Shown: piece by piece, positions 1 to 64,000 of the stretch
Numbering within the stretch: the stretch's first letter is position 1
How the letters are laid out: every line of letters begins with the position of its first letter
Assembly: GCF_018977255.1 (NCBI RefSeq)
Contig: NW_024704742.1
Location: 9,922,001-9,986,000 of the forward strand
DNA: 64,000 bases
Reading direction: 5' to 3'
Origin: Callorhinchus milii
Taxonomy: Eukaryota
Made by a program: the position numbers and the translations under genes
The notes under the pieces: generated by a model
Told to the model about the DNA's origin: nothing
What the model saw: the letters and a program-made list of their open reading frames with translations, nothing else
Databases searched by the model: none

Positions 1-369
1 ATAACAAAGTGTAGTGTGTGCAAGTGCCAGTGGGTTGAAAAGGAACACTATTGCTTTCATGGAGGCTTTATATAATACTTCAAAGTCACGTCTTCTAATA
101 ACATTTGTTGCTGCTGCGAATACAGAAAAGATAACGCTTGCCAAAATCCAGCTACACAGGTCTAATTTCCTTGGAACTTACAAAGTTGCAACATTTTCTC
201 TTAGCTCTGAACTTGAATCAGTGTTAAATTCGCCAAATACAGTGCAATCATTGCCCCTCAACCCCCCCAAAAAATTGGCACTCACCCACACTACAGAGAT
301 TGCTTAAATACACAGTATACATTCAGTTCATTGTAAAATTTTGTGAGGCACTTTGAGATATCTTGACAA

Positions 370-856
370 TGTGATAAGGTGTTGTATCGAATGCACCAAT
401 TATAATAATAATCTTTCCATTTGATTCAGCTCTTTCAGTCGGGAAGATGTCCCAAAATGCTTCACAGGATATACTATACAGGATATAGTGGAGAGGATAT
501 GTGTTTAGTGGGCAAACACAGCAGTCACTTTGTGCACAGGAATGTCCCACAAACAGTCATTACCACACAAAAGTGAGTGACCAATTTTATTTGAGGGATT
601 GTAGGCTAGACACCCAGAGAAACTCCCTTCTCTTTTCCAAGAGCCGTGGGATCTTCAATGTCCACTTGAACAAGCAGTAGGGCCTCGATTTAACTTTGCA
701 TCTGAAGGACGGCTCCTCCAACAATGCAGTACACTCCCAGCACCGCATTGGAGTGTCAGCTTAGACTATCTGAGTTCCAAGTCCCGATGTGGAGGCTTGA
801 ACCCACACCTTTCTGACTCAGGAGGATAGAATTCTACCAACTGAGCCGGACTGAGG
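370..856 (-). mobile_element. DeuSINE (SacSINE1/AmnSINE-like), near full length, diverged
   Basis: On the minus strand: tRNA-like head GCTCAGTTGGTAG...GGTTCAAG, then Deu-domain-like GCTGACACTCCAATGCGGTGCTGGGAGTG...GGACATTGAAGATCCCA, then an L2-like tail. Confidence 0.75.
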
Positions 857-2417
857 CATTATACTAATATGAACCCGCAAGGCACCTTGGAGCCGTCAGC
901 AACTGGAAATTTAAACAATGGATAAAACATGCAGCAAGTTCAAGAGGGATTTCTTGAAGAGGAAATGATTAGGTGGGGGGGGGGGGGGGAGAGTCCAATT
1001 AGGAGATGGATTTACATCATGTGTCATTCTGAATCATGAGAACTCCCATGCCAAATGTAGACCAAAATGGAGCAGCATTCTCATAGCATAATGTACTATG
1101 ATCCTGATCAAGAAATTCCATCAGAAAATGTCCTATGTTAGACCCCAATGGCTAACATTGGAACGCTCTCCTAATGTGAAAGGTGCTATATCACTGTAAA
1201 ATATATATTAACAATAATAATCCCAGCATTTGATATAGCACCTTATCACAACTTCGAGACGTCTCAAAGTCTTCACAAAATATACTGTAAAGTGAATTGA
1301 CTATATTTTGTGGGCGAAATGTGGCAGCCAATTGCACACAGCAATGTCCCACAAACAGTATTGTATTGAAATTATAAGTTTATTTATTGGGTGAATTGAG
1401 ATTGAAAACGCGTCTCAATGAAAGGGAAAAGGCTTTTTCTCCAACACCGATCAACCCTTTATCGAAAGGACAAACAAATCAGAGGTGGAGCTGGGCATCA
1501 GAACACCCTGAACATAATGCAGTTGTTAAGAGGAAGGAAATCAAAAAGGAACAGAAAATTGAAGGAGCCAAATACCATTTTTTTTTAAGAACAGGAAAGC
1601 GAGGGCAATTTACAAGAAAATCAATCTGGCCCAACCTCAATTACATAAAACGAAAATACCAGCAAGATTTAGGATTTACTTATTAAAAAGGGAATTTGTT
1701 ACTTATTTCTAAAAATATGGAAGTGGTAGCACCGGCGATGTGCTTGCTTGACAATGAGTCATAAAAACAAGTGGGTAAGACTTCCTCAAAGGGATATAAC
1801 ATAATCAAAAGCTTGATTATTTTAGGCAGCTCATGCGTTTTGGGGTTAGAATTGTGGAGACCATTTTAACCAATAAAAAGGATGTTTGAGGTACAGGCTG
1901 TCTTTGTATTAATCACCTCATTGGAGCGCAGATTTGTTTTGAACATAGACCTGCGAATAGAACAATAATAATCCGTGCATTTGATATAGCGCCTTATCAA
2001 TCTTCAAATATGTTTCACAATAACACTCAATCTTACATAGTAATAACAAAATGTACTAAACAGGCTGAGACTTGGTGGAATTTCAGGCCTCTAGATTGCA
2101 ATGGCTCAGTCCATAAATACATAATGCAACTCAGAACTTCCTCAATAATCAGCGTTACATTCTGACAAAATAACCTTTCAAAATACATAACGTTAATATC
2201 CTTCAAAGAATTCAACTTCATATACTTTATTTTGAGGAAAATGAACCCATACCCTCTCCCTCCCCCGCTTCAATTTGCTCATGATTGATTTTAGTTACCT
2301 TATTCTGAGCTCCCTTGATAGCCTTGTGAATCAATCTGAATCTGGCAAACATGAGGGAGAAGAGAATAGAGAGGAATAGAAGAGCGGATTGGGAAATCAG
2401 GGCCATTTTGGACCCCT

Positions 2418-2772
2418 GTGGAGTCCTGAAGCTCAGTGGTTAGAGCAATTGGCTCGCCAGTGAGAGACTGGGGTTCGATTCTCGGCAGCGCAAAACTTTG
2501 GGTAAGTTTACACACCTGTTTACCAAGCAGTAAGTAGGAACTCAGTTGTTAGTCGAATGGCGGATCGCTTTTCAGGGTAATAATTCCTTTTAAAAATAAA
2601 TTGGTCACTCAATCCACGACTGTTTGTGGGTCGCTGCTGTGTGCAATTGGCTGCCGGGTTTCACCCACAAAATAAACAGTCAATTCACTTTACAGTATAT
2701 TTTGTGAAGCGCTTTGGGACGTCTAGAAGATGTGAAAAGCGCTATATCAAATGCAAGGATTATTATTATTAT
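2418..2772 (+). mobile_element. tRNA-derived SINE (dominant ~350 bp family), full length
   Basis: A-box GCTCAGTGGTTAGAGC, B-box GGTTCGATTC, shared family body, tail AAATGCAAGG(ATT)n. Confidence 0.9.
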
Positions 2773-4563
2773 GTGGATCCATTACAGGCAGAGACAGGAG
2801 GAATTATAATGGGGGCTAATGATTTGGCAGTCATTAAACAAATACTTTGCTTCTGTTTCCACGTTAGAAGACACTGAAAACTTATCAAAAATAGAGGGGA
2901 ACCAAGAAGCTAATGTTAGTGAGCAACTAAGGGAAATTCCATCAGTAAACAATTAATACTAGGGAGACTGTTGGGATTGAAAAATGACAAATCCCTTGGA
3001 CCTGATGGCCTGCACCTTAGGGTTTTAAAAGAGGTGGGGGCTGAGATAGTGGATGCCTTGTTTTTGATCTTCCAAAATTCTCTGGATTCAGGAACGGTTC
3101 CCACTGATTGGAAGATCGCCAATATGTAACACCACTATTTAAGAAGGGTGGGAGAGAGAAGATGGGGAACTATAGACCAGTCAGTCTGACATCGGTGGTA
3201 GGGAAAATTCTAGAATCCTTAATTAGGGATGTTGTAGTGGGATACTTAGAGGACCATAACATGATTAGGCAGTCAACATGGCTTTACAAAAGGGAAGTCA
3301 TGCTTAACAAATCTTTTAGAGTTTTTTTGAGGATGTAACTAGCAGATTAAATAAGGGGAACCAGTGGATATGGTATATTTAGATTTTCAGAAGGCATTCG
3401 ACAAGGTGCCACATAAAAGGCTGCTACACAAGATTAGGGCACATGGAATTAAAGGCAATATATTAGCATGGATCAAAGAGCGGCTAACGGGAAGAAAACA
3501 GAGAGTAGGGATAAAAGGGGCCTGGCAAGATGTGACTAGTGGAGTGCCACAAGAATCAGTACTTGGGCCTAAACTATTTACCTTCTATTTCAATGATCTA
3601 GACGAGGACATAGAACTTAAAATATTTAAGTTCGCGGTTGATACTAAGCTAGGTGGGAGAGTAAGCTCTGAGGATGACACAAAAAGATCGCAAAGGGATA
3701 TAGATAGGGTGGGTGAGTGGGCAAGAGGTGGCAGATGGAATATAATGTGGGGAAATGTGAAGTTATTCACCTAGGTAGTAAAAACAGAAAAGCAGATTAT
3801 TTTCTAGAAAAGGAGAGATGAGACAGTATTAGTGTTCAGAGAGATTTGGGTGTCCTTGTACACCAGTCACAAATGTTAGTATGCAGGTACAACATGCAAC
3901 TAGGAAGGCTAATGGCAATGTGGGCGTTTATTGCAAAAGGGTTAAGAATACAAGAGTAGGGAAGTCTTGCTGCAACTGTATGGGGCCTTGTTGAGACCCC
4001 ACCTAGAATACTGTGTGCAGTTTTGGTCTCCTTATTTAAGAAAGGACATACTCGCCTTAGAGGGGGTGCAGCATAGATTCCGTAGGTTAGTTTCTGGGAT
4101 GAGGGGTTTGACCTATGAGGATAGATTGAGTAAACTAGGTCTATATTCTAAATAGAATATAGAAGAATTAGGAGTGATCTTATAGATTCCTATAAGATTC
4201 TTATGGGGCTTGGCAGAGTAGAGAGTGTGAGACTTTCTCCTGGTAGGAGAACCTATAACTAGGGGTCGTAGTTTTAAGATTAAGGGTCAGCCCTTTCGAA
4301 CAGAGTTGAGGAAACACTTCTTCACTCAGAGGGAAGTGAATTTATGGAATTCTCTACCCCAGAAGGCTGTAGATGCTCAGTCCTTGAACATATTCAAGAC
4401 TGAGATTGATAGATTTCTAAAGGATAGAGGGATTAAGGGATAATGGGGATAAGGCAGGTAGATGGAGTTAGGTTAGAAGATCAGCCATGATCTTATTGAA
4501 TGGTGAGGCAGGCTCGAGGGGCCGAATGGCATAATCCTGCTCCTAATTCCTATGTTCCTATGT
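2773..4563 (+). mobile_element. CR1 LINE, 5'-truncated, frameshifted ORF2 (RT) plus 3' UTR
   Basis: RT motifs NYRPVSLTSVVGK, YLDFQKAFDKVPH, SGVPQESVLGP, RPHLEYCVQFWSP. The 3' end is GGCCGAATGG...CCTGCTCCT...(TTCCTATG)n. Confidence 0.95.
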
Positions 4564-5162
4564 GATCAAGAATCAGGTTGGAGCATCTTACATGGCAAAT
4601 TCAAGGTTATGGCTCCAGCTTCCACAACAGATGGGATCTGAGTTTTCACCCTTAAATGCTATTCAAAGAGTTTCTGCACAATCGGAATTGCTTACGCTTG
4701 ACAAGACAATGGGGTGGGAAGTAGTACAATTTCCCCAGCACCAGGTATAACTATAAATTCAGAATAAAATCATTCACTCACTCATTGTTTCTCATGCTTG
4801 CAACGTTGCTGTAACTCCTATGTAGTGGACATCCTCATGTTTCCCAAACTAAAACTCTTCTATGGATGGCAAGCCTTGCCATGCTAAAAGACAAACCATC
4901 TTTGACTGAGGGGATTAGCGGTCAATCTCCCTTTGCGCCAACATCAGGGGAGACTGTAAGAGAGGCCCTCGTCACTGTGAGGAGATCCTGCCGGGAGCTG
5001 AGGTCGGAGCCCAGAGGACATTCATTGTTGTCATTTTGAGATGTCACAGTCGGTAAAACAAAGACCGGAACCCTTCAGCGTTCCAGTGCTACACAAAGCA
5101 AATCCTAACAGTTCAATGTCTTAAATAGAGAACAAAGGGAAGATTGAGGAGAGGTAAGAAGT

Positions 5163-5500
5163 AATAATAATAATCCTTGCATTTGATATAGCGCCTTACC
5201 ACATCTTTGAGACATCTTAAAGCGCTTCACAGAATATACTGTAAAGTGAATTGACTGTATATTTTGTGGGTGAAACCCGGCAGCCAATTGTGCACAGCAG
5301 TGTCCCACAAAACAGTGTCGTGGATTGAGTGGCCAATTGTTTTTTGAAGGAAAAGTGATCCACCCGTCGACTAACAACTGGGTTCCTACTTACTGCTAGG
5401 TAAACAGAGGCGTGAGGAAACTTGCCCAACATTTCGCCTATGCCAGGAATTGAACCCAGGTTTCTCGCTTGCGAGTGCTCTAACCACTGAGCTACAGGAC
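5163..5500 (-). mobile_element. tRNA-derived SINE, dominant family
   Basis: Reverse complement of the family sequence, head to (ATT)n tail. Confidence 0.9.
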
Positions 5501-6340
5501 ACCACAATGGTCTCTCCCTGGAGGGACACATCCCTACTTACCTAATTCCAAAGAGTATTAGGCGCAGGTTGGTCAAGAGCCAAGCCTTGGGATGTCTTCC
5601 TGATGTGAAAGGCACTTTACAAATGTAATTATGCATTGTATTGTATTGTATCCACACATGGAAATGTATTGTATCCACACATGGAAATCCTAGTGAATAG
5701 TACTCTCTCTCCGGAGGGATGTATGCCTACTTACCTACTTCCAGAGTATTTGGCGGATGTTGATTAGAGCCAAGGCTTGGGTACCCCAGAGTGTGTTTTG
5801 GGGTACTGCTTGAATCCATAACCAGTTAAACCAACATACTTGCGATCGAGAGCACTGCCTGGCAAGCTTTCACCCTCCATTGTTGTTGTAGGATCGAAAT
5901 GACTGATGGTGCTGTTCAACAGGTAGATTTTTAGAAAGGATTTGAATGTAGAGGGAGTGTTTATAAGGTGGAAGAATGTATGGAAGCAGGTTCCAAAGAG
6001 CAGGGGTCAAGGTGCAGAGGGTGAGCCTACAAGTATTGGCCAGAGGGGACAAAGGAAAAGAAGCTGGACTGAATTGGGACAGCAGAGGGAGTGGGTGAGG
6101 GGAAAATCTACAGGAGAAGTGGGGGAAAGGGCAGAGAGATTTGAAAGTTAGAATGATGATCTTAAAGTTAAGACAGTACTGCCACATTGACTCTTTTGAA
6201 GAGTGGGAGAAGGCAGAACTTCAGTAAATGTCCTTGATATTCTGGCAGGCATGAAAAGGGCACTGAAGGCAAAATGGTGAAACTTTCACCGACCTTACAT
6301 AATCTGCAATAAAACTCATCTGCTCTTTCTTACCCTTATC

Positions 6341-6690
6341 AATAATAATAATCCTTGCATTTAATAGAGCATCTTATCACGTCTTTGTGATGTCTCAAAG
6401 CACTTCACAGAATATACTTTAAGTGAAATGACTGTATATTTTGTGGGCAGAACACGGCAGCCAATTGCGCACAGCAGTGTCCCACAAAAAGTCGTGGATT
6501 GAAGTGGTCAATTTTTTTTAAGGAATTAAAAGCGATCCACGAATCAACTAACAACCAGGTTCCTACTTACTGCTAGGTAAACAGAGGCGTGTGGAGTAAG
6601 GAAACTTGCCCAATGTTCTGTTCTGCCAGGAATCGAACCCAGTAATCTCACTTGCGAGGCGAATGCTCTAACCACTGAGCTACAGGACAC
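6341..6690 (-). mobile_element. tRNA-derived SINE, dominant family
   Basis: Reverse complement with A/B boxes and tail. Confidence 0.9.
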
Positions 6691-9001
6691 TACCCTTTCT
6701 ATGGAAGGCAAAAGGAGTCCTGAGGTTACCCTCTCAAAAATAACTACACCCTCTAAAGCACATAAATAAATAATGAATAAATAAATCTTGCATTTGATTT
6801 ACTTTATATAAATATATATTGATTTAGATAAAATATACTATATTTTAGCTCTCAAAGCACTTCATAGGATTTTATTATAAAGTGAAATAACTGGGTATTT
6901 TGTCAGTGAACATAGCAGCCAATTTGCGCACTGCAATGAAATGAAAAAGCCATGAAATGAATGACCAATATCTGCTTATTTAGAGCAGTTCGGATTATTC
7001 TGTATTAGTCGAGAAAGTATCCACAGATAGAAAAATAATGAAGAATACCTCCCCTCTTCAGTCCACAATAGAAATAAAATTTATGCCACTCAAAATTAGT
7101 TTGAAAAATTCTAATAATCCTTATAGCAAGTATATATACTTTTTTTTTGATATTTGATATATTAGCATGTAGTTGAGGCATCTCAAAAGAGCTTCACCGA
7201 ATATACTGTACATTTTAACTGTACATTTTGTGGGTGAAAATTGACTGTACATTTTGTGGTTGAAACGCAGCGCACAAATTGGCTGCCTCATTCACCTACA
7301 AATTTGGAGTCATTCACTTTAAACTAAATCCTGTGAAGTGTTTTGAGACGTTTCTACAATGTGAAAAACAACAAATTGCCTTTCACAGCGGGATGATATC
7401 CCAAGGAGCTAGATGTCAATAAGGGCCTAGGCTTGGGGAATCCAGAGTGTGGATTGGAGTACTCTTGGAGTATAATCAGCTACAACAAGCCAGCTACAAT
7501 AGTTTACCATTGATAGATATCCTGTTTGTCCAGCTGGGACCATCCTATCCGTTAGGGCTTTGGCTTACAGGGTTAATAGGAGCTAAGTGGAATGACTCCT
7601 GCACAGTGACTGGTCTGCCCTTCCAGGTCCAGTTGTTGAGCCAGTCTGGGCTGTGCCGTCATCAGCAGTGCCCTGGAATACTGTGGATCCGCCTGGCTCA
7701 GCAACCGGACTAGAGACCATCAAAGAGGGCTGGTTCGACTCTGACATTCCATTGCTAAAGTATGGAGCCTGTTCAGTTCCAAGGAGACCCCACTTACAAG
7801 GAGGATAGTCATTACATTGGTTCCAATAAAAATGATCCTTGCATTTGATATAACCTCTTTCATGTCGGAAGTACATCTCAAAGGGCTTCACAGGATTTAC
7901 TGTAGAGTATAGTGACTGTGTAGGTGAATACAACTTGTATTTTGCCCACAAAATATACAGTCAATTCACTTTACAGTATATTCTGTGAAGCATTTTGAAA
8001 CATCTTGAAGACATAAGGCGCTGTATCAAATGCAAGGATCATTATTATTATTAATGGAATAATTCACCAGAAACCATCTAAACACTTGGGCTTTTTAGAA
8101 TCCTTTTCAACAAACAGATTTCTTTCATGGAACCTTCCCTCTTTACTTTTAAATCTACTTTGAAGTTCTTCCCACGAAGATCTCACAGTGGTGCTTACGG
8201 CAAAGGTTAACTCCACCCTCATCGGAGCAGCTGGAGAGGAGTCAGGCAGCTTTTGAAGTGGTGCAGGAATGAAGAGCCATAACAGTCAGTGAGAAACCCT
8301 ATCGTCCTGCCCAGAGCAATGAACAGCTGACTGAAGAACCACTCCAACCAGAACAATGACTATTTCACAGGCAAACACAGAGAGAGAAGAGAGAGAGAGG
8401 ACTCCCAACTGTGCCATTAATCTTTGTGATGTGGTTTGGAGGGGAGGTGGGGTATGGAGGAAGAGAGGGAGAGAAAGAAAGGGAGAGAAGGAAGAGAGAG
8501 AAAAAGGAAAAAAAAGTGTACTCATTACACCCTTGGTAATCCACCGATTACAGGAGGTACTGATTCCAGGGATTTTGTTGTTGACCAATTCCACAGCGTT
8601 AAAGCCAATCCTTTGTGTTAATCAGCCTCGCCGGGAGCCAGGAATGTGCTCAAGTCAGTGTTATAAATGTAAAGGTTACTGAGCCCCACCCTTCCCCCCC
8701 CATCTCGTTCCCCCATCCCCCCAGCCGAGCACAAAAAGAGAACATGCATGTCAGCAAGAACATTCAAGCACAAGTCACATCACTTTGTTTACTGGGTTTT
8801 AACCACATACAGGCTAAATCGCCTACTAATTGCATTCACTCCAACCACCCCAAATGGTCTGTCACTCAGTCCCTAGCCCAGAAAGTGGGAAAGAAGCCAG
8901 GAGAAAAAGAGAGGGGTGAGGAAAGAAAAAAGGAAAATGTATGATGACATTACATGCGTTTGAGTGCATGAAACCACAGTGCAAAGTCCAGTTAGCTGAT
9001 A

Positions 9002-9385
9002 TAATAATCCTTGCATTTGATCCTTATCACATTTTCTAGGAGCTTCAAAGCACTTCAGATTATACTAACTGTATATTTTGTTGTATATTTTATATTGTAT
9101 ATTTTGTATAGTGTGCTGACTGTATATTTTGTGGGTGAAACGTGGTAGCCCATTATGCAGAGCAGTGTCCCACAAACAGTCTTGGATTGAGTGACCAAAT
9201 TATTTTGGGGAATATTATCTCCTGGAAAACTGATTCACCAATATACTAACAACCTGGTTCCTACACACCGTTAGGTAAACAGAGACATGGAAGGAAACTT
9301 GCCCAACTTTTCGCCCTGCCTGGGAATCGAACCCAGGTCCTCTCGCTTGCAAGGCAAGCGCTCTAACCACTGAGCTACAGTACCA
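9002..9385 (-). mobile_element. tRNA-derived SINE, dominant family
   Basis: Reverse complement with intact head and an internal TGTATATTT slippage duplication. Confidence 0.85.
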
Positions 9386-9589
9386 CACTCTCAGACAGAT
9401 GCACGGCGGAGCCCCAAACCAGACCTGGTCATAACCCACAGCAACTCAGATTCAGCTGGGCTCCTGCTGATCCCCATCTCACATTCACATTTGAACTAGC
9501 TCCATTGCCTATTTAATATATTTTCAGTAGATTCCTCCCATATATATGTGCATTCAGGTACCCCTGCCCTCCCCCATACACACCTTTAT

Positions 9590-9885
9590 GTGTGAAGGCC
9601 CAACAGCCCCACCATCAGCGGTCAGGCCTTCAGTCTCTCTGCCCCAACCCTTTGGAACTCCATCCCACATTCCCTTCGCCTCGCCCCCTCCCTTGCCTTG
9701 TTCAAGGCCCGTCTCAAGTCTTTCCTTTTCAACTGCCCACCCCTTTGGTCACCCTCCTAACACCCACCCTACCTGTCCTCCACCCTTCCTGATCCCAACC
9801 TCAGCTTGGGTGCAAATCCTTGACTGTCCAGCTCCCGGCATGAAAGGTGCTGTACAAATCTAATTTGCCATGGTTGTTATTGTAG
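9590..9885 (+). mobile_element. L2 LINE 3' fragment
   Basis: GCCTTCAGTCTCTCTGCCCCAACCCTTTGGAACTCC (RAFS..AP.LWNS), similar to 39730-40195. Confidence 0.75.
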
Positions 9886-11329
9886 ATCTCTGGCCTTCTA
9901 TCAAACTGGATAAGACGGTCTAGAGGTAAATTAGCAAATGATCTGCTCATCCCATCATGTTACCCAAAGCAGCAGCTCATGAGAAAGGAGCGCAAATATA
10001 ATTCATACAACCTTTTAGCATCTAAGACAAACTGCAAAAGTGATCAACAGCCTGTCTGAATGCTCAGGATTAGATTTACATTTGGTCACAGTACTACAGG
10101 AACAGGAAACACTATCCAGTTTTTATTATATTCTATTACAATTGGCTTTGATGCCCTGGTGAGGAAAGAAGCCAGCTAGGCTTCTCAATGCTATCCAGAG
10201 AGCCTGCTAGAAAGGCTTCTTTATTTGGTCAGCCAGGTGTCTGACACATGCGGAAACCCATCACCAGGCTGAAGAGTATCTAAACCAAGCTGAGATTTCC
10301 ACGCACCCCACCTACACATGGAAATCCCAGAAATAGATTGTTTCTGGGAATGCGCACTCCCTCCCTGGAGGGACACATCCTGTTTATGGAAGCAAATCCC
10401 AATGCAAGAAAAAAGACTGCAAACATAACATGACACAATTGGGTGTGGACGCAGATGGAGTTGGCTGAGGTTCTCACCACTCATTGTCAAATAGCCGATG
10501 AATTCACTACGAAGGTTGAGACATTAATGATGGCTAGAAAGTCAGTGATCTATGAAAGCGGATCCCAGAGCAGAAAACAAAAGACTGCAAACAATAGCAC
10601 AACGCAATAAGCCAGACACCTATTTAAGTCACAAGTGAAATGATCGTTGCTTCATTTGGTTAAATTATGGGCTTCAACAAATAATACTTCCCCAAAGTAC
10701 TCTAAATAAAACTGCTTTCACCCCTCCCAACACACACACACACATGTACACACAGAATTCTACCCCCCAAAATTTAATAAGCCTCCCATTTTCACTCAGA
10801 AAGTGCGGCACGCACACAAACACACACAAAAGAGCTGGCTGACTCTGTTTTTGTTAAATAAACTTTATTAAAGCTGCTGACTTTGCCCAGGCCTTACAGC
10901 TGACACTAGCACACACAGTAAGAAGACACAAAACACACGAAGATGCCGCTTCTGCTCAGTAAGGGACAGCTCCTCAGATGCCCTAAAAAACACACAATTG
11001 AAACGTATTAAAATTAAGAATTTAACATTGACCTTGCAAGAGTTGGAGGGGGAGGGTGGGGTGATTCTGAAACAGCCACCGCCTACACCCGTTCAACACT
11101 TTCGAAGAGCATCAAACTGCAATCAAAGGCTTTCTTGGCCGTGTAAGTTTCTTCCAAGCTAGAGTGCACTATAGTACAAGCAATTTGTTACACACACAGC
11201 ACTGCAGAGATGACACTGCAATCAATGAACTGATCAAACAAATTGCAGAATAAGCTGAGTAGGAAACTGAGCCAAGCAGACCAAGGCCTTGAGTTTGATC
11301 TCTGATCTATGCTGTTTGTTACCTGATCT

Positions 11330-11688
11330 ATAATAATCCTTGCATTTGATAGAGCGCTGTTCACATTTTCGAAACGTCTCAAAGCACTTCACAGAATATA
11401 CTGTAAAGTGAATTGACTGTATATTTTGTGGGCAAAATGTGGCAGCCAATTGCTCACAGCAGTGTTAAACAGTCGTGGATTGAGTGACCAAATTTTTTTT
11501 GGAAGGGATAATTACCCCTGGAAAGTGATACGCCAATCAACTAACAACCAGGTTCCTACCTACTACTGGGTGAACAGAGGCATGTAGTGTAAGGAAACTT
11601 GCCCAACATTTCGCCCCGGCCAGGAATTAAACCCAGGTCCTCTCGCTTGCAAGACGAGTGTTCTAACCACTGAGCTGCAGGACTCCAC
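11330..11688 (-). mobile_element. tRNA-derived SINE, dominant family
   Basis: Full-length reverse-complement copy. Confidence 0.9.
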
Positions 11689-12047
11689 AATGTCATAAAT
11701 GATCTCAGGCAGGATTGTCCAGTATACGCCCTAAAATGAGGCCAAACTGCCCTGGGGTAGGGAAAGAGCCAGGGTTCCCAATTCTGAGCAATTCCCAGGC
11801 TCACACGTAAAGGGTAAGCAGTGCTGCAGAATCAGGCTCCACCTTCAGCAGAGGAGGGTGGAAAGTTAAACACATCCCACAAGAAAAGAGGAGAAATTAC
11901 AGTATCCAACATTCATCCAATAATTAAGGAAGCGAATGCATTTACTAATAACTTCAATTTTGACTCCAATTTTTCTTTTAAAACAAAAAGCGTTCACAGT
12001 ATTTTCCCACCTATGATGCTATTTTCCTTACCACTGTGCCAACATAA

Positions 12048-12187
12048 AGGGATTAAGGGATATGGAGATAGGGCGGGTAAATGGAATTAGGTTAGAAGAT
12101 CAGCCATGATCTTATTAAATGGCAGGACAGGCTCGAGGAGCCGAATGGCCTACTCCTGCTCCTACGTTGTATGGTATTATGGTCTTA
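12048..12187 (+). mobile_element. CR1 3' end fragment
   Basis: Closely similar to 4428-4563. Confidence 0.85.
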
Positions 12188-12214
12188 TACCCTGTCAGAT
12201 TTGCTTTTCCACAG

Positions 12215-12609
12215 GGAGTCCTTTAGCTTAGTGATCAGAGCACTCGCCTCACAAGCCAGAGGACCTGGGTTCGATTCCAGAGCAGGGCGAAACGTTGAGC
12301 AAGTTTCCTTACTCCACACACCTCTGTTTACCCAGCAGTAAGTAGGAACCCAGTTTTTGGTTGATTGGCGGATTGCTTTTCTGGGGGTAATAATTCCTTC
12401 AAAATAAATTTAAAAAATAAATAATTTGGTCACTCAATCCATGACTGTTGTGATATTGTTGCGATATCCATGACTGCTGTGCGCAATTGGCTGCCGCATT
12501 TCTCCCACAAAATATACAGTCAATTCACTTTACAGTATATTCTGTGAAGTGCTTTGAGATGTCTTGAAGACGTGAAAGGCACTATATGAAATGCAAGGAT
12601 TATTATTAT
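12215..12609 (+). mobile_element. tRNA-derived SINE, dominant family
   Basis: Head, body and (ATT)n tail. Confidence 0.9.
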
Positions 12610-13819
12610 AGTAAGGTTGGTGTGAACTCAGCGATGTGCCTGTGTGAAGGAACTTTCTGAATATTCAGTGCTGTGCTGCAAGAAGCACAATTAGGACCTG
12701 AAGGGTCCACAGAACATTTGTGTTTGATTGAAAAACATCCTACAAGGTTCACTGAGGCTGACCATACAGCTCAGGATCCTGGCCAGCTGCCCAGGGCAAG
12801 AATACAATCCAGGACTGCTCACAAAATATACATGAGGTGATACTTGAGTGGTTTATATTCATCACTCAAATCCTAAACCCACTTACTGTTCGCTATGTAC
12901 TGTGAGGTATCTTTTCAACATGTTCTCTGATTACCTCACTACACAAACGATTCTTTTAATATCACTTTCTGTGGGGAATATTCCCTCCCCAAAAAAACTG
13001 TGGTCACTCAAATGACTGTTTGTGTGACACTGCTATGCGCAATTGGCTGCCACGTTATGCTCACAAAATATAGTCAGTTCACTTTATAGTATATTCTACG
13101 AATTGCTTTGAAACATCTTGACGATGTGATAAGGCGCTATATCAAATGCAATGTAATTATTATTATTACTATTATTATTACCTTCGGCACTGTGTGTCCT
13201 AGGAGCTAACAGAACAAAACCCCTCTCGTGCAGGATTACTTTACTTCGGAAAGTGACAAACAAGCCAACTCAAGTATTCTGTTTCGCACACTTCCTCTTC
13301 CCTGCCTTATAATTAAAAGCAGATTCTCCCCAGAATCTCAAAACAGTTAGGCTTGCCTCCCTCGGCCTTCCCTCCTCTAATCCAAAGGCTTTTAAAAGCC
13401 AAGTTTTGTATTTCCAGATGGTTACAGCATAATATAATAATCCTTTTATTTGATATAGTGCCTTATCATGTCTTCGAGCTGATTTATTCCACCCTCTCTC
13501 TGGCTTTTGGCCTTGGTGGTGCCCTGGACCCTCTGCCCTGAACTCTACTCTTGGCTTCTCGATAAGAAACAAACGAACATCCTCCACAATCTACCAGCAA
13601 GGGCGACACCAGGCACTAGTGGCAATGGCTGTGGTGGCACTCCAGTCTGTGCCATATCTGCTACTTTTCCATTGCCTCCACATTTTGGGGTTCAGCGAGG
13701 GGGCCGGGGGTCTTACAACAGCCCCAACGTCAACAACTTGCATTTATATAGCACCCTTCATGCAGTGTAGTGTCCCAGAGAAATTGTCAACACACAAGCT
13801 GGTCCCACTGTTGCTACGC

Positions 13820-14172
13820 TACCAGTTTACTATGAAGTGGACTGACATTGTATTTTGTAGACAAACATAGCAGTCAATTTGCACAACAATGTCCTAACAA
13901 CAGTCTCAAAGTGAGTGACCGAAGAAAAGAAAAACTCCCTTCTCTTTTCGAATATTGCCATGAGATCTTTAACATTCACCTGACCAGGCAGACGGGAACT
14001 CAGTTTAACATCTCATCTGAAGGACGGGATTCCAAAAATGCAGCACATCCCCAGCAGTGCCTTGAGAGTGTCAGCTTAGACTTTCTGAGTTCCAAGTTGG
14101 GGCTTTGACTTGGGGCTTGAACCAACAAACTTCTATCTCAGAGGCAATAGTGCTACCAACTAAACCAGGCTG
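13820..14172 (-). mobile_element. DeuSINE copy
   Basis: Aligns by eye with 490-856. Confidence 0.7.
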
Positions 14173-14621
14173 GCAACATATCATTACAATATAAAGCATA
14201 TGGTAAGATAGTAGACAGATGGCTCTGGGAACAGGACACAGATGCATTTTAGGCATGAGGATTTGGGGGAGGATAGGAGCCTGAATATCTGGCTTGTGAT
14301 TATACCCCCTCACAGTCACCTACAAACGAGGCAAAACAGACGTGGAACAGAAAAAAATTGAGTACAACTGTTTATACTGTTCACGGTTTGAACCCAGAAC
14401 ACTCAGATCTTAAGAAGGAAGAAGACACAACACGCAAATAACGGAACTGAAGGCATTGTATTTGATGCAAAGAGGAATTTCAAATTCAGGGTGTGAGAAA
14501 GAGAAGTTGTTGTATAAAACCTTTCTCAAGCCATAATAAAATTTGGTTCAAAGATATAACCAGCCCACACGTACCCAACCCCGTTACTAAAGCACTGGGG
14601 AACCTGAGCACATTCAGCTTT

Positions 14622-14930
14622 AATAACAATAATCCTTGCATTTGATATAGCGCTTTATCACATCTTCAAGACGTCTCAAAGCGCTTCACAGAATATATTG
14701 TAAAATGAATTGTCTGTATATATTGTGGGCGAAACGTGGCAGCCAAGGTCACCCAGCAGTGTCCCACAAAGTTGTGGATTGAAGTGACCAAATTATTATT
14801 GTTTTTTTTCCTGATTATTATCAGGCGTGTGGAGTAAGGGAACTTGCCCAAGGTTGCATCCTGCTGGGAATCGAACCAGGTCTCTCACCTGCAAGGCGAG
14901 TGCTCTAACCACTGAGCTACAGGGCTCCAC
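14622..14930 (-). mobile_element. tRNA-derived SINE, internally deleted variant
   Basis: Head and tail present; the central CTGTTTACC...TTTTCC segment is absent. Confidence 0.85.
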
Positions 14931-17239
14931 GATATAGCATCATAGTTCACTCAGTTGAGCAGGTACACACACATACAACAAGATTACATTTGTATAGCGC
15001 CTTTCACGTTGGGACGGTGTCACACAAACAACATCCACCGATTGCTCGTCGAGATTTCTCAAAGCCCTTTACTCTTGTCATGACAAAGCAATCAGTTAGG
15101 AGCTAGAGTTGGGCATTTTCAGATTCCTTTACATTCCGCTGTTGGCAGCATTGGCATAGTACAGCCCCAATCATTATTTTGCCTGTAAATTCAGTCACTG
15201 CACTTTGCAGTAAATTCTGTGAAGCAATTTGAGGCATCGATGCCATGATAAGGTGCTATATCAAATGCAAGAATAAATTGCTATTATATTTAAAAGCCCG
15301 AGAATTTCTGCATAAGCTGATTGTAATAATTAATTTAAAAAAATAATAAATTGGTCACTCAATCCACAACTGTTGGTGCGCAATTGGCTGCCACGTTTCG
15401 CCCACAAAATATACAGTCAATTCAATTACACTATATTCTGTGAAGCACTTTGAGACGTCTCGAAGACGTGATAAGGCGCTATATCAAATACCAGGATTAT
15501 TATTATTATATTATTATTATCTACCTTCAACCAGCACACAATCACTAATTGGGGGAAAAGACAAAAAAAGCCCTGGTCTATTTCCACTGCCCTCTCCCCT
15601 CCTTCCAGTCAATCCGGGTAAACTCCACCATCACAACAGGGTTACAGCAGGATTGTACAGGCATCAAAGCCAATCACCCTTCCCTTCCAGTGGAATTCAT
15701 CCACAGAGATGCCAATCTACAGCTGTAGAGAAATAAGGAACTGAAATTTCATTATCTTTCATGCCAACTCTACCAAACCAAAATAACTCTTAAACCAGAA
15801 AAAGACTACTTATTAAAGACAAACTCCTTCAACCAGCAAAACATTTTTTTTCAAAGTAGCCAAGTAGCGTTTTTCTCAGTTCATAGGCCAGCAGCTAGGC
15901 TGCAAAGCTACTTGCCTGAAGTAATTCTACTTTTTGAGACTGGCAATGAGTCAGAGAGAAACCAGTGACAGCAGTTGAGTTATTGAAGAGCCACATTGAT
16001 ATTTCATATTAGCTCAGCTGGTAGCACTCGCCGCTGGGTCAGAAACTCCACATCAGGACTTTAAGCTCATATAGCCTAGGCTGATACATCCAGTGCAGTG
16101 TTGGAGAAACGCTGCTGTGTTGGAGGTGCAGTCCCACAGAGGAGAAGGCACTGGTGGATGTCACAATGAAACGAATGCCACAAGGCAGATTCTTGAGGTA
16201 ATTAAGTGATACAGTCGTCGCCCTCTCACACTGCAAATCGTTTATCAAAGCTCACCATGTTCAGGAAATATATGCCTATGGTTTTAATCCTGGTCGTTTC
16301 ACAAAATGCATCTCTCAATAGCACCAACCAACCCTCCGCAATTCCCTGCAAAATTTGTCATATGCCTGCAATTTCTGGCAAATATTTCCGCATTTTAGGC
16401 CCAGCGCATGACCAATGGAGTGCATTGACTTAGCAGGTAATTGACATTAAATCTGGTAAATGCACGGCAATTGACATTAAGTGTGGCGAATGCACATTAT
16501 TAACATTACAAGGCCTCGAGCCCACTGAGTCATTTCCAGAGTAACTTCACCTGCCAATTAGGGTTACACAGTCACTACAATTCACAGTAAATCCTGCTTT
16601 CTTTGACATGTTAAGATGATGTGATAGGGCGCTATAATAATAACCCTTGTATCTGATGTAGCACCGTATCATGTCTTGGAGACATCTCAAAAGCGCTTTG
16701 CAGAATATCAGTTAGTTGACTGTGTATTTTGTGGGTAAAACGACGCAGAAGCCAATTGCACACAGCAGTGTCCCACAAACAATCATGGATTGAGTGAACA
16801 AATTATTATTTTTATTTTAAAGGAATTATTACCGCCATCAATCGACTAATAACCGGGTTCCTACTTACTGCTAAGTAAACAGAAGCGTGTGGAATAAGGA
16901 AACTTGCCTGACTTTTCATGCGATCTTGAATGCAAGGATTATTATTTTATTTAACACTCCCATTCCACCTCCTGCTCATCAAGGGAAAAAAAAGAGGCAA
17001 CAGATTCACTTAGAGAATTGGCATTGTGTAGAATCTCTTTCATCGTTCAACATTCTCACCATCTGCTCCGATTGTAAATATAATCCTTGCATCTATCTAT
17101 CATTAAGCCTACATCAAAATGTCTTAAGTTCTTCAAAGGTAATTGATATAAAATGCGGTGTTTCACATTTGTAGGCACACCCAGCAGCTATTTTGTGCAC
17201 AACAATGCCCCAGGAAGTTCTCAGGGCAAGGAGATGGAT

Positions 17240-18050
17240 AAAGACCATTAGCCCCCATCCTCGCTCGGCTTCACTGGCTACTCAAACCCCAGCAGATCGA
17301 ATTCAAGATCCTCGTTCTCAACTTCAAATCCCTCCAAGGCTTCGCCCTTACCTCTGAAACTTCCTTCAACCGTACCTCGCCTTTAAGGCCCTCCATGGCC
17401 TTGCTCCTTCCCACTTCTCTGACCTACTAACCCCATATCAACCTGTCCGCTCCCTCTGCTGGCTCCAGCCTGCTCCACGGCCCTTCGGTGGTCGGGCCTT
17501 TAGCCTCTCAGCCCCCACGCTTTGGAACTCCATCCCATATTCTCTTTGCCTCCCTCCCTTGCCTCCTTCAAGGTACATTTCAAGACTCCCTTCATGCCTT
17601 CAGCCACCATCCTACCCCTTCCATCCTCTCTAATCTCAGCCCCCAGCTCGGGTCCAAATCCCTAACTGTCCAGGGCCTTTGGACATCCTCCCAATGTGAA
17701 AGGAGCTATACAAATGTAATTTTGTACTGTATTTTGTATACCGACCCGACCGCTCTCTTCGCTCAATGCCTTCTTGATATTCTCCGCCCTATCCACCCCA
17801 ATATTGGTGGGTAGGCTTTTAGCCATTCTGCCCCTGCTCTGTGAATCTCCATCCTGGAGTACCTCCGACTCCCTCCCTCCCCACATTCAAAATTTCTGTC
17901 TTTCACCACATTTTTGGTCATCTTTCCCCTCCCTATCCCCACCCGTTTCGGCTCCCACCCCCAGCTCGGGTGCCCAGCCAGCAGAGACAAGCACTTAGAG
18001 ATGTCCTCTTGATGTGAAAGGGCGCGATATAACTGGATTGTATTGTATCA
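17240..18050 (+). mobile_element. Tandem L2 3' fragments
   Basis: HWL..QQIEFKIL.L.FK and RAFS.SAP.LWN coding remnants, with two L2 tails ending in ATTGT-like repeats. Confidence 0.75.
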
Positions 18051-19399
18051 ATGCTGGGCCTGTCAGGGTCGCCCACATCCCTAGAGACATGCAACAAAAC
18101 AGAGAACTGTTGATGAACAGTCAGTCATCTCTAGAACAGAATGGGAACAACTGGTTCCACAAAAACTAAACGGACATAGCTGCACACAGCTCGCTCAAAA
18201 ACCTGCAGCATAAACATTAAAAGGAAAGGATGGAAAAGGCGCTTTCCCGGAATAGCTTCACTTAGAAACACAAAAGTCACTAAATCTGTGAATCATGTGA
18301 AGCGCTTTGAGATATCAAGACGATGTGATGAGGCACTGTATTAAATGCATGGATTATCATTGTATTTAGCTCCCACATTCCACCTTCCGCCCATCACTCC
18401 CAACTACTCCTCTCTTTTGCCATCTGCCACTCATTAACGTCCCAGGAGCCGAGAAAAACAGAGAGAAACCAAAAAAACATGGCCAATTCGGAGAAAAAAA
18501 GTCACTGAAAAATTCCTCCCTGATTCCCAAAGCCATTCAAGTGAGCTCCAGCCGAGCCCCTACCACTGACTCCAGTGAGACAGGAACAACAGACTGCAAT
18601 GACAGTTGTTAGCTGGCAAGTAAAAAGAACGCATTCTCCCTCTCTCACGCGTTCTCTCTCTCTGGAATAACACACTGTGGTTCCTAGGATCCTGGGAGAC
18701 CCAGCCAAAGCTCACAGCTGCAGTCTGACCCATGCCTGGAATGTCAGCAGGAATGTCGACAGAGCAAACCGCAGGCAGACACCGAGGAGTGGGATGTGTC
18801 AGATACATGACACGTTCCACAGAAAGGTGCACAAGCGTAATTAGCTCTAAACCACAGCTCACAAGCCATGCGATTCTTCACACACACACCGAAGACTTAC
18901 TGCTAACCTAGTTTTTTTGGGGTAATTTAGGTGGAAACCCATCACCATGCTTAAGAGATTGTGGTTCGCACTGTCTCTGGGGGACCCACTCTGCTAACCT
19001 AATTCCTGAAAGGCTGAGGTGCAGATCGGCAGAAATCAAGGCTTGGGACCACAGAGCGTGCATTGGGGTACTGTAAGCTTCCCCACTGCTTGTCAAGCTA
19101 ACACAACCCTAACCCTTATGGCTTTGGGTTGCATGGTTAACAGCTGTTGAATGGAGAGAATACCTGCCCCCAGTGACTGATCTGCCCCTTCAACTCCTAC
19201 TAACTGCGTCAGGATGACTGGTTTTGATGGCTGTTTGTAGGAGGTTGCTTTGCACAAATTGGCTGCTAAATTTGCCTTCAAAATACACAGAAAACATTTC
19301 TTAGTAAATCCTGTGATGCAATTCGAGTCAGCCCTGTGATGTGAAAGGCACCATAACAAATCTAAGGATTATTGTGAATACATTTTTATATTGGGTTTT

Positions 19400-19740
19400 T
19401 GAGCTCAAACTCTGGGTTGATATTCCAGTGCAATGCTGAGGGAAATTGCATTGTCGGAGATGCCGTCCTTCGGATGAGAAATTAAACCGAGGTCCTGTTC
19501 AGGTGCATGTTAAAGACACTATGGCACTATTCGAAAAGAGAAGGGAGTTTTCCCTGGTGTCCGGACCAATAATCTCCCAGATTAAAAAAAATTGTCACTC
19601 ACGCACGGGTGTTTGTGAGACAATGCAGTGTACAAATTGGCTGCTGTGTTTGCCTAAAAATAGATAATTCACTCCACAGAAATAACTCTGAAACGCACTA
19701 AATATGACACTAAATCAAATGCATAGATTTATTATTATAA
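19400..19740 (+). mobile_element. DeuSINE copy
   Basis: TTGTCGGAGATGCCGTCCTTCGGATGAGAAATTAAACCGAGG...ATGGCACTATTCGAA Deu core. Confidence 0.8.
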
Positions 19741-19815
19741 TACACTTAAATGGCGGTAATCTTCTGTGCGTGTCAAGACATCTGGCTGGCTAAAAAAAAT
19801 TAATCCATTATTTAA

Positions 19816-20160
19816 AAAACAACAAATTACATTTGTATAGTGCCTTTCACGTCAGAAGGACGTCCCAAGGCGTTGAACAGTCAGGGTGTGTGGAGGTCAG
19901 GGTAGGAGGGTGGCCAAAGGCACGGGCAAAGAGGATACTTGAGAAGTGCCTTGGAGGAGGCGAGGGAGCGAGTTGAAGGGACTGTGCGAATGGAGCTCCA
20001 AAGGGTGGGAGCAGAGAGGCTGAAGGTCCGACAGATGATGGTGGGGTGGGCCGGGCGGGGAGGACATGGAGCAGGCAGGAGCCCGCTGAGCGGAGGGAGC
20101 GGACAGGTTGATATGGTGTTAGCAGGTCACAGAGGTAGGAAGGAGCAAGCCCATGGAGGG
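19816..20160 (-). mobile_element. L2 3' fragment
   Basis: Reverse complement of the L2 3' end with (GTT)n tail. Confidence 0.75.
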
Positions 20161-20931
20161 CTTTGTGTAAAACAAAACAACAATTAAGAAATTAATCCTT
20201 GCATTTGATATAGCGGTTTCCATGCCAGAATGACCGTAAAGTATAGTGTATTTTTGTGGGCAACCTCTGGAAATTTTCTTCCACAATTTTCCCTCCTCCA
20301 CTTCCGCCCCTATTTTCAATGGGTTTCTCAGAATAAAACTGCAACAAAGTCAGTGTTATATTTAGCAACTAGTGGATGACAAACCCCAAATTCTATTCAC
20401 GACCTAAACATGACAGATTTCACCACAAGCAACTTCCTGAGCAAGACTATAGCAGTCACACGCAGAACTGTTTTCGGTTCTTCTCAGCCATACTCTCTCC
20501 TACTTATTCTTTACAATAATAATCCTTCATTTGATACAGCACCTTATCGTGTCATTGAGATGGGATAAGACACTAAATCAAATGCAAAGAATATTATCAT
20601 TGCAGCAGACAATTTGCACACAGCAGTGTTTCACCATGAAACGAATGACTTAATTTATTTGATGATTGGTAGCCAGAGCACCAGAAGAAACTCCTTTCTC
20701 TTTCAATAGTGCCATGGGATCTTTAACATCCACTTGAACAGGCAGATGAGGACCTCTGTTTAATGTCCTATTTTGCATCTCCAAAGACACAGCATTCCCC
20801 CAGTACTGCACTGGAAGGTCAGACTGCACAATGACTTGCAAGGGCTTGAATCCACAACCTTCTGAGCCAGAGTGGAGAGTGCTACCAGGGAAAGAGATTT
20901 GCAGAGGCAGGAAAAAAATAGGAGAGAATTT

Positions 20932-21350
20932 AACAACAACAACTTGCATTTACACAGCACTCCTCATGCAGGATAGCATCCCAGCGTGCTTGACAGTAGC
21001 TGAGCACAATGCTGAGTGGCGGGGAGGGGGAGGTGACCGTAGTCACGGTTGAAGAGGGAAGGTCTTAAGGCACGACCTGAAGATGGGGAAGGATGGGGGC
21101 AAAGCGGAGGGATAGAGGAAGTGTTCCAGAGTTTCGGGGCTTAGTAGCTGAAAGCACAGCCACCAATGATGGAACGGAGGGCACGAGGAGCATGGAGAAG
21201 GCCAGAACCAGTTGAGCGGAGGAAGCTCAGAGAGCTAGGGAGATGCCAGGGCATGAAGAGATTTGAAAACGAGTGTGAGGATCCTGAAATCGATCCATTC
21301 GGCTATTGAGAGCCAGTGCCTGGCTAGAACTGGTGTGATGGGGGTACGGA
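20932..21350 (-). mobile_element. L2 3' fragment (second subfamily)
   Basis: Similar to 38663-39225; tail AAATGCAAGTTGTTGTTG. Confidence 0.7.
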
Positions 21351-21599
21351 GAATTTAAAATATATATTTTCTACTCATTATTCTCTCCTCTCTTGTAGTG
21401 CCCCCCACTCCCACCAAACAAAATGTGTCGAAAACACACATAGACACAAGCTCTCAATCACTCTGGCATCTGTTCGAAAACTGAGCCCTCACTAACCATA
21501 CTCACTAAAGATCTCAGCTTCTCTACTGAGTTAGCAGATCAACTAAGTCAGGGGATTTACAGGAACCTTGTACTTTATACTTTAGCACCTTTGGGCTCA

Positions 21600-21840
21600 G
21601 AGAGAAAGAGAGGGGGGAGGGACAAGAGAAAGAACGGGGTAAGAGAGAGGGGGGAGGGCTAACAGAAAGAGAGAGGGAGGGGTAGGAGAGAGGTGGGTAA
21701 GAGAGAGGGGGGGAGGGGTAAGAGAGAAAGAGAGGGAGGGGTAGGAGAGAGAAAGTTAAGAGAGGAAGGAGTTAAGTGTGTGTAAGAGAGAGAGAGAGAG
21801 AGAGAGGGGATAAGAAAGGGGGGAAAAGAGAGAGGGGAGG
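21600..21840. repeat. Purine-rich (GA) low-complexity tract
   Basis: Repeated GGTAAGAGAGAGGGGGGA units and (GA)n. Confidence 0.85.
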
Positions 21841-22679
21841 AAAAAAAATCAGCCCGGATTCTCGCTCCCAATCACTACTGCACAGTTTCCTATATATGGG
21901 GGGTGTCTGCCAGCATGGGGCACGGTACCCCAGCGCGAGGCAACGCCTTTAAGAGAGGAGAGGAAGGAGAGAGAGCAATTCCTCCAGGACTGAGGGCAAA
22001 GAGAAATACTGTATCTTCAGTCCTGTAACAACAACAACTTGCACTTATATAGCACTGCTCACACACGGTAGCGTCTCAGAGCGCTTATCTTCTGTACTGT
22101 ATGTCTGGGGGAGCGGGGTGGGAGAAAGGAGTTACAACAGTGCCCCCCCCCCATATATATGAGGGTATGACACTGAGCCCTGGGAATGGGCAAAGGAATT
22201 CCACAAATTTACACTCGCACCACTTTGAGGAGTTAGGAACCAGACAGCAGAAAGGCTGCAGGAATGGGAGGGAATTGACAACAACAACTTGCATTTACAT
22301 AGCGCCCTTCACGCCGGACGGCGTCTCGGAGCACTTTACTGTCCAGCAAGAGGACAGAAATCAAAACATATATATATTTTATATATATATATAAATATAT
22401 ATATTTTATATATATAACTAGTCAAACTGCAGAAATTGTTTAAGAATTGTTTAAGAAAATTGTTTAAGAAAGGCCACGTTAGACAGTGAGTGGTGGGGGG
22501 ATCACTAAATACTTTACTCAGTTGCACTTTGTGAGCTGCGGCCGTCTGATGTGAAACTCCAGGAGAGGGGGAGAGGGAGAGGGGGAGAGGGCTCAGTGTC
22601 CGGCTGCACCGTGTGGCACTGCTGAAATCACACAGCGAGAGAGCGCGCTTCAAACCAAAGGTCTGCTCGGCACCAGGCC

Positions 22680-23752
22680 ACACAAACACAGCACAAACAC
22701 AGCACAGCACAGCACAGCAAACACAGCACAGCACAAACACAGCACAGCACAAACACAGCACAGCACAAACACAGCACAACACAAACACAGCACAGCACAA
22801 ACACAGCACAAACGCAGCACAGCAAACACAGCACAGCACAGCACAAACACAGCACAGCACAAACACAGCACAGCACAAACACAGCACAAACACAGCACAG
22901 CACAAACACAGCACAACACAGCACAGCACAAACACAGCACAACACAGCACAGCACAAACACAGCACAGCACAAACACAGCACAAACACAGCACAGCACAA
23001 CACAGCACAGCACAACACAGCACAGCACAGCACAACACAGCACAGCACAGCAAACACAGCACAGCACAACACAGCACAGCAAACACAGCACAAACACAGC
23101 ACAGCAAACACAGCACAAACACAGCACAGCAAACACAGCACAAACACAGCACAGCAAACACAGCACAAACACAGCACAGCACAACACAGCACAGCAAACA
23201 CAGCACAAACACAGCACAGCACAAACACAGCACAGCAAACACAGCACAAACACAGCACAGCACAACACAGCACAGCAAACACAGCACAAACACAGCACAG
23301 CACAACACAGCACAGCAAACACAGCACAAACACAGCACAGCTACAGCACAAACACAGCACAGCACAACACAGCACAGCACAAACACAGCACAAACACAGC
23401 ACAGCACAAACACAGCACAGCAAACACAGCACAAACACAGCACAGCACAACACAGCACAGCAAACACAGCACAAACACAGCACAGCAAACACAGCACAAA
23501 CACAGCACAGCACAACACAGCACAGCAAACACAGCACAAACACAGCACAGCACAAACACAGCACAGCAAACACAGCACAAACACAGCACAGCACAACACA
23601 GCACAGCAAACACAGCACAAACACAGCACAGCAAACACAGCACAAACACAGCACAACACAACACAGCACAGCAAACACAGCACAAACACAGCACAGCACA
23701 AACACAGCGCAACACAAACACAACACAGCACAACACAACACAGCACAGCCAC
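22680..23752. repeat. ~1.07 kb complex microsatellite of CACAG / CACAA / CACAAA units
   Basis: Directly visible; almost T-free on the + strand. Confidence 0.97.
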
Positions 23753-23921
23753 AGCGCTCCGGTAAACTTCACAACCATAAGTGAAAGCCCAAATCCCTGA
23801 GTGCGCTCCGTCTGAGCCACATCCCCCGATGGGAAAGGGCGCAGTTTAACTGCCGTTTGTGGAGGGAGTGAAGTCCTCACAACAACCTCGGAACTGACCC
23901 CCACTGCAGCACAATGTGAGA

Positions 23922-24110
23922 CCCCCCACACCCCCACACCCCCCCCACACCCCCACATTCCCCCCCTCTCCCCCCCACACCCCTCTCCCCCCACACCCCC
24001 TCTCCCCCCCACACCCCCCCTCTCCCCCCCACCCCCCCCACACCCCCCCTCTCCCCCCACCCCCCTTCTCCCCCCCACACCCCACACTCCCCCCACACCC
24101 CCTTCTCTCC
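23922..24110. repeat. C-rich low-complexity repeat
   Basis: CCCCCACACCCCC/CTCT units. Confidence 0.9.
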
Positions 24111-24231
24111 TCTATTTCTATAACACACACTTTCAGTCCCAATTGCATTAAAGAACAGGTATTACCTTCAATGTGGAATCACAATCCATAACGGCCAAAA
24201 AGTGAACTGTTCACAACTCAAGTCGCTGCCC

Positions 24232-24731
24232 GAACCCCCGGACCCCCCCCCCCGCCCAGACCCCGGCCCCCGCCCCGGACCCCCCCCCGCCCAGACCCCG
24301 CCCCGACCCCCCCCCGACCCCCCCCCGCCCCCGCCCAGACCCCGCCCCGAGCCCGGACCCCGCCCAGACCCCGCCCGAGCCCGGACCCCGCCCGACCCCC
24401 CCCGCCCAGACCCCGCCCCGACCCCCCCCGCCCAGACCCCGCCCCGACCCCCCCCGCCCAGACCCCGCCCCGACCCCCCCCCGCCCAGACCCCGCCCCGA
24501 CCCCCCCCCCGCCCAGACCCCGCCCCGACCCCCCCCCGCCCAGACCCCGCCCCGACCCCCCCCCGCCCAGACCCCGCCCCGAGCCCGGACCCCCCCCCCG
24601 CCCAGACCCCGCCCCGAGCCCCGGACCCCCCCCCCGCCCAGGACCCCCCCCCCGCCCAGACCCGCCCCCGCCCAGACCCCGCCCAGACCCCGCCCCGAGC
24701 CCCGGACCCCCCCCCGCCCAGACCCCGAGCC
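24232..24731. repeat. CpG-rich minisatellite, ~25 bp unit CCCAGACCCCGCCCCGACCCCCCCG
   Basis: Directly visible tandem units with variable poly-C length. Confidence 0.93.
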
Positions 24732-24837
24732 GCTGTGCTCTGTGTCCTCAGCCGCTCGGCATTAGCTGTGGAGGCCTTTCCCACAAACCCCTGTGACGGT
24801 GACACTCCCCATTGCTCTGTCAGCCTCGTGTCTCCTC

Positions 24838-26327
24838 CACACCTGTCCCAGTCCTGCACCCCCCCCCTCACTCCCCCCCACCTGCCCCAGTCCTGCACCC
24901 CCCCTCAGCCCCCCCCCCCACCCCCCTCACTCCCCCCAACTCACCCCCCCTCTCACCCCCCCCACTGCCCAGTCCTGCCCCCCCTCCCCACCCCCCCCTC
25001 ACCCCCCCACCCCCCCCTCACTCCCCCCACCCCCCCCTCACCCCCCCACCCTCCCAAACCTGTCCCAGTCCTGCACCCCCCCCCCACACCCTCACTCCCC
25101 CCACACCCCCCACTGCCCCCCCTCACTCACCCCCCTCACTCCCCACACCCCCCCCTCACTCCCCCACACCCCCCCTCACTCCCCCACACCCACCCACCCC
25201 CCCCCTCACCCACCCCCCTCACTCCCCCTCACTCCCCCCACCCCCCCTCCCAAACCTGTCCCAGTCCTGCACCCCCCCCACAACTCCCCCCCCCCCAACA
25301 CCCCCCCACCCCCTCACTCCCCCCACCCCTCACTCCCCCCCCCCTCACTCCCCCCACCCCCCCCCTCCCAAACCTGTCCCAGTCCTGCCCCCCCCCCAAC
25401 TCACCCCCCCCCACACCCCCCACCACCCCCTCTCACCCCCCCCCTCCCAAACCTGTCCCAGTCCTGCCCCCCCCCCCCTCACACCCCACCCTCCCAAACC
25501 TGTCCCAGTCCTGCCCCCCCTCACTCCCCCCCACCCCCCCCACCCCCCTCACTCCCCCCCTCCCCCCCAACCCCCCTCACTCCCCCCCACCCCCCCTCCC
25601 AAACCTGTCCCAGTCCTGCACCCCCCCCCACCCCCCCACCTGTCCCAGTCCTGCACCCCCCCTCTCACCCCCCCACCTGCCCCAGTCCTGCACCCCCCAC
25701 CCCCTCTCACTCCCCCCCCCCACTGCCCCAGTCCTGCACCCCCCCCCACACCCCCCACTGCCCCAGTCCTGCACCCCCCCCACCCCCACCACCTGCCCCA
25801 GTCCTGCACCCCCCACCTGCCCCAGTCCTGCACCCCCTCCCACCCCCTCTCACTCCCCCCACCACCTGCCCCAGTCCTGCACCCCCCCCCCCCACCACCT
25901 GCCCAGTCCTGCACCCCCACCCCACCCCCCCTCTCACTCCCCCCACACCCCTCTCACGCCCCACCCCACCTGCCCCAGTCCTGCACCCCCCCTCTCACTC
26001 CCCCCCTCATTCTCACTTACCCACTCGCTCCCCACTCCCCCCCCCTCACTCCCCCCTCCTCCACCCCCCCTCACACCCCCCCCTCATTCTCACTCCCCCC
26101 TCCTCCACCCCCCCTCACACCCCCCCTCATTCTCACTCCCCCCCTCACTCCCCCCTCCTCCACCCCCCTCACACCCCCCCCTCATTCTCACTCCCCCTCA
26201 CTCACTCCCCCTCCTCCACCCCCCCTCACACACCCCCCTCATTCTCACTCCCCCTCACTCCCCCCCCCTCACTCCCCCCCCCTCACTCTCCCCCCCCTCA
26301 TTCTCACTCCCCCCCTCACTCCCCCCC
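24838..26327. repeat. C-rich complex tandem repeat with recurring CCTG(T/C)CCCAGTCCTGCACCCC and CCCTCACTCCCC / CCTCATTCTCACT motifs
   Basis: Directly visible. Confidence 0.93.
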
Positions 26328-26329
26328 TG

Positions 26330-26640
26330 GTTTGCTGCTCAGTGACCGCCTCCTGACACGGCTCTAACTTTCACACTGGATATTTGACGTAACTTTTTAC
26401 ACATTTCACTTTGACATTTTGTGACGTCAAATATGAAGCCTCTCCACGTGGCCCCGTGAGGGGTAACCGTGTAACCGCCGGGCACAGCGGCGGCGGGCAG
26501 CAAGCCCCCGGCCCGGCCCAGCCCGCGGATAGGGGGCGGCGGCGATTTGGAGGAAAACTCGCGGCCAAATAAATTCTGATGTATAAAGTGGGACGGCATC
26601 GCTGAAATGTATGACTTGGTGCCCGCAGTTAGTTTCCTTT
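26330..26640. promoter_or_regulatory. CpG-rich promoter/enhancer-like segment, possibly an alternative PSD promoter
   Basis: High CpG density; TGACGTAA at 26385, CRE TGACGTCA at 26422, E-box CACGTG at 26445, GC-box-like GGGGGCGG near 26531. Confidence 0.5.
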
Positions 26641-26839
26641 CGGAGTCTCTGTCAGTGCAGCTGATTGACGGGAAAAGCTGCCAACTTGAGTGTCGGTCTG
26701 AACCAGCGGATAGCAGAGAGGCCCATCAGCACACACCCCACCGGGGGCACTTGGTTAACCCTTTTCAATGAGTATCGGTGCAAAGGAGGCAACTTGCAAC
26801 AGCCCTCGGATAAAGAGGCGGGTGGCTACTTTGACAATG

Positions 26840-27090
26840 ATAATCCGTGCGTTTGACAAACGATGCCGTATCACGTCAGCGTGACGTCTCAAAGCTCTTT
26901 GAAGGAGTTCACTGTCAAGTGTAGTGACTGTGTATTCGTAGGCAAGCACAGCAGCCGACTGGCACATGGCAGTGTCCCACAAATAGCCATGAAGTGAACC
27001 ACCAATTTTATCTGGAAGACTGTCAGAGCCAGGACACCGGGAGAGAGAAACTCGCTTTTCTTTTCAAATAGTTCTGCAGGATGAACGTGA
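26840..27090 (-). mobile_element. DeuSINE 3' part
   Basis: Tail and Deu 3' segment similar to other copies. Confidence 0.65.
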
Positions 27091-27867
27091 TACCACAAAT
27101 ATCAGAAGAGCACCAGCCATCCTGAAACCTTAGGCAAGTTTCCTTACTCTACACATCTCTGTTTACCAAGCAGTAAGTAGGAACCCGGTTGTTAGTCGAT
27201 TGGCCGATCGTTCTTCCAGGGGTAATAATCTCTTTAAAACAATTAGGTCACTCAACCCATGACTGTTTGTAGGACACTGCTGTGTGCAATTGACTGCCGT
27301 GCTGCTCCCACAAAATATACAGTCTTTATGGTATGTTCTGTGAAGCGCTTTGAGACATCTCGAAGATGTGATAAAGCGCTATATCAAATGCAAGGATTAT
27401 TATTATCCCATTTCCTATATGACCAGCCATCCTCTGGCCTCTCTCTCTTAGCAGAATTGCCAAAGCAAGTGGCATTTTAAGCTGCATTATCAAAAGCTTC
27501 AACTGTGCACCTAATACTTATAATGAGTCAAAAACACACTGCAGTCAAGGGCTACATTGATAAATGAATGGCCTGGAATCAGGCAGTGATATAAATCCCA
27601 GTTGCTGTCCAAATTACACTGTGCAAAGACTCCACATCACAGGATTTGATCACATGGCCAGCCATGAATCACCGTGAGCTGTGACGAGAGCCAAAGGCAA
27701 AAATAAATAAAAGCACAAAAAAGTGAAACATTTGTCCGTTGTACAGATTATACGGTATAATACCATCTGGTGTTCTGAGTTGAAATTAACTGATTAATTG
27801 AGTCTAAACCACTCCCATCCATGTATGGTCCTTTCATTCCTCGTTTTATTATTACTGATTATTATCA

Positions 27868-28258
27868 TGGAGTCCTGTAGCTTAGTGATTAAAGCCCTCG
27901 CCTCGCAAGCGAGAGGACTTGCGTTCAATTCCCGGGCAGGGCGAAGCGTTGGGCAAGTTTCCTTACTCCACATGCCTGTTTAACCAGCAGTAAGTAGGAA
28001 CCGTTGTTAGTCGATTAGTGGATCACTTTTCCAGGGGTAATAATTCCTTCAAAAAAAATTGGTCATTTCAATCCACGACTGTTTGTGGGACACTGTTGAG
28101 TGCAATTGGCTGCCTTGTTTTGCCCACAAAATATACAGTCAAATCACTTTGCTGTATAATAATAATAATAATAATAATCCTATATTCTGTATATTCTGTG
28201 AAGTGCTTTGAGGCATCTCGAAGATGTGATAAGGCACTATATCAAATGCAAGGATTAT
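27868..28258 (+). mobile_element. tRNA-derived SINE with internal (ATA)n insertion
   Basis: Full family sequence. Confidence 0.88.
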
Positions 28259-29601
28259 ATGTCAATATTATACATAGCAGCTGCAGCACTGGAGATGCAC
28301 TGACCTGCTTGATCACGGCTTCAAATCCTGTATCTGAGATGAGACAGCACACCTCTATTAGGGAGCACTTGGGGGATTGCAATTGCCTCCAGCAATCGCT
28401 GGGTTTCATAAATTTTCATAGATTGTAAACAGAAACAGGCCATAGGGCCTGACAAATCCGTAACAGTGTTTATACTCCACATGAGTCTCCACATGAGCTA
28501 TTTTATACTTGCATCCCCTGCATACAGACTCTCCAACAAGTGGGATCAGCCTATATATGACAACCCTATCAAACTCTTTAAGGTTAGCGAGGGAAATATC
28601 ATTCCAACCCGCCAGTACCAACAACTAGGATGTCAATAACACAATTTTTTTTTCACCTCGTTAAAGATCTCAGTGCACTTGGCAGAGTGGGAGAGTGAGC
28701 AGGATGGGAGATGAGGGTGTATAGGAGTGAGATGACCGAAGGCACAGTCAGAGAAAGTTTTTTTGAGAAGGGTTTTGAAAGTGGAAAGGGACTGGTGGGG
28801 CAAGATGGTAGAAATTCTAAGAAGAGGAACTCTAGAGAGCAAGTTAATGGTGGGAAAGTGCCCTGAATTAAAGTTGGGTGCCCTGAAATATAAAAATATT
28901 ATACTCCATTTATTGACTTCAGTGTTCCGGAGGTTTAAACCAGCTCTTTGTAATGTTAGCAAGGAACGATCTGCTGTCTCTGGCACTCTACCCTGTGTGA
29001 AGGGGGCTCTATAAATACAACTTCTTGTTGTTGTCTGACCGGTGAGGTGCTCCGTGCTGAGAAGGAGAACTCTATTGGGGTATTTTGATGAAGGTTCGTG
29101 CCTGCCCGATAAGGTAACTTGTTTTCCGCTTGGGGATAAATGTGTTGGTCAGCTTTTTTTGCGGGGTGGCAGGGGGGCAGCCTGGAGAAAAGCAGCCGAG
29201 GCAGCTTTGTGAAGTCACTGTAATGACTGTGAAGTCACCCTGTGAGCAGCCTGGTATCTCAATCCTGACACTGATCACAAGAGAGGGACATGGCAGGCCT
29301 GGCCCGTACTGTGCACAGCTTGAGAGAAGTACAACCAGATCCTGTCTCTCCAGGCTTCCAGAGAGAACTGAGGCTTGGCAGCTAAGTAGTTGTACTGCCC
29401 AATGCCTCCTATCTTTTACCCTGTGCCCTGTCGACTCAAACCGGTGGCAATCAACAAGAATGGCAATTTGTTAGAAGAATTTGTTACTGAAGCAATAGTT
29501 TTCTTTGGCAATGCCCTTGGTAACAATATCCAGTGTGCTGGAGCAAATCGCAACAGGTTGGCCTCTCTTGGTGGGGTGGACCACCAACCATATACTTTAT
29601 T

Positions 29602-29973
29602 GTGGAGTCCTGTAGCTCAGTGGTTAGAGCACTCACCTCGCAAGCAAGAGGACCTGGGATTCCCGACAGGGTGAAACGTTGGGCAAGTTTCCTTACTCCA
29701 CACGCCTCAGTTTACCTAGCAGTAAGTAGGAACCTGGTTGTTAGTTGATTGGCAGATCACTTTTCCAGGGATAATAATCCCTTAAAAAAAAGTAATAATA
29801 ATTTGGTCACTCAATCCATGACTGTTTGTGGGACACTGCTGTGAGCAATTGGCTGCCGCGTTTCACCCACAAAATATACAGTCAATTCACTTTATAGTAT
29901 ATCCTATGAAGCCCTTTGAGACATCTCGAAGATGTGATGAGGCACAATATCAAATGCAAGGATTATTATTATT
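29602..29973 (+). mobile_element. tRNA-derived SINE, dominant family
   Basis: Full-length copy. Confidence 0.9.
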
Positions 29974-30941
29974 ACAACCACCCTGACCTTTCGATCGCAG
30001 AGGAACCGGTGGAGCACGATGTGAGTGTAACCAATGTCAAAGGAGCAGTTTCTTGATGTGGGAGGAAGAGTTGGGATTCCGAGGCTGGAACCTGCCGGTC
30101 CATATTAGGTAGGAGACTTTTACTTTATATGAGAGAATTGAACACATTTCCTCTGACCCCATGCTTGTCCATTCAACAAGGCTGAAGGCAAACAGTAACT
30201 AAATTGGTGCAATCTTGCACCGTGTCCGTGTTGAGGTTGGCCTTATGTCAATTATGTTTATTTGTTACTGAAGCAATAGTTTTCTTTGCTTGTAAAGTCG
30301 TATAGCAAAAGCTTTGGATTTCACACAATAATAATCCTCATATTTGATATAGCGCTTTATCATGTATTTGAGACGTCTCAAAGCGCTTTACAGAATATAC
30401 TGTAATGTAGATTGACTGTATATTGTGGGCAAAACATCATAGCCAATTGCGCACAGCAGTGTCCCACAAACAGTCATGGAGTGAATGACCAAATTTGTAT
30501 TACCCTTCAATAATTTAAAACGTAAAACTTTATAAAGTTCAAAAAAATTTCGAAGTTAAAATGAAATTCCTGTTCTTTTAGCCAGCTGGGAATGAAAACC
30601 GGATCCTTCACTGAACATTGAGAAAATAAACAAGTCAGCCAAAATGATTGTGGGAAACATGAGGAAGTACCTAACTGGTCAATATAGACATGTACAGGGA
30701 AGTGCCAGTGTGTGAAGAGATTTGTAATTGAGGGTGAGGATCTTGAAGTCATTCCTATTTCAGTCTCTGATGGAATTTGAATTGCATCTCACATTTCTCA
30801 CATTGGGTGAAGGCGTGAGTGATCATCTTGATCTTGTCTCACCACAATGATACATAACACATTGGAACGCCAACCAAACTACCAATAAGAGTGAAATCTC
30901 AACTGTACAGCCAATTCACGTGGCAGCACTCTCATCTGAGG

Positions 30942-31255
30942 CAACAACAACAACAAATTACATTTGTATAGCGCCTTTCACGTGAGGATGATGTCCCAAA
31001 GCACTGAACGGTCAGGGATCCGCATGGCTGTTGGGATCAGGAAGTGTGGAGGACGGGGAGGATAGGGGTTGACAGAAGGCACAGTCGAAGAGGAGGGTCT
31101 TAAGACGGGTCTTAAAGGAGGCAAAGGAGGGGGGAGGCGGAGGGACTGTGGGATGGAGTTCCAGAGCGTGGGTGCAGAGAGGCTGAAGGCCCGCCTGCCA
31201 ATGTTGGGGCGGGCAAGATGGCGGACATGAAGCAGGCCGGAGCCCACTGAGCGGT
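30942..31255 (-). mobile_element. L2 3' fragment
   Basis: Encodes SGLLHV...IGRRAFSLSAPTLWNSIPQSLR; (GTT)n tail. Confidence 0.88.
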
Positions 31256-31619
31256 GGGAGGCAAAAGGTTTTGTGAGTTTGATATGAGCTTACAGTCTTG
31301 GCTGACACTCCTGTGCAATGCTGGGGTAAGCTGCACAGGAAGAGGTGCCATGCTAACGATTGAGGCGTTAAAACGAGATCCCATCCGGATGTTAAAATTC
31401 CCAGAGCATTGTTTGAAAAGACAATGGAGTTTCTCCCAGTGTTCCAGCTAATAAATCCCAGATAAATCAGTCACTGACTTTATGCTTGTTTATGGGACCT
31501 TGCTTGCATTGGACCGTGTTTGCTGACAAGTAGAGTCTCCTTTATCCTTTACAGAGCTATTCTATTCCTGTGACGTGCCTTGAGACATTGGGATGTGATA
31601 AAGTGTTACAAAAATGTAT

Positions 31620-32225
31620 AATAACCCTTGCATATGATATAGTGCCTTATCACAGCAAAATGTCTCAAAGTGCTTCACAGGATTTACTGTAAAGAGTAGT
31701 GACTGTGTATTTTGTAGCAAATACAGCAGCTAATTTGACCACTGCAAAGTCACACAAACAGCTATGATGGGAATGACCAAATTGTTTTCAAGGTTCTGAA
31801 CATAGGAAGAAATACTCTTCTATTTTCATACAGTGCCAAGGGATCATTAATGACTTCCTGAACAGGAAGACAGGACCTTGGTTTAGTGGAATCCTGTAGC
31901 TTAGTGGTTTAAGCACTCGCCTCATGTGCGAGAGGACCAGGGTTTGATTCCCAGGCAGAACGAAACGCTGGATAAGTTTCCTTACTCCACACGCCTGTTT
32001 ACCTACCAGTAAATAGGAACGCGGGTTGTTAGTCGATTGGCGGATCACTTTTCCGGGGGTAATAATCCCTTCAAAGAAATAATAATAATTAAGGATTATT
32101 ATTATTATCTTCTCTTCTGAAGGAAAACACCTGCAGCACTATTTTGCAGCCGAGATAATGAGCTCAAAAAGTCCTGAGGTGGGGCTTGAACCCACAATCT
32201 TCTGATGTAAGAGGCAAGAGAGTTA
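31620..32225 (-). mobile_element. DeuSINE interrupted by a + strand tRNA-SINE (31888-32108)
   Basis: Deu sequence stops at 31886 and resumes near 32110. Confidence 0.65.
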
Positions 32226-34085
32226 TTGATCAGATCATGATACAGTATTTAATTCACTGGTTCAGAGTGGATGACAGATTTTCTTCCCTCTTCCCCAGGC
32301 TCTGATTCCTCGCATTGCCGGAAGCTGACATGAATCGATACTGTATGAGAAGCAGCCTACAGCCTTGCACTGCGGTAGCCCTGACAGATCTAACAAAGAT
32401 CAAACTCTGATACTCCTTCCACAGCCTGAAGGAGATGGTGTTATCAGGTACTCAGCTAACATTTACCCCCCACGACCCCCACCCCCAGTGGTATGCTGAG
32501 AGTTCAATTTATTCGGTACAAGTTGCTGCGTCCCAGTGGGTAAATGGTGAGAATAACTGCTGCTATATTCTACTTTGGTACTGCAGATACGTGGCGCTTG
32601 TGCAAACCTGCGATCTGTACGCAAATTATTATATCGGAAGCAAATTCAGCCAAGGTTTTAAAAAAGGAGAGAGGAATGGGGTGTGGGTGGGTGATCCGTA
32701 CTGCGTGACTCCACAAATGGCAGCTCAGCCTCTGGAACCAACTACTCTGACTGCCAGAATCATGGGAACAAACATTCAAGTCATGCGGAGCCCAAGGGCT
32801 AGGACTTACTGAGTTCGGTAATGCTCAGGAGCTGATTCCCTGAGCTGGGGGAAGCACCCAGGTACAAAGCAGGCCATGGCAGTCAGAATAGAGGTCCGTC
32901 AATCCACCAGAGATCACTTTGCAACAGCTAAATCCAGCACCCATGTGACCTGGCTGTGGTTTGCTGGGATGCCCCAGGCCTGAGGAATGGTTTGCAGCAC
33001 AGGAATGCTGAACTCTCTGTTGATTCGTTCTGAGTAGAGAGGGCGAAGATAATAATAATCCTTGCATTTGATATAGCGCCTCTCACGTCTTCTAGACATG
33101 TCAATGCACTTCACAGAATACTCTGCAAAAGTGAATTGACTTAATATTTGTGGGCGAAACACAGCAGCCAATTGCGCACAGCAGTGTTCCACAAACAGTC
33201 ATGGCTTGAGTGACCAAATTACTTTTAATTTTTTTGAAGGATTATTATTCCTGGAAAACCTTAAGAAGGCTCAGCTACAGGGGTATGGGGTAAATGCAAT
33301 TGAAAACATTGCTCTTGAGGGATCTAGACACAAACACGATACGCCAAATGGCTTTCTTCAGGGCCGTAAATTTCTATGGTTCTATGATTCTGTATTTACA
33401 ATATTTGTAACGATGCCTTCTTTACAATTGCTGTCATACATTGGCAGCTCTTGAATCTGTGAGATTAGCAGGCCACCGAGGAGGGAATGGTTTAACATGA
33501 TAATAATAATAATCCTTGCATTTGATATAGCACTTTTCACGTCAGGAGGACGTCCCAAAGCGCTTCACAGAACACACTGTAAAGTGAATTGACTGTATAT
33601 TTGTGGATGAACGCAGCAGCCAATTGCGCACAGCAATGTCCCACAAACAGTCGTAGATTGAGAATAACCAATGTATTATTGTCTTTGATGTCAATAAAGC
33701 TCACAAAACTTACATCGCCTATAATGTTTCAATGAAAATGTTTCAAACTGCTTTATAGGTCGCTGTTGTCAAGTGTAGTCACTGTGTATTTGGGGACAAA
33801 CACAGCAGCAAATCTGCACGCAGTAAGATCCCACAAAACAGCCAGAAAGTGAATGATCAATTAATCAGGAGTCTCATTGGCCTGGACACCAGAAGAAACT
33901 GCCTTCTCTTTTTGAATGTTAATCTTTAATGTCAGGCATGCAGACGGGAACTTAATCTAAGATCTCATCCAAAAGACAGCACCTCTGACAATGCAGCACT
34001 CCCCCAACACTGCAATGGAGTATCAGCCCAGGCTATGATGTAAAAATTGAGTGAGAGTGATATCAACTGAGCCAGACAGAGACCA

Positions 34086-34416
34086 TGGAGTCCTGTAGCT
34101 CAGTGCTTAGAGCACTCAACTCGCAAGCGCGAGACTTGGGTTCGATTCCAGGGCAGGGCTAAACTTTGTGCAAGTTTTCTTGCTCCACACGCCTCTGTTT
34201 ACCCAGCAGTAAATAGGAACCAGTTGTTAGTCGATTGGCGGATCGTTTTTCCAAGGGTAATAATTCCTTCAAAAATAAATAATAATTTGGCACAATTGGC
34301 TGCCATGTTTCACCCATAAAATATACAGTCAATTTACTTTCATATATTCTCTGAAGCACGATGAGACATCCAAAGATGTGATAAGGAGTTATATCAAATG
34401 CAAGGATTATTATTAA
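34086..34416 (+). mobile_element. tRNA-derived SINE (head-to-head with a minus-strand DeuSINE at ~33770-34075)
   Basis: Intact A/B boxes and tail. Confidence 0.88.
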
Positions 34417-36047
34417 TAGTAAATAAGCTTCCTCCATTAATTTCAAAGATCCACTCATTGTCTCTCCTATTAAAATGTAAGTTTTTTAAAAAAGTTTTTT
34501 AAAGTTGTTTTTTTACCCCTCCGCACAAAAAAAATGTAGTTAGCCCAACTTCTCTGAAGGCACTGACTCTTTCTGTGAGATTGTATTTGTTGCCTCATTT
34601 GCTACAAATATACAGTTACTACACTTCAGTCAATCCTGAGAAGTACTGAGGCATTTTGACGACATGATAAAGTACCATGTCAAATGCAAGCATTATTATG
34701 ATTATTGAAGGTTGAAATGTCCCCAGAACTCTCTGGTGTCACCAATTTGCACAAAACAATGTTCAATAAACAGTCATGAAGCGGTTTAACACCACTTTCA
34801 GTTGACTTGCCTTCGAATAATAATCCTTGCATTTTATATAGCTCCTTATCACGTCATCGAGACGTCTCAAAGCACTTCACAGAACATATAGTAAAGTGTA
34901 GTGACTGTAGTGTTTTGTGGGCGAAACGTGGCAGCCAATTGCGCACAGCAGTGTCCCACACACAGTCCGATGTGCATGTCTGGACTCCCCAATACTGTTG
35001 AGACGTCTCAAAGAGCTTCACAGAATATACTGTCAACTGTATTGACTGTATGTTTTGTGGGCAAAGAGCTTTCAGTAAAGAAACAAAACCCTGTGTTTCT
35101 CTGACCATCCGGCAAACGTGACACTCCACAGGGACATCACTCACTCTTGAGAATGGCTGGGGGAGCGCCGAATAAGGGGGCAATTCTTTGCATTGAGATC
35201 AGATCCAGGAAAACTTTTTTTTCTTTTAAATGCCTGAGATATCAAGAGCTGAATTTATTTAACAGGTTTTCATTCCTTTTCTCCTAGGATTATTGGATGT
35301 CCCTCCTGTCATAGCATGTTTTTTAATCCTTGAGGTTGTTAGTTGATTGGCGGATCGCTTTTCCGGGAGTAATAATTTCTTCAAAAATAAATAAATAACA
35401 AATTGGTCACATCAATCCACAACTGTTTGTGGGACACTGCTGTGCGTAATTGGCTGCCACGTTTCACCCACAAAATATACAGTCACTACACTTTACAGTA
35501 CATTCTGTGAAGCACTTTGAGACGTCTCGAAGACACGATAAGGCTCTGTATCAAATGCAAGGAATATAATTATTATTTTTTGATGTTAGATCACTCTCTC
35601 CTTCCTCCTCTCTCCATTGCTCTTTCACACTAACACACACACTGCAGGTGAATACATTTGCTGCAACACAAAAAGGAGGAAGGGCGTTTGCTGGTGCAGA
35701 CCTGAAATTTGTGGTGAGCAAATTGTCCTCAAATGGGGAACAGCTTTGTTTTCACTGTTGGGTGAAACTGAACCCGAAAACTTGTGAAACAAGCGAGAGA
35801 GAGGGGGGTGCGGGGGGTGGGCACTGGTGCCTGGGTGAACCATTCCCACATGGAGTTTACCCTAATCTACAGTATTTCTCAGAGTTTCCACTGACACATG
35901 GAAACTCCAGCCTGGAAATAGACTAGGCTAGACAGCATTCCCACAAGTCAGTGTGATGTGGCTCCAGGCGTAGGCGTTACCATTTACATGACTCAAATCC
36001 CTTATTAACAGCACAAATTAGATCCACTCTTCCCTCTGACTTTATTA

Positions 36048-36475
36048 CTAATAATAATCCTGGCATTTGATGCAGCGCCTTATCACGTCTTCCGAGACAT
36101 CTCAAAGTGCTTCACAGAATATACTGTAAAGTGAATTGATTATATATTTTGTGGGTGAAACACAGCAGCTAATTGCGTAGTGTCCCACAAACAGTCATGG
36201 ACTGAAGTGACCAATTTTTTTTGAAGGAATTGTTACCCCCGGAGAAGCGATCAACCAATCAACTAACAACTGGGTTCCTACTTACTACTAGGTAAACAGA
36301 GGTGTGTGGAGTAAGGAAACTTGCCCAACGTCTCGTCCTGCCAGGAATCGAAACCACATCTCTCGCTTGCAAGGCGAGTGGTATAACCAACAACAACAAC
36401 TTGGATTTATATAGCGCCCTCCATGCCAGATGGCATCTCAGAGCACTTTAACCACTAACCACCAAGCTACAGGAC
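36048..36475 (-). mobile_element. tRNA-derived SINE with a short L2 tail inserted in its head
   Basis: Family sequence broken at about 36390-36448. Confidence 0.85.
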
Positions 36476-36821
36476 CATTACACTGGCCTGGGAGTGCTTG
36501 AGGCCAAAATAGAGAAGGGAAAAGCATTCCAATCCCATTCAGCATTCTTCACTTCAATAGAAATAAAATTCACTCCCTCTTTGTAAAATAAAGAGAAGAC
36601 ACACAAGTTTTTGTGCCCCTCGCCTTCTGTTCTAACAGCTGTCCTCTTTTCAGCCTGTACATTGGTGTGATTTTTAATTTAATCGATTATTCTAGCAAAT
36701 AGTAAAAATTGCACGCATTCTCTTCTCGCAGCTTGTTGTCATACAGAGTTCACATTCAACTGACGCATTTCATTGAATACGGAGATAAACAGACAGAGTT
36801 TATCAGATAGTTATGTGCATT

Positions 36822-37136
36822 ATAATAATCCTTGCATTTGATATAGCAACTTACCACGTCTTTGAGACGTCTCAAAAGGGCTTCACAGATTATACTATAA
36901 AGTGAATTGACTATACATTTTGTGGGCGAAACGCAGCAGCCAATTGCGCACAGCAGTGTCCCACAAACAGTCGTGGATTGAGTTACCAAATTTTTTAAAA
37001 AGGAATTATTACCCCTGAAAAAGCAATACGCCAATCAACGAACAACTGGATTCCTACTTATTGCTAAGCAAACAGAGGCTTGTGGATTAAGGAAACTTGC
37101 CCAATGTTTCACCCTGCCAGGAATCGAACCCAGGTC
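36822..37136 (-). mobile_element. tRNA-derived SINE, 5'-truncated
   Basis: B-box through tail. Confidence 0.88.
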
Positions 37137-38242
37137 ATTATTCCTCATTGACAGTGTTGGGAGTAATTATGCCACTGGGTCAGAAGCTCACAAGGACCTG
37201 AGCCTGAATCACTTTTTCTCTTTATTTGCTGATCACTCTGCTTTTTCATCTGATGTTCTCTCTTGGCTGCAGGCTGTTGGCTCACACGTCTCAAGCTGCA
37301 CCATTCCCAGGATGTCTTTTCTTCTGCCTCTTACTGGATTTGTTTCCATTTTTTGTGTGTGTTGGTAAATTTCCTCCAATTGGAAAATATAAGACACTGG
37401 ATGAAAGACTCCACTTTGCTTTGAAATAGCACCTTTATGTTTACCTGAATCACAAGGCAGACATTTATATACCAAATTATTCAGGGGATTTAATAATAAT
37501 AATCCCTACATTTGATATAATGCTTAATCACATCTACGAGACGTCTCAAAGTGTTTCACAAATTACAGAATGTAAAGTGAATTGACTGTATGTTTTGTGG
37601 GTGACATGTTCCAGCCGGGTTTCTATTTACTGCTAGGTAAACAGAGGCATGCAGAGTAAGGAAACTTGGCCAACTTTTCGACCTGCTGAGAATCGAACCC
37701 AGGTCTCTCGCTTCTAAGGCAACTGCTCTAACCACTGAGCTACAGGTTCTCTAATCCTCGCCATTTGATATAGCGCCTTCCCCATCAGGAGAATATCTCA
37801 AAGCGCTTCACGGAATTTAATGTAAAAATGTAGAGAATGTGTTTCTCGTAGGCAAACCCTGAAGCCAATTTGCACGTATTGTTTCACAGAAAATCATGAA
37901 GTTGAATGAGCAATTTTATCTGGTTATTGCAGGCCAGGACGCAGGGAGTAACTCCCTCTTTTCGAGTAGCGTCATTTAACATCCACCTGAATAGGCCAAC
38001 AATAAGAGTTTTTTTTTAAAGAGACAAGAGAAGGGATGCAGAGAGCTGGGAGTAATTATAGATTGGACTAAAATCTGATGTGTAAATTTGCTGGAATGAC
38101 ATTTACTGAAAACAGGACAGAAGTTTCCAACCAGGATTTGAGGATACTGACCAAGGCAATTTGTTATTGAGAGAACTGCTTGAAGCACCCAGGAAGCTGA
38201 ACTCCACACAGATTGCAGTTCTTCCTGTGACAGTTCAGGAGC

Positions 38243-38537
38243 ACTCCCTTCCACTATTTCTAAAGCTGTAATAGGTAAACTGGTCGTAAATGATTAAATT
38301 TAAAGAACAGAACCTTCCTGGACAAGTATTAGCCCTCTAAGACGCACAAAGCAACCAAGGCGATCCATGGCATCCGTTTGATATAAAGTGGCTTCTTTGT
38401 ATTTCGTGATAACACGGTCATTTCCAACCAGCAATTTGAGGGTACACTACCAAGGCAATTTGTTACTTAACACCCTTTCGTTACGAGGAAGAAAGACTGG
38501 TGGTACCTCGAGTCCGAGCTCCCCTTGGGCTGCTCCC
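38243..38537 (-). repeat. Diverged direct copy of 46388-46694 (PSD exon 3' end plus donor and intron start)
   Basis: Shared blocks include CCTGGACAAGTATTAGCCCTCT, GACGCACAAAGCAACCAA, ATATAAAGTGGCTTCTTTG and GTGGTACCTCGAGTCCGAGCTCCC. Confidence 0.92.
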
Positions 38538-38662
38538 ATCATGGGAAAGGACAACCATGTCCCTGTATCATGCAGCATTGAACAACGGGCACCACCATGC
38601 CACCCTGTCTTGAGGCACTTAGCAACCAGCTACAATGGCAACACACCTTACTTAAGTCCATT

Positions 38663-39225
38663 GACAACAACTTGTATTTATATATTGCCCTTCACGTGGG
38701 GTGGCGTTCTGGAGCGCTTGACAGTGGCGGAGTCTGACCCTGAGCCAGGGGGAAAGGGAAGTAGGAGGTGACCGTAAGCATGATCAAAAAGGAAGGTCTT
38801 TAGGTGGGATTTGAAAGTGTGGATGGAGGGGGCAAGGCGAGGGATTGAGGAAGAGAGTTCCAGAGTTTCGGAGCGTAGTGGCTGAAGGCATAGCCACCGA
38901 TGGTGGAGCAGAGAGGACAAGGGACGAACAGAATGCCAGAGCTGGCCGAGCGGAGGCAATAGATGGTGTAGTGGGGGTTGAGCAAGTCAGATAGATAGGG
39001 AGATGCGAGACATGAGGGGATTTGAAAACAAGTAATAGGATCCTGAAATCGATCCATTGATAATTGGGAGCAGGTCGAGCCTGGCAAGGACTGTGTGATG
39101 GGGGTATGGAGTTTTGGGCGGGTGAGTATCCAGGCGGCGGAGTTCGGAATTAGTTAAATTTTGTATGATGGAACTGAGGAGACCAGGGAAGAGGGCATTG
39201 GAATAGTCCTGCCGGGAAGTGAGGA
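38663..39225 (-). mobile_element. L2 3' fragment (second subfamily)
   Basis: Encodes SPYLSDLL...LRSASSGIL...IGGYAFSHYAPKLWNSLP. Confidence 0.85.
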
Positions 39226-39729
39226 AGGGTTTTAAATATGGTACGCTCACCACGGTCAATGGCCAGTCATGTACAGAACACGACACGGTCGGGAAGCACA
39301 TTCATCTTAATAATGCAGGTTTATGGAGCCTGTACTGGTGAGGTACTGAGTACAGGCTCCACTGTTATTAATCGTCATGGATCACAGGGCTGCTAATAAA
39401 CTCGCTCCAGCCCTGTGTCCAAAACAGTAATATCACTTCCTAAATACGTATCGCCTTGTTAGCCCATTGAAAAGGAAATCAGGAACAAATACTGCCCACA
39501 GGTCACGACCTTGAGCTCCTGACCCCCAGGTTTCTAAAACCTGAAATCAGACTGTATTACTGCGTTGTGTAACGGAGTCACAGAGCCGGTGCAGCCGTGC
39601 AAACCCAAAAGGGGCATCATCAGCACAAAGGGAGCTGTGAAGCTCTCAATAACTGCTTCGAATGAATCTCTTCAACGAACCGCAATCAGCAAAGCAAAAG
39701 GCAAAGGAAACAGACCCTCCACCCCACCA

Positions 39730-40195
39730 CTTGCTCCATTCCCCATCCCCCAGAGGATCGATTTCAAGATCCTCATCCTCACCTACAAGGCCATTCACGG
39801 CCTCGCTCCCTCCTACCTCTCCGACCTACTATCCCCCTACCTACCTGCCCGTACCCTCCGTTCCTCTGGCTCCGGTCTGCTCCACATCCCCCGCCCCAAC
39901 CACCCTACCATCGGTGGCCGGGCCTTCAGCCTCTCAGCCCCGAGGCTCTGGAACTCCATCCCCCAGTGCCTTCGCCGCCTCCTCCCTTTCCTCCTTCAAG
40001 GCCGGTCTCAAGACCTTTCTCTTTGACCGAGCCTTCAGCTCCCCTCTCGACTCTCTACCCCCTCCTCGCTCCCTCCCTTCCCTCCCCTCACCCTGACCAT
40101 TTCCCCCCTGCTCGGGTCCTGACCCAACTGTACAGCGCCTTGGGACGTCCTCCCGACGTGAAAGCGCTCTATAAATGGAATCTTGTTGTTGTTGT
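39730..40195 (+). mobile_element. L2 3' fragment
   Basis: Encodes PIPQRIDFKILILTYKAIHGLAPSYLSDLL...GGRAFSLSAPRLWNSIP; (GTT)n tail. Confidence 0.92.
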
Positions 40196-40436
40196 AAAAC
40201 CTTTTTTTTCCCCCCATCTGCTGTCCTAAAGATGCTTTATTGTACTTCTGAGGTGCATTTCCACAGGCACCCAGCAGCTCAATCTCACCCTCACACACAG
40301 CCGTCAGGATGATGATGACAATAATAATAATCCTTGAAAAATGCAAAATACGGCAGATACTGGAAATCTGAAACAAAAAGAGAAGTCACTGGGAACACTC
40401 AGCAGGTCAGGCAGCATCTAAGGAGAAAGGAAAGTG

Positions 40437-40473
40437 AGTCAACGTTTCAGGTCCATGAACCTTCATCAGAACT
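40437..40473 (-). ncRNA. Minimal type I hammerhead ribozyme motif (Penelope-type)
   Basis: Minus strand reads AGUU CUGAUGA AGGU-UCAUGG-ACCU GAAA CGUU GACU: conserved core, 4-bp helix II, loopless palindromic helix III, 4-bp helix I. Confidence 0.65.
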
Positions 40474-40653
40474 GGGACATGTTGGGAGGAAAGGCTTTTA
40501 AGGACTAACAGAGAGGGGGGAGACAGGGCAAGGAAGACAAAGGAGAAAATGCCTACCTTGAAGAAGTTTTGCTCTTGTCTCACCATTTTCTCTTTTGTCT
40601 TTCTTGCCCTGCCTCCCACCCTCTGTTAGTCCTTAACTCTCCCAACGTGTCCT

Positions 40654-40690
40654 AGGTCTGACGAAGGTTTGTGGACCCGAAACGTTGACT
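40654..40690 (+). ncRNA. Degenerate hammerhead ribozyme motif (second arm)
   Basis: AGGU CUGACGA AGGU-UUGUGG-ACCC GAAA CGUU GACU, with mismatches in helices I and II. Confidence 0.45.
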
Positions 40691-40834
40691 CACTTTCCTT
40701 TCTCCATAGATGCTGCCTGACTTACTGAAAGTTCCCAGCAACTTCTGTTTTGTTCATAATAATCCTCACATTTGATATAGTGCCTTATCACGTTTTCAAA
40801 ACATCTCAAAGCACTTCACAGAATATACCGTAAA

Positions 40835-43330
40835 CAACAACAACAAAATTACATTTATAGAGCGCCTTTCACGTCGGGAGGATGTCCCAAAGCGCTGAGC
40901 AGTCAGGTGTCGGGGCCCGAGCATGGGGGAGGGGTGGGGTAGGGGTGAGCGAAGGCAGAGAGGTGGGAGGGCGACCAAAGGCACAGTCGAAAAGAAGTGT
41001 CTTGAGACCGGCCTTGAAGGAGGCAAGGGAGGAAGCGAGACTCTCTTCCCCCTCCTCGCTCCCTCCCTTCCCTCCCCTCACCCTGACCATTTCCTCCAAT
41101 GCTCGGGTCCTGACCCAACTGTGCAGCGCCGTGGGACGTCCTCCTGACGTGAAAGGCGCTTTATAAATGGAATCTTGTTGTTGTTGTTGAGGCGAAGGGA
41201 CCGTGCGATGGAGTTCCAGAGTGTGGGGGCAGAGAGGCTGAAAGCCCGGCCACCGATGATAGGGCGGGGACATGGAGCAGGCCAGAGCCCGCTGAATGGA
41301 GGGAGCAGGTAAGTTGGTAGGGAGTCAGCAGATCAGAGAAGTAGGAGGAGGCAAGGTCATAGATGGCCTTGAAAGTGACGATAAGGATCTTGAACTCGAT
41401 CCTCTGGGGGATGGGGAGCCAGTGGAGTTGGGCGAGGGTGGGAGTGATGGGGTCACGGAGTCTGGTGCGTGAGAGTACATGAGCTGCAGAGTTTTGGATG
41501 ATCTGCAGCTTGTGAAAGGAAGTGTTAGGAAGGCCAATGAGGAGGGAGTTCCCGTAATCGAGCCTTGATGTGATGAATGCGTGGGTGAGGTTTCGGCAGC
41601 CTGAGGGGTGAGGCAGTGTTGCGGAGTCTGGCAATGTTGCGGAGGTGGTGGTAGGCAGTGCCGGTCATGGCGCAGATGTGGGGGAGAAAGGACAGTTCAG
41701 GGTCAAACAAGATACCCAGGCTCCTGACTGGCCTCAATGAGGTTGAGTGTGCGGCCGTGGAGGCTGATGCTACCAGCGCCTGAGGTGCGGAAATACTGGC
41801 ACGAGCCAATCAAGAGGACCTCGGTCTTGCTGACATTGAGTTGGAGAAAGTTGTCCCTCGTCCAGGACTTGATGTCGGTCAGGACGCAGTAGTCCTGGAG
41901 TTGAGGGTGCAGGCAGAGAGATAGAGTTGGGTGTCATCCACATACATGTGGAAATTTACCCCATGTCTGTGGACGACGTCACCAAAGGGGAGCATGTAGA
42001 GGGTGAAGAGTAGGAGACCGAGGACAGAGCCCTGAGCAATGCCGCACGAGACAAAGCGGGGGCTGGAAGAGAAGCCATTTGCTATGACGAAATGGAGGCG
42101 GTGTGAAAGGTAGGACTTGAACCAGTCAAGGACAGAATCTTGAAGGTTGAGGTGGGAGGAGATGCGGTGGAGGAGGATTGAGTGATCCAGTGTCAAAGGC
42201 AGCGGAGAGATCGAGGAGGACGAGGAGGCAGAGGGACCTTGGTCACACATGGTCAGGATGTTGTTTGTGACCTTGACCAGAGCAATTTCCGTGCTGTGGG
42301 CAGCATGGAAACCCAATTGGAGGGGTTCATGGAGGGAATGGGAGGAGAGGAAAGAGTGAAGCTGGGAGGCAACGGCTCTCTCAAGGACTTTGTATAGGAA
42401 AGGGAGATTTGAGATGGGCCGGTAGCTAGATAGCTGTGATGGGTCGAGTGAAAGTTTCTTCAAGGTTGGGGTGATAGTGGCTGTTTTGTGGGGGTTAGGA
42501 ACAGTGCCAGATGACTGGGAGAGGTTGGTGATGTCAGCGAGTAGTGGGGCAAGGAAGTGGAGCTGGGATTTAAAGGAGAGGGGATGGGGTCCAGGGAGCA
42601 GATAGTAGGCTTCATGGAGAATATGGTGGTGAAGACAGAGGAGGGGTTGACAGGTTCAAAGGTGTGGAAGGAAGGATTGGTAATTGTCGGATGGGTAATT
42701 GTGTGGGTGGGGGTAGGGAGGGGTTGGATGTTGGGACGGCAGTGGCAACTGAGCGGATTCCCTCGATTTTGGACTTGAGTAAGTCCAGCATTTTTTCGCA
42801 GTGAGAGTCATAGGAAAGAATCTGAGAGGCGTGTCGGGGAGGGCGGAGGAGCCGGTTAGTGGTGGATAACAATAACAACAACAACATATCATTTATAGAG
42901 TACCTTTCACGTCGGGAGGACGTCCCAAGACGCTGGACAGTTGGGTCGGGACCCGAGCAGGGGGGAAATGGTCAGGGTGAGGAGAGGGAGCGAGGAGGGG
43001 GTAGAGAGTTGAGAGAGGAGCTGAAGGCACAGTTGAAGAAAACAGGAGCCTGGGATTGCCTTTCACTTCCAGGTTAACCTGGAATAGAAGGATGATTTGG
43101 CTGAGGCGAGAGCAAAGCAGTAGTTCTTGATGAGGTCCAGCCAGAAGTGGAGGTGGAACGTTAGGCCGGATTTGAGCCAAGTGCACCCGGCAGCCCGCAC
43201 CTGGCCCTTAAGCAAGCGAAGGTGGCTGGTGAACCAGGGTGAGGATCGGGAATAGGAGGCAGTTTGGGAGGTGAGGGGGGTAAGGGCATCAAGTGTAGTG
43301 GAGAGGGTGCTGTGGAGGAGGGTAAGTGCA
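40835..43330 (-). mobile_element. L2 LINE, 5'-truncated, degenerate ORF2 (RT), with two nested L2 3' ends (41040-41189 on +, ~42867-43037 on -)
   Basis: SYRPISNLPFLYKVLER, HSTEIALVKV, GIAQGSVLG, FHMYVDDTQLY, AFITSRLDYGNSLL, LHWLPIPQRIEFK; GTAAA flanking duplication. Confidence 0.95.
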
Positions 43331-43628
43331 GTAAAGTGGACTGTCTGTATATTTTGTGGGCGAAACGCGGCAGCCAATTGCGCACAGCAGTGTCCCACAG
43401 ACAGTCGTGGATTGAAGTGACCAATTTATTAGTGTTATGTTTTTGGAAGAAATTTTTATCTCTGAAAAAGCGATCCATGAATCGACTAACAACCAGACTC
43501 CTACTTACTGCTAGGTAAACAGAGGCGTTTGGAGTAAGAGAACTTAACCAACGTTTCGCCCTGCTAGGGAATCAAACTCAGGTCTCTCGCTTGCGAGGCA
43601 AATATTCTAACTACTGAGCTACAGGAGT
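43331..43628 (-). mobile_element. 5' part of a tRNA-SINE whose 3' part lies at 40756-40834
   Basis: The two halves join at GTAAA to restore the family sequence. Confidence 0.85.
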
Positions 43629-44104
43629 TTGCAGGAGGAACAGGAACTCAATTGAGATCAGCTAACTCAGCACCATGTCCAACTCCCAGGCCTGGGGGTC
43701 CAGGAAGTAATGAAATTCTCAGCCAAGATAAGACCCCAATTGGCCACATCATGTTGTTCTGACATTTGAAAAAAGCTCCCATTTACCAGCCTTTTCCCCC
43801 CATTCCCTTTAAAATTTCTCCCTTTTTAGACATCTCGCGAGTTCCCTCTTGAAAGCTAATATAAGTCCATTTAATAAAGTTAGCTCCCAATACCAAGCTT
43901 GTTCTGATTTCACATGGCTGAATGCGTTCTCCAGCATCCAGAGTAGTAAGAGACCCCCGGACCCCTAAAGTGCTGTGAGACGCTACCCCACATGAAGGGC
44001 ACAATATAAATGCAGGTTGTTATTGTTGAAAAACCTCCTCTCTCCCCTTTACCAGGACTCCCTCCCTTTATTAGACCCAGTCTAACAGAAAACTTTGGAG
44101 GAAA

Positions 44105-44458
44105 AATAATAATAATCCTTGCATTTGATATATCACGTCTTCGAGACGTCTCAAACGCTTCACAGAATATACTGTAAAGTGAATTAGCTGTATATCTCGT
44201 GGGCGAAATGTGGCAGCCAATTGCACACAGCAGTGTCCCACAAACAGTCGTGGATTGAGTGACTAATCTTTTTTTAAGGGATTATTACCCCCGGAAAAGC
44301 GATCCGCCAATTGCCTAACAACTGAGTTCCTACTACCGCTAGGCAAACAGAGGTGTGTGGAGTAAGGAAACTTGCCTAACGTTTCGGCCTGTCTGGAAAT
44401 CGAAACCATGTCTCTCGTTTGCGAGGCGAGCGCTCTAACCACTGAGCTACAGGACTCC
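44105..44458 (-). mobile_element. tRNA-derived SINE, full length
   Basis: Reverse complement of the family sequence. Confidence 0.9.
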
Positions 44459-44599
44459 AATAGGCAACGTCGAGCACATGTGCACAACCACAACCTCCCA
44501 GAGGTCAGTTACAGTATTACTTGAGCACTGGCGGCTGATCATAGGCATGAACTCTGTTTCGAATTATACTGTATCTTAGTTTGTGTGCGTGTGTGTGTG

Positions 44600-45480
44600 G
44601 TGGGTGGGTATGTATACGTGATCGAGTCGTGTTATACTCTTGTGTGTGAACACGTCGTTCTGTATGGTGTATGTGAACATATGTGTGTGTCTTTGAGGAA
44701 AGGGGAAAGATATAGGAATTAAGAGGAGGATACATTGGTCTTATCAAATAAAAACATTGGTATACAAATAAATATCCCTCTTGTCCCTCATCCCTCCAAG
44801 ATACCAGAAGATGAGGAGGACCATCAAACATGTAACGCAATGGGTGGACCTATTTTAAAACAACAGGCTGCCGAGCAAAGTCACTGACATTCATAACGAC
44901 TCCTTGTGAACAAATCGATCACTTCCAATGGGTCTGATGTAGCTGCCTGCAGATCACTGCCCAATATCATACATACATAAGATTCAGCTTTCAGTGCATT
45001 GCCCTGAATACCTCCTCCGCATATTCCTCCAAGAGCCACACAGCCCCACCCACACAATGCTTTCAAACCTCCCACTACCCTCTGTCAGCAAGTGCGTTCC
45101 ACCATAAGTGAGACAAGACAAAGGGGAGAAGGTGGGCAAATACCGTTTGACCCTTTACAGTGGGAAACCTGATCATACAGGGCAAATTCTGTTATAAACA
45201 AGAACCCAAACGTTTAATGGGTCAGGAGAGGGGAAAACATTGTTCTGTCATAATCACTGGCATGCTGTCCCACAACACTGTTTGTGATCTGAACAGTAGC
45301 ATCCTGATTGCCAAGTATAGCAACGGTAACGTCGCTCTTATTTCTGGAACCATCAACCGTGTTTGACGTGCATGTTTGGTGCAAATCTTACTCTGTGAGG
45401 TGCAAAATGGCAATGCCTGGCGAAGCTTTACGGAATCGCGTTGCAATAGCACACACCTTATCCTCTGCTGTGCGCCATTC
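44600..45480 (-). mobile_element. Probable heavily decayed PIF/Harbinger transposase fossil
   Basis: Colinear remnants across frames: PEIRATLPLLYLA..FRS, VIMTEQC, LPCMIRFPT, VVGGLKALCGWGC, LQAATSDPLEVIDLFT, YLIRPMYPPL, EYNTTRSR. Confidence 0.5.
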
Positions 45481-46066
45481 ATATATGTGACACCACCTTG
45501 TTTTGTGTTGTTAGTGTGTTATTTGCGACATATACTTTGTGCTGTATTGTGTGTTAGTTGTCAGCCACGACATGCCTTGGTGTCCTATGGCACGTTACTT
45601 GTCATCCATCCATGACACACACATCACATCCTATGTTGCAAGTTTGTTATCGTCAAGCATGTTTGCATCACCCCAGTTAGGTACCAGGTTTATTTTAGGC
45701 TCATCACTGGACATGGTAACCTTTATGCTATGTCTTTATCAGGTGAAATCTCAACATAAAGAAACAATAAAAAGATTTTTCAGTACTTTTAGCCAACTGT
45801 GGCGGATAGACCCCAATATCGCCAGGGGAGGGGGTGCTGGGAATTGCTTTCACTGAAATCACCACAATATATCACAAACAACAACTTGCATTTATACAGC
45901 GCTCCTCACGCAAGGTAGCGTCCCAGAGCGCTTGACAGTGGTGGAAGCACAAAGCCAATTGTGGACGATTGACCTCAATATTGCCTGACCTGTCGTGTTA
46001 CTGTCTTCCTGACTCTAGCTCATTGTTGTGTGATGTCCCTAGTGATGAGTGAAAAGACAACTACTC

Positions 46067-46389
46067 GTGGAGTCCTGTAGCTCAGTGGTTAGAGCACTCG
46101 CTTTGCAAGTGAGAGACCTGAGTTCAATTCCAGGCAGAGGGCGAAACCTTGGGCAAGTTTCCTTACTCCACACGCCTAATAATAATCCCTCCAAAACCAA
46201 AAACAATAATAAATTGGTCATTTTCAATCTATGACTGTTTGTGGGACATTGCTGTGCGCAATTTGGCTGCCGCGTTCGCCCACAAATATACAGTCAATTC
46301 ACTTTACAGTGTGTTCTGTGAAGCGCTTTGGGACGTCCTCCCGAAGTGAAAAGCGCTATATCAAATGCAAGGATTATTATTATTATTAC
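46067..46389 (+). mobile_element. tRNA-derived SINE, short variant
   Basis: Lacks the central segment; tail GGGACGTCCTCCCGAAGTGAAA is L2-like. Confidence 0.88.
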
Positions 46390-46656
46390 TCCCTCCCACT
46401 ATGTGTAAAGCTGTAACAGGTAAACAGATTGCAAGGATCACCTAAAGGATCAAGTTTAAGGATTAGCGTCTCCCTGGACAAGTATTAGCCCTCTGTTTGC
46501 AGACGCACAAAGCAACCAAAGCGATCCATGGCATCAGTTTAATATAAAGTGGCTTCTTTGCGTTTCATGATAACGGTCATTTCCAACAGCGATTTGAAGG
46601 CACTGACCAAGGCAATTAATTCCTTAACACTCCTAAGCTACGAGGAAGAAAGACTA

Positions 46657-47151
<495 letters not shown>

Positions 47152-47249
47152 TTACGACGATGACCAAACAGATGGCCAGCCCTTCAAATACACCCAACAA
47201 TTTGTGCCAGCAGCAAATACTTGTGACACATTCCTTGTCCACGACAGCT

Positions 47250-47520
47250 TCAACAACAACACATTCCACTTGTATAGCATCTTTCACGTCAGGAGGATGT
47301 CCCAAAGTGCTGGACAGTGAGGAATCCACATCCAAGCTGGTGGTTGGGATTAGGAGGGGTGGAGGGCGGGGAGTGTAGGGGTAGGAGGGCCACAGAAGGC
47401 TTGGTCGAAGAGGAGGGTCTTGAGATGGGTCTGGAAGGAGACAAGGGAGGGGGGGTGAGGAGGAGGGACGGTGGGATGGAGTTCCAGAGGGTGGGGGCAG
47501 AGAGGCTGAAGGCCCGCCCT
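47250..47520 (-). mobile_element. L2 3' fragment
   Basis: Reverse complement of the L2 3' end. Confidence 0.8.
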
Positions 47521-47989
47521 CAGTCCACCCATCGTTAGATGTCACAGCAAAGGTTCTATGGATCTGAATGCTGCTGTCTAGACAGAACATTACCACCTGC
47601 TTATTCTCTGCTAACCCTCCACACTTACTCACATCAGTAACATTTATATCATGACAAAGGCACTGGAGTTAAGAGATCCATAGCAAAGAAACAAAAAACT
47701 TCTATCTCACGACCTTAAGAGGTTTCACATCGAAGTCGCAGCCATCCTACAGCACTGCTAAACGACTGAAACACACCCTGATTTCCTGCTCCTAGCAAAT
47801 CTATCCACCTTAATCTTGAATCTATCGATATCACGGCCAAAACAGGTCAGAGAAACTTCACACAAGGCAACCAAACACCAGAGACCCCAAATTCCACCCG
47901 GTCTTCGCCCATCAGACCATTTTATCTAAAAAATTAAGATTGCGCAGAAATGTGGGATTTCTTAAATTCAGCCTTAATTCATCAGAAAA

Positions 47990-48432
47990 TAAGAACATAA
48001 GAAATGCTAAATGAAAAAAAGACCAAGGTCCAATCTAGTTTGCCTCCCACCTTCCTGGTGGTCGTGAACTACCTATGCACCCATCATCTTATTTCCTAAA
48101 AGAAAACTATCTAATCTGTGTTTGAAAGAATCATCATTTCCTGCTTCAACTGTCTCCCTAGAGAGCCTGTTCCGCAGGTTTACTATTCACTCACCGAAGT
48201 AGTGTTTCCTTAGATTTGTTTTGAATTTACCCCTCTTCAATCGCAGGCCTTCATAGAATCATACAGCACAGAAGGAGGCCATTCGGCCCACCATGTCTGT
48301 GCCAGCTCTTCGAAAAAAGCTTTTCAAAATCAATCCCTCTTCCCCGCTCTCTCCCCATAGCCCTGCAAACTTTTCCTCCCCAAATAATTATCTACTTCTC
48401 TCTTAAAAGTTATTATTGAATCGGCTTCTACC
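47990..48432 (-). mobile_element. Two adjacent CR1 3' fragments
   Basis: (AAGAACAT/AAGAAAT) and CATAGAATCATACAGCACAGAAGGAGGCCATTCGGCCC tails. Confidence 0.7.
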
Positions 48433-49739
48433 ACTCAATGGGGATCAGAAGCAAGGAGAAGCCTGGCTCAAGTTTCTCCTTCCCAGACCAGTAACTGTGA
48501 AGGATATTGTAGTGACTCCCCCTCTGGGATGTCAGCTAACCCAATCAGTCACCCGATGTTCTGAATCTCTGAGAACCACACCACGGGGCAGATCTAATCA
48601 ATTGGGAAAAGGGGGTAGGGGGTGCTTTGTAAAGGACTGTTACCAACAGCAGCTCCCCCACCCCCACCTCGCACACCATGAATGACTCATCTCATCCACA
48701 TCGTTCTCCATACAGCACTTACTGGGTGATAACAACCTAAGCAATCAGGCTATCTGAGATATTACACAACAACTTGCATTTATATAGCCCCCGTCAGGCA
48801 GGGTAGAGTCCCAGAGCATCCTTATAAGCTTTCTGGTCAGGAAATGTCAGACACTGCCTGCACTCCTACAGTGTAATGGAAATATCAGCTGACTGACTGA
48901 CTAACATTTGGCAGATCTGCAATTCAGATTTTTTGAATGACTCACCCACATTTCTATCCCCGTTCCCCCCCACCCCGCCCCCCCCTCACCCCGTCCCCCA
49001 CCGTTGTCCTCTCTCCTACAGGTGGCCACATCCTTTCTCCAGCTATAATTTCAAAGGTTATGTAGCGCTCAATAGAAACTTGGGGATGGATTGCCATTCT
49101 TCTTTTGAATCTCGGTGGATAGGCAAGTGTACAACAACAACAAACTACAATTGTATAGCACCCTTCACATTGGAAAGACGTCCTAGGAGGCTAGGACCAC
49201 TGGGATAGGCTGGATCAATTCTTTGGAATGCACCAAGGTAGTAGAATATGGACACACACACTTCAGAAAGGGTCTCAATCTAGTTTTTGCCTTAAATGAA
49301 TAGTTCCAACAATTCAAGATTATTTAAGAATTCTGCAAACAACCTGTTAAAACTCAATTTTAATTACAGAAGAGCACTGTATAAATGCAAGTTGATTTTC
49401 CGCAGTTCTTGGAAAAAGAATCGGCTTCCCAATTGGGAGTGAATTTTAGAATCCTGTACAATTCTGTGCTGCCTTAAAGACTGAAGGGACCAGCATGGAG
49501 AAAAAGGAAACAAAATCACCTCCGGGGGCAAAGTATTGTTCAGATACAGTAACCATGTAGGTGGAATACTTTTAACCCTCAGGGAAATCAAGTATATTCA
49601 ACCCTTCCCTCCACAGCTAACATTCCCTAGTCAAGTAGAATAGAAATAACTGTATCCAGTGCAATAATTGCTATATTAGCCTGAGATGAACATTAGGAAT
49701 ACGGTATAAAGGAATATTCTTACGCACTGCATTGTTGAG

Positions 49740-50130
49740 TTTACAAGGCTGAGGGGTGATCTGATTGAGGTTTTTAAAATAATAAAGTGATTTGATAGGG
49801 TAAATACAGAGAAACTATTTCCTCTGGTGGGGGAATCCAGAACAAGGCGTTGTTAGCTTAAAATTAGAGCTAGGCCACTTAGGAGTGAAATTTGGAGGTG
49901 GTTTTTCGCCCAAAGGGTAGTGGAAATCTGGAACTCTCTCCTCCAAAAGGCTGTGGATGTTGGATCCATTCACATCTTCAAAACTGAGGTGGGTAGATAT
50001 TTGTTAGGTCAGGGTATTCAGGGATACAGGGCAAGGAAGGGTAATTGGACTTGAGGCACAGATCAGCCATGATCTATAGAATGGCGGAACAGACTCGAGG
50101 GGCTGAATGGCCTCCTCCTGTTTCTGTTGT
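49740..50130 (+). mobile_element. CR1 3' fragment
   Basis: AGGCTGAGGGGTGATCTGATTGAGG (RLRGDLIE) through GGCTGAATGGCCTCCTCCTG. Confidence 0.88.
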
Positions 50131-52779
50131 TCTCAATGCAACAGCACTGAGATTTCCATCATTTTACTTGATCTTGAATTAAACACAATACGTCAGTTTG
50201 CTGGCTGAATCCAGGTTGAATTTGTGGCCTATGGTCTTCCTGACTATCTTGGTGGGATTTTCGGGGTCTGTATTGTCGGTTAGAGACTGACTTAGGAGTA
50301 AAGTTCCAGTGTCAGACTCTCCCTGTGACCTCACATCACACAATATTACAAAATTGTTTTGGGTGAACGAGGCCATTTGGCCCATCTGATCTTGTCCCTT
50401 GCCGTAACCCCCATTACAACATCAATTCCCGGGCAGGGCAAAATGTTGGGCAAGTTTCCTTATTCCACACGCCTCTGTTTACCTAGCAGTAAAATAGGAA
50501 CTCGGTTGTTAGTCGATTGGCAGATCGCATTTCCGGGGATAATAATCCCTAAAAAAAAATGTGGTCACTAAATTCACAACTGTTTGTGGGACACTGCTGT
50601 GGACAACTGGCTGCCTCGTTTCGCTCAGACATATACAGTCAATTCACTTTACAGTATATTCTGTGAAGCGCTTTGAGACATCTAGAAGACGTGAAAAGCG
50701 CCATATCAAATGGAAGGATTATTAGTATTATTATGAACTGCTTTTTAACTGAGTCCATACAATCTGCACCGGGATAGTCCAGTCTTACCGTCCAATTGTA
50801 CCAATAGTAGACACACACGGGTCAATTTCACAGCCATTCTTAATGTGGATTAAAATAAACTAAAGCTGAACAAGTCTCAGCATCACGTAGACAACATGCA
50901 CTACACACAGTCAAGCTCACACTTCTGCCTTTTCTGCATTCACTCGCTGTGTGATTGCAAGCATCATACTGTCAAACAAGCTCCGGTACTGTACACTATT
51001 AGTAATAACACACCTGCCTGATCTTCTGAATTTTGTAAAATAAAAAAGGTCCTTTCGTCAACTGCGTTCAAAGCTGATCCCAGACTGGCAACTATTGCAT
51101 GGTTCAACTCACTGCAGAACACTGCCTCTTCCCCTAAGCCTTCTAATCAGTTCCAGCTAACAGTGCAGAACAAATAATACTGTAGTTTAAATTTAGTATT
51201 TAACCTTCTACCCTCAAATAGCAAATCTTGCCTTCAAATTTCTATCTCTTCAGAGCACTTTGAGATAAAGGGAAGTCTTGCTCTGAGGAGCAAAGACAAA
51301 ACAAGTCTGTCTGCAGATCTGGAAACGGGATGGTTTTATGTAAGATGAGGTACCTTTCTATCCATTGGAAAAGTCACCATTTTCCACAGCTCGATCATTT
51401 TGGACACCTGGCTTGGCAAGAGAAGGAGCTTTAGAGAAGGGACTGGCTTTATAATAAGAATAATAATCCTTGCATTTAATATAGCGCCTTATCACATCTT
51501 TGATAAGTCTCAAAGCGCTTCACAGGATATACTGTAAAGTGGATTGACTGTATTTTATAAGCAAAACGAGGCAGCCAGTTGCACCCAGCAGTGTCCCACA
51601 AGCAGCGTGGATTAAGTGATCAAACTATTATTATACATTTATTTTTGGAAGGGAATATTACCCCCGGAAAGCGATTGGCCAATCGGCTAACAACCGGGTT
51701 CCTACTAACTGCTAAATGTTGCCCAACGTTTCCCTCTGCCTGGGAATCAAACCCAGATCCTCTCACTTGCAAAGCAAGTGCTCTAACCATTAAAGGGTTC
51801 AGGAAGGGTCAAAGGAAATAAAGCAAAAGAGAGGCTGAAACAGAAGCATGACAGAACAGTAATGACTACCTCCACAGTAACTGATGACAGGCCATTGAGT
51901 GAAAGACGTGTAGCCCCAACATTCAGTCAACCTGCCTATCCTAAGTGCTCCAGTGGAGTGAATATAGTGTTACATAACTCCAATCAGAGATGCTAGTCAA
52001 AATGTCTCAGAAATCAGCAGCAGCTCCACAAGGGACATAGCAGGCCTGACATGGATGGGTTTTTGCTGGAAAGTTGAGGGCATCTGTCAGACAGGGTAAA
52101 AAATCCTATAATGTCACTGAGTGGTTTGCAGATTCTAAGCTCATACCTTGTCTGTTTAAGATCCAATGTTATTAATGCCAGCTGCTGCATTCATAACATT
52201 TTAGCAAAATTCCAGTGATTTTTAACCTGCTCCTTGTGTTAAATAGCTCATATATTCTGAATATTAATTGCAGATTGTGTTACTATAGGTACAAAGCACC
52301 TTTGTCCGACTCTCCTGCTATATACAGACAGAACAGCATTATTTCCTGTTACTTTACACTCTCTAAAGACCACATTTCTTATTACAGTACACACAAGGCA
52401 TATTCTCTATGAAGGTTTTAGTTACATGTGTATTCTGAGCTTCTATATCCAGAGTGAAATGGTGATTTTCCATTATTATTAATACCACACGGCTGACAAA
52501 CCTACCATATCAAAAGCTGGTCTGTTACTACAATAGATGACATGATGGGATTTTTCTTACAGTACATATGAAAACAAGTAATTCCCCATTACGATATACT
52601 GAGCATACAGATCATCAACTGCCATCACTGTATGTACATACACATCACCAGCTTCTGTGACTATACATACAGATTACCAGCTCATGTCACCATATATACA
52701 CAACCCTCCCTGCCTATCACTGTACATAAAACAAAATGTAATCTATTTCTACATATAAAGTGCAGCATGTCTGCTTCCA

Positions 52780-53510
52780 ATGGCTCAATGGTAGCACTCT
52801 CGCCTCTAAGGCTGTGAATTCAAGACTTAGAATCACACAGTCTAAGCTGACACTCCAATCTAGCGCTGGGGGTGGGGTTTTATTGTCGCAGATGAGACCT
52901 TAAACTGAGGTCCCATCTACCTGTTCAGGTGGACAACAAAGATAATAATAATAATAATCCTTGCATTTCCAAACGTCTCAAAGCGCTTCACAGAATATAT
53001 TGTAAAGTGAATTTACTGTATATTTTGTGGGTGAAACGTTGCAGTCAATTACACACTGCAGAATCCCACAAACAGTGGATTGAAGTGACCAATTTATTAT
53101 TGTGCTTTTTTTTCTCTCGAGGGATTATTATCAGGAAACTTGCCGAAGGTTTCACCCTACTGGGAATCAAACCCAGGTCTCTCGCTTGCGAGGCAAGTTC
53201 TCTCACCACTGAGCTGCAGGACTCCACTATTGATTGGAAGATACAAAGGGAATCCATCCCAAAGATGAATTTATATCAGTATTCTGGATTTATGAGATCC
53301 CAAGACCTATTCCAAAAGAGAAGGGTGTTCCTTTTAGTTCCTCCTGGCCAACAATCCCTCACATAAAAATTGATCCATCACTCCATGGATGAAGTGTCCG
53401 TGAGACATTGATGTGCACAACTGGCTGCCACATTTCCACAAAATACAGTGAAAACCATTTTACAGTATGTGAAGAACTTTGAGCCGTCTCGACAATATGT
53501 TAAGGCACTT
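52780..53510 (+). mobile_element. DeuSINE interrupted by a minus-strand tRNA-SINE (52943-53227)
   Basis: Deu core ends at CAGGTGGAC (52933) and resumes near AGATCCCA (53295). Confidence 0.65.
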
Positions 53511-53555
53511 TATGGACAGAGTGAGTGACGTGGCAAAATGCATCTCTTTGACAGT

Positions 53556-53940
53556 GTGGAGTTCAGTAGCACCTGCCTCACAATTGAGAGAACTTGGTTC
53601 GATTCCCGGCAGGGCGAAATCTTAGGAAAGTTTCCTTATTCCACACACACGCCTCTGTTTACCTAGCAGTAAGTAGGAACCCGAATGTTACTCGAATTAG
53701 CAGATCACTTTTCCGATAATGCGTTCCAATAAAAAAATAAAAATAAAAATTTGGTCAATCTTTGTAGCTTATTTGTGGTACACTGCTGTGCACAATTGGC
53801 TGCTGCGTTTCACTCACAAAACCCACAGTCACTCAACTTTACAGTATATTCTGAGAAGCATTTTGAGATGTCTTGAAGACGTGATAAAGCGCTATATCAT
53901 ACGCAAGAATTATTATTTATCAAATGCAAGGATTATTATA
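53556..53940 (+). mobile_element. tRNA-derived SINE, diverged
   Basis: B-box, body and duplicated tail. Confidence 0.8.
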
Positions 53941-54801
53941 AAATTGCATATAAGATGCAGTTTGGAAAAATCTTGAATTGATTCTTAATCTTAGAAACTA
54001 GTTTTCCAGGAGACCATTAAACCATATGGCCTCATAGGAGGCCATGTGACCCATTGTGTTATGTCAGATTCTGCAACTCCAATGAACAGAATACAATTGA
54101 AACTTATCCTAGCGCTTTTCACGTTGGGAGAATATCCCAAAGCCCTAGAATAATAATAATCCTTGCATTTGATGTAGCACCTTATCATGTCTTTGAGACA
54201 TCTCAAAGCGCTTCACAGAATATATGTAAAGTGAATTGACTGTATATTTGTCGGCGAAATGCGGCAGCCAATTGCACACAGCAGTGTCCCACAAACGGTC
54301 GTGGATTGAGTGACCAAATTATTATTATTTATTTTTGAAGCAAGGAGGGTTGGAATATAGGGAACCAACAGCAGTGCAACAATTTGCAGCATAGCATAAG
54401 AGTGCACCCACCATTGGGGATCAGAAATACAATGAACCTCACATAAGTTGTATGAGTTATGTCAAACTTGTGTAGAATATAAATTCCCAAGCAGGACATG
54501 GGCAGATGTACGATTTAGGGGATTATACGATTTAAACAGATCAGACTTTTACTGTATTATATAAACCTGGGCCCACATTGCACAATATGCTCGGCGACAC
54601 TTCCTGAACCGATTCTGTCAGCACATTGGAAAGGTCAACTCAATTCATTCCAAGGTGCAAAATCGAAAGGCGTTTTATGCCTCCTTTTTTGTTTTACCAT
54701 CATGCACTTTTAAACCTCTTTTAATTCACTGCAGATGGCCGTTGAGTTACATTCAAGAGCAATACAATCGATTGGAAAAGATAAAATCTCAATAGAATTA
54801 C

Positions 54802-55849
54802 TTTGCTTTTCCTCCTGTGGATGGTCCACCCTCCATACTCTGTTCGCTTTCTCTTGCACTCACAAACACGTCCTCGTCAGTACTCCTGTTTTCTGACGAA
54901 ACGTTACTTAGAGGCACCTTCGCGCCTTCACCGTTTGCCTTTGCATCCTCCTCAGCCTTGAGATGCAGTTCGAGCCCAGTGTCTCTCTTGCTCACGGTGT
55001 TTACCTCTGGATTCTGCTCCACCATTTCCCTGAGTCGAGGCACTGGGAAAGATGACATTTCATTGTCTTTAACCAGCGCCTCGGACAAAGAAATTCCACC
55101 TTCCCTCCCTTTCCAGCCTTCCTTCACATGCTCCACATGGTCATCTGTCCGAGCATCCTCTGGTAGTACCTTTTTTGCTCCATCCACGTGGCTGTCGTTC
55201 TGAGGAGACTCCAGCAGCATCTGGCAACAGCCTTCTTCCGCAACCACGACTGCTACGAATTTAGTCACCAACTCCGGTGACTGACGGACACTCTCGACTA
55301 TCTCTTTGTCGCCGGCGGCTAGCTGCTCCCCTCCCACTCTGTTTGCTGTTACCTTTAGGAGGTTATTCTCCAGAGGTGTGGCGGTTTCGTTAGGAGTCGT
55401 TTCTTTGTCCGGCGACAAAGTCTCAGCCTGGTGGCTCTTTAGAGCTGAGAACATGTTGGCCGTTTCATTGACTGTTGTATTGACAAATATTTCAGCATAA
55501 GTTTGTAGACCTGAATTGGTCACGCGTGGAACTGTTTTACTTTCTTCCTCTGAGGAGCCTTCTAAGTCACTCATTGACTGTCTCGTGTCAGTCTCTGTCA
55601 AAAATACCATACTTTCCTTATTGTCCACAATTGCTGATGTGGCCTGAGACGTGCTACTGCATTTCCACTTGCATTGCGTTTCCTTTGGCGACAACTCAGT
55701 TACAGCCTCCCCTGCAGTGATCTCCAACCTTTGCACTGCAGCCACCAACTGGAACGAGTTCTCCTCTTGGACCCCATCAACCACGTTTTCAAGCTCGGCA
55801 AAGGGTCCGTTTGCTATACGGTTCTCCTCCTCTGTAGATTGGAGGCAAT
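54802..55849 (-). CDS. PSD3: Large acidic, low-conservation N-terminal coding exon (1048 nt, phase 1 to 2) of the same PSD3-like gene
   Basis: The frame is open for more than 340 codons and is not a repeat. Acceptor is ctcttgtttccccgcag|AT and donor is GCAAA|gtaatt. The phase-2 end joins the 47086 exon in frame (AA|T = Asn). The DEDVF motif near the end resembles PSD3 EDEVF. Confidence 0.78.
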
Positions 55850-57310
55850 CTGCGGGGAAACAAGAGTAAAGTGAAAGACACTGCTGGACACTTCCCCCAA
55901 GAGTTCATTGTGAACGTCAGTGCCAGTTCGACAGCATTTGCATTGTTCAGGACTCCGGGAGGCCATCTAACTCGGCAAAATGCACCAAGTTTAGGACGTT
56001 TAAGTTGCAGTGGAAAGTCTTATAAAGAACAAGGTGTACGCTAAGGAAATGTAGGTGCAAGGCAACAATTAACTCAATGATTCTGGTGTCATCCCATTCA
56101 TATCAATAACCCAGAGATGCCTCGTGTTTTTTTCGAGCTCGTCCAAGGCTCGGGTTTGAGTTACCAACTGGTGCTGTTAAACTGCTGCAGGAGAGTACAC
56201 AGATGTAGTGAAAGGTGTGGCTATGGGAGGGCGATAAAGTGACAGTTTTGCTGCCGGGCGTGAACCTGTGTACCGTGGATTGGCTGGCACATTACTGATG
56301 CAAAGGTATTCTTTAGCAACAGGGAAATTCAGAAAACAATGCACGTTGCAGAGGTTTAGGCTGCGTTGTAAACCTAAAGAGCATGGAATTCGTGGAGATT
56401 GACAAAGTGTTCATACAGAGATCAAGATGGATTCCTTTAGTCAGAAGGAGAATCAACAACAAAACAATAAATTACATTGGTAAATTACATGACCTTTCAT
56501 GTCAGGGTGCTGGACAGTAAGGGATCAAGAATTACATATAGAATTACAGCTATGCAGCTCCCAAACAACTAGTCCGCGCCAGTTTATAATCCACATAATC
56601 CTCCACCACTGCAAATCCCATCCCCCACAGCATTGTACTCCTTTAGAGTTGACTTTTAGATACACTTAACACCAAAGTATCAGTAAGGGGAAATGCACAT
56701 TCATTGTTATTGCCAGTTGTATCGTGAATCACTCACGCACGCATTCACTCACTCAGCTGCTGGAAAGCTGCAGAGTTGCTGCTTTGCTTGACATCTCAAC
56801 CTGTTGGCGCAGCAACAAATTGTGCCTCACCCACTCTTTCCCGCACAGAGCTCCAGGTCCCAGTGGCCAAAAGAACCCAATTTTGTTCGACATTCAGTGG
56901 CGAATTGGCTTCAGCGTCCCTGAGTGATGGAGGGGAGAAATCAGCTATAGCTGCTGCTCCTCATTGTCACCTAGTGACCACATGAGAAGCGTGGTTTGAT
57001 GGTGACCTCCCAGTCCTCCCCAACCCTTGCTCCATAACTGAAATGACCTGTGATCTAACATACCAAAAATACAGGACAACCCCCTTATAACTCTGTCAGC
57101 AGAATCAGGATGAAACGTGGAATAATGTCCAACATCAGGGTCATAGGTTGATCTCACTTCCTGCATACTGTGCACACAGTGCCAGCTTCTAGTGTTAAAA
57201 ATATAAGTGACGTTTAGGACATTAGATCTCCTATGATGGCACTTTCCATGTGAAGTAACGTCAGCAGTGTTTCTTGCGCATATTATGTATGCATAGTGTG
57301 CAGGAAATGA

Positions 57311-57700
57311 CATAGAATCACAAAATTATATAGCACAGAAGGAGATCATTCAGCCCATCGTGTCTGTGCCGGTTCCTTGAAAAGAGCTATCCAATTCAAT
57401 CCCACTCCCCTGCTCTCTCTCCATAGCCCTTAAAAGTTGTTATCGAATCGGCTAAACCTTGAGCAAGTTTCCTTACTCCACACGCCTAATAATAATCCCT
57501 CCAAAACAAAAAACAATAATAAATTGGTCATTTTCAATCTATGACTGTTCGTGAGACACTGCTGTGCGCAATTGGCTGCCGCGTTCGCCCACAAATATAC
57601 AGTCAATTCACTTTACAGTATATTCTGTGAAGCGCTTTGGGACTCTAGAAGACGTGAAAAGCGCTATATCAAATGCAAGGATTGTTATTATATTATTATT
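57311..57700. mobile_element. CR1 3' end (minus, 57311-57452) abutting a headless short-variant SINE (plus, 57453-57700)
   Basis: Similar to 48252-48430 and 46143-46389 respectively. Confidence 0.8.
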
Positions 57701-59055
57701 ATCAGTGACAACTTAGAAATCAGCCATTTTGCAGCCATGGTAAGTTCGCTGGTCCATGCCAGGAGCCTTGTTTGTGGGGCCCTAGATATATTTTTCTTAC
57801 AATCATAATTGTCCCATAGTATACAAGCTCCAGGAATGAAATGTTTAGCAATTGGCGTGTGATCAACCCATTAATAATAATAATAATCCTTGTATTGTTT
57901 GGGTTCATGAATTATCACTTGGGTTGAGTAACTGCATCAGTGAAACAACAACAACTTGCATTTATATAGCGCCCTTCACACAGGGTAGCATCCCGAAACC
58001 ACTGTGGGGAGGGGAGAAGAATCAAATGACATCAGGAGTCAACAAAGAGAGAGAAACTGAATAAACATTGGTGGTTGGAACAAAATATAAAAACTGCGTT
58101 TGACTATGCAAATTGTCAACCACATCCACAATTCCCATTAACGACTCTTAATTTCATGTCCTCTTTATCATAACAATAGTAACCCTTGCGTTTGATATAG
58201 GATTGTGTTACATTGAGAACGTCTTCCTGGTAATTGCTGTAAAGTGTGACAGTATATGTTGTAGGTGGGCAGCCCAATTTGCCCACGGTGATATCCCACA
58301 GAAGGCCAAGATGCAAATGATTAATTTCTAAGGCTAATTTCTAAAAAAAAGGCTGAGCTTGTTTTTAACTATATCTTGTCACGTCAAAGGTATCAGCCTG
58401 GCTCAGTTGGAAGCACTCTTAACTCTGTGTCAGAGGCTTGAGGTTGAAGCCTCATGTTGGGACTTTAGGCTGATATTCCAATAGGTGTGGGCAAATTGGC
58501 TGCCGCATTCAACTACAAATATACAGTCACTACACTTTACAGTAAATCCTGTGAAACACTTTGAGACGTTTCAACAATGAAAAGAGATGCTATATCAATG
58601 CCAGCATGATGATTATTAACTGAAAAGCGTTTTGTGAGCAACTATTTGAAGTGCAGCAGCTGTCATAAGACAAATGTGCCAGAAACATCCCACAACGAAC
58701 AATAAATCTATTTTTTGATGAATATGAATAAGGAAAAAAACGATTAGCGGCCCAGTCACCGGGAAAGCACTCTGCACTTTGGAAAAAGTGTCCAGGAATC
58801 CTAAACGTACATCTCAAACATCAAAATAGGTTGACAGAACATCATGTAAACACCTCATTTAAAGCATGGTCACTCCTTCATTTCTGTACTAAAATGTCAC
58901 AGCTCAAATCCTGACGTGCAGCTTGAACCTACCCAGAGGTGGAAGTGCCACCAACTGAACTAAGCTGCTGTAATAAGCAGGTTGCCTGACAAGATGAGCA
59001 CCTGCCACTGCACTTCAGTAACCTGGCAAAATTGCTGGAGTCCTATAAGCTCAGT

Positions 59056-59418
59056 TGTTTGAGCTCTCGCCTCGCAAGCAAGAGGACCTGGGTTCAATTC
59101 TCAGGCAGGGCAAAATGTTAGGCAAGTTTCCTTATTCCTGACTTAGCTTTTTACCTAGCAGAAAGTCAGAACCCAGTTGTTAGTCGATTGGCGGATTGCT
59201 TTTCCGGGGGCAATAATCCCTTAAGAAAAATAATAATAATTTGGTCACTGAATCCACAACTGTTTATGGGGACACTGCTGTGTGCCATTGGCTGCCGTGT
59301 TTTCCTGCAAATATACAGTCAAGTCACTTTACAGTATATTCTGTGAAGCGCTTTGAGACATCTAGAAGACATGATAAAGCGCTATATCAAATACAAGGAT
59401 TATTATTATTATTATTAT
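59056..59418 (+). mobile_element. tRNA-derived SINE, full length
   Basis: Head to (ATT)n tail. Confidence 0.88.
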
Positions 59419-60130
59419 AGTGCCCTCCAAAAGCCGACCAGGTGACCCATCCTGTAAATTTACCTATGTATCTTTCAGCTCTCCCTGAAAAGCAGTACCA
59501 TAAGGCTGTTTAATATTACCATGTGGGAACTGCAAGATTAAAAACAAGGAATACGCCTTTCAATAGTAATGACAATACTGACATTCTGTGTACAGAAATA
59601 TAAACCACCAAATTCCTTCCTCCAAGAACCACAACAAACATTATCAAATGACGTTCAAAATTTGTAGACACATTATTCTAAAAGCAAGTTCAACAATCTC
59701 ACTGCACATTCCTGAGTTCACTAAAAGTGTCAGCCTGGCTCAGTTGGTGCCACTCACGATACAGAAAAACAAACAAACTTGCATTCATATATAAGGCCCT
59801 GTATCAAATGCAAGGATTATTATTATTAATAATTTCAAGGTCTCCTCTCAAGCCGAACAAAGACACAATACTCACTTGGCTCATTATCAATTATAATGTT
59901 CCACTGAGTAAAGCAGTATTTACAATGGTGAGTGGAGGGCACAAGATCCCAGGTGAATCCGGTAATGCTGTGAAACAAGGCCTTAGCAAATCCAACGTGC
60001 ACCATGAGACAGCTCCGGGACTAACCATTGTGATGGTTTCAAGGGAGGCATGTGAATCCAATGGACCAGTCAGTGTCTTAAACTACTGACTGTTTCGGGC
60101 ACATCTTTTGGTAGTGTGGTAATGATAGTG

Positions 60131-60475
60131 TGAAGTCCTGTAGCTCAGTGGTTAGAGCACTCGCCTCGCAAGCGCGAGACCTGGGTTTGATTCCCGCAAG
60201 GCGAAACGTTGGGCAAGTTTCCTTACTCTACAGCAAAAACTTTTGTTTACCTAGTAGTAAGTAGGAAGACGGTTGTTAGTCAATTGGTGGAATGCTTCTC
60301 TGGGGGTAATAATCTCTTCCAAAAAAATAATAGTAATTTGATGACTCAACCCACGACTGTTTGCGGGACACTGCTGTGCGTAATTGGCTGCCACGATTTG
60401 CCTACAAAATATTCAGTCAATTCACTTCACAGTATATTCGGTGAAGCACTTTGAGACGTCTCGAAGACATGATAA
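60131..60475 (+). mobile_element. tRNA-derived SINE, tail truncated
   Basis: Intact A-box and body. Confidence 0.85.
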
Positions 60476-60949
60476 ACTGGACCGATTTCATCCATTCACC
60501 CCCCCAAACCACTCTCCATTTCATCTGGCCCACTCCCTCCCTCCAAAAATCTTATGTTATGTTTCTGGAAGGGAAACACAAAAATATTGCTTATGCACGT
60601 GCACGTTTCTCAAATGAAGCGTCCAGCCCTCAGCAGCCGAAAGGTTGGGCCACCCCTGTATAAGGGGAAACACGATCACAACTTAATGAATGCATCTCTC
60701 CATTGATGCAAGACCTCAGAATACAAAGACAGCCCATTACATACTCTGTATTAAATATCATTCACCCAAGAATAATACCCAAAGGCAAAAGCAATAAGCA
60801 GCACACAAAGTAAATCTGAAAATGGCCTTCATCTTGACCATTATTTGTAACACAGATGTTTATTACATTCCGTCTTCTCCTAAGATGGACTGATTTAGGC
60901 TGAAGAGTCATTACCCACTTCAGTCCCTTCTCCGGCTCTTCCTGTCTGC

Positions 60950-61640
60950 TGTTACAGGAAGCTGATCGTCTTCTCAATAGGAATTGTATGTCTTCAGAGA
61001 TGTCACCATCGCAATCTTTAAGCGCTCCGAGACCCTACCCCGCGTGAAGGGCGCTATATAAATGCAAGTTGTTGTTGTTGACTTCTTCCCAGGATCACCT
61101 TGCCAGCCTTCTTCCTTCAGTCACCTTTTCACCTCCTGAGCACTTGCTTTGTACTTGGGAGGCGGGAACAAAATCACTGGAGAAAAGAGGTTCGATTCTA
61201 CAATTTCAGAAAACTCCCTGCTTAAGCTGATGGACATCAAGAATTCGCCAATGGATTCAGCTAATACCTGGCCAACCGCAAGTTTGCTCAATTACCACAT
61301 CCCCACGGGAGTAAGTAGATTTCTGAGAAAATCGATAGGTTTTTTTACCTTTTGCCGTTCCCACCGAGATATCTACTGTGTTCACATAATCCCTCCTTGT
61401 CCGACTGTCAAACTGACTCAACCTAAGATGCTGGTAGCTGATTGCACTCTCAAGCAAAGCAATTCTGTCCCCAAGGCCAGTCACTGTACCCTCTATGGCT
61501 GACAGACGGATCTCCATGGTGTACACCTTAGAGGCTGCATCAACGTGTCTTTTATTCGTTGCATCTGAGGAGGAGCAAATAAATTCCGATTTATCGTTTG
61601 CCTTCTCCAGGATTTACTCCACCATCAGAGGGTCTCTGGT
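60950..61640 (-). mobile_element. L1-clade ORF1 fossil interrupted by a short + strand L2 tail (61020-61080)
   Basis: Coiled coil (MEIRLSAIEGTVTGLGDRIALLE), then FDSRTRRD..V.I..G..GKK/PIDFL (cf. LEDRSRRNNLRIVG.PEG), then NRTSFLQ/DF and QEVKR*LKEEG (C-terminal domain-like), with stops and frameshifts. Confidence 0.62.
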
Positions 61641-61842
61641 GTAGCAACTCGAAAACGTTTATTCCTATCAGAATAAGAACTGGTGTCACATCTAGTAGAC
61701 CCATCTAGCATTACTTTTTGGTTTATGAGAGCAATATTTCTTTCTAACTGTACACAATCGGTATACGTTCGCCCATTGCTGCAATTTAGCTAAATGACTG
61801 TCAGACCAAAGGATCAGATGAAAAGATTAAAATACTAAAATC

Positions 61843-62201
61843 TTAATAATAATCCTTGCATTTGATATAGCGCCTTATCACATCTTCGTGCTGTCTCAAA
61901 GCGCTTCACAGAATATACTGTAAAGTGAATTGACTGTATATTTTGTGGGCGAAATGCGACAGCCAATTGTGCACAGCAGTGTCCCACAAACAGTTGTGGA
62001 TTGAAGTGATCAATTTTTTTTTTGAAGGGATTATTACCCCCGGAAAAGCAATCCGCCAATCGCCTAACAACTCGGTTCCTACTTACTGCTAGGTAAACAG
62101 AGGTGTGGAGTAGGGAAATTTGTCCAACATTTCGCCCTGCCGGGAGTCAAACCCAGGTCTCTCGCTTGCGAGGCGAGTGCTCTAACCACTGAGCTACAGG
62201 A
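61843..62201 (-). mobile_element. tRNA-derived SINE, full length
   Basis: Reverse complement of the family sequence. Confidence 0.9.
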
Positions 62202-62434
62202 TTAACAATGCTAATCTTACCTAATTGTTTGCAGCGTGGAATACAACCCAACCTGCTTATGAGGTGCTGGTCTGGGGTCCATAAATTCCGACCACGGATT
62301 TTCTAACAGCATTAAAAAAAAAGCTGCCAGTCAGAGCTTCCGGGTTGTCAGGTCACCTCTGACATCACGTCCTATGCAAAAAAGCATCAATGGCATTTCC
62401 TGCACACACACACATTCACAGTGACGTCCATAAC

Positions 62435-62710
62435 AGTGCTGGGGAGCAATGAATAATTAGAGGTGTCGTCCTTCAGATGAGATGTTAACACGTTTTCCTG
62501 TTCAGGTGGATGTTAAAAGATTCCATGGCACTAGTCAAAAAGAGAAGCGAGTCTTTCTCTCTCAGTGTCCTGGCCTACAATCACGCAGATACAATTGGTT
62601 ATTCATCTCATAACTGTTTATGGGACATTGTGCATGTATCGTTCGTCCACAAAATACAATCACTACATTTTACAGTAAATCCTGTGAAGCACTTTGGGAT
62701 GCCCTTACGA
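62435..62710 (+). mobile_element. DeuSINE fragment
   Basis: GTCCTTCAGATGAGATGTTAA...CAGGTGGATGTTAAAAGATTCCATGGCACTA. Confidence 0.7.
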
Positions 62711-63429
62711 AATCCCTTCTTTTTTCAATTGGTGCCCACGGGATCTTTAACATCCATCTGAAAGTCAGGTAAACATCGATTTAATGTAATTCTGGTTTAA
62801 TTCCCGGGATGGGTGAAATGTTAGGCACTTTTCCTTACTCCAATGCCTCTCTGTTTACCTAGCAGTAAGTAAAAACCCAATTGTTCGTCGATTGGCCGAT
62901 CGCATTCCAGGGGTAATAATCCCTTCAAAATATTAATAATAATTTGGACACTCAATCCACGACTGTCTGGACGGTCAAGTGGAGATGTTTCCCTTGGGAT
63001 CTTTTATACAGACTCACAATGGGTTTACTAACAATCCCTGCATTTCATATAGCACTTTATCATGTCACTAATCCTCAAAGTGCTTCACAGAGTTTTAATG
63101 TAAAGTGAAGTGACCATTTGTAAATGAACATGGCAGCTACTGTAAGTACTGCAATGTGCCACAAACATGCTTGTGTGGTTTATGTATGAAAGATTTCTCT
63201 CATTTTAGAATAAAATCGCAGATAATGATCTTGTGATGTCAATAACTCATTTCAATATTACAAAATGATTAATTTAAAAATAACCCTTTGCATTTCAAAC
63301 TCAACATGTGGCGGTATAAATATTTCCGCTGTCTAAAGGAAATTCACCTTCTGTACATTAGATTAGGATTCAAAAAGCAAAACACAAAATTGTGACCTTG
63401 AGTCCCACACAGCTTTTCTAGGCAGTACT

Positions 63430-63690
63430 GGAGTCCTGCAGCTCAGTGGTTAGCGCACTCGCTTCACAAGCGAGAGGACCTGGGTTTGACTCACGGCAGG
63501 GCGAAACGTTGGGCAAATTTCCTTACTCCACATGTTAGGTGAATCACCTAACAATAAGTAAGAACCCAGTTGTTAGCCGATTGGCAGATCACTTTTCCGG
63601 GGGTAAGTAATCCCTTCAAAAAATTAACGATAATTTGGTCACTCAATCCACGACGAAATAAATTGGAAGCAAGGATTGTTATTATTATTA
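63430..63690 (+). mobile_element. tRNA-derived SINE with 3' internal deletion
   Basis: Head and body present, then a jump to GCAAGGATT(ATT)n. Confidence 0.8.
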
Positions 63691-64000
63691 TCCAAAGAAA
63701 GGCACCTCCAACAATACAGCACTTCCCCAGCACTGCAATGGAGTGTGAGCTCAATGTCCCAATGGAGGGCTTTTCGGTCTTTCATTTGGAAGGACAAGAG
63801 TTTCCAACTGAGCCAGGCTGACACTTATCCTGTCTATTATCAGTGCTTCCTGCCAATTACTCACAATTCTGTGCACTTCACTAGGATTTCCTTCAACATG
63901 GTAAATTATTAGAAACTCCTGAAAAGTTGCTGTTAAGTTTTCACTTCTAACTGGCTTAGCTCTCATTTTATGATCAGCCCTGTGTATTGTGCCTTTGCTT

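Follow-up and report, generated by a model that had tools for sequence, protein, structure and literature searches.

Endonuclease-bearing Penelope-like elements (PLEs) are defined by a reverse transcriptase (RT) followed by a C-terminal GIY-YIG endonuclease (PMC4209133, and PMC8557442 in the sections used here). In canonical families such as Penelope/Poseidon and Neptune, according to the same sections of the latter work (Craig et al., 2021, PMC8557442), copies are heavily truncated at their 5' ends, carry a hammerhead motif near the 3' end and show a preference for microsatellite-like targets. The same sections describe an inverted 5'-truncated copy beside PLE insertions, on their 5' side, and a tail of 30-40 bp that is often present at one end only. 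For a lizard PLE studied in vitro, the parts of the report drawn on here attribute the tail to two adjacent internal RT start sites, and show that the protein acts on both strands of the target, cleaving and extending each (PMC11167929).

The hammerheads of metazoan PLEs are minimal (min-HHRs), with a type-I layout and CUGANGA and GAAA cores (Cervera and de la Pena, 2014, PMC4209133). A single base is left unpaired between positions 9 and 10.1, G10.1 pairs with C11.1, helix I has 4 bp, and in place of a looped helix III there is an ACGU palindrome without a loop, so that helix III can form in a dimer only. Pairs of such motifs lie on opposite strands of PLE repeats, 100-700 bp apart, and cleavage is weak, requiring a dimer or an engineered helix III (PMC4209133). 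Non-LTR retrozymes, as presented in the portions of two reports used here (PMC7229834; bioRxiv 10.64898/2026.07.22.740005), are also short non-coding units with type-I hammerheads and are related to PLE termini; they are tandem same-strand repeats, thought to give circular RNAs.

We followed up a foldback with a hammerhead motif on each strand, noticed in a 64-kb stretch of Callorhinchus milii DNA (hereafter the window, meaning the whole stretch analysed). The observation is real, and the main reading of the initial annotation, that the foldback derives from a Penelope element, is correct: it is an ordinary old PLE insertion unit of the kind already published. The family to which it belongs shares with canonical PLEs every feature listed above for them, as far as the cited sections describe these. 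At the locus itself, both members of the unit consist of ~180-215 nt of the untranslated tail of the element, with no coding part, which sets it apart from a canonical PLE.

The unit is 421 bp long (positions 40335-40755) and has an exact 11-bp direct repeat on each side; its features are collected in Table 1. The two inverted arms of ~175 bp, the 32-nt spacer and the 11-bp flanking repeats described in the initial annotation were all found again, at or near the same places. Over the aligned part of a pairwise alignment, the mean column identity of the two arms is 84%, and the 37 outermost bases of the left arm have no partner in the right arm. Both strands of the unit fold into one long hairpin, at -271.3 kcal/mol for the plus strand (z -23) and -270.8 kcal/mol for the minus strand (z -28), and for neither strand did any of 100 shuffles fold as well. 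Matches of the foldback to Rfam miRNA precursors were generic and far below the gathering scores, and we set them aside as the signal that any long hairpin would give.

Table 1. Features of the foldback and its host gene, in positions of the window.
Feature	Position	Strand	Remarks
Left target-site duplication, ATAATAATCCT	40324-40334	.	Exact direct repeat (family D7); within the (AAT)n tail of a tRNA-derived SINE
Left-arm tail, outermost ~34-37 nt of the PLE 3' end	40335-40371	-	Unpaired in the right arm
Left arm, 5'-truncated copy of the PLE 3'UTR	40335-40552	-	Host-gene sense; 90-93% identity to many genomic copies; positions 430-646 of the 647-nt ruler copy L031:7604-8250
Left-arm minimal type-I hammerhead	40437-40473	-	Predicted cut after 40441
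Junction filler between the two 5' ends	40553-40577	.	Origin uncertain; no genome match
Right arm, tail-less 5'-truncated copy of the PLE 3'UTR	40578-40755	+	Ruler positions 424-608; best genome matches 84-86%
Right-arm hammerhead motif	40658-40686	+	Predicted cut after 40686
Inverted-repeat block I1	40376-40488 / 40639-40751		113 nt, 87% complementary
Inverted-repeat block I8	40498-40519 / 40615-40636
Inverted-repeat block I6	40515-40551 / 40584-40620		32 nt separate the arms
Right target-site duplication, ATAATAATCCT	40756-40766	.	Same direct-repeat family (D7), exact
3' end of a tRNA-derived SINE, the insertion target	40756-40830	-	By-eye match to SINE ends ...gtgaagcgctttgag...atatcaaatg.aaggattattat
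Host exon	46654-47151	-	99-100% identity to C. milii "PH and SEC7 domain-containing protein" proteins

The foldback lies in an intron of the PSD gene, since minus-strand PSD exons flank it on both sides: the host exon of Table 1 and a Sec7 exon, also on the minus strand, 6.5 kb below the start of the window. The left-arm motif, on the minus strand, is in the sense orientation of this gene. Both the intronic position and the gene-sense orientation of the motif at 40437-40473 had been proposed beforehand, and the flanking exons support them.

Other repeats surround the foldback. Direct repeats (40049-40195 and 41039-41187, 89-97%), which are other interspersed repeats, lie around it, and inverted repeats (39900-40059 and 40954-41267) enclose it, the nesting spanning 39900-40200 and 40830-41270. 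An open frame on the minus strand 1.1 kb from the foldback (41879-42655) contains the RT-like words ...FHMYVDDTQLY, and another on the plus strand (3355-3774) contains the RT-like words YLDFQKAFDKVPH...; both are probably LINE remnants. The window also has a long block of low-complexity or tandem-repeat sequence (22300-26400) with frames of up to 717 aa, of proline-rich or CCAVLC type, in several frames and on both strands.

Searching the ~991.5-Mb C. milii assembly with the whole unit gave 5300 first-look candidates, 40 of which were scored. Most of these 40 matches cover the left arm alone, tail included, at 90-93% identity. The candidate counts of our two genome searches (5300 and 6756, in a genome of ~1 Gb) are first-look numbers and not copy numbers. 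When family copies are viewed with their flanks, the homology extends upstream by varying lengths and does not form 215-bp units, as is expected for 5'-truncated copies of a retroelement. Past ~650 nt the common sequence is coding (it reads ...VVYCIRCSRCGLLYIGETKRRLGD...), with a stop ~390 nt from the 3' end, and in copies L055-L060 the hammerhead-bearing 3'UTR runs upstream into the open reading frame. Because other copies of the arms run upstream into an RT/GIY-YIG frame, the arms are the last ~180-215 nt of a PLE 3'UTR of ~390 nt.

Several comparisons bear on the nature of this frame. In BLASTP it matches the GIY-YIG domain of a second C. milii PLE family (E 1e-12), which scores above the Pfam GIY-YIG cut-off, and it is 54-65% identical to predicted ray and shark proteins (15 proteins, E <= 0.001). 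Three of these 15 cartilaginous-fish homologues were scanned, and all three have an RVT_1 match, a C-terminal GIY-YIG match or both; the RVT_1 matches (E 2e-6 and 9e-5) are below the cut-off, while GIY-YIG in one homologue reaches 23.2 bits against a cut-off of 22.6. When the fish homologues were used in tblastn, single copies (L058 and L059) showed the RT and endonuclease parts followed by the 3'UTR with the hammerhead. Just upstream of the GIY-YIG part, the family frame has a C-x4-C-x2-C motif (CQRRRCNTC), which fits the CX2-5CxxC linker mentioned for Neptune in the sections of Craig et al. used here (PMC8557442). In the decayed family fragments of C. milii itself, Pfam gave a GIY-YIG match below the cut-off (E 0.037) and no match to RVT_1. 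The family has an RT followed by a C-terminal GIY-YIG endonuclease, and the suggested Penelope origin is borne out by longer family copies that continue into the RT-GIY-YIG reading frame.

A whole-genome Pfam search for GIY-YIG (assembly G000) returned only two loci, L029 (1579-2981, minus strand) and L030 (1456-2900, minus strand), which represent the second, unrelated Penelope-like family. In the ~1.5 kb downstream of these two loci there were no hammerhead words and no similarity to the PLE family of the foldback.

The unit does not fit the description of a non-LTR retrozyme. The motifs of the window lie on opposite strands, unlike those of the tandem same-strand retrozyme repeats, and the family forms the 3' terminus of an element that encodes protein.

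The window foldback was then compared with other head-to-head pairs of the family, giving 13 examined pairs in total (the window pair, L002, L003, L014, L027, L028, L036, L039, L046, L048, L050, L051 and L052). In all 13, the truncated 5' ends face each other, and one member, never both, extends to the outer 3' terminus (ruler position of at least 641), its partner ending at 606-620. A direct repeat of 7-13 bp was found at the outer borders of 11 pairs and was not found in the other two of the 13. The 3' ends of the family are bimodal; among the 40 scored copies, 19 end at the outer site, 17 at an inner site ~33 nt further in and 4 elsewhere. An inverted partner was listed nearby in 8 of the 40 scored loci. 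The foldback is the usual insertion form of PLEs, two 5'-truncated copies placed head to head with a ~35-nt tail at one end.

Two other loci, C31 and C3, match the whole foldback at ~80%. This is the kind of match that a foldback or MITE-like element would leave if the entire 421-bp hairpin transposed as a mobile unit, and the initial annotation had raised a search for such a mobile family. However, the flanks of the two loci are unrelated, each locus is bordered by short direct repeats of its own, and the 5' truncation points and junctions differ too. The spacer of the window foldback matches nothing else in the genome (query positions 1-30 unmatched). The arms, moreover, are no more than the terminal 3' part of a longer element that encodes protein. 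What the whole-foldback search revealed was a recurrent form of PLE insertion, with two full foldbacks in unrelated surroundings, and we rejected the mobile family; transposition of the hairpin as a unit strikes us as extremely improbable.

The target of the window insertion is the (AAT)n end of a tRNA-derived SINE, and by eye, copies in L003, L009 and L018 likewise border on AAT-rich sites or SINE tails. Across the 64 kb there are 16 tRNA-like matches (e.g. 62132-62203, 6618-6689 and 37679-37749), all of them heads of a single tRNA-derived SINE family. Its members terminate in ...atatcaaatgcaaggattattattatt, and it is in the (AAT)n tail that the foldback and several other PLE copies sit. Some likeness between the arms and the body of the tRNA-derived SINE (29-nt matches, E 0.02-0.27) was judged to be due to chance.

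We consider it probable, at roughly 0.8, that the unit arose in one old integration of an endonuclease-bearing PLE, which left two very short head-to-head copies of its 3' end and duplicated 11 bp of the target. The relative divergence of the two arms counts against this. Compared over 181 columns with the majority sequence of 50 other copies, the left arm differs in 11 and the right arm in 29, nine of them gap columns, although two cDNAs of one RNA should be equally old. The right arm is thus about twice as diverged, and its best genome matches (84-86%) are lower than those of the left arm (90-93%), as would be expected had there been two separate insertions, an older one leaving the tail-less right arm and a later one placing the younger left arm directly beside it in the opposite orientation. 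PLEs do tend to insert into or beside earlier copies, according to the portion of a review cited here (PMC6765202). However, a single exact 11-bp duplication surrounds both arms and there is none around the left arm alone, while outer repeats in 11/13 pairs and the one-tail rule in 13/13 pairs also argue against independent insertions. The two arms further share two changes that are absent from all 50 other copies, a one-base deletion and a G>U at hammerhead position 10.3. Two separate insertions are therefore unlikely in our view, and the initial proposal that the unit was inserted as one event holds, with the duplication bracketing both arms.

One event can produce inverted segments in other retroelements too. 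In LINE-1 twin priming, a single event yields two inverted truncated cDNA segments within a single target-site duplication. The window unit resembles this in having two inverted truncated segments and one target-site duplication. In twin priming, however, the inversion is within one copy, whereas the window unit consists of two opposed copies of one 3' end, only one of which has the PLE-specific tail at its 3' terminus.

A single PLE integration could have proceeded as follows. The element would have inserted into the (AAT)n tail of the SINE inside the PSD intron, where both nicked target strands would prime reverse transcription of the element RNA, one from each internal start site; this step is extrapolated from the in-vitro work on the lizard element (PMC11167929), which is a different element from the C. 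milii family. The left copy would start at the outer 3' end of the element and so carry the ~35-nt tail, and the right copy would start at the inner 3' end and lack it. The two short cDNAs would then be linked 5' end to 5' end, with some filler bases in between, and the 11-bp stagger would give rise to the target duplication. With each copy came the min-HHR of the family, ~106 nt from the 3' end, and both copies have since decayed. Tentatively, the one-tail rule may be a genomic footprint of PLE integration itself, in which each nicked strand primes its own cDNA from a different start site on the RNA; we see this as possible without counting it the likelier case. The strictness of the rule is the single detail that may add to the published picture.

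The majority motif of the family (CCCAGUU-CUGAYGA-A-GGGUC-RUG-GACCC-GAAAC-GUU-GACUCAC) is, judged by its sequence, a textbook minimal type-I hammerhead. Its core is complete, its predicted helices I and II measure 4 bp and 5 bp, a single unpaired base precedes helix II, and helix III has no loop; it agrees with the min-HHRs of metazoan PLEs in its type-I layout, its CUGANGA and GAAA cores, its G10.1-C11.1 pair (in the C. milii majority) and its ACGU palindrome (PMC4209133). Helix II, with 5 bp and a 3-nt loop, is shorter than the 7-8 bp of the Schistosoma families (PMC4209133). The majority base is canonical at every core position, and the whole core is kept in 16 of 53 copies. Ten of these 16, including the right arm of the window, have at least 4/5 helix II pairs together with G10.1-C11.1, a pair that is the family majority (37/53 copies). 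The motif is wholly intact in 8 of the 53.

Helix II covariation among genomic copies, put forward initially as a check on the motif, did not materialise in support of the helices, although this is a low-power test. Among the 53 copies, all from a single young family that offers little power, helix I had no compensatory cell and helix II had one, and changes at helix positions were one-sided or pair-breaking. Nor is the motif better kept than its surroundings, with a mean majority frequency of 0.911 in motif columns and 0.933 in the flanks. The lack of covariation and the decay of the motif are as expected for neutrally decaying copies, and say little about the master element.

A few copies have ends near the predicted cleavage site. 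The inverted partners at L036:936 and L039:312 start at TGACTCAC, 1 nt before the predicted cut, and at L020:~435 a partial copy upstream on the same strand ends at GAAAC-TT, joined to a truncated copy. L020 is also the only locus at which a same-strand partial copy was seen upstream, the kind of partial tandem arrangement that forms the pseudo-LTRs of PLEs. In a genome-wide pattern count, however, homology starts at the predicted cut in 20 copies compared with 25, 27 and 1 at three control places, showing no enrichment; conservation of the anchors is slightly higher at the control places (24-27 of 50 copies) than at the test place (21 of 50). Several of the 20 cut-site starts resemble internal deletions. 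On these counts, we rejected an excess of 5' ends at the hammerhead cut.

Within the window, the pattern CTGANGA-N(8-24)-GAAACGTT has two matches, at 40469..40441 on the minus strand and at 40658-40686 on the plus strand, against a chance expectation of 0.00 and no match in any of 100 shuffles. The arms had been described as each containing CTGA(T/C)GA, a hairpin and a terminal word, and both indeed contain CUGANGA, a hairpin and GAAACGUU. The left-arm motif comprises helix I AGUU/GACU, CUGAUGA, a bulged A, helix II GGUUC-AUG-GACCU and GAAAC-GUU, and the right-arm motif comprises CUGACGA, A, GGUUU-GUG-GACCC and GAAAC-GUU. The full invariant core (C3 U4 G5 A6 N7 G8 A9 ... G12 A13 A14 A15.1 ... 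U16.1 H17) is kept in both arms, as are the unpaired A before helix II and the ACGU palindrome. The GAAAC-GUU arrangement, with no helix III loop and the palindrome only, is that of the min-HHR of Cervera and de la Pena (PMC4209133), in agreement with the initial view of a minimal hammerhead that needs a dimer.

The helices of the window copies have fared less well than their cores. In both arms helix II is interrupted by a U·C mismatch at 10.3-11.3, a difference from the published min-HHRs (PMC4209133); positions 10.1-11.1 are G·U in the left arm and G-C in the right, and helix I of the right arm has 3/4 pairs left. Neither arm has both helix I and helix II intact. The hammerhead fold has an energy of -3.5 kcal/mol in the left arm and -0.4 kcal/mol in the right, compared with about -8.8 kcal/mol for intact family copies, and the minimum-energy folds of the two window copies do not contain it.

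The covariance-model search envisaged in the initial annotation gave no support, with no Rfam match even on intact family copies. Specifically, the Rfam hammerhead models had no match at the gathering score in the window, none at E <= 10 on positions 40250-40850, and none at E <= 10 on the intact-motif loci L020, L022 and L040. Rfam hammerhead models expect a helix III, which is the likely reason for the missing matches.

We also considered how the unit would behave in the PSD pre-mRNA. Transcription of the gene runs towards lower coordinates, so the antisense copy of the motif, in the right arm, is made before the sense motif. The sense motif of the left arm would pair with this antisense copy as it emerges, making self-cleavage of the pre-mRNA unlikely. 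In the predicted fold, the sense-strand motif lies in the 3' arm of the hairpin and is fully paired, in keeping with the earlier suggestion that the hairpin masks the ribozyme. The same annotation allowed for co-transcriptional cleavage; it is conceivable but less likely than was stated, the complementary arm being transcribed first.

The unit is predicted to form an imperfect duplex of ~175 bp in the pre-mRNA. A duplex of this length is long enough to be a plausible ADAR or Dicer substrate. Sequences from four runs were inspected at the locus, but the contigs are mostly paralogous repeat copies and none spans the whole stretch. One 178-nt contig, from run X1 (its RNA nature guessed, depth 2.8), crosses the locus-specific spacer and has C for T at 40627 and 40634. 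Each change corresponds to A>G on the sense strand of the gene, while run X10 has the reference base at both positions. These changes could be editing, an allele or an error, and are a lead and not evidence.

Such observations would suit an exapted unit, an active ribozyme or regulatory hairpin of the PSD pre-mRNA whose self-cleavage, ADAR editing or small RNAs matter to the gene. Every invariant core base is kept in the sense-strand motif, the hairpin has a length that suits ADAR or Dicer, and the one low-depth contig, from a run only guessed to be RNA, has A>G at two places. However, both arms have a damaged helix II and no longer favour the hammerhead fold, a monomer lacks helix III, and the motif pairs with its complement, which is transcribed before it. 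Copies of the family also decay equally fast inside and outside the motif (0.911 vs 0.933). PLE min-HHRs cleave poorly in vitro even as dimers (PMC4209133), and insertion of the lizard PLE in vitro needed no cleavage, with no reads ending at the site, according to the parts of that report drawn on here (PMC11167929). We regard exaptation as very improbable, and the unit is most likely without function for the PSD gene.

For the PSD gene, the insertion probably has no consequence, as it is the decayed remnant of a retroelement, and what it contributes to the intron is a long, imperfectly double-stranded stretch. For the study of PLEs it is a clean example, with every hallmark of their insertion in 421 bp: the target duplication, inverted truncated copies, the one-sided tail and a min-HHR in each copy. 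The abundance of this family would also allow PLE 3' termini and head-to-head units to be counted properly in a vertebrate that evolves slowly. If the one-tail model is true, it would join the two in-vitro observations made on the lizard element, the two start sites and the extension of both strands, and would explain why PLE insertions often become hairpin-forming loci in introns.
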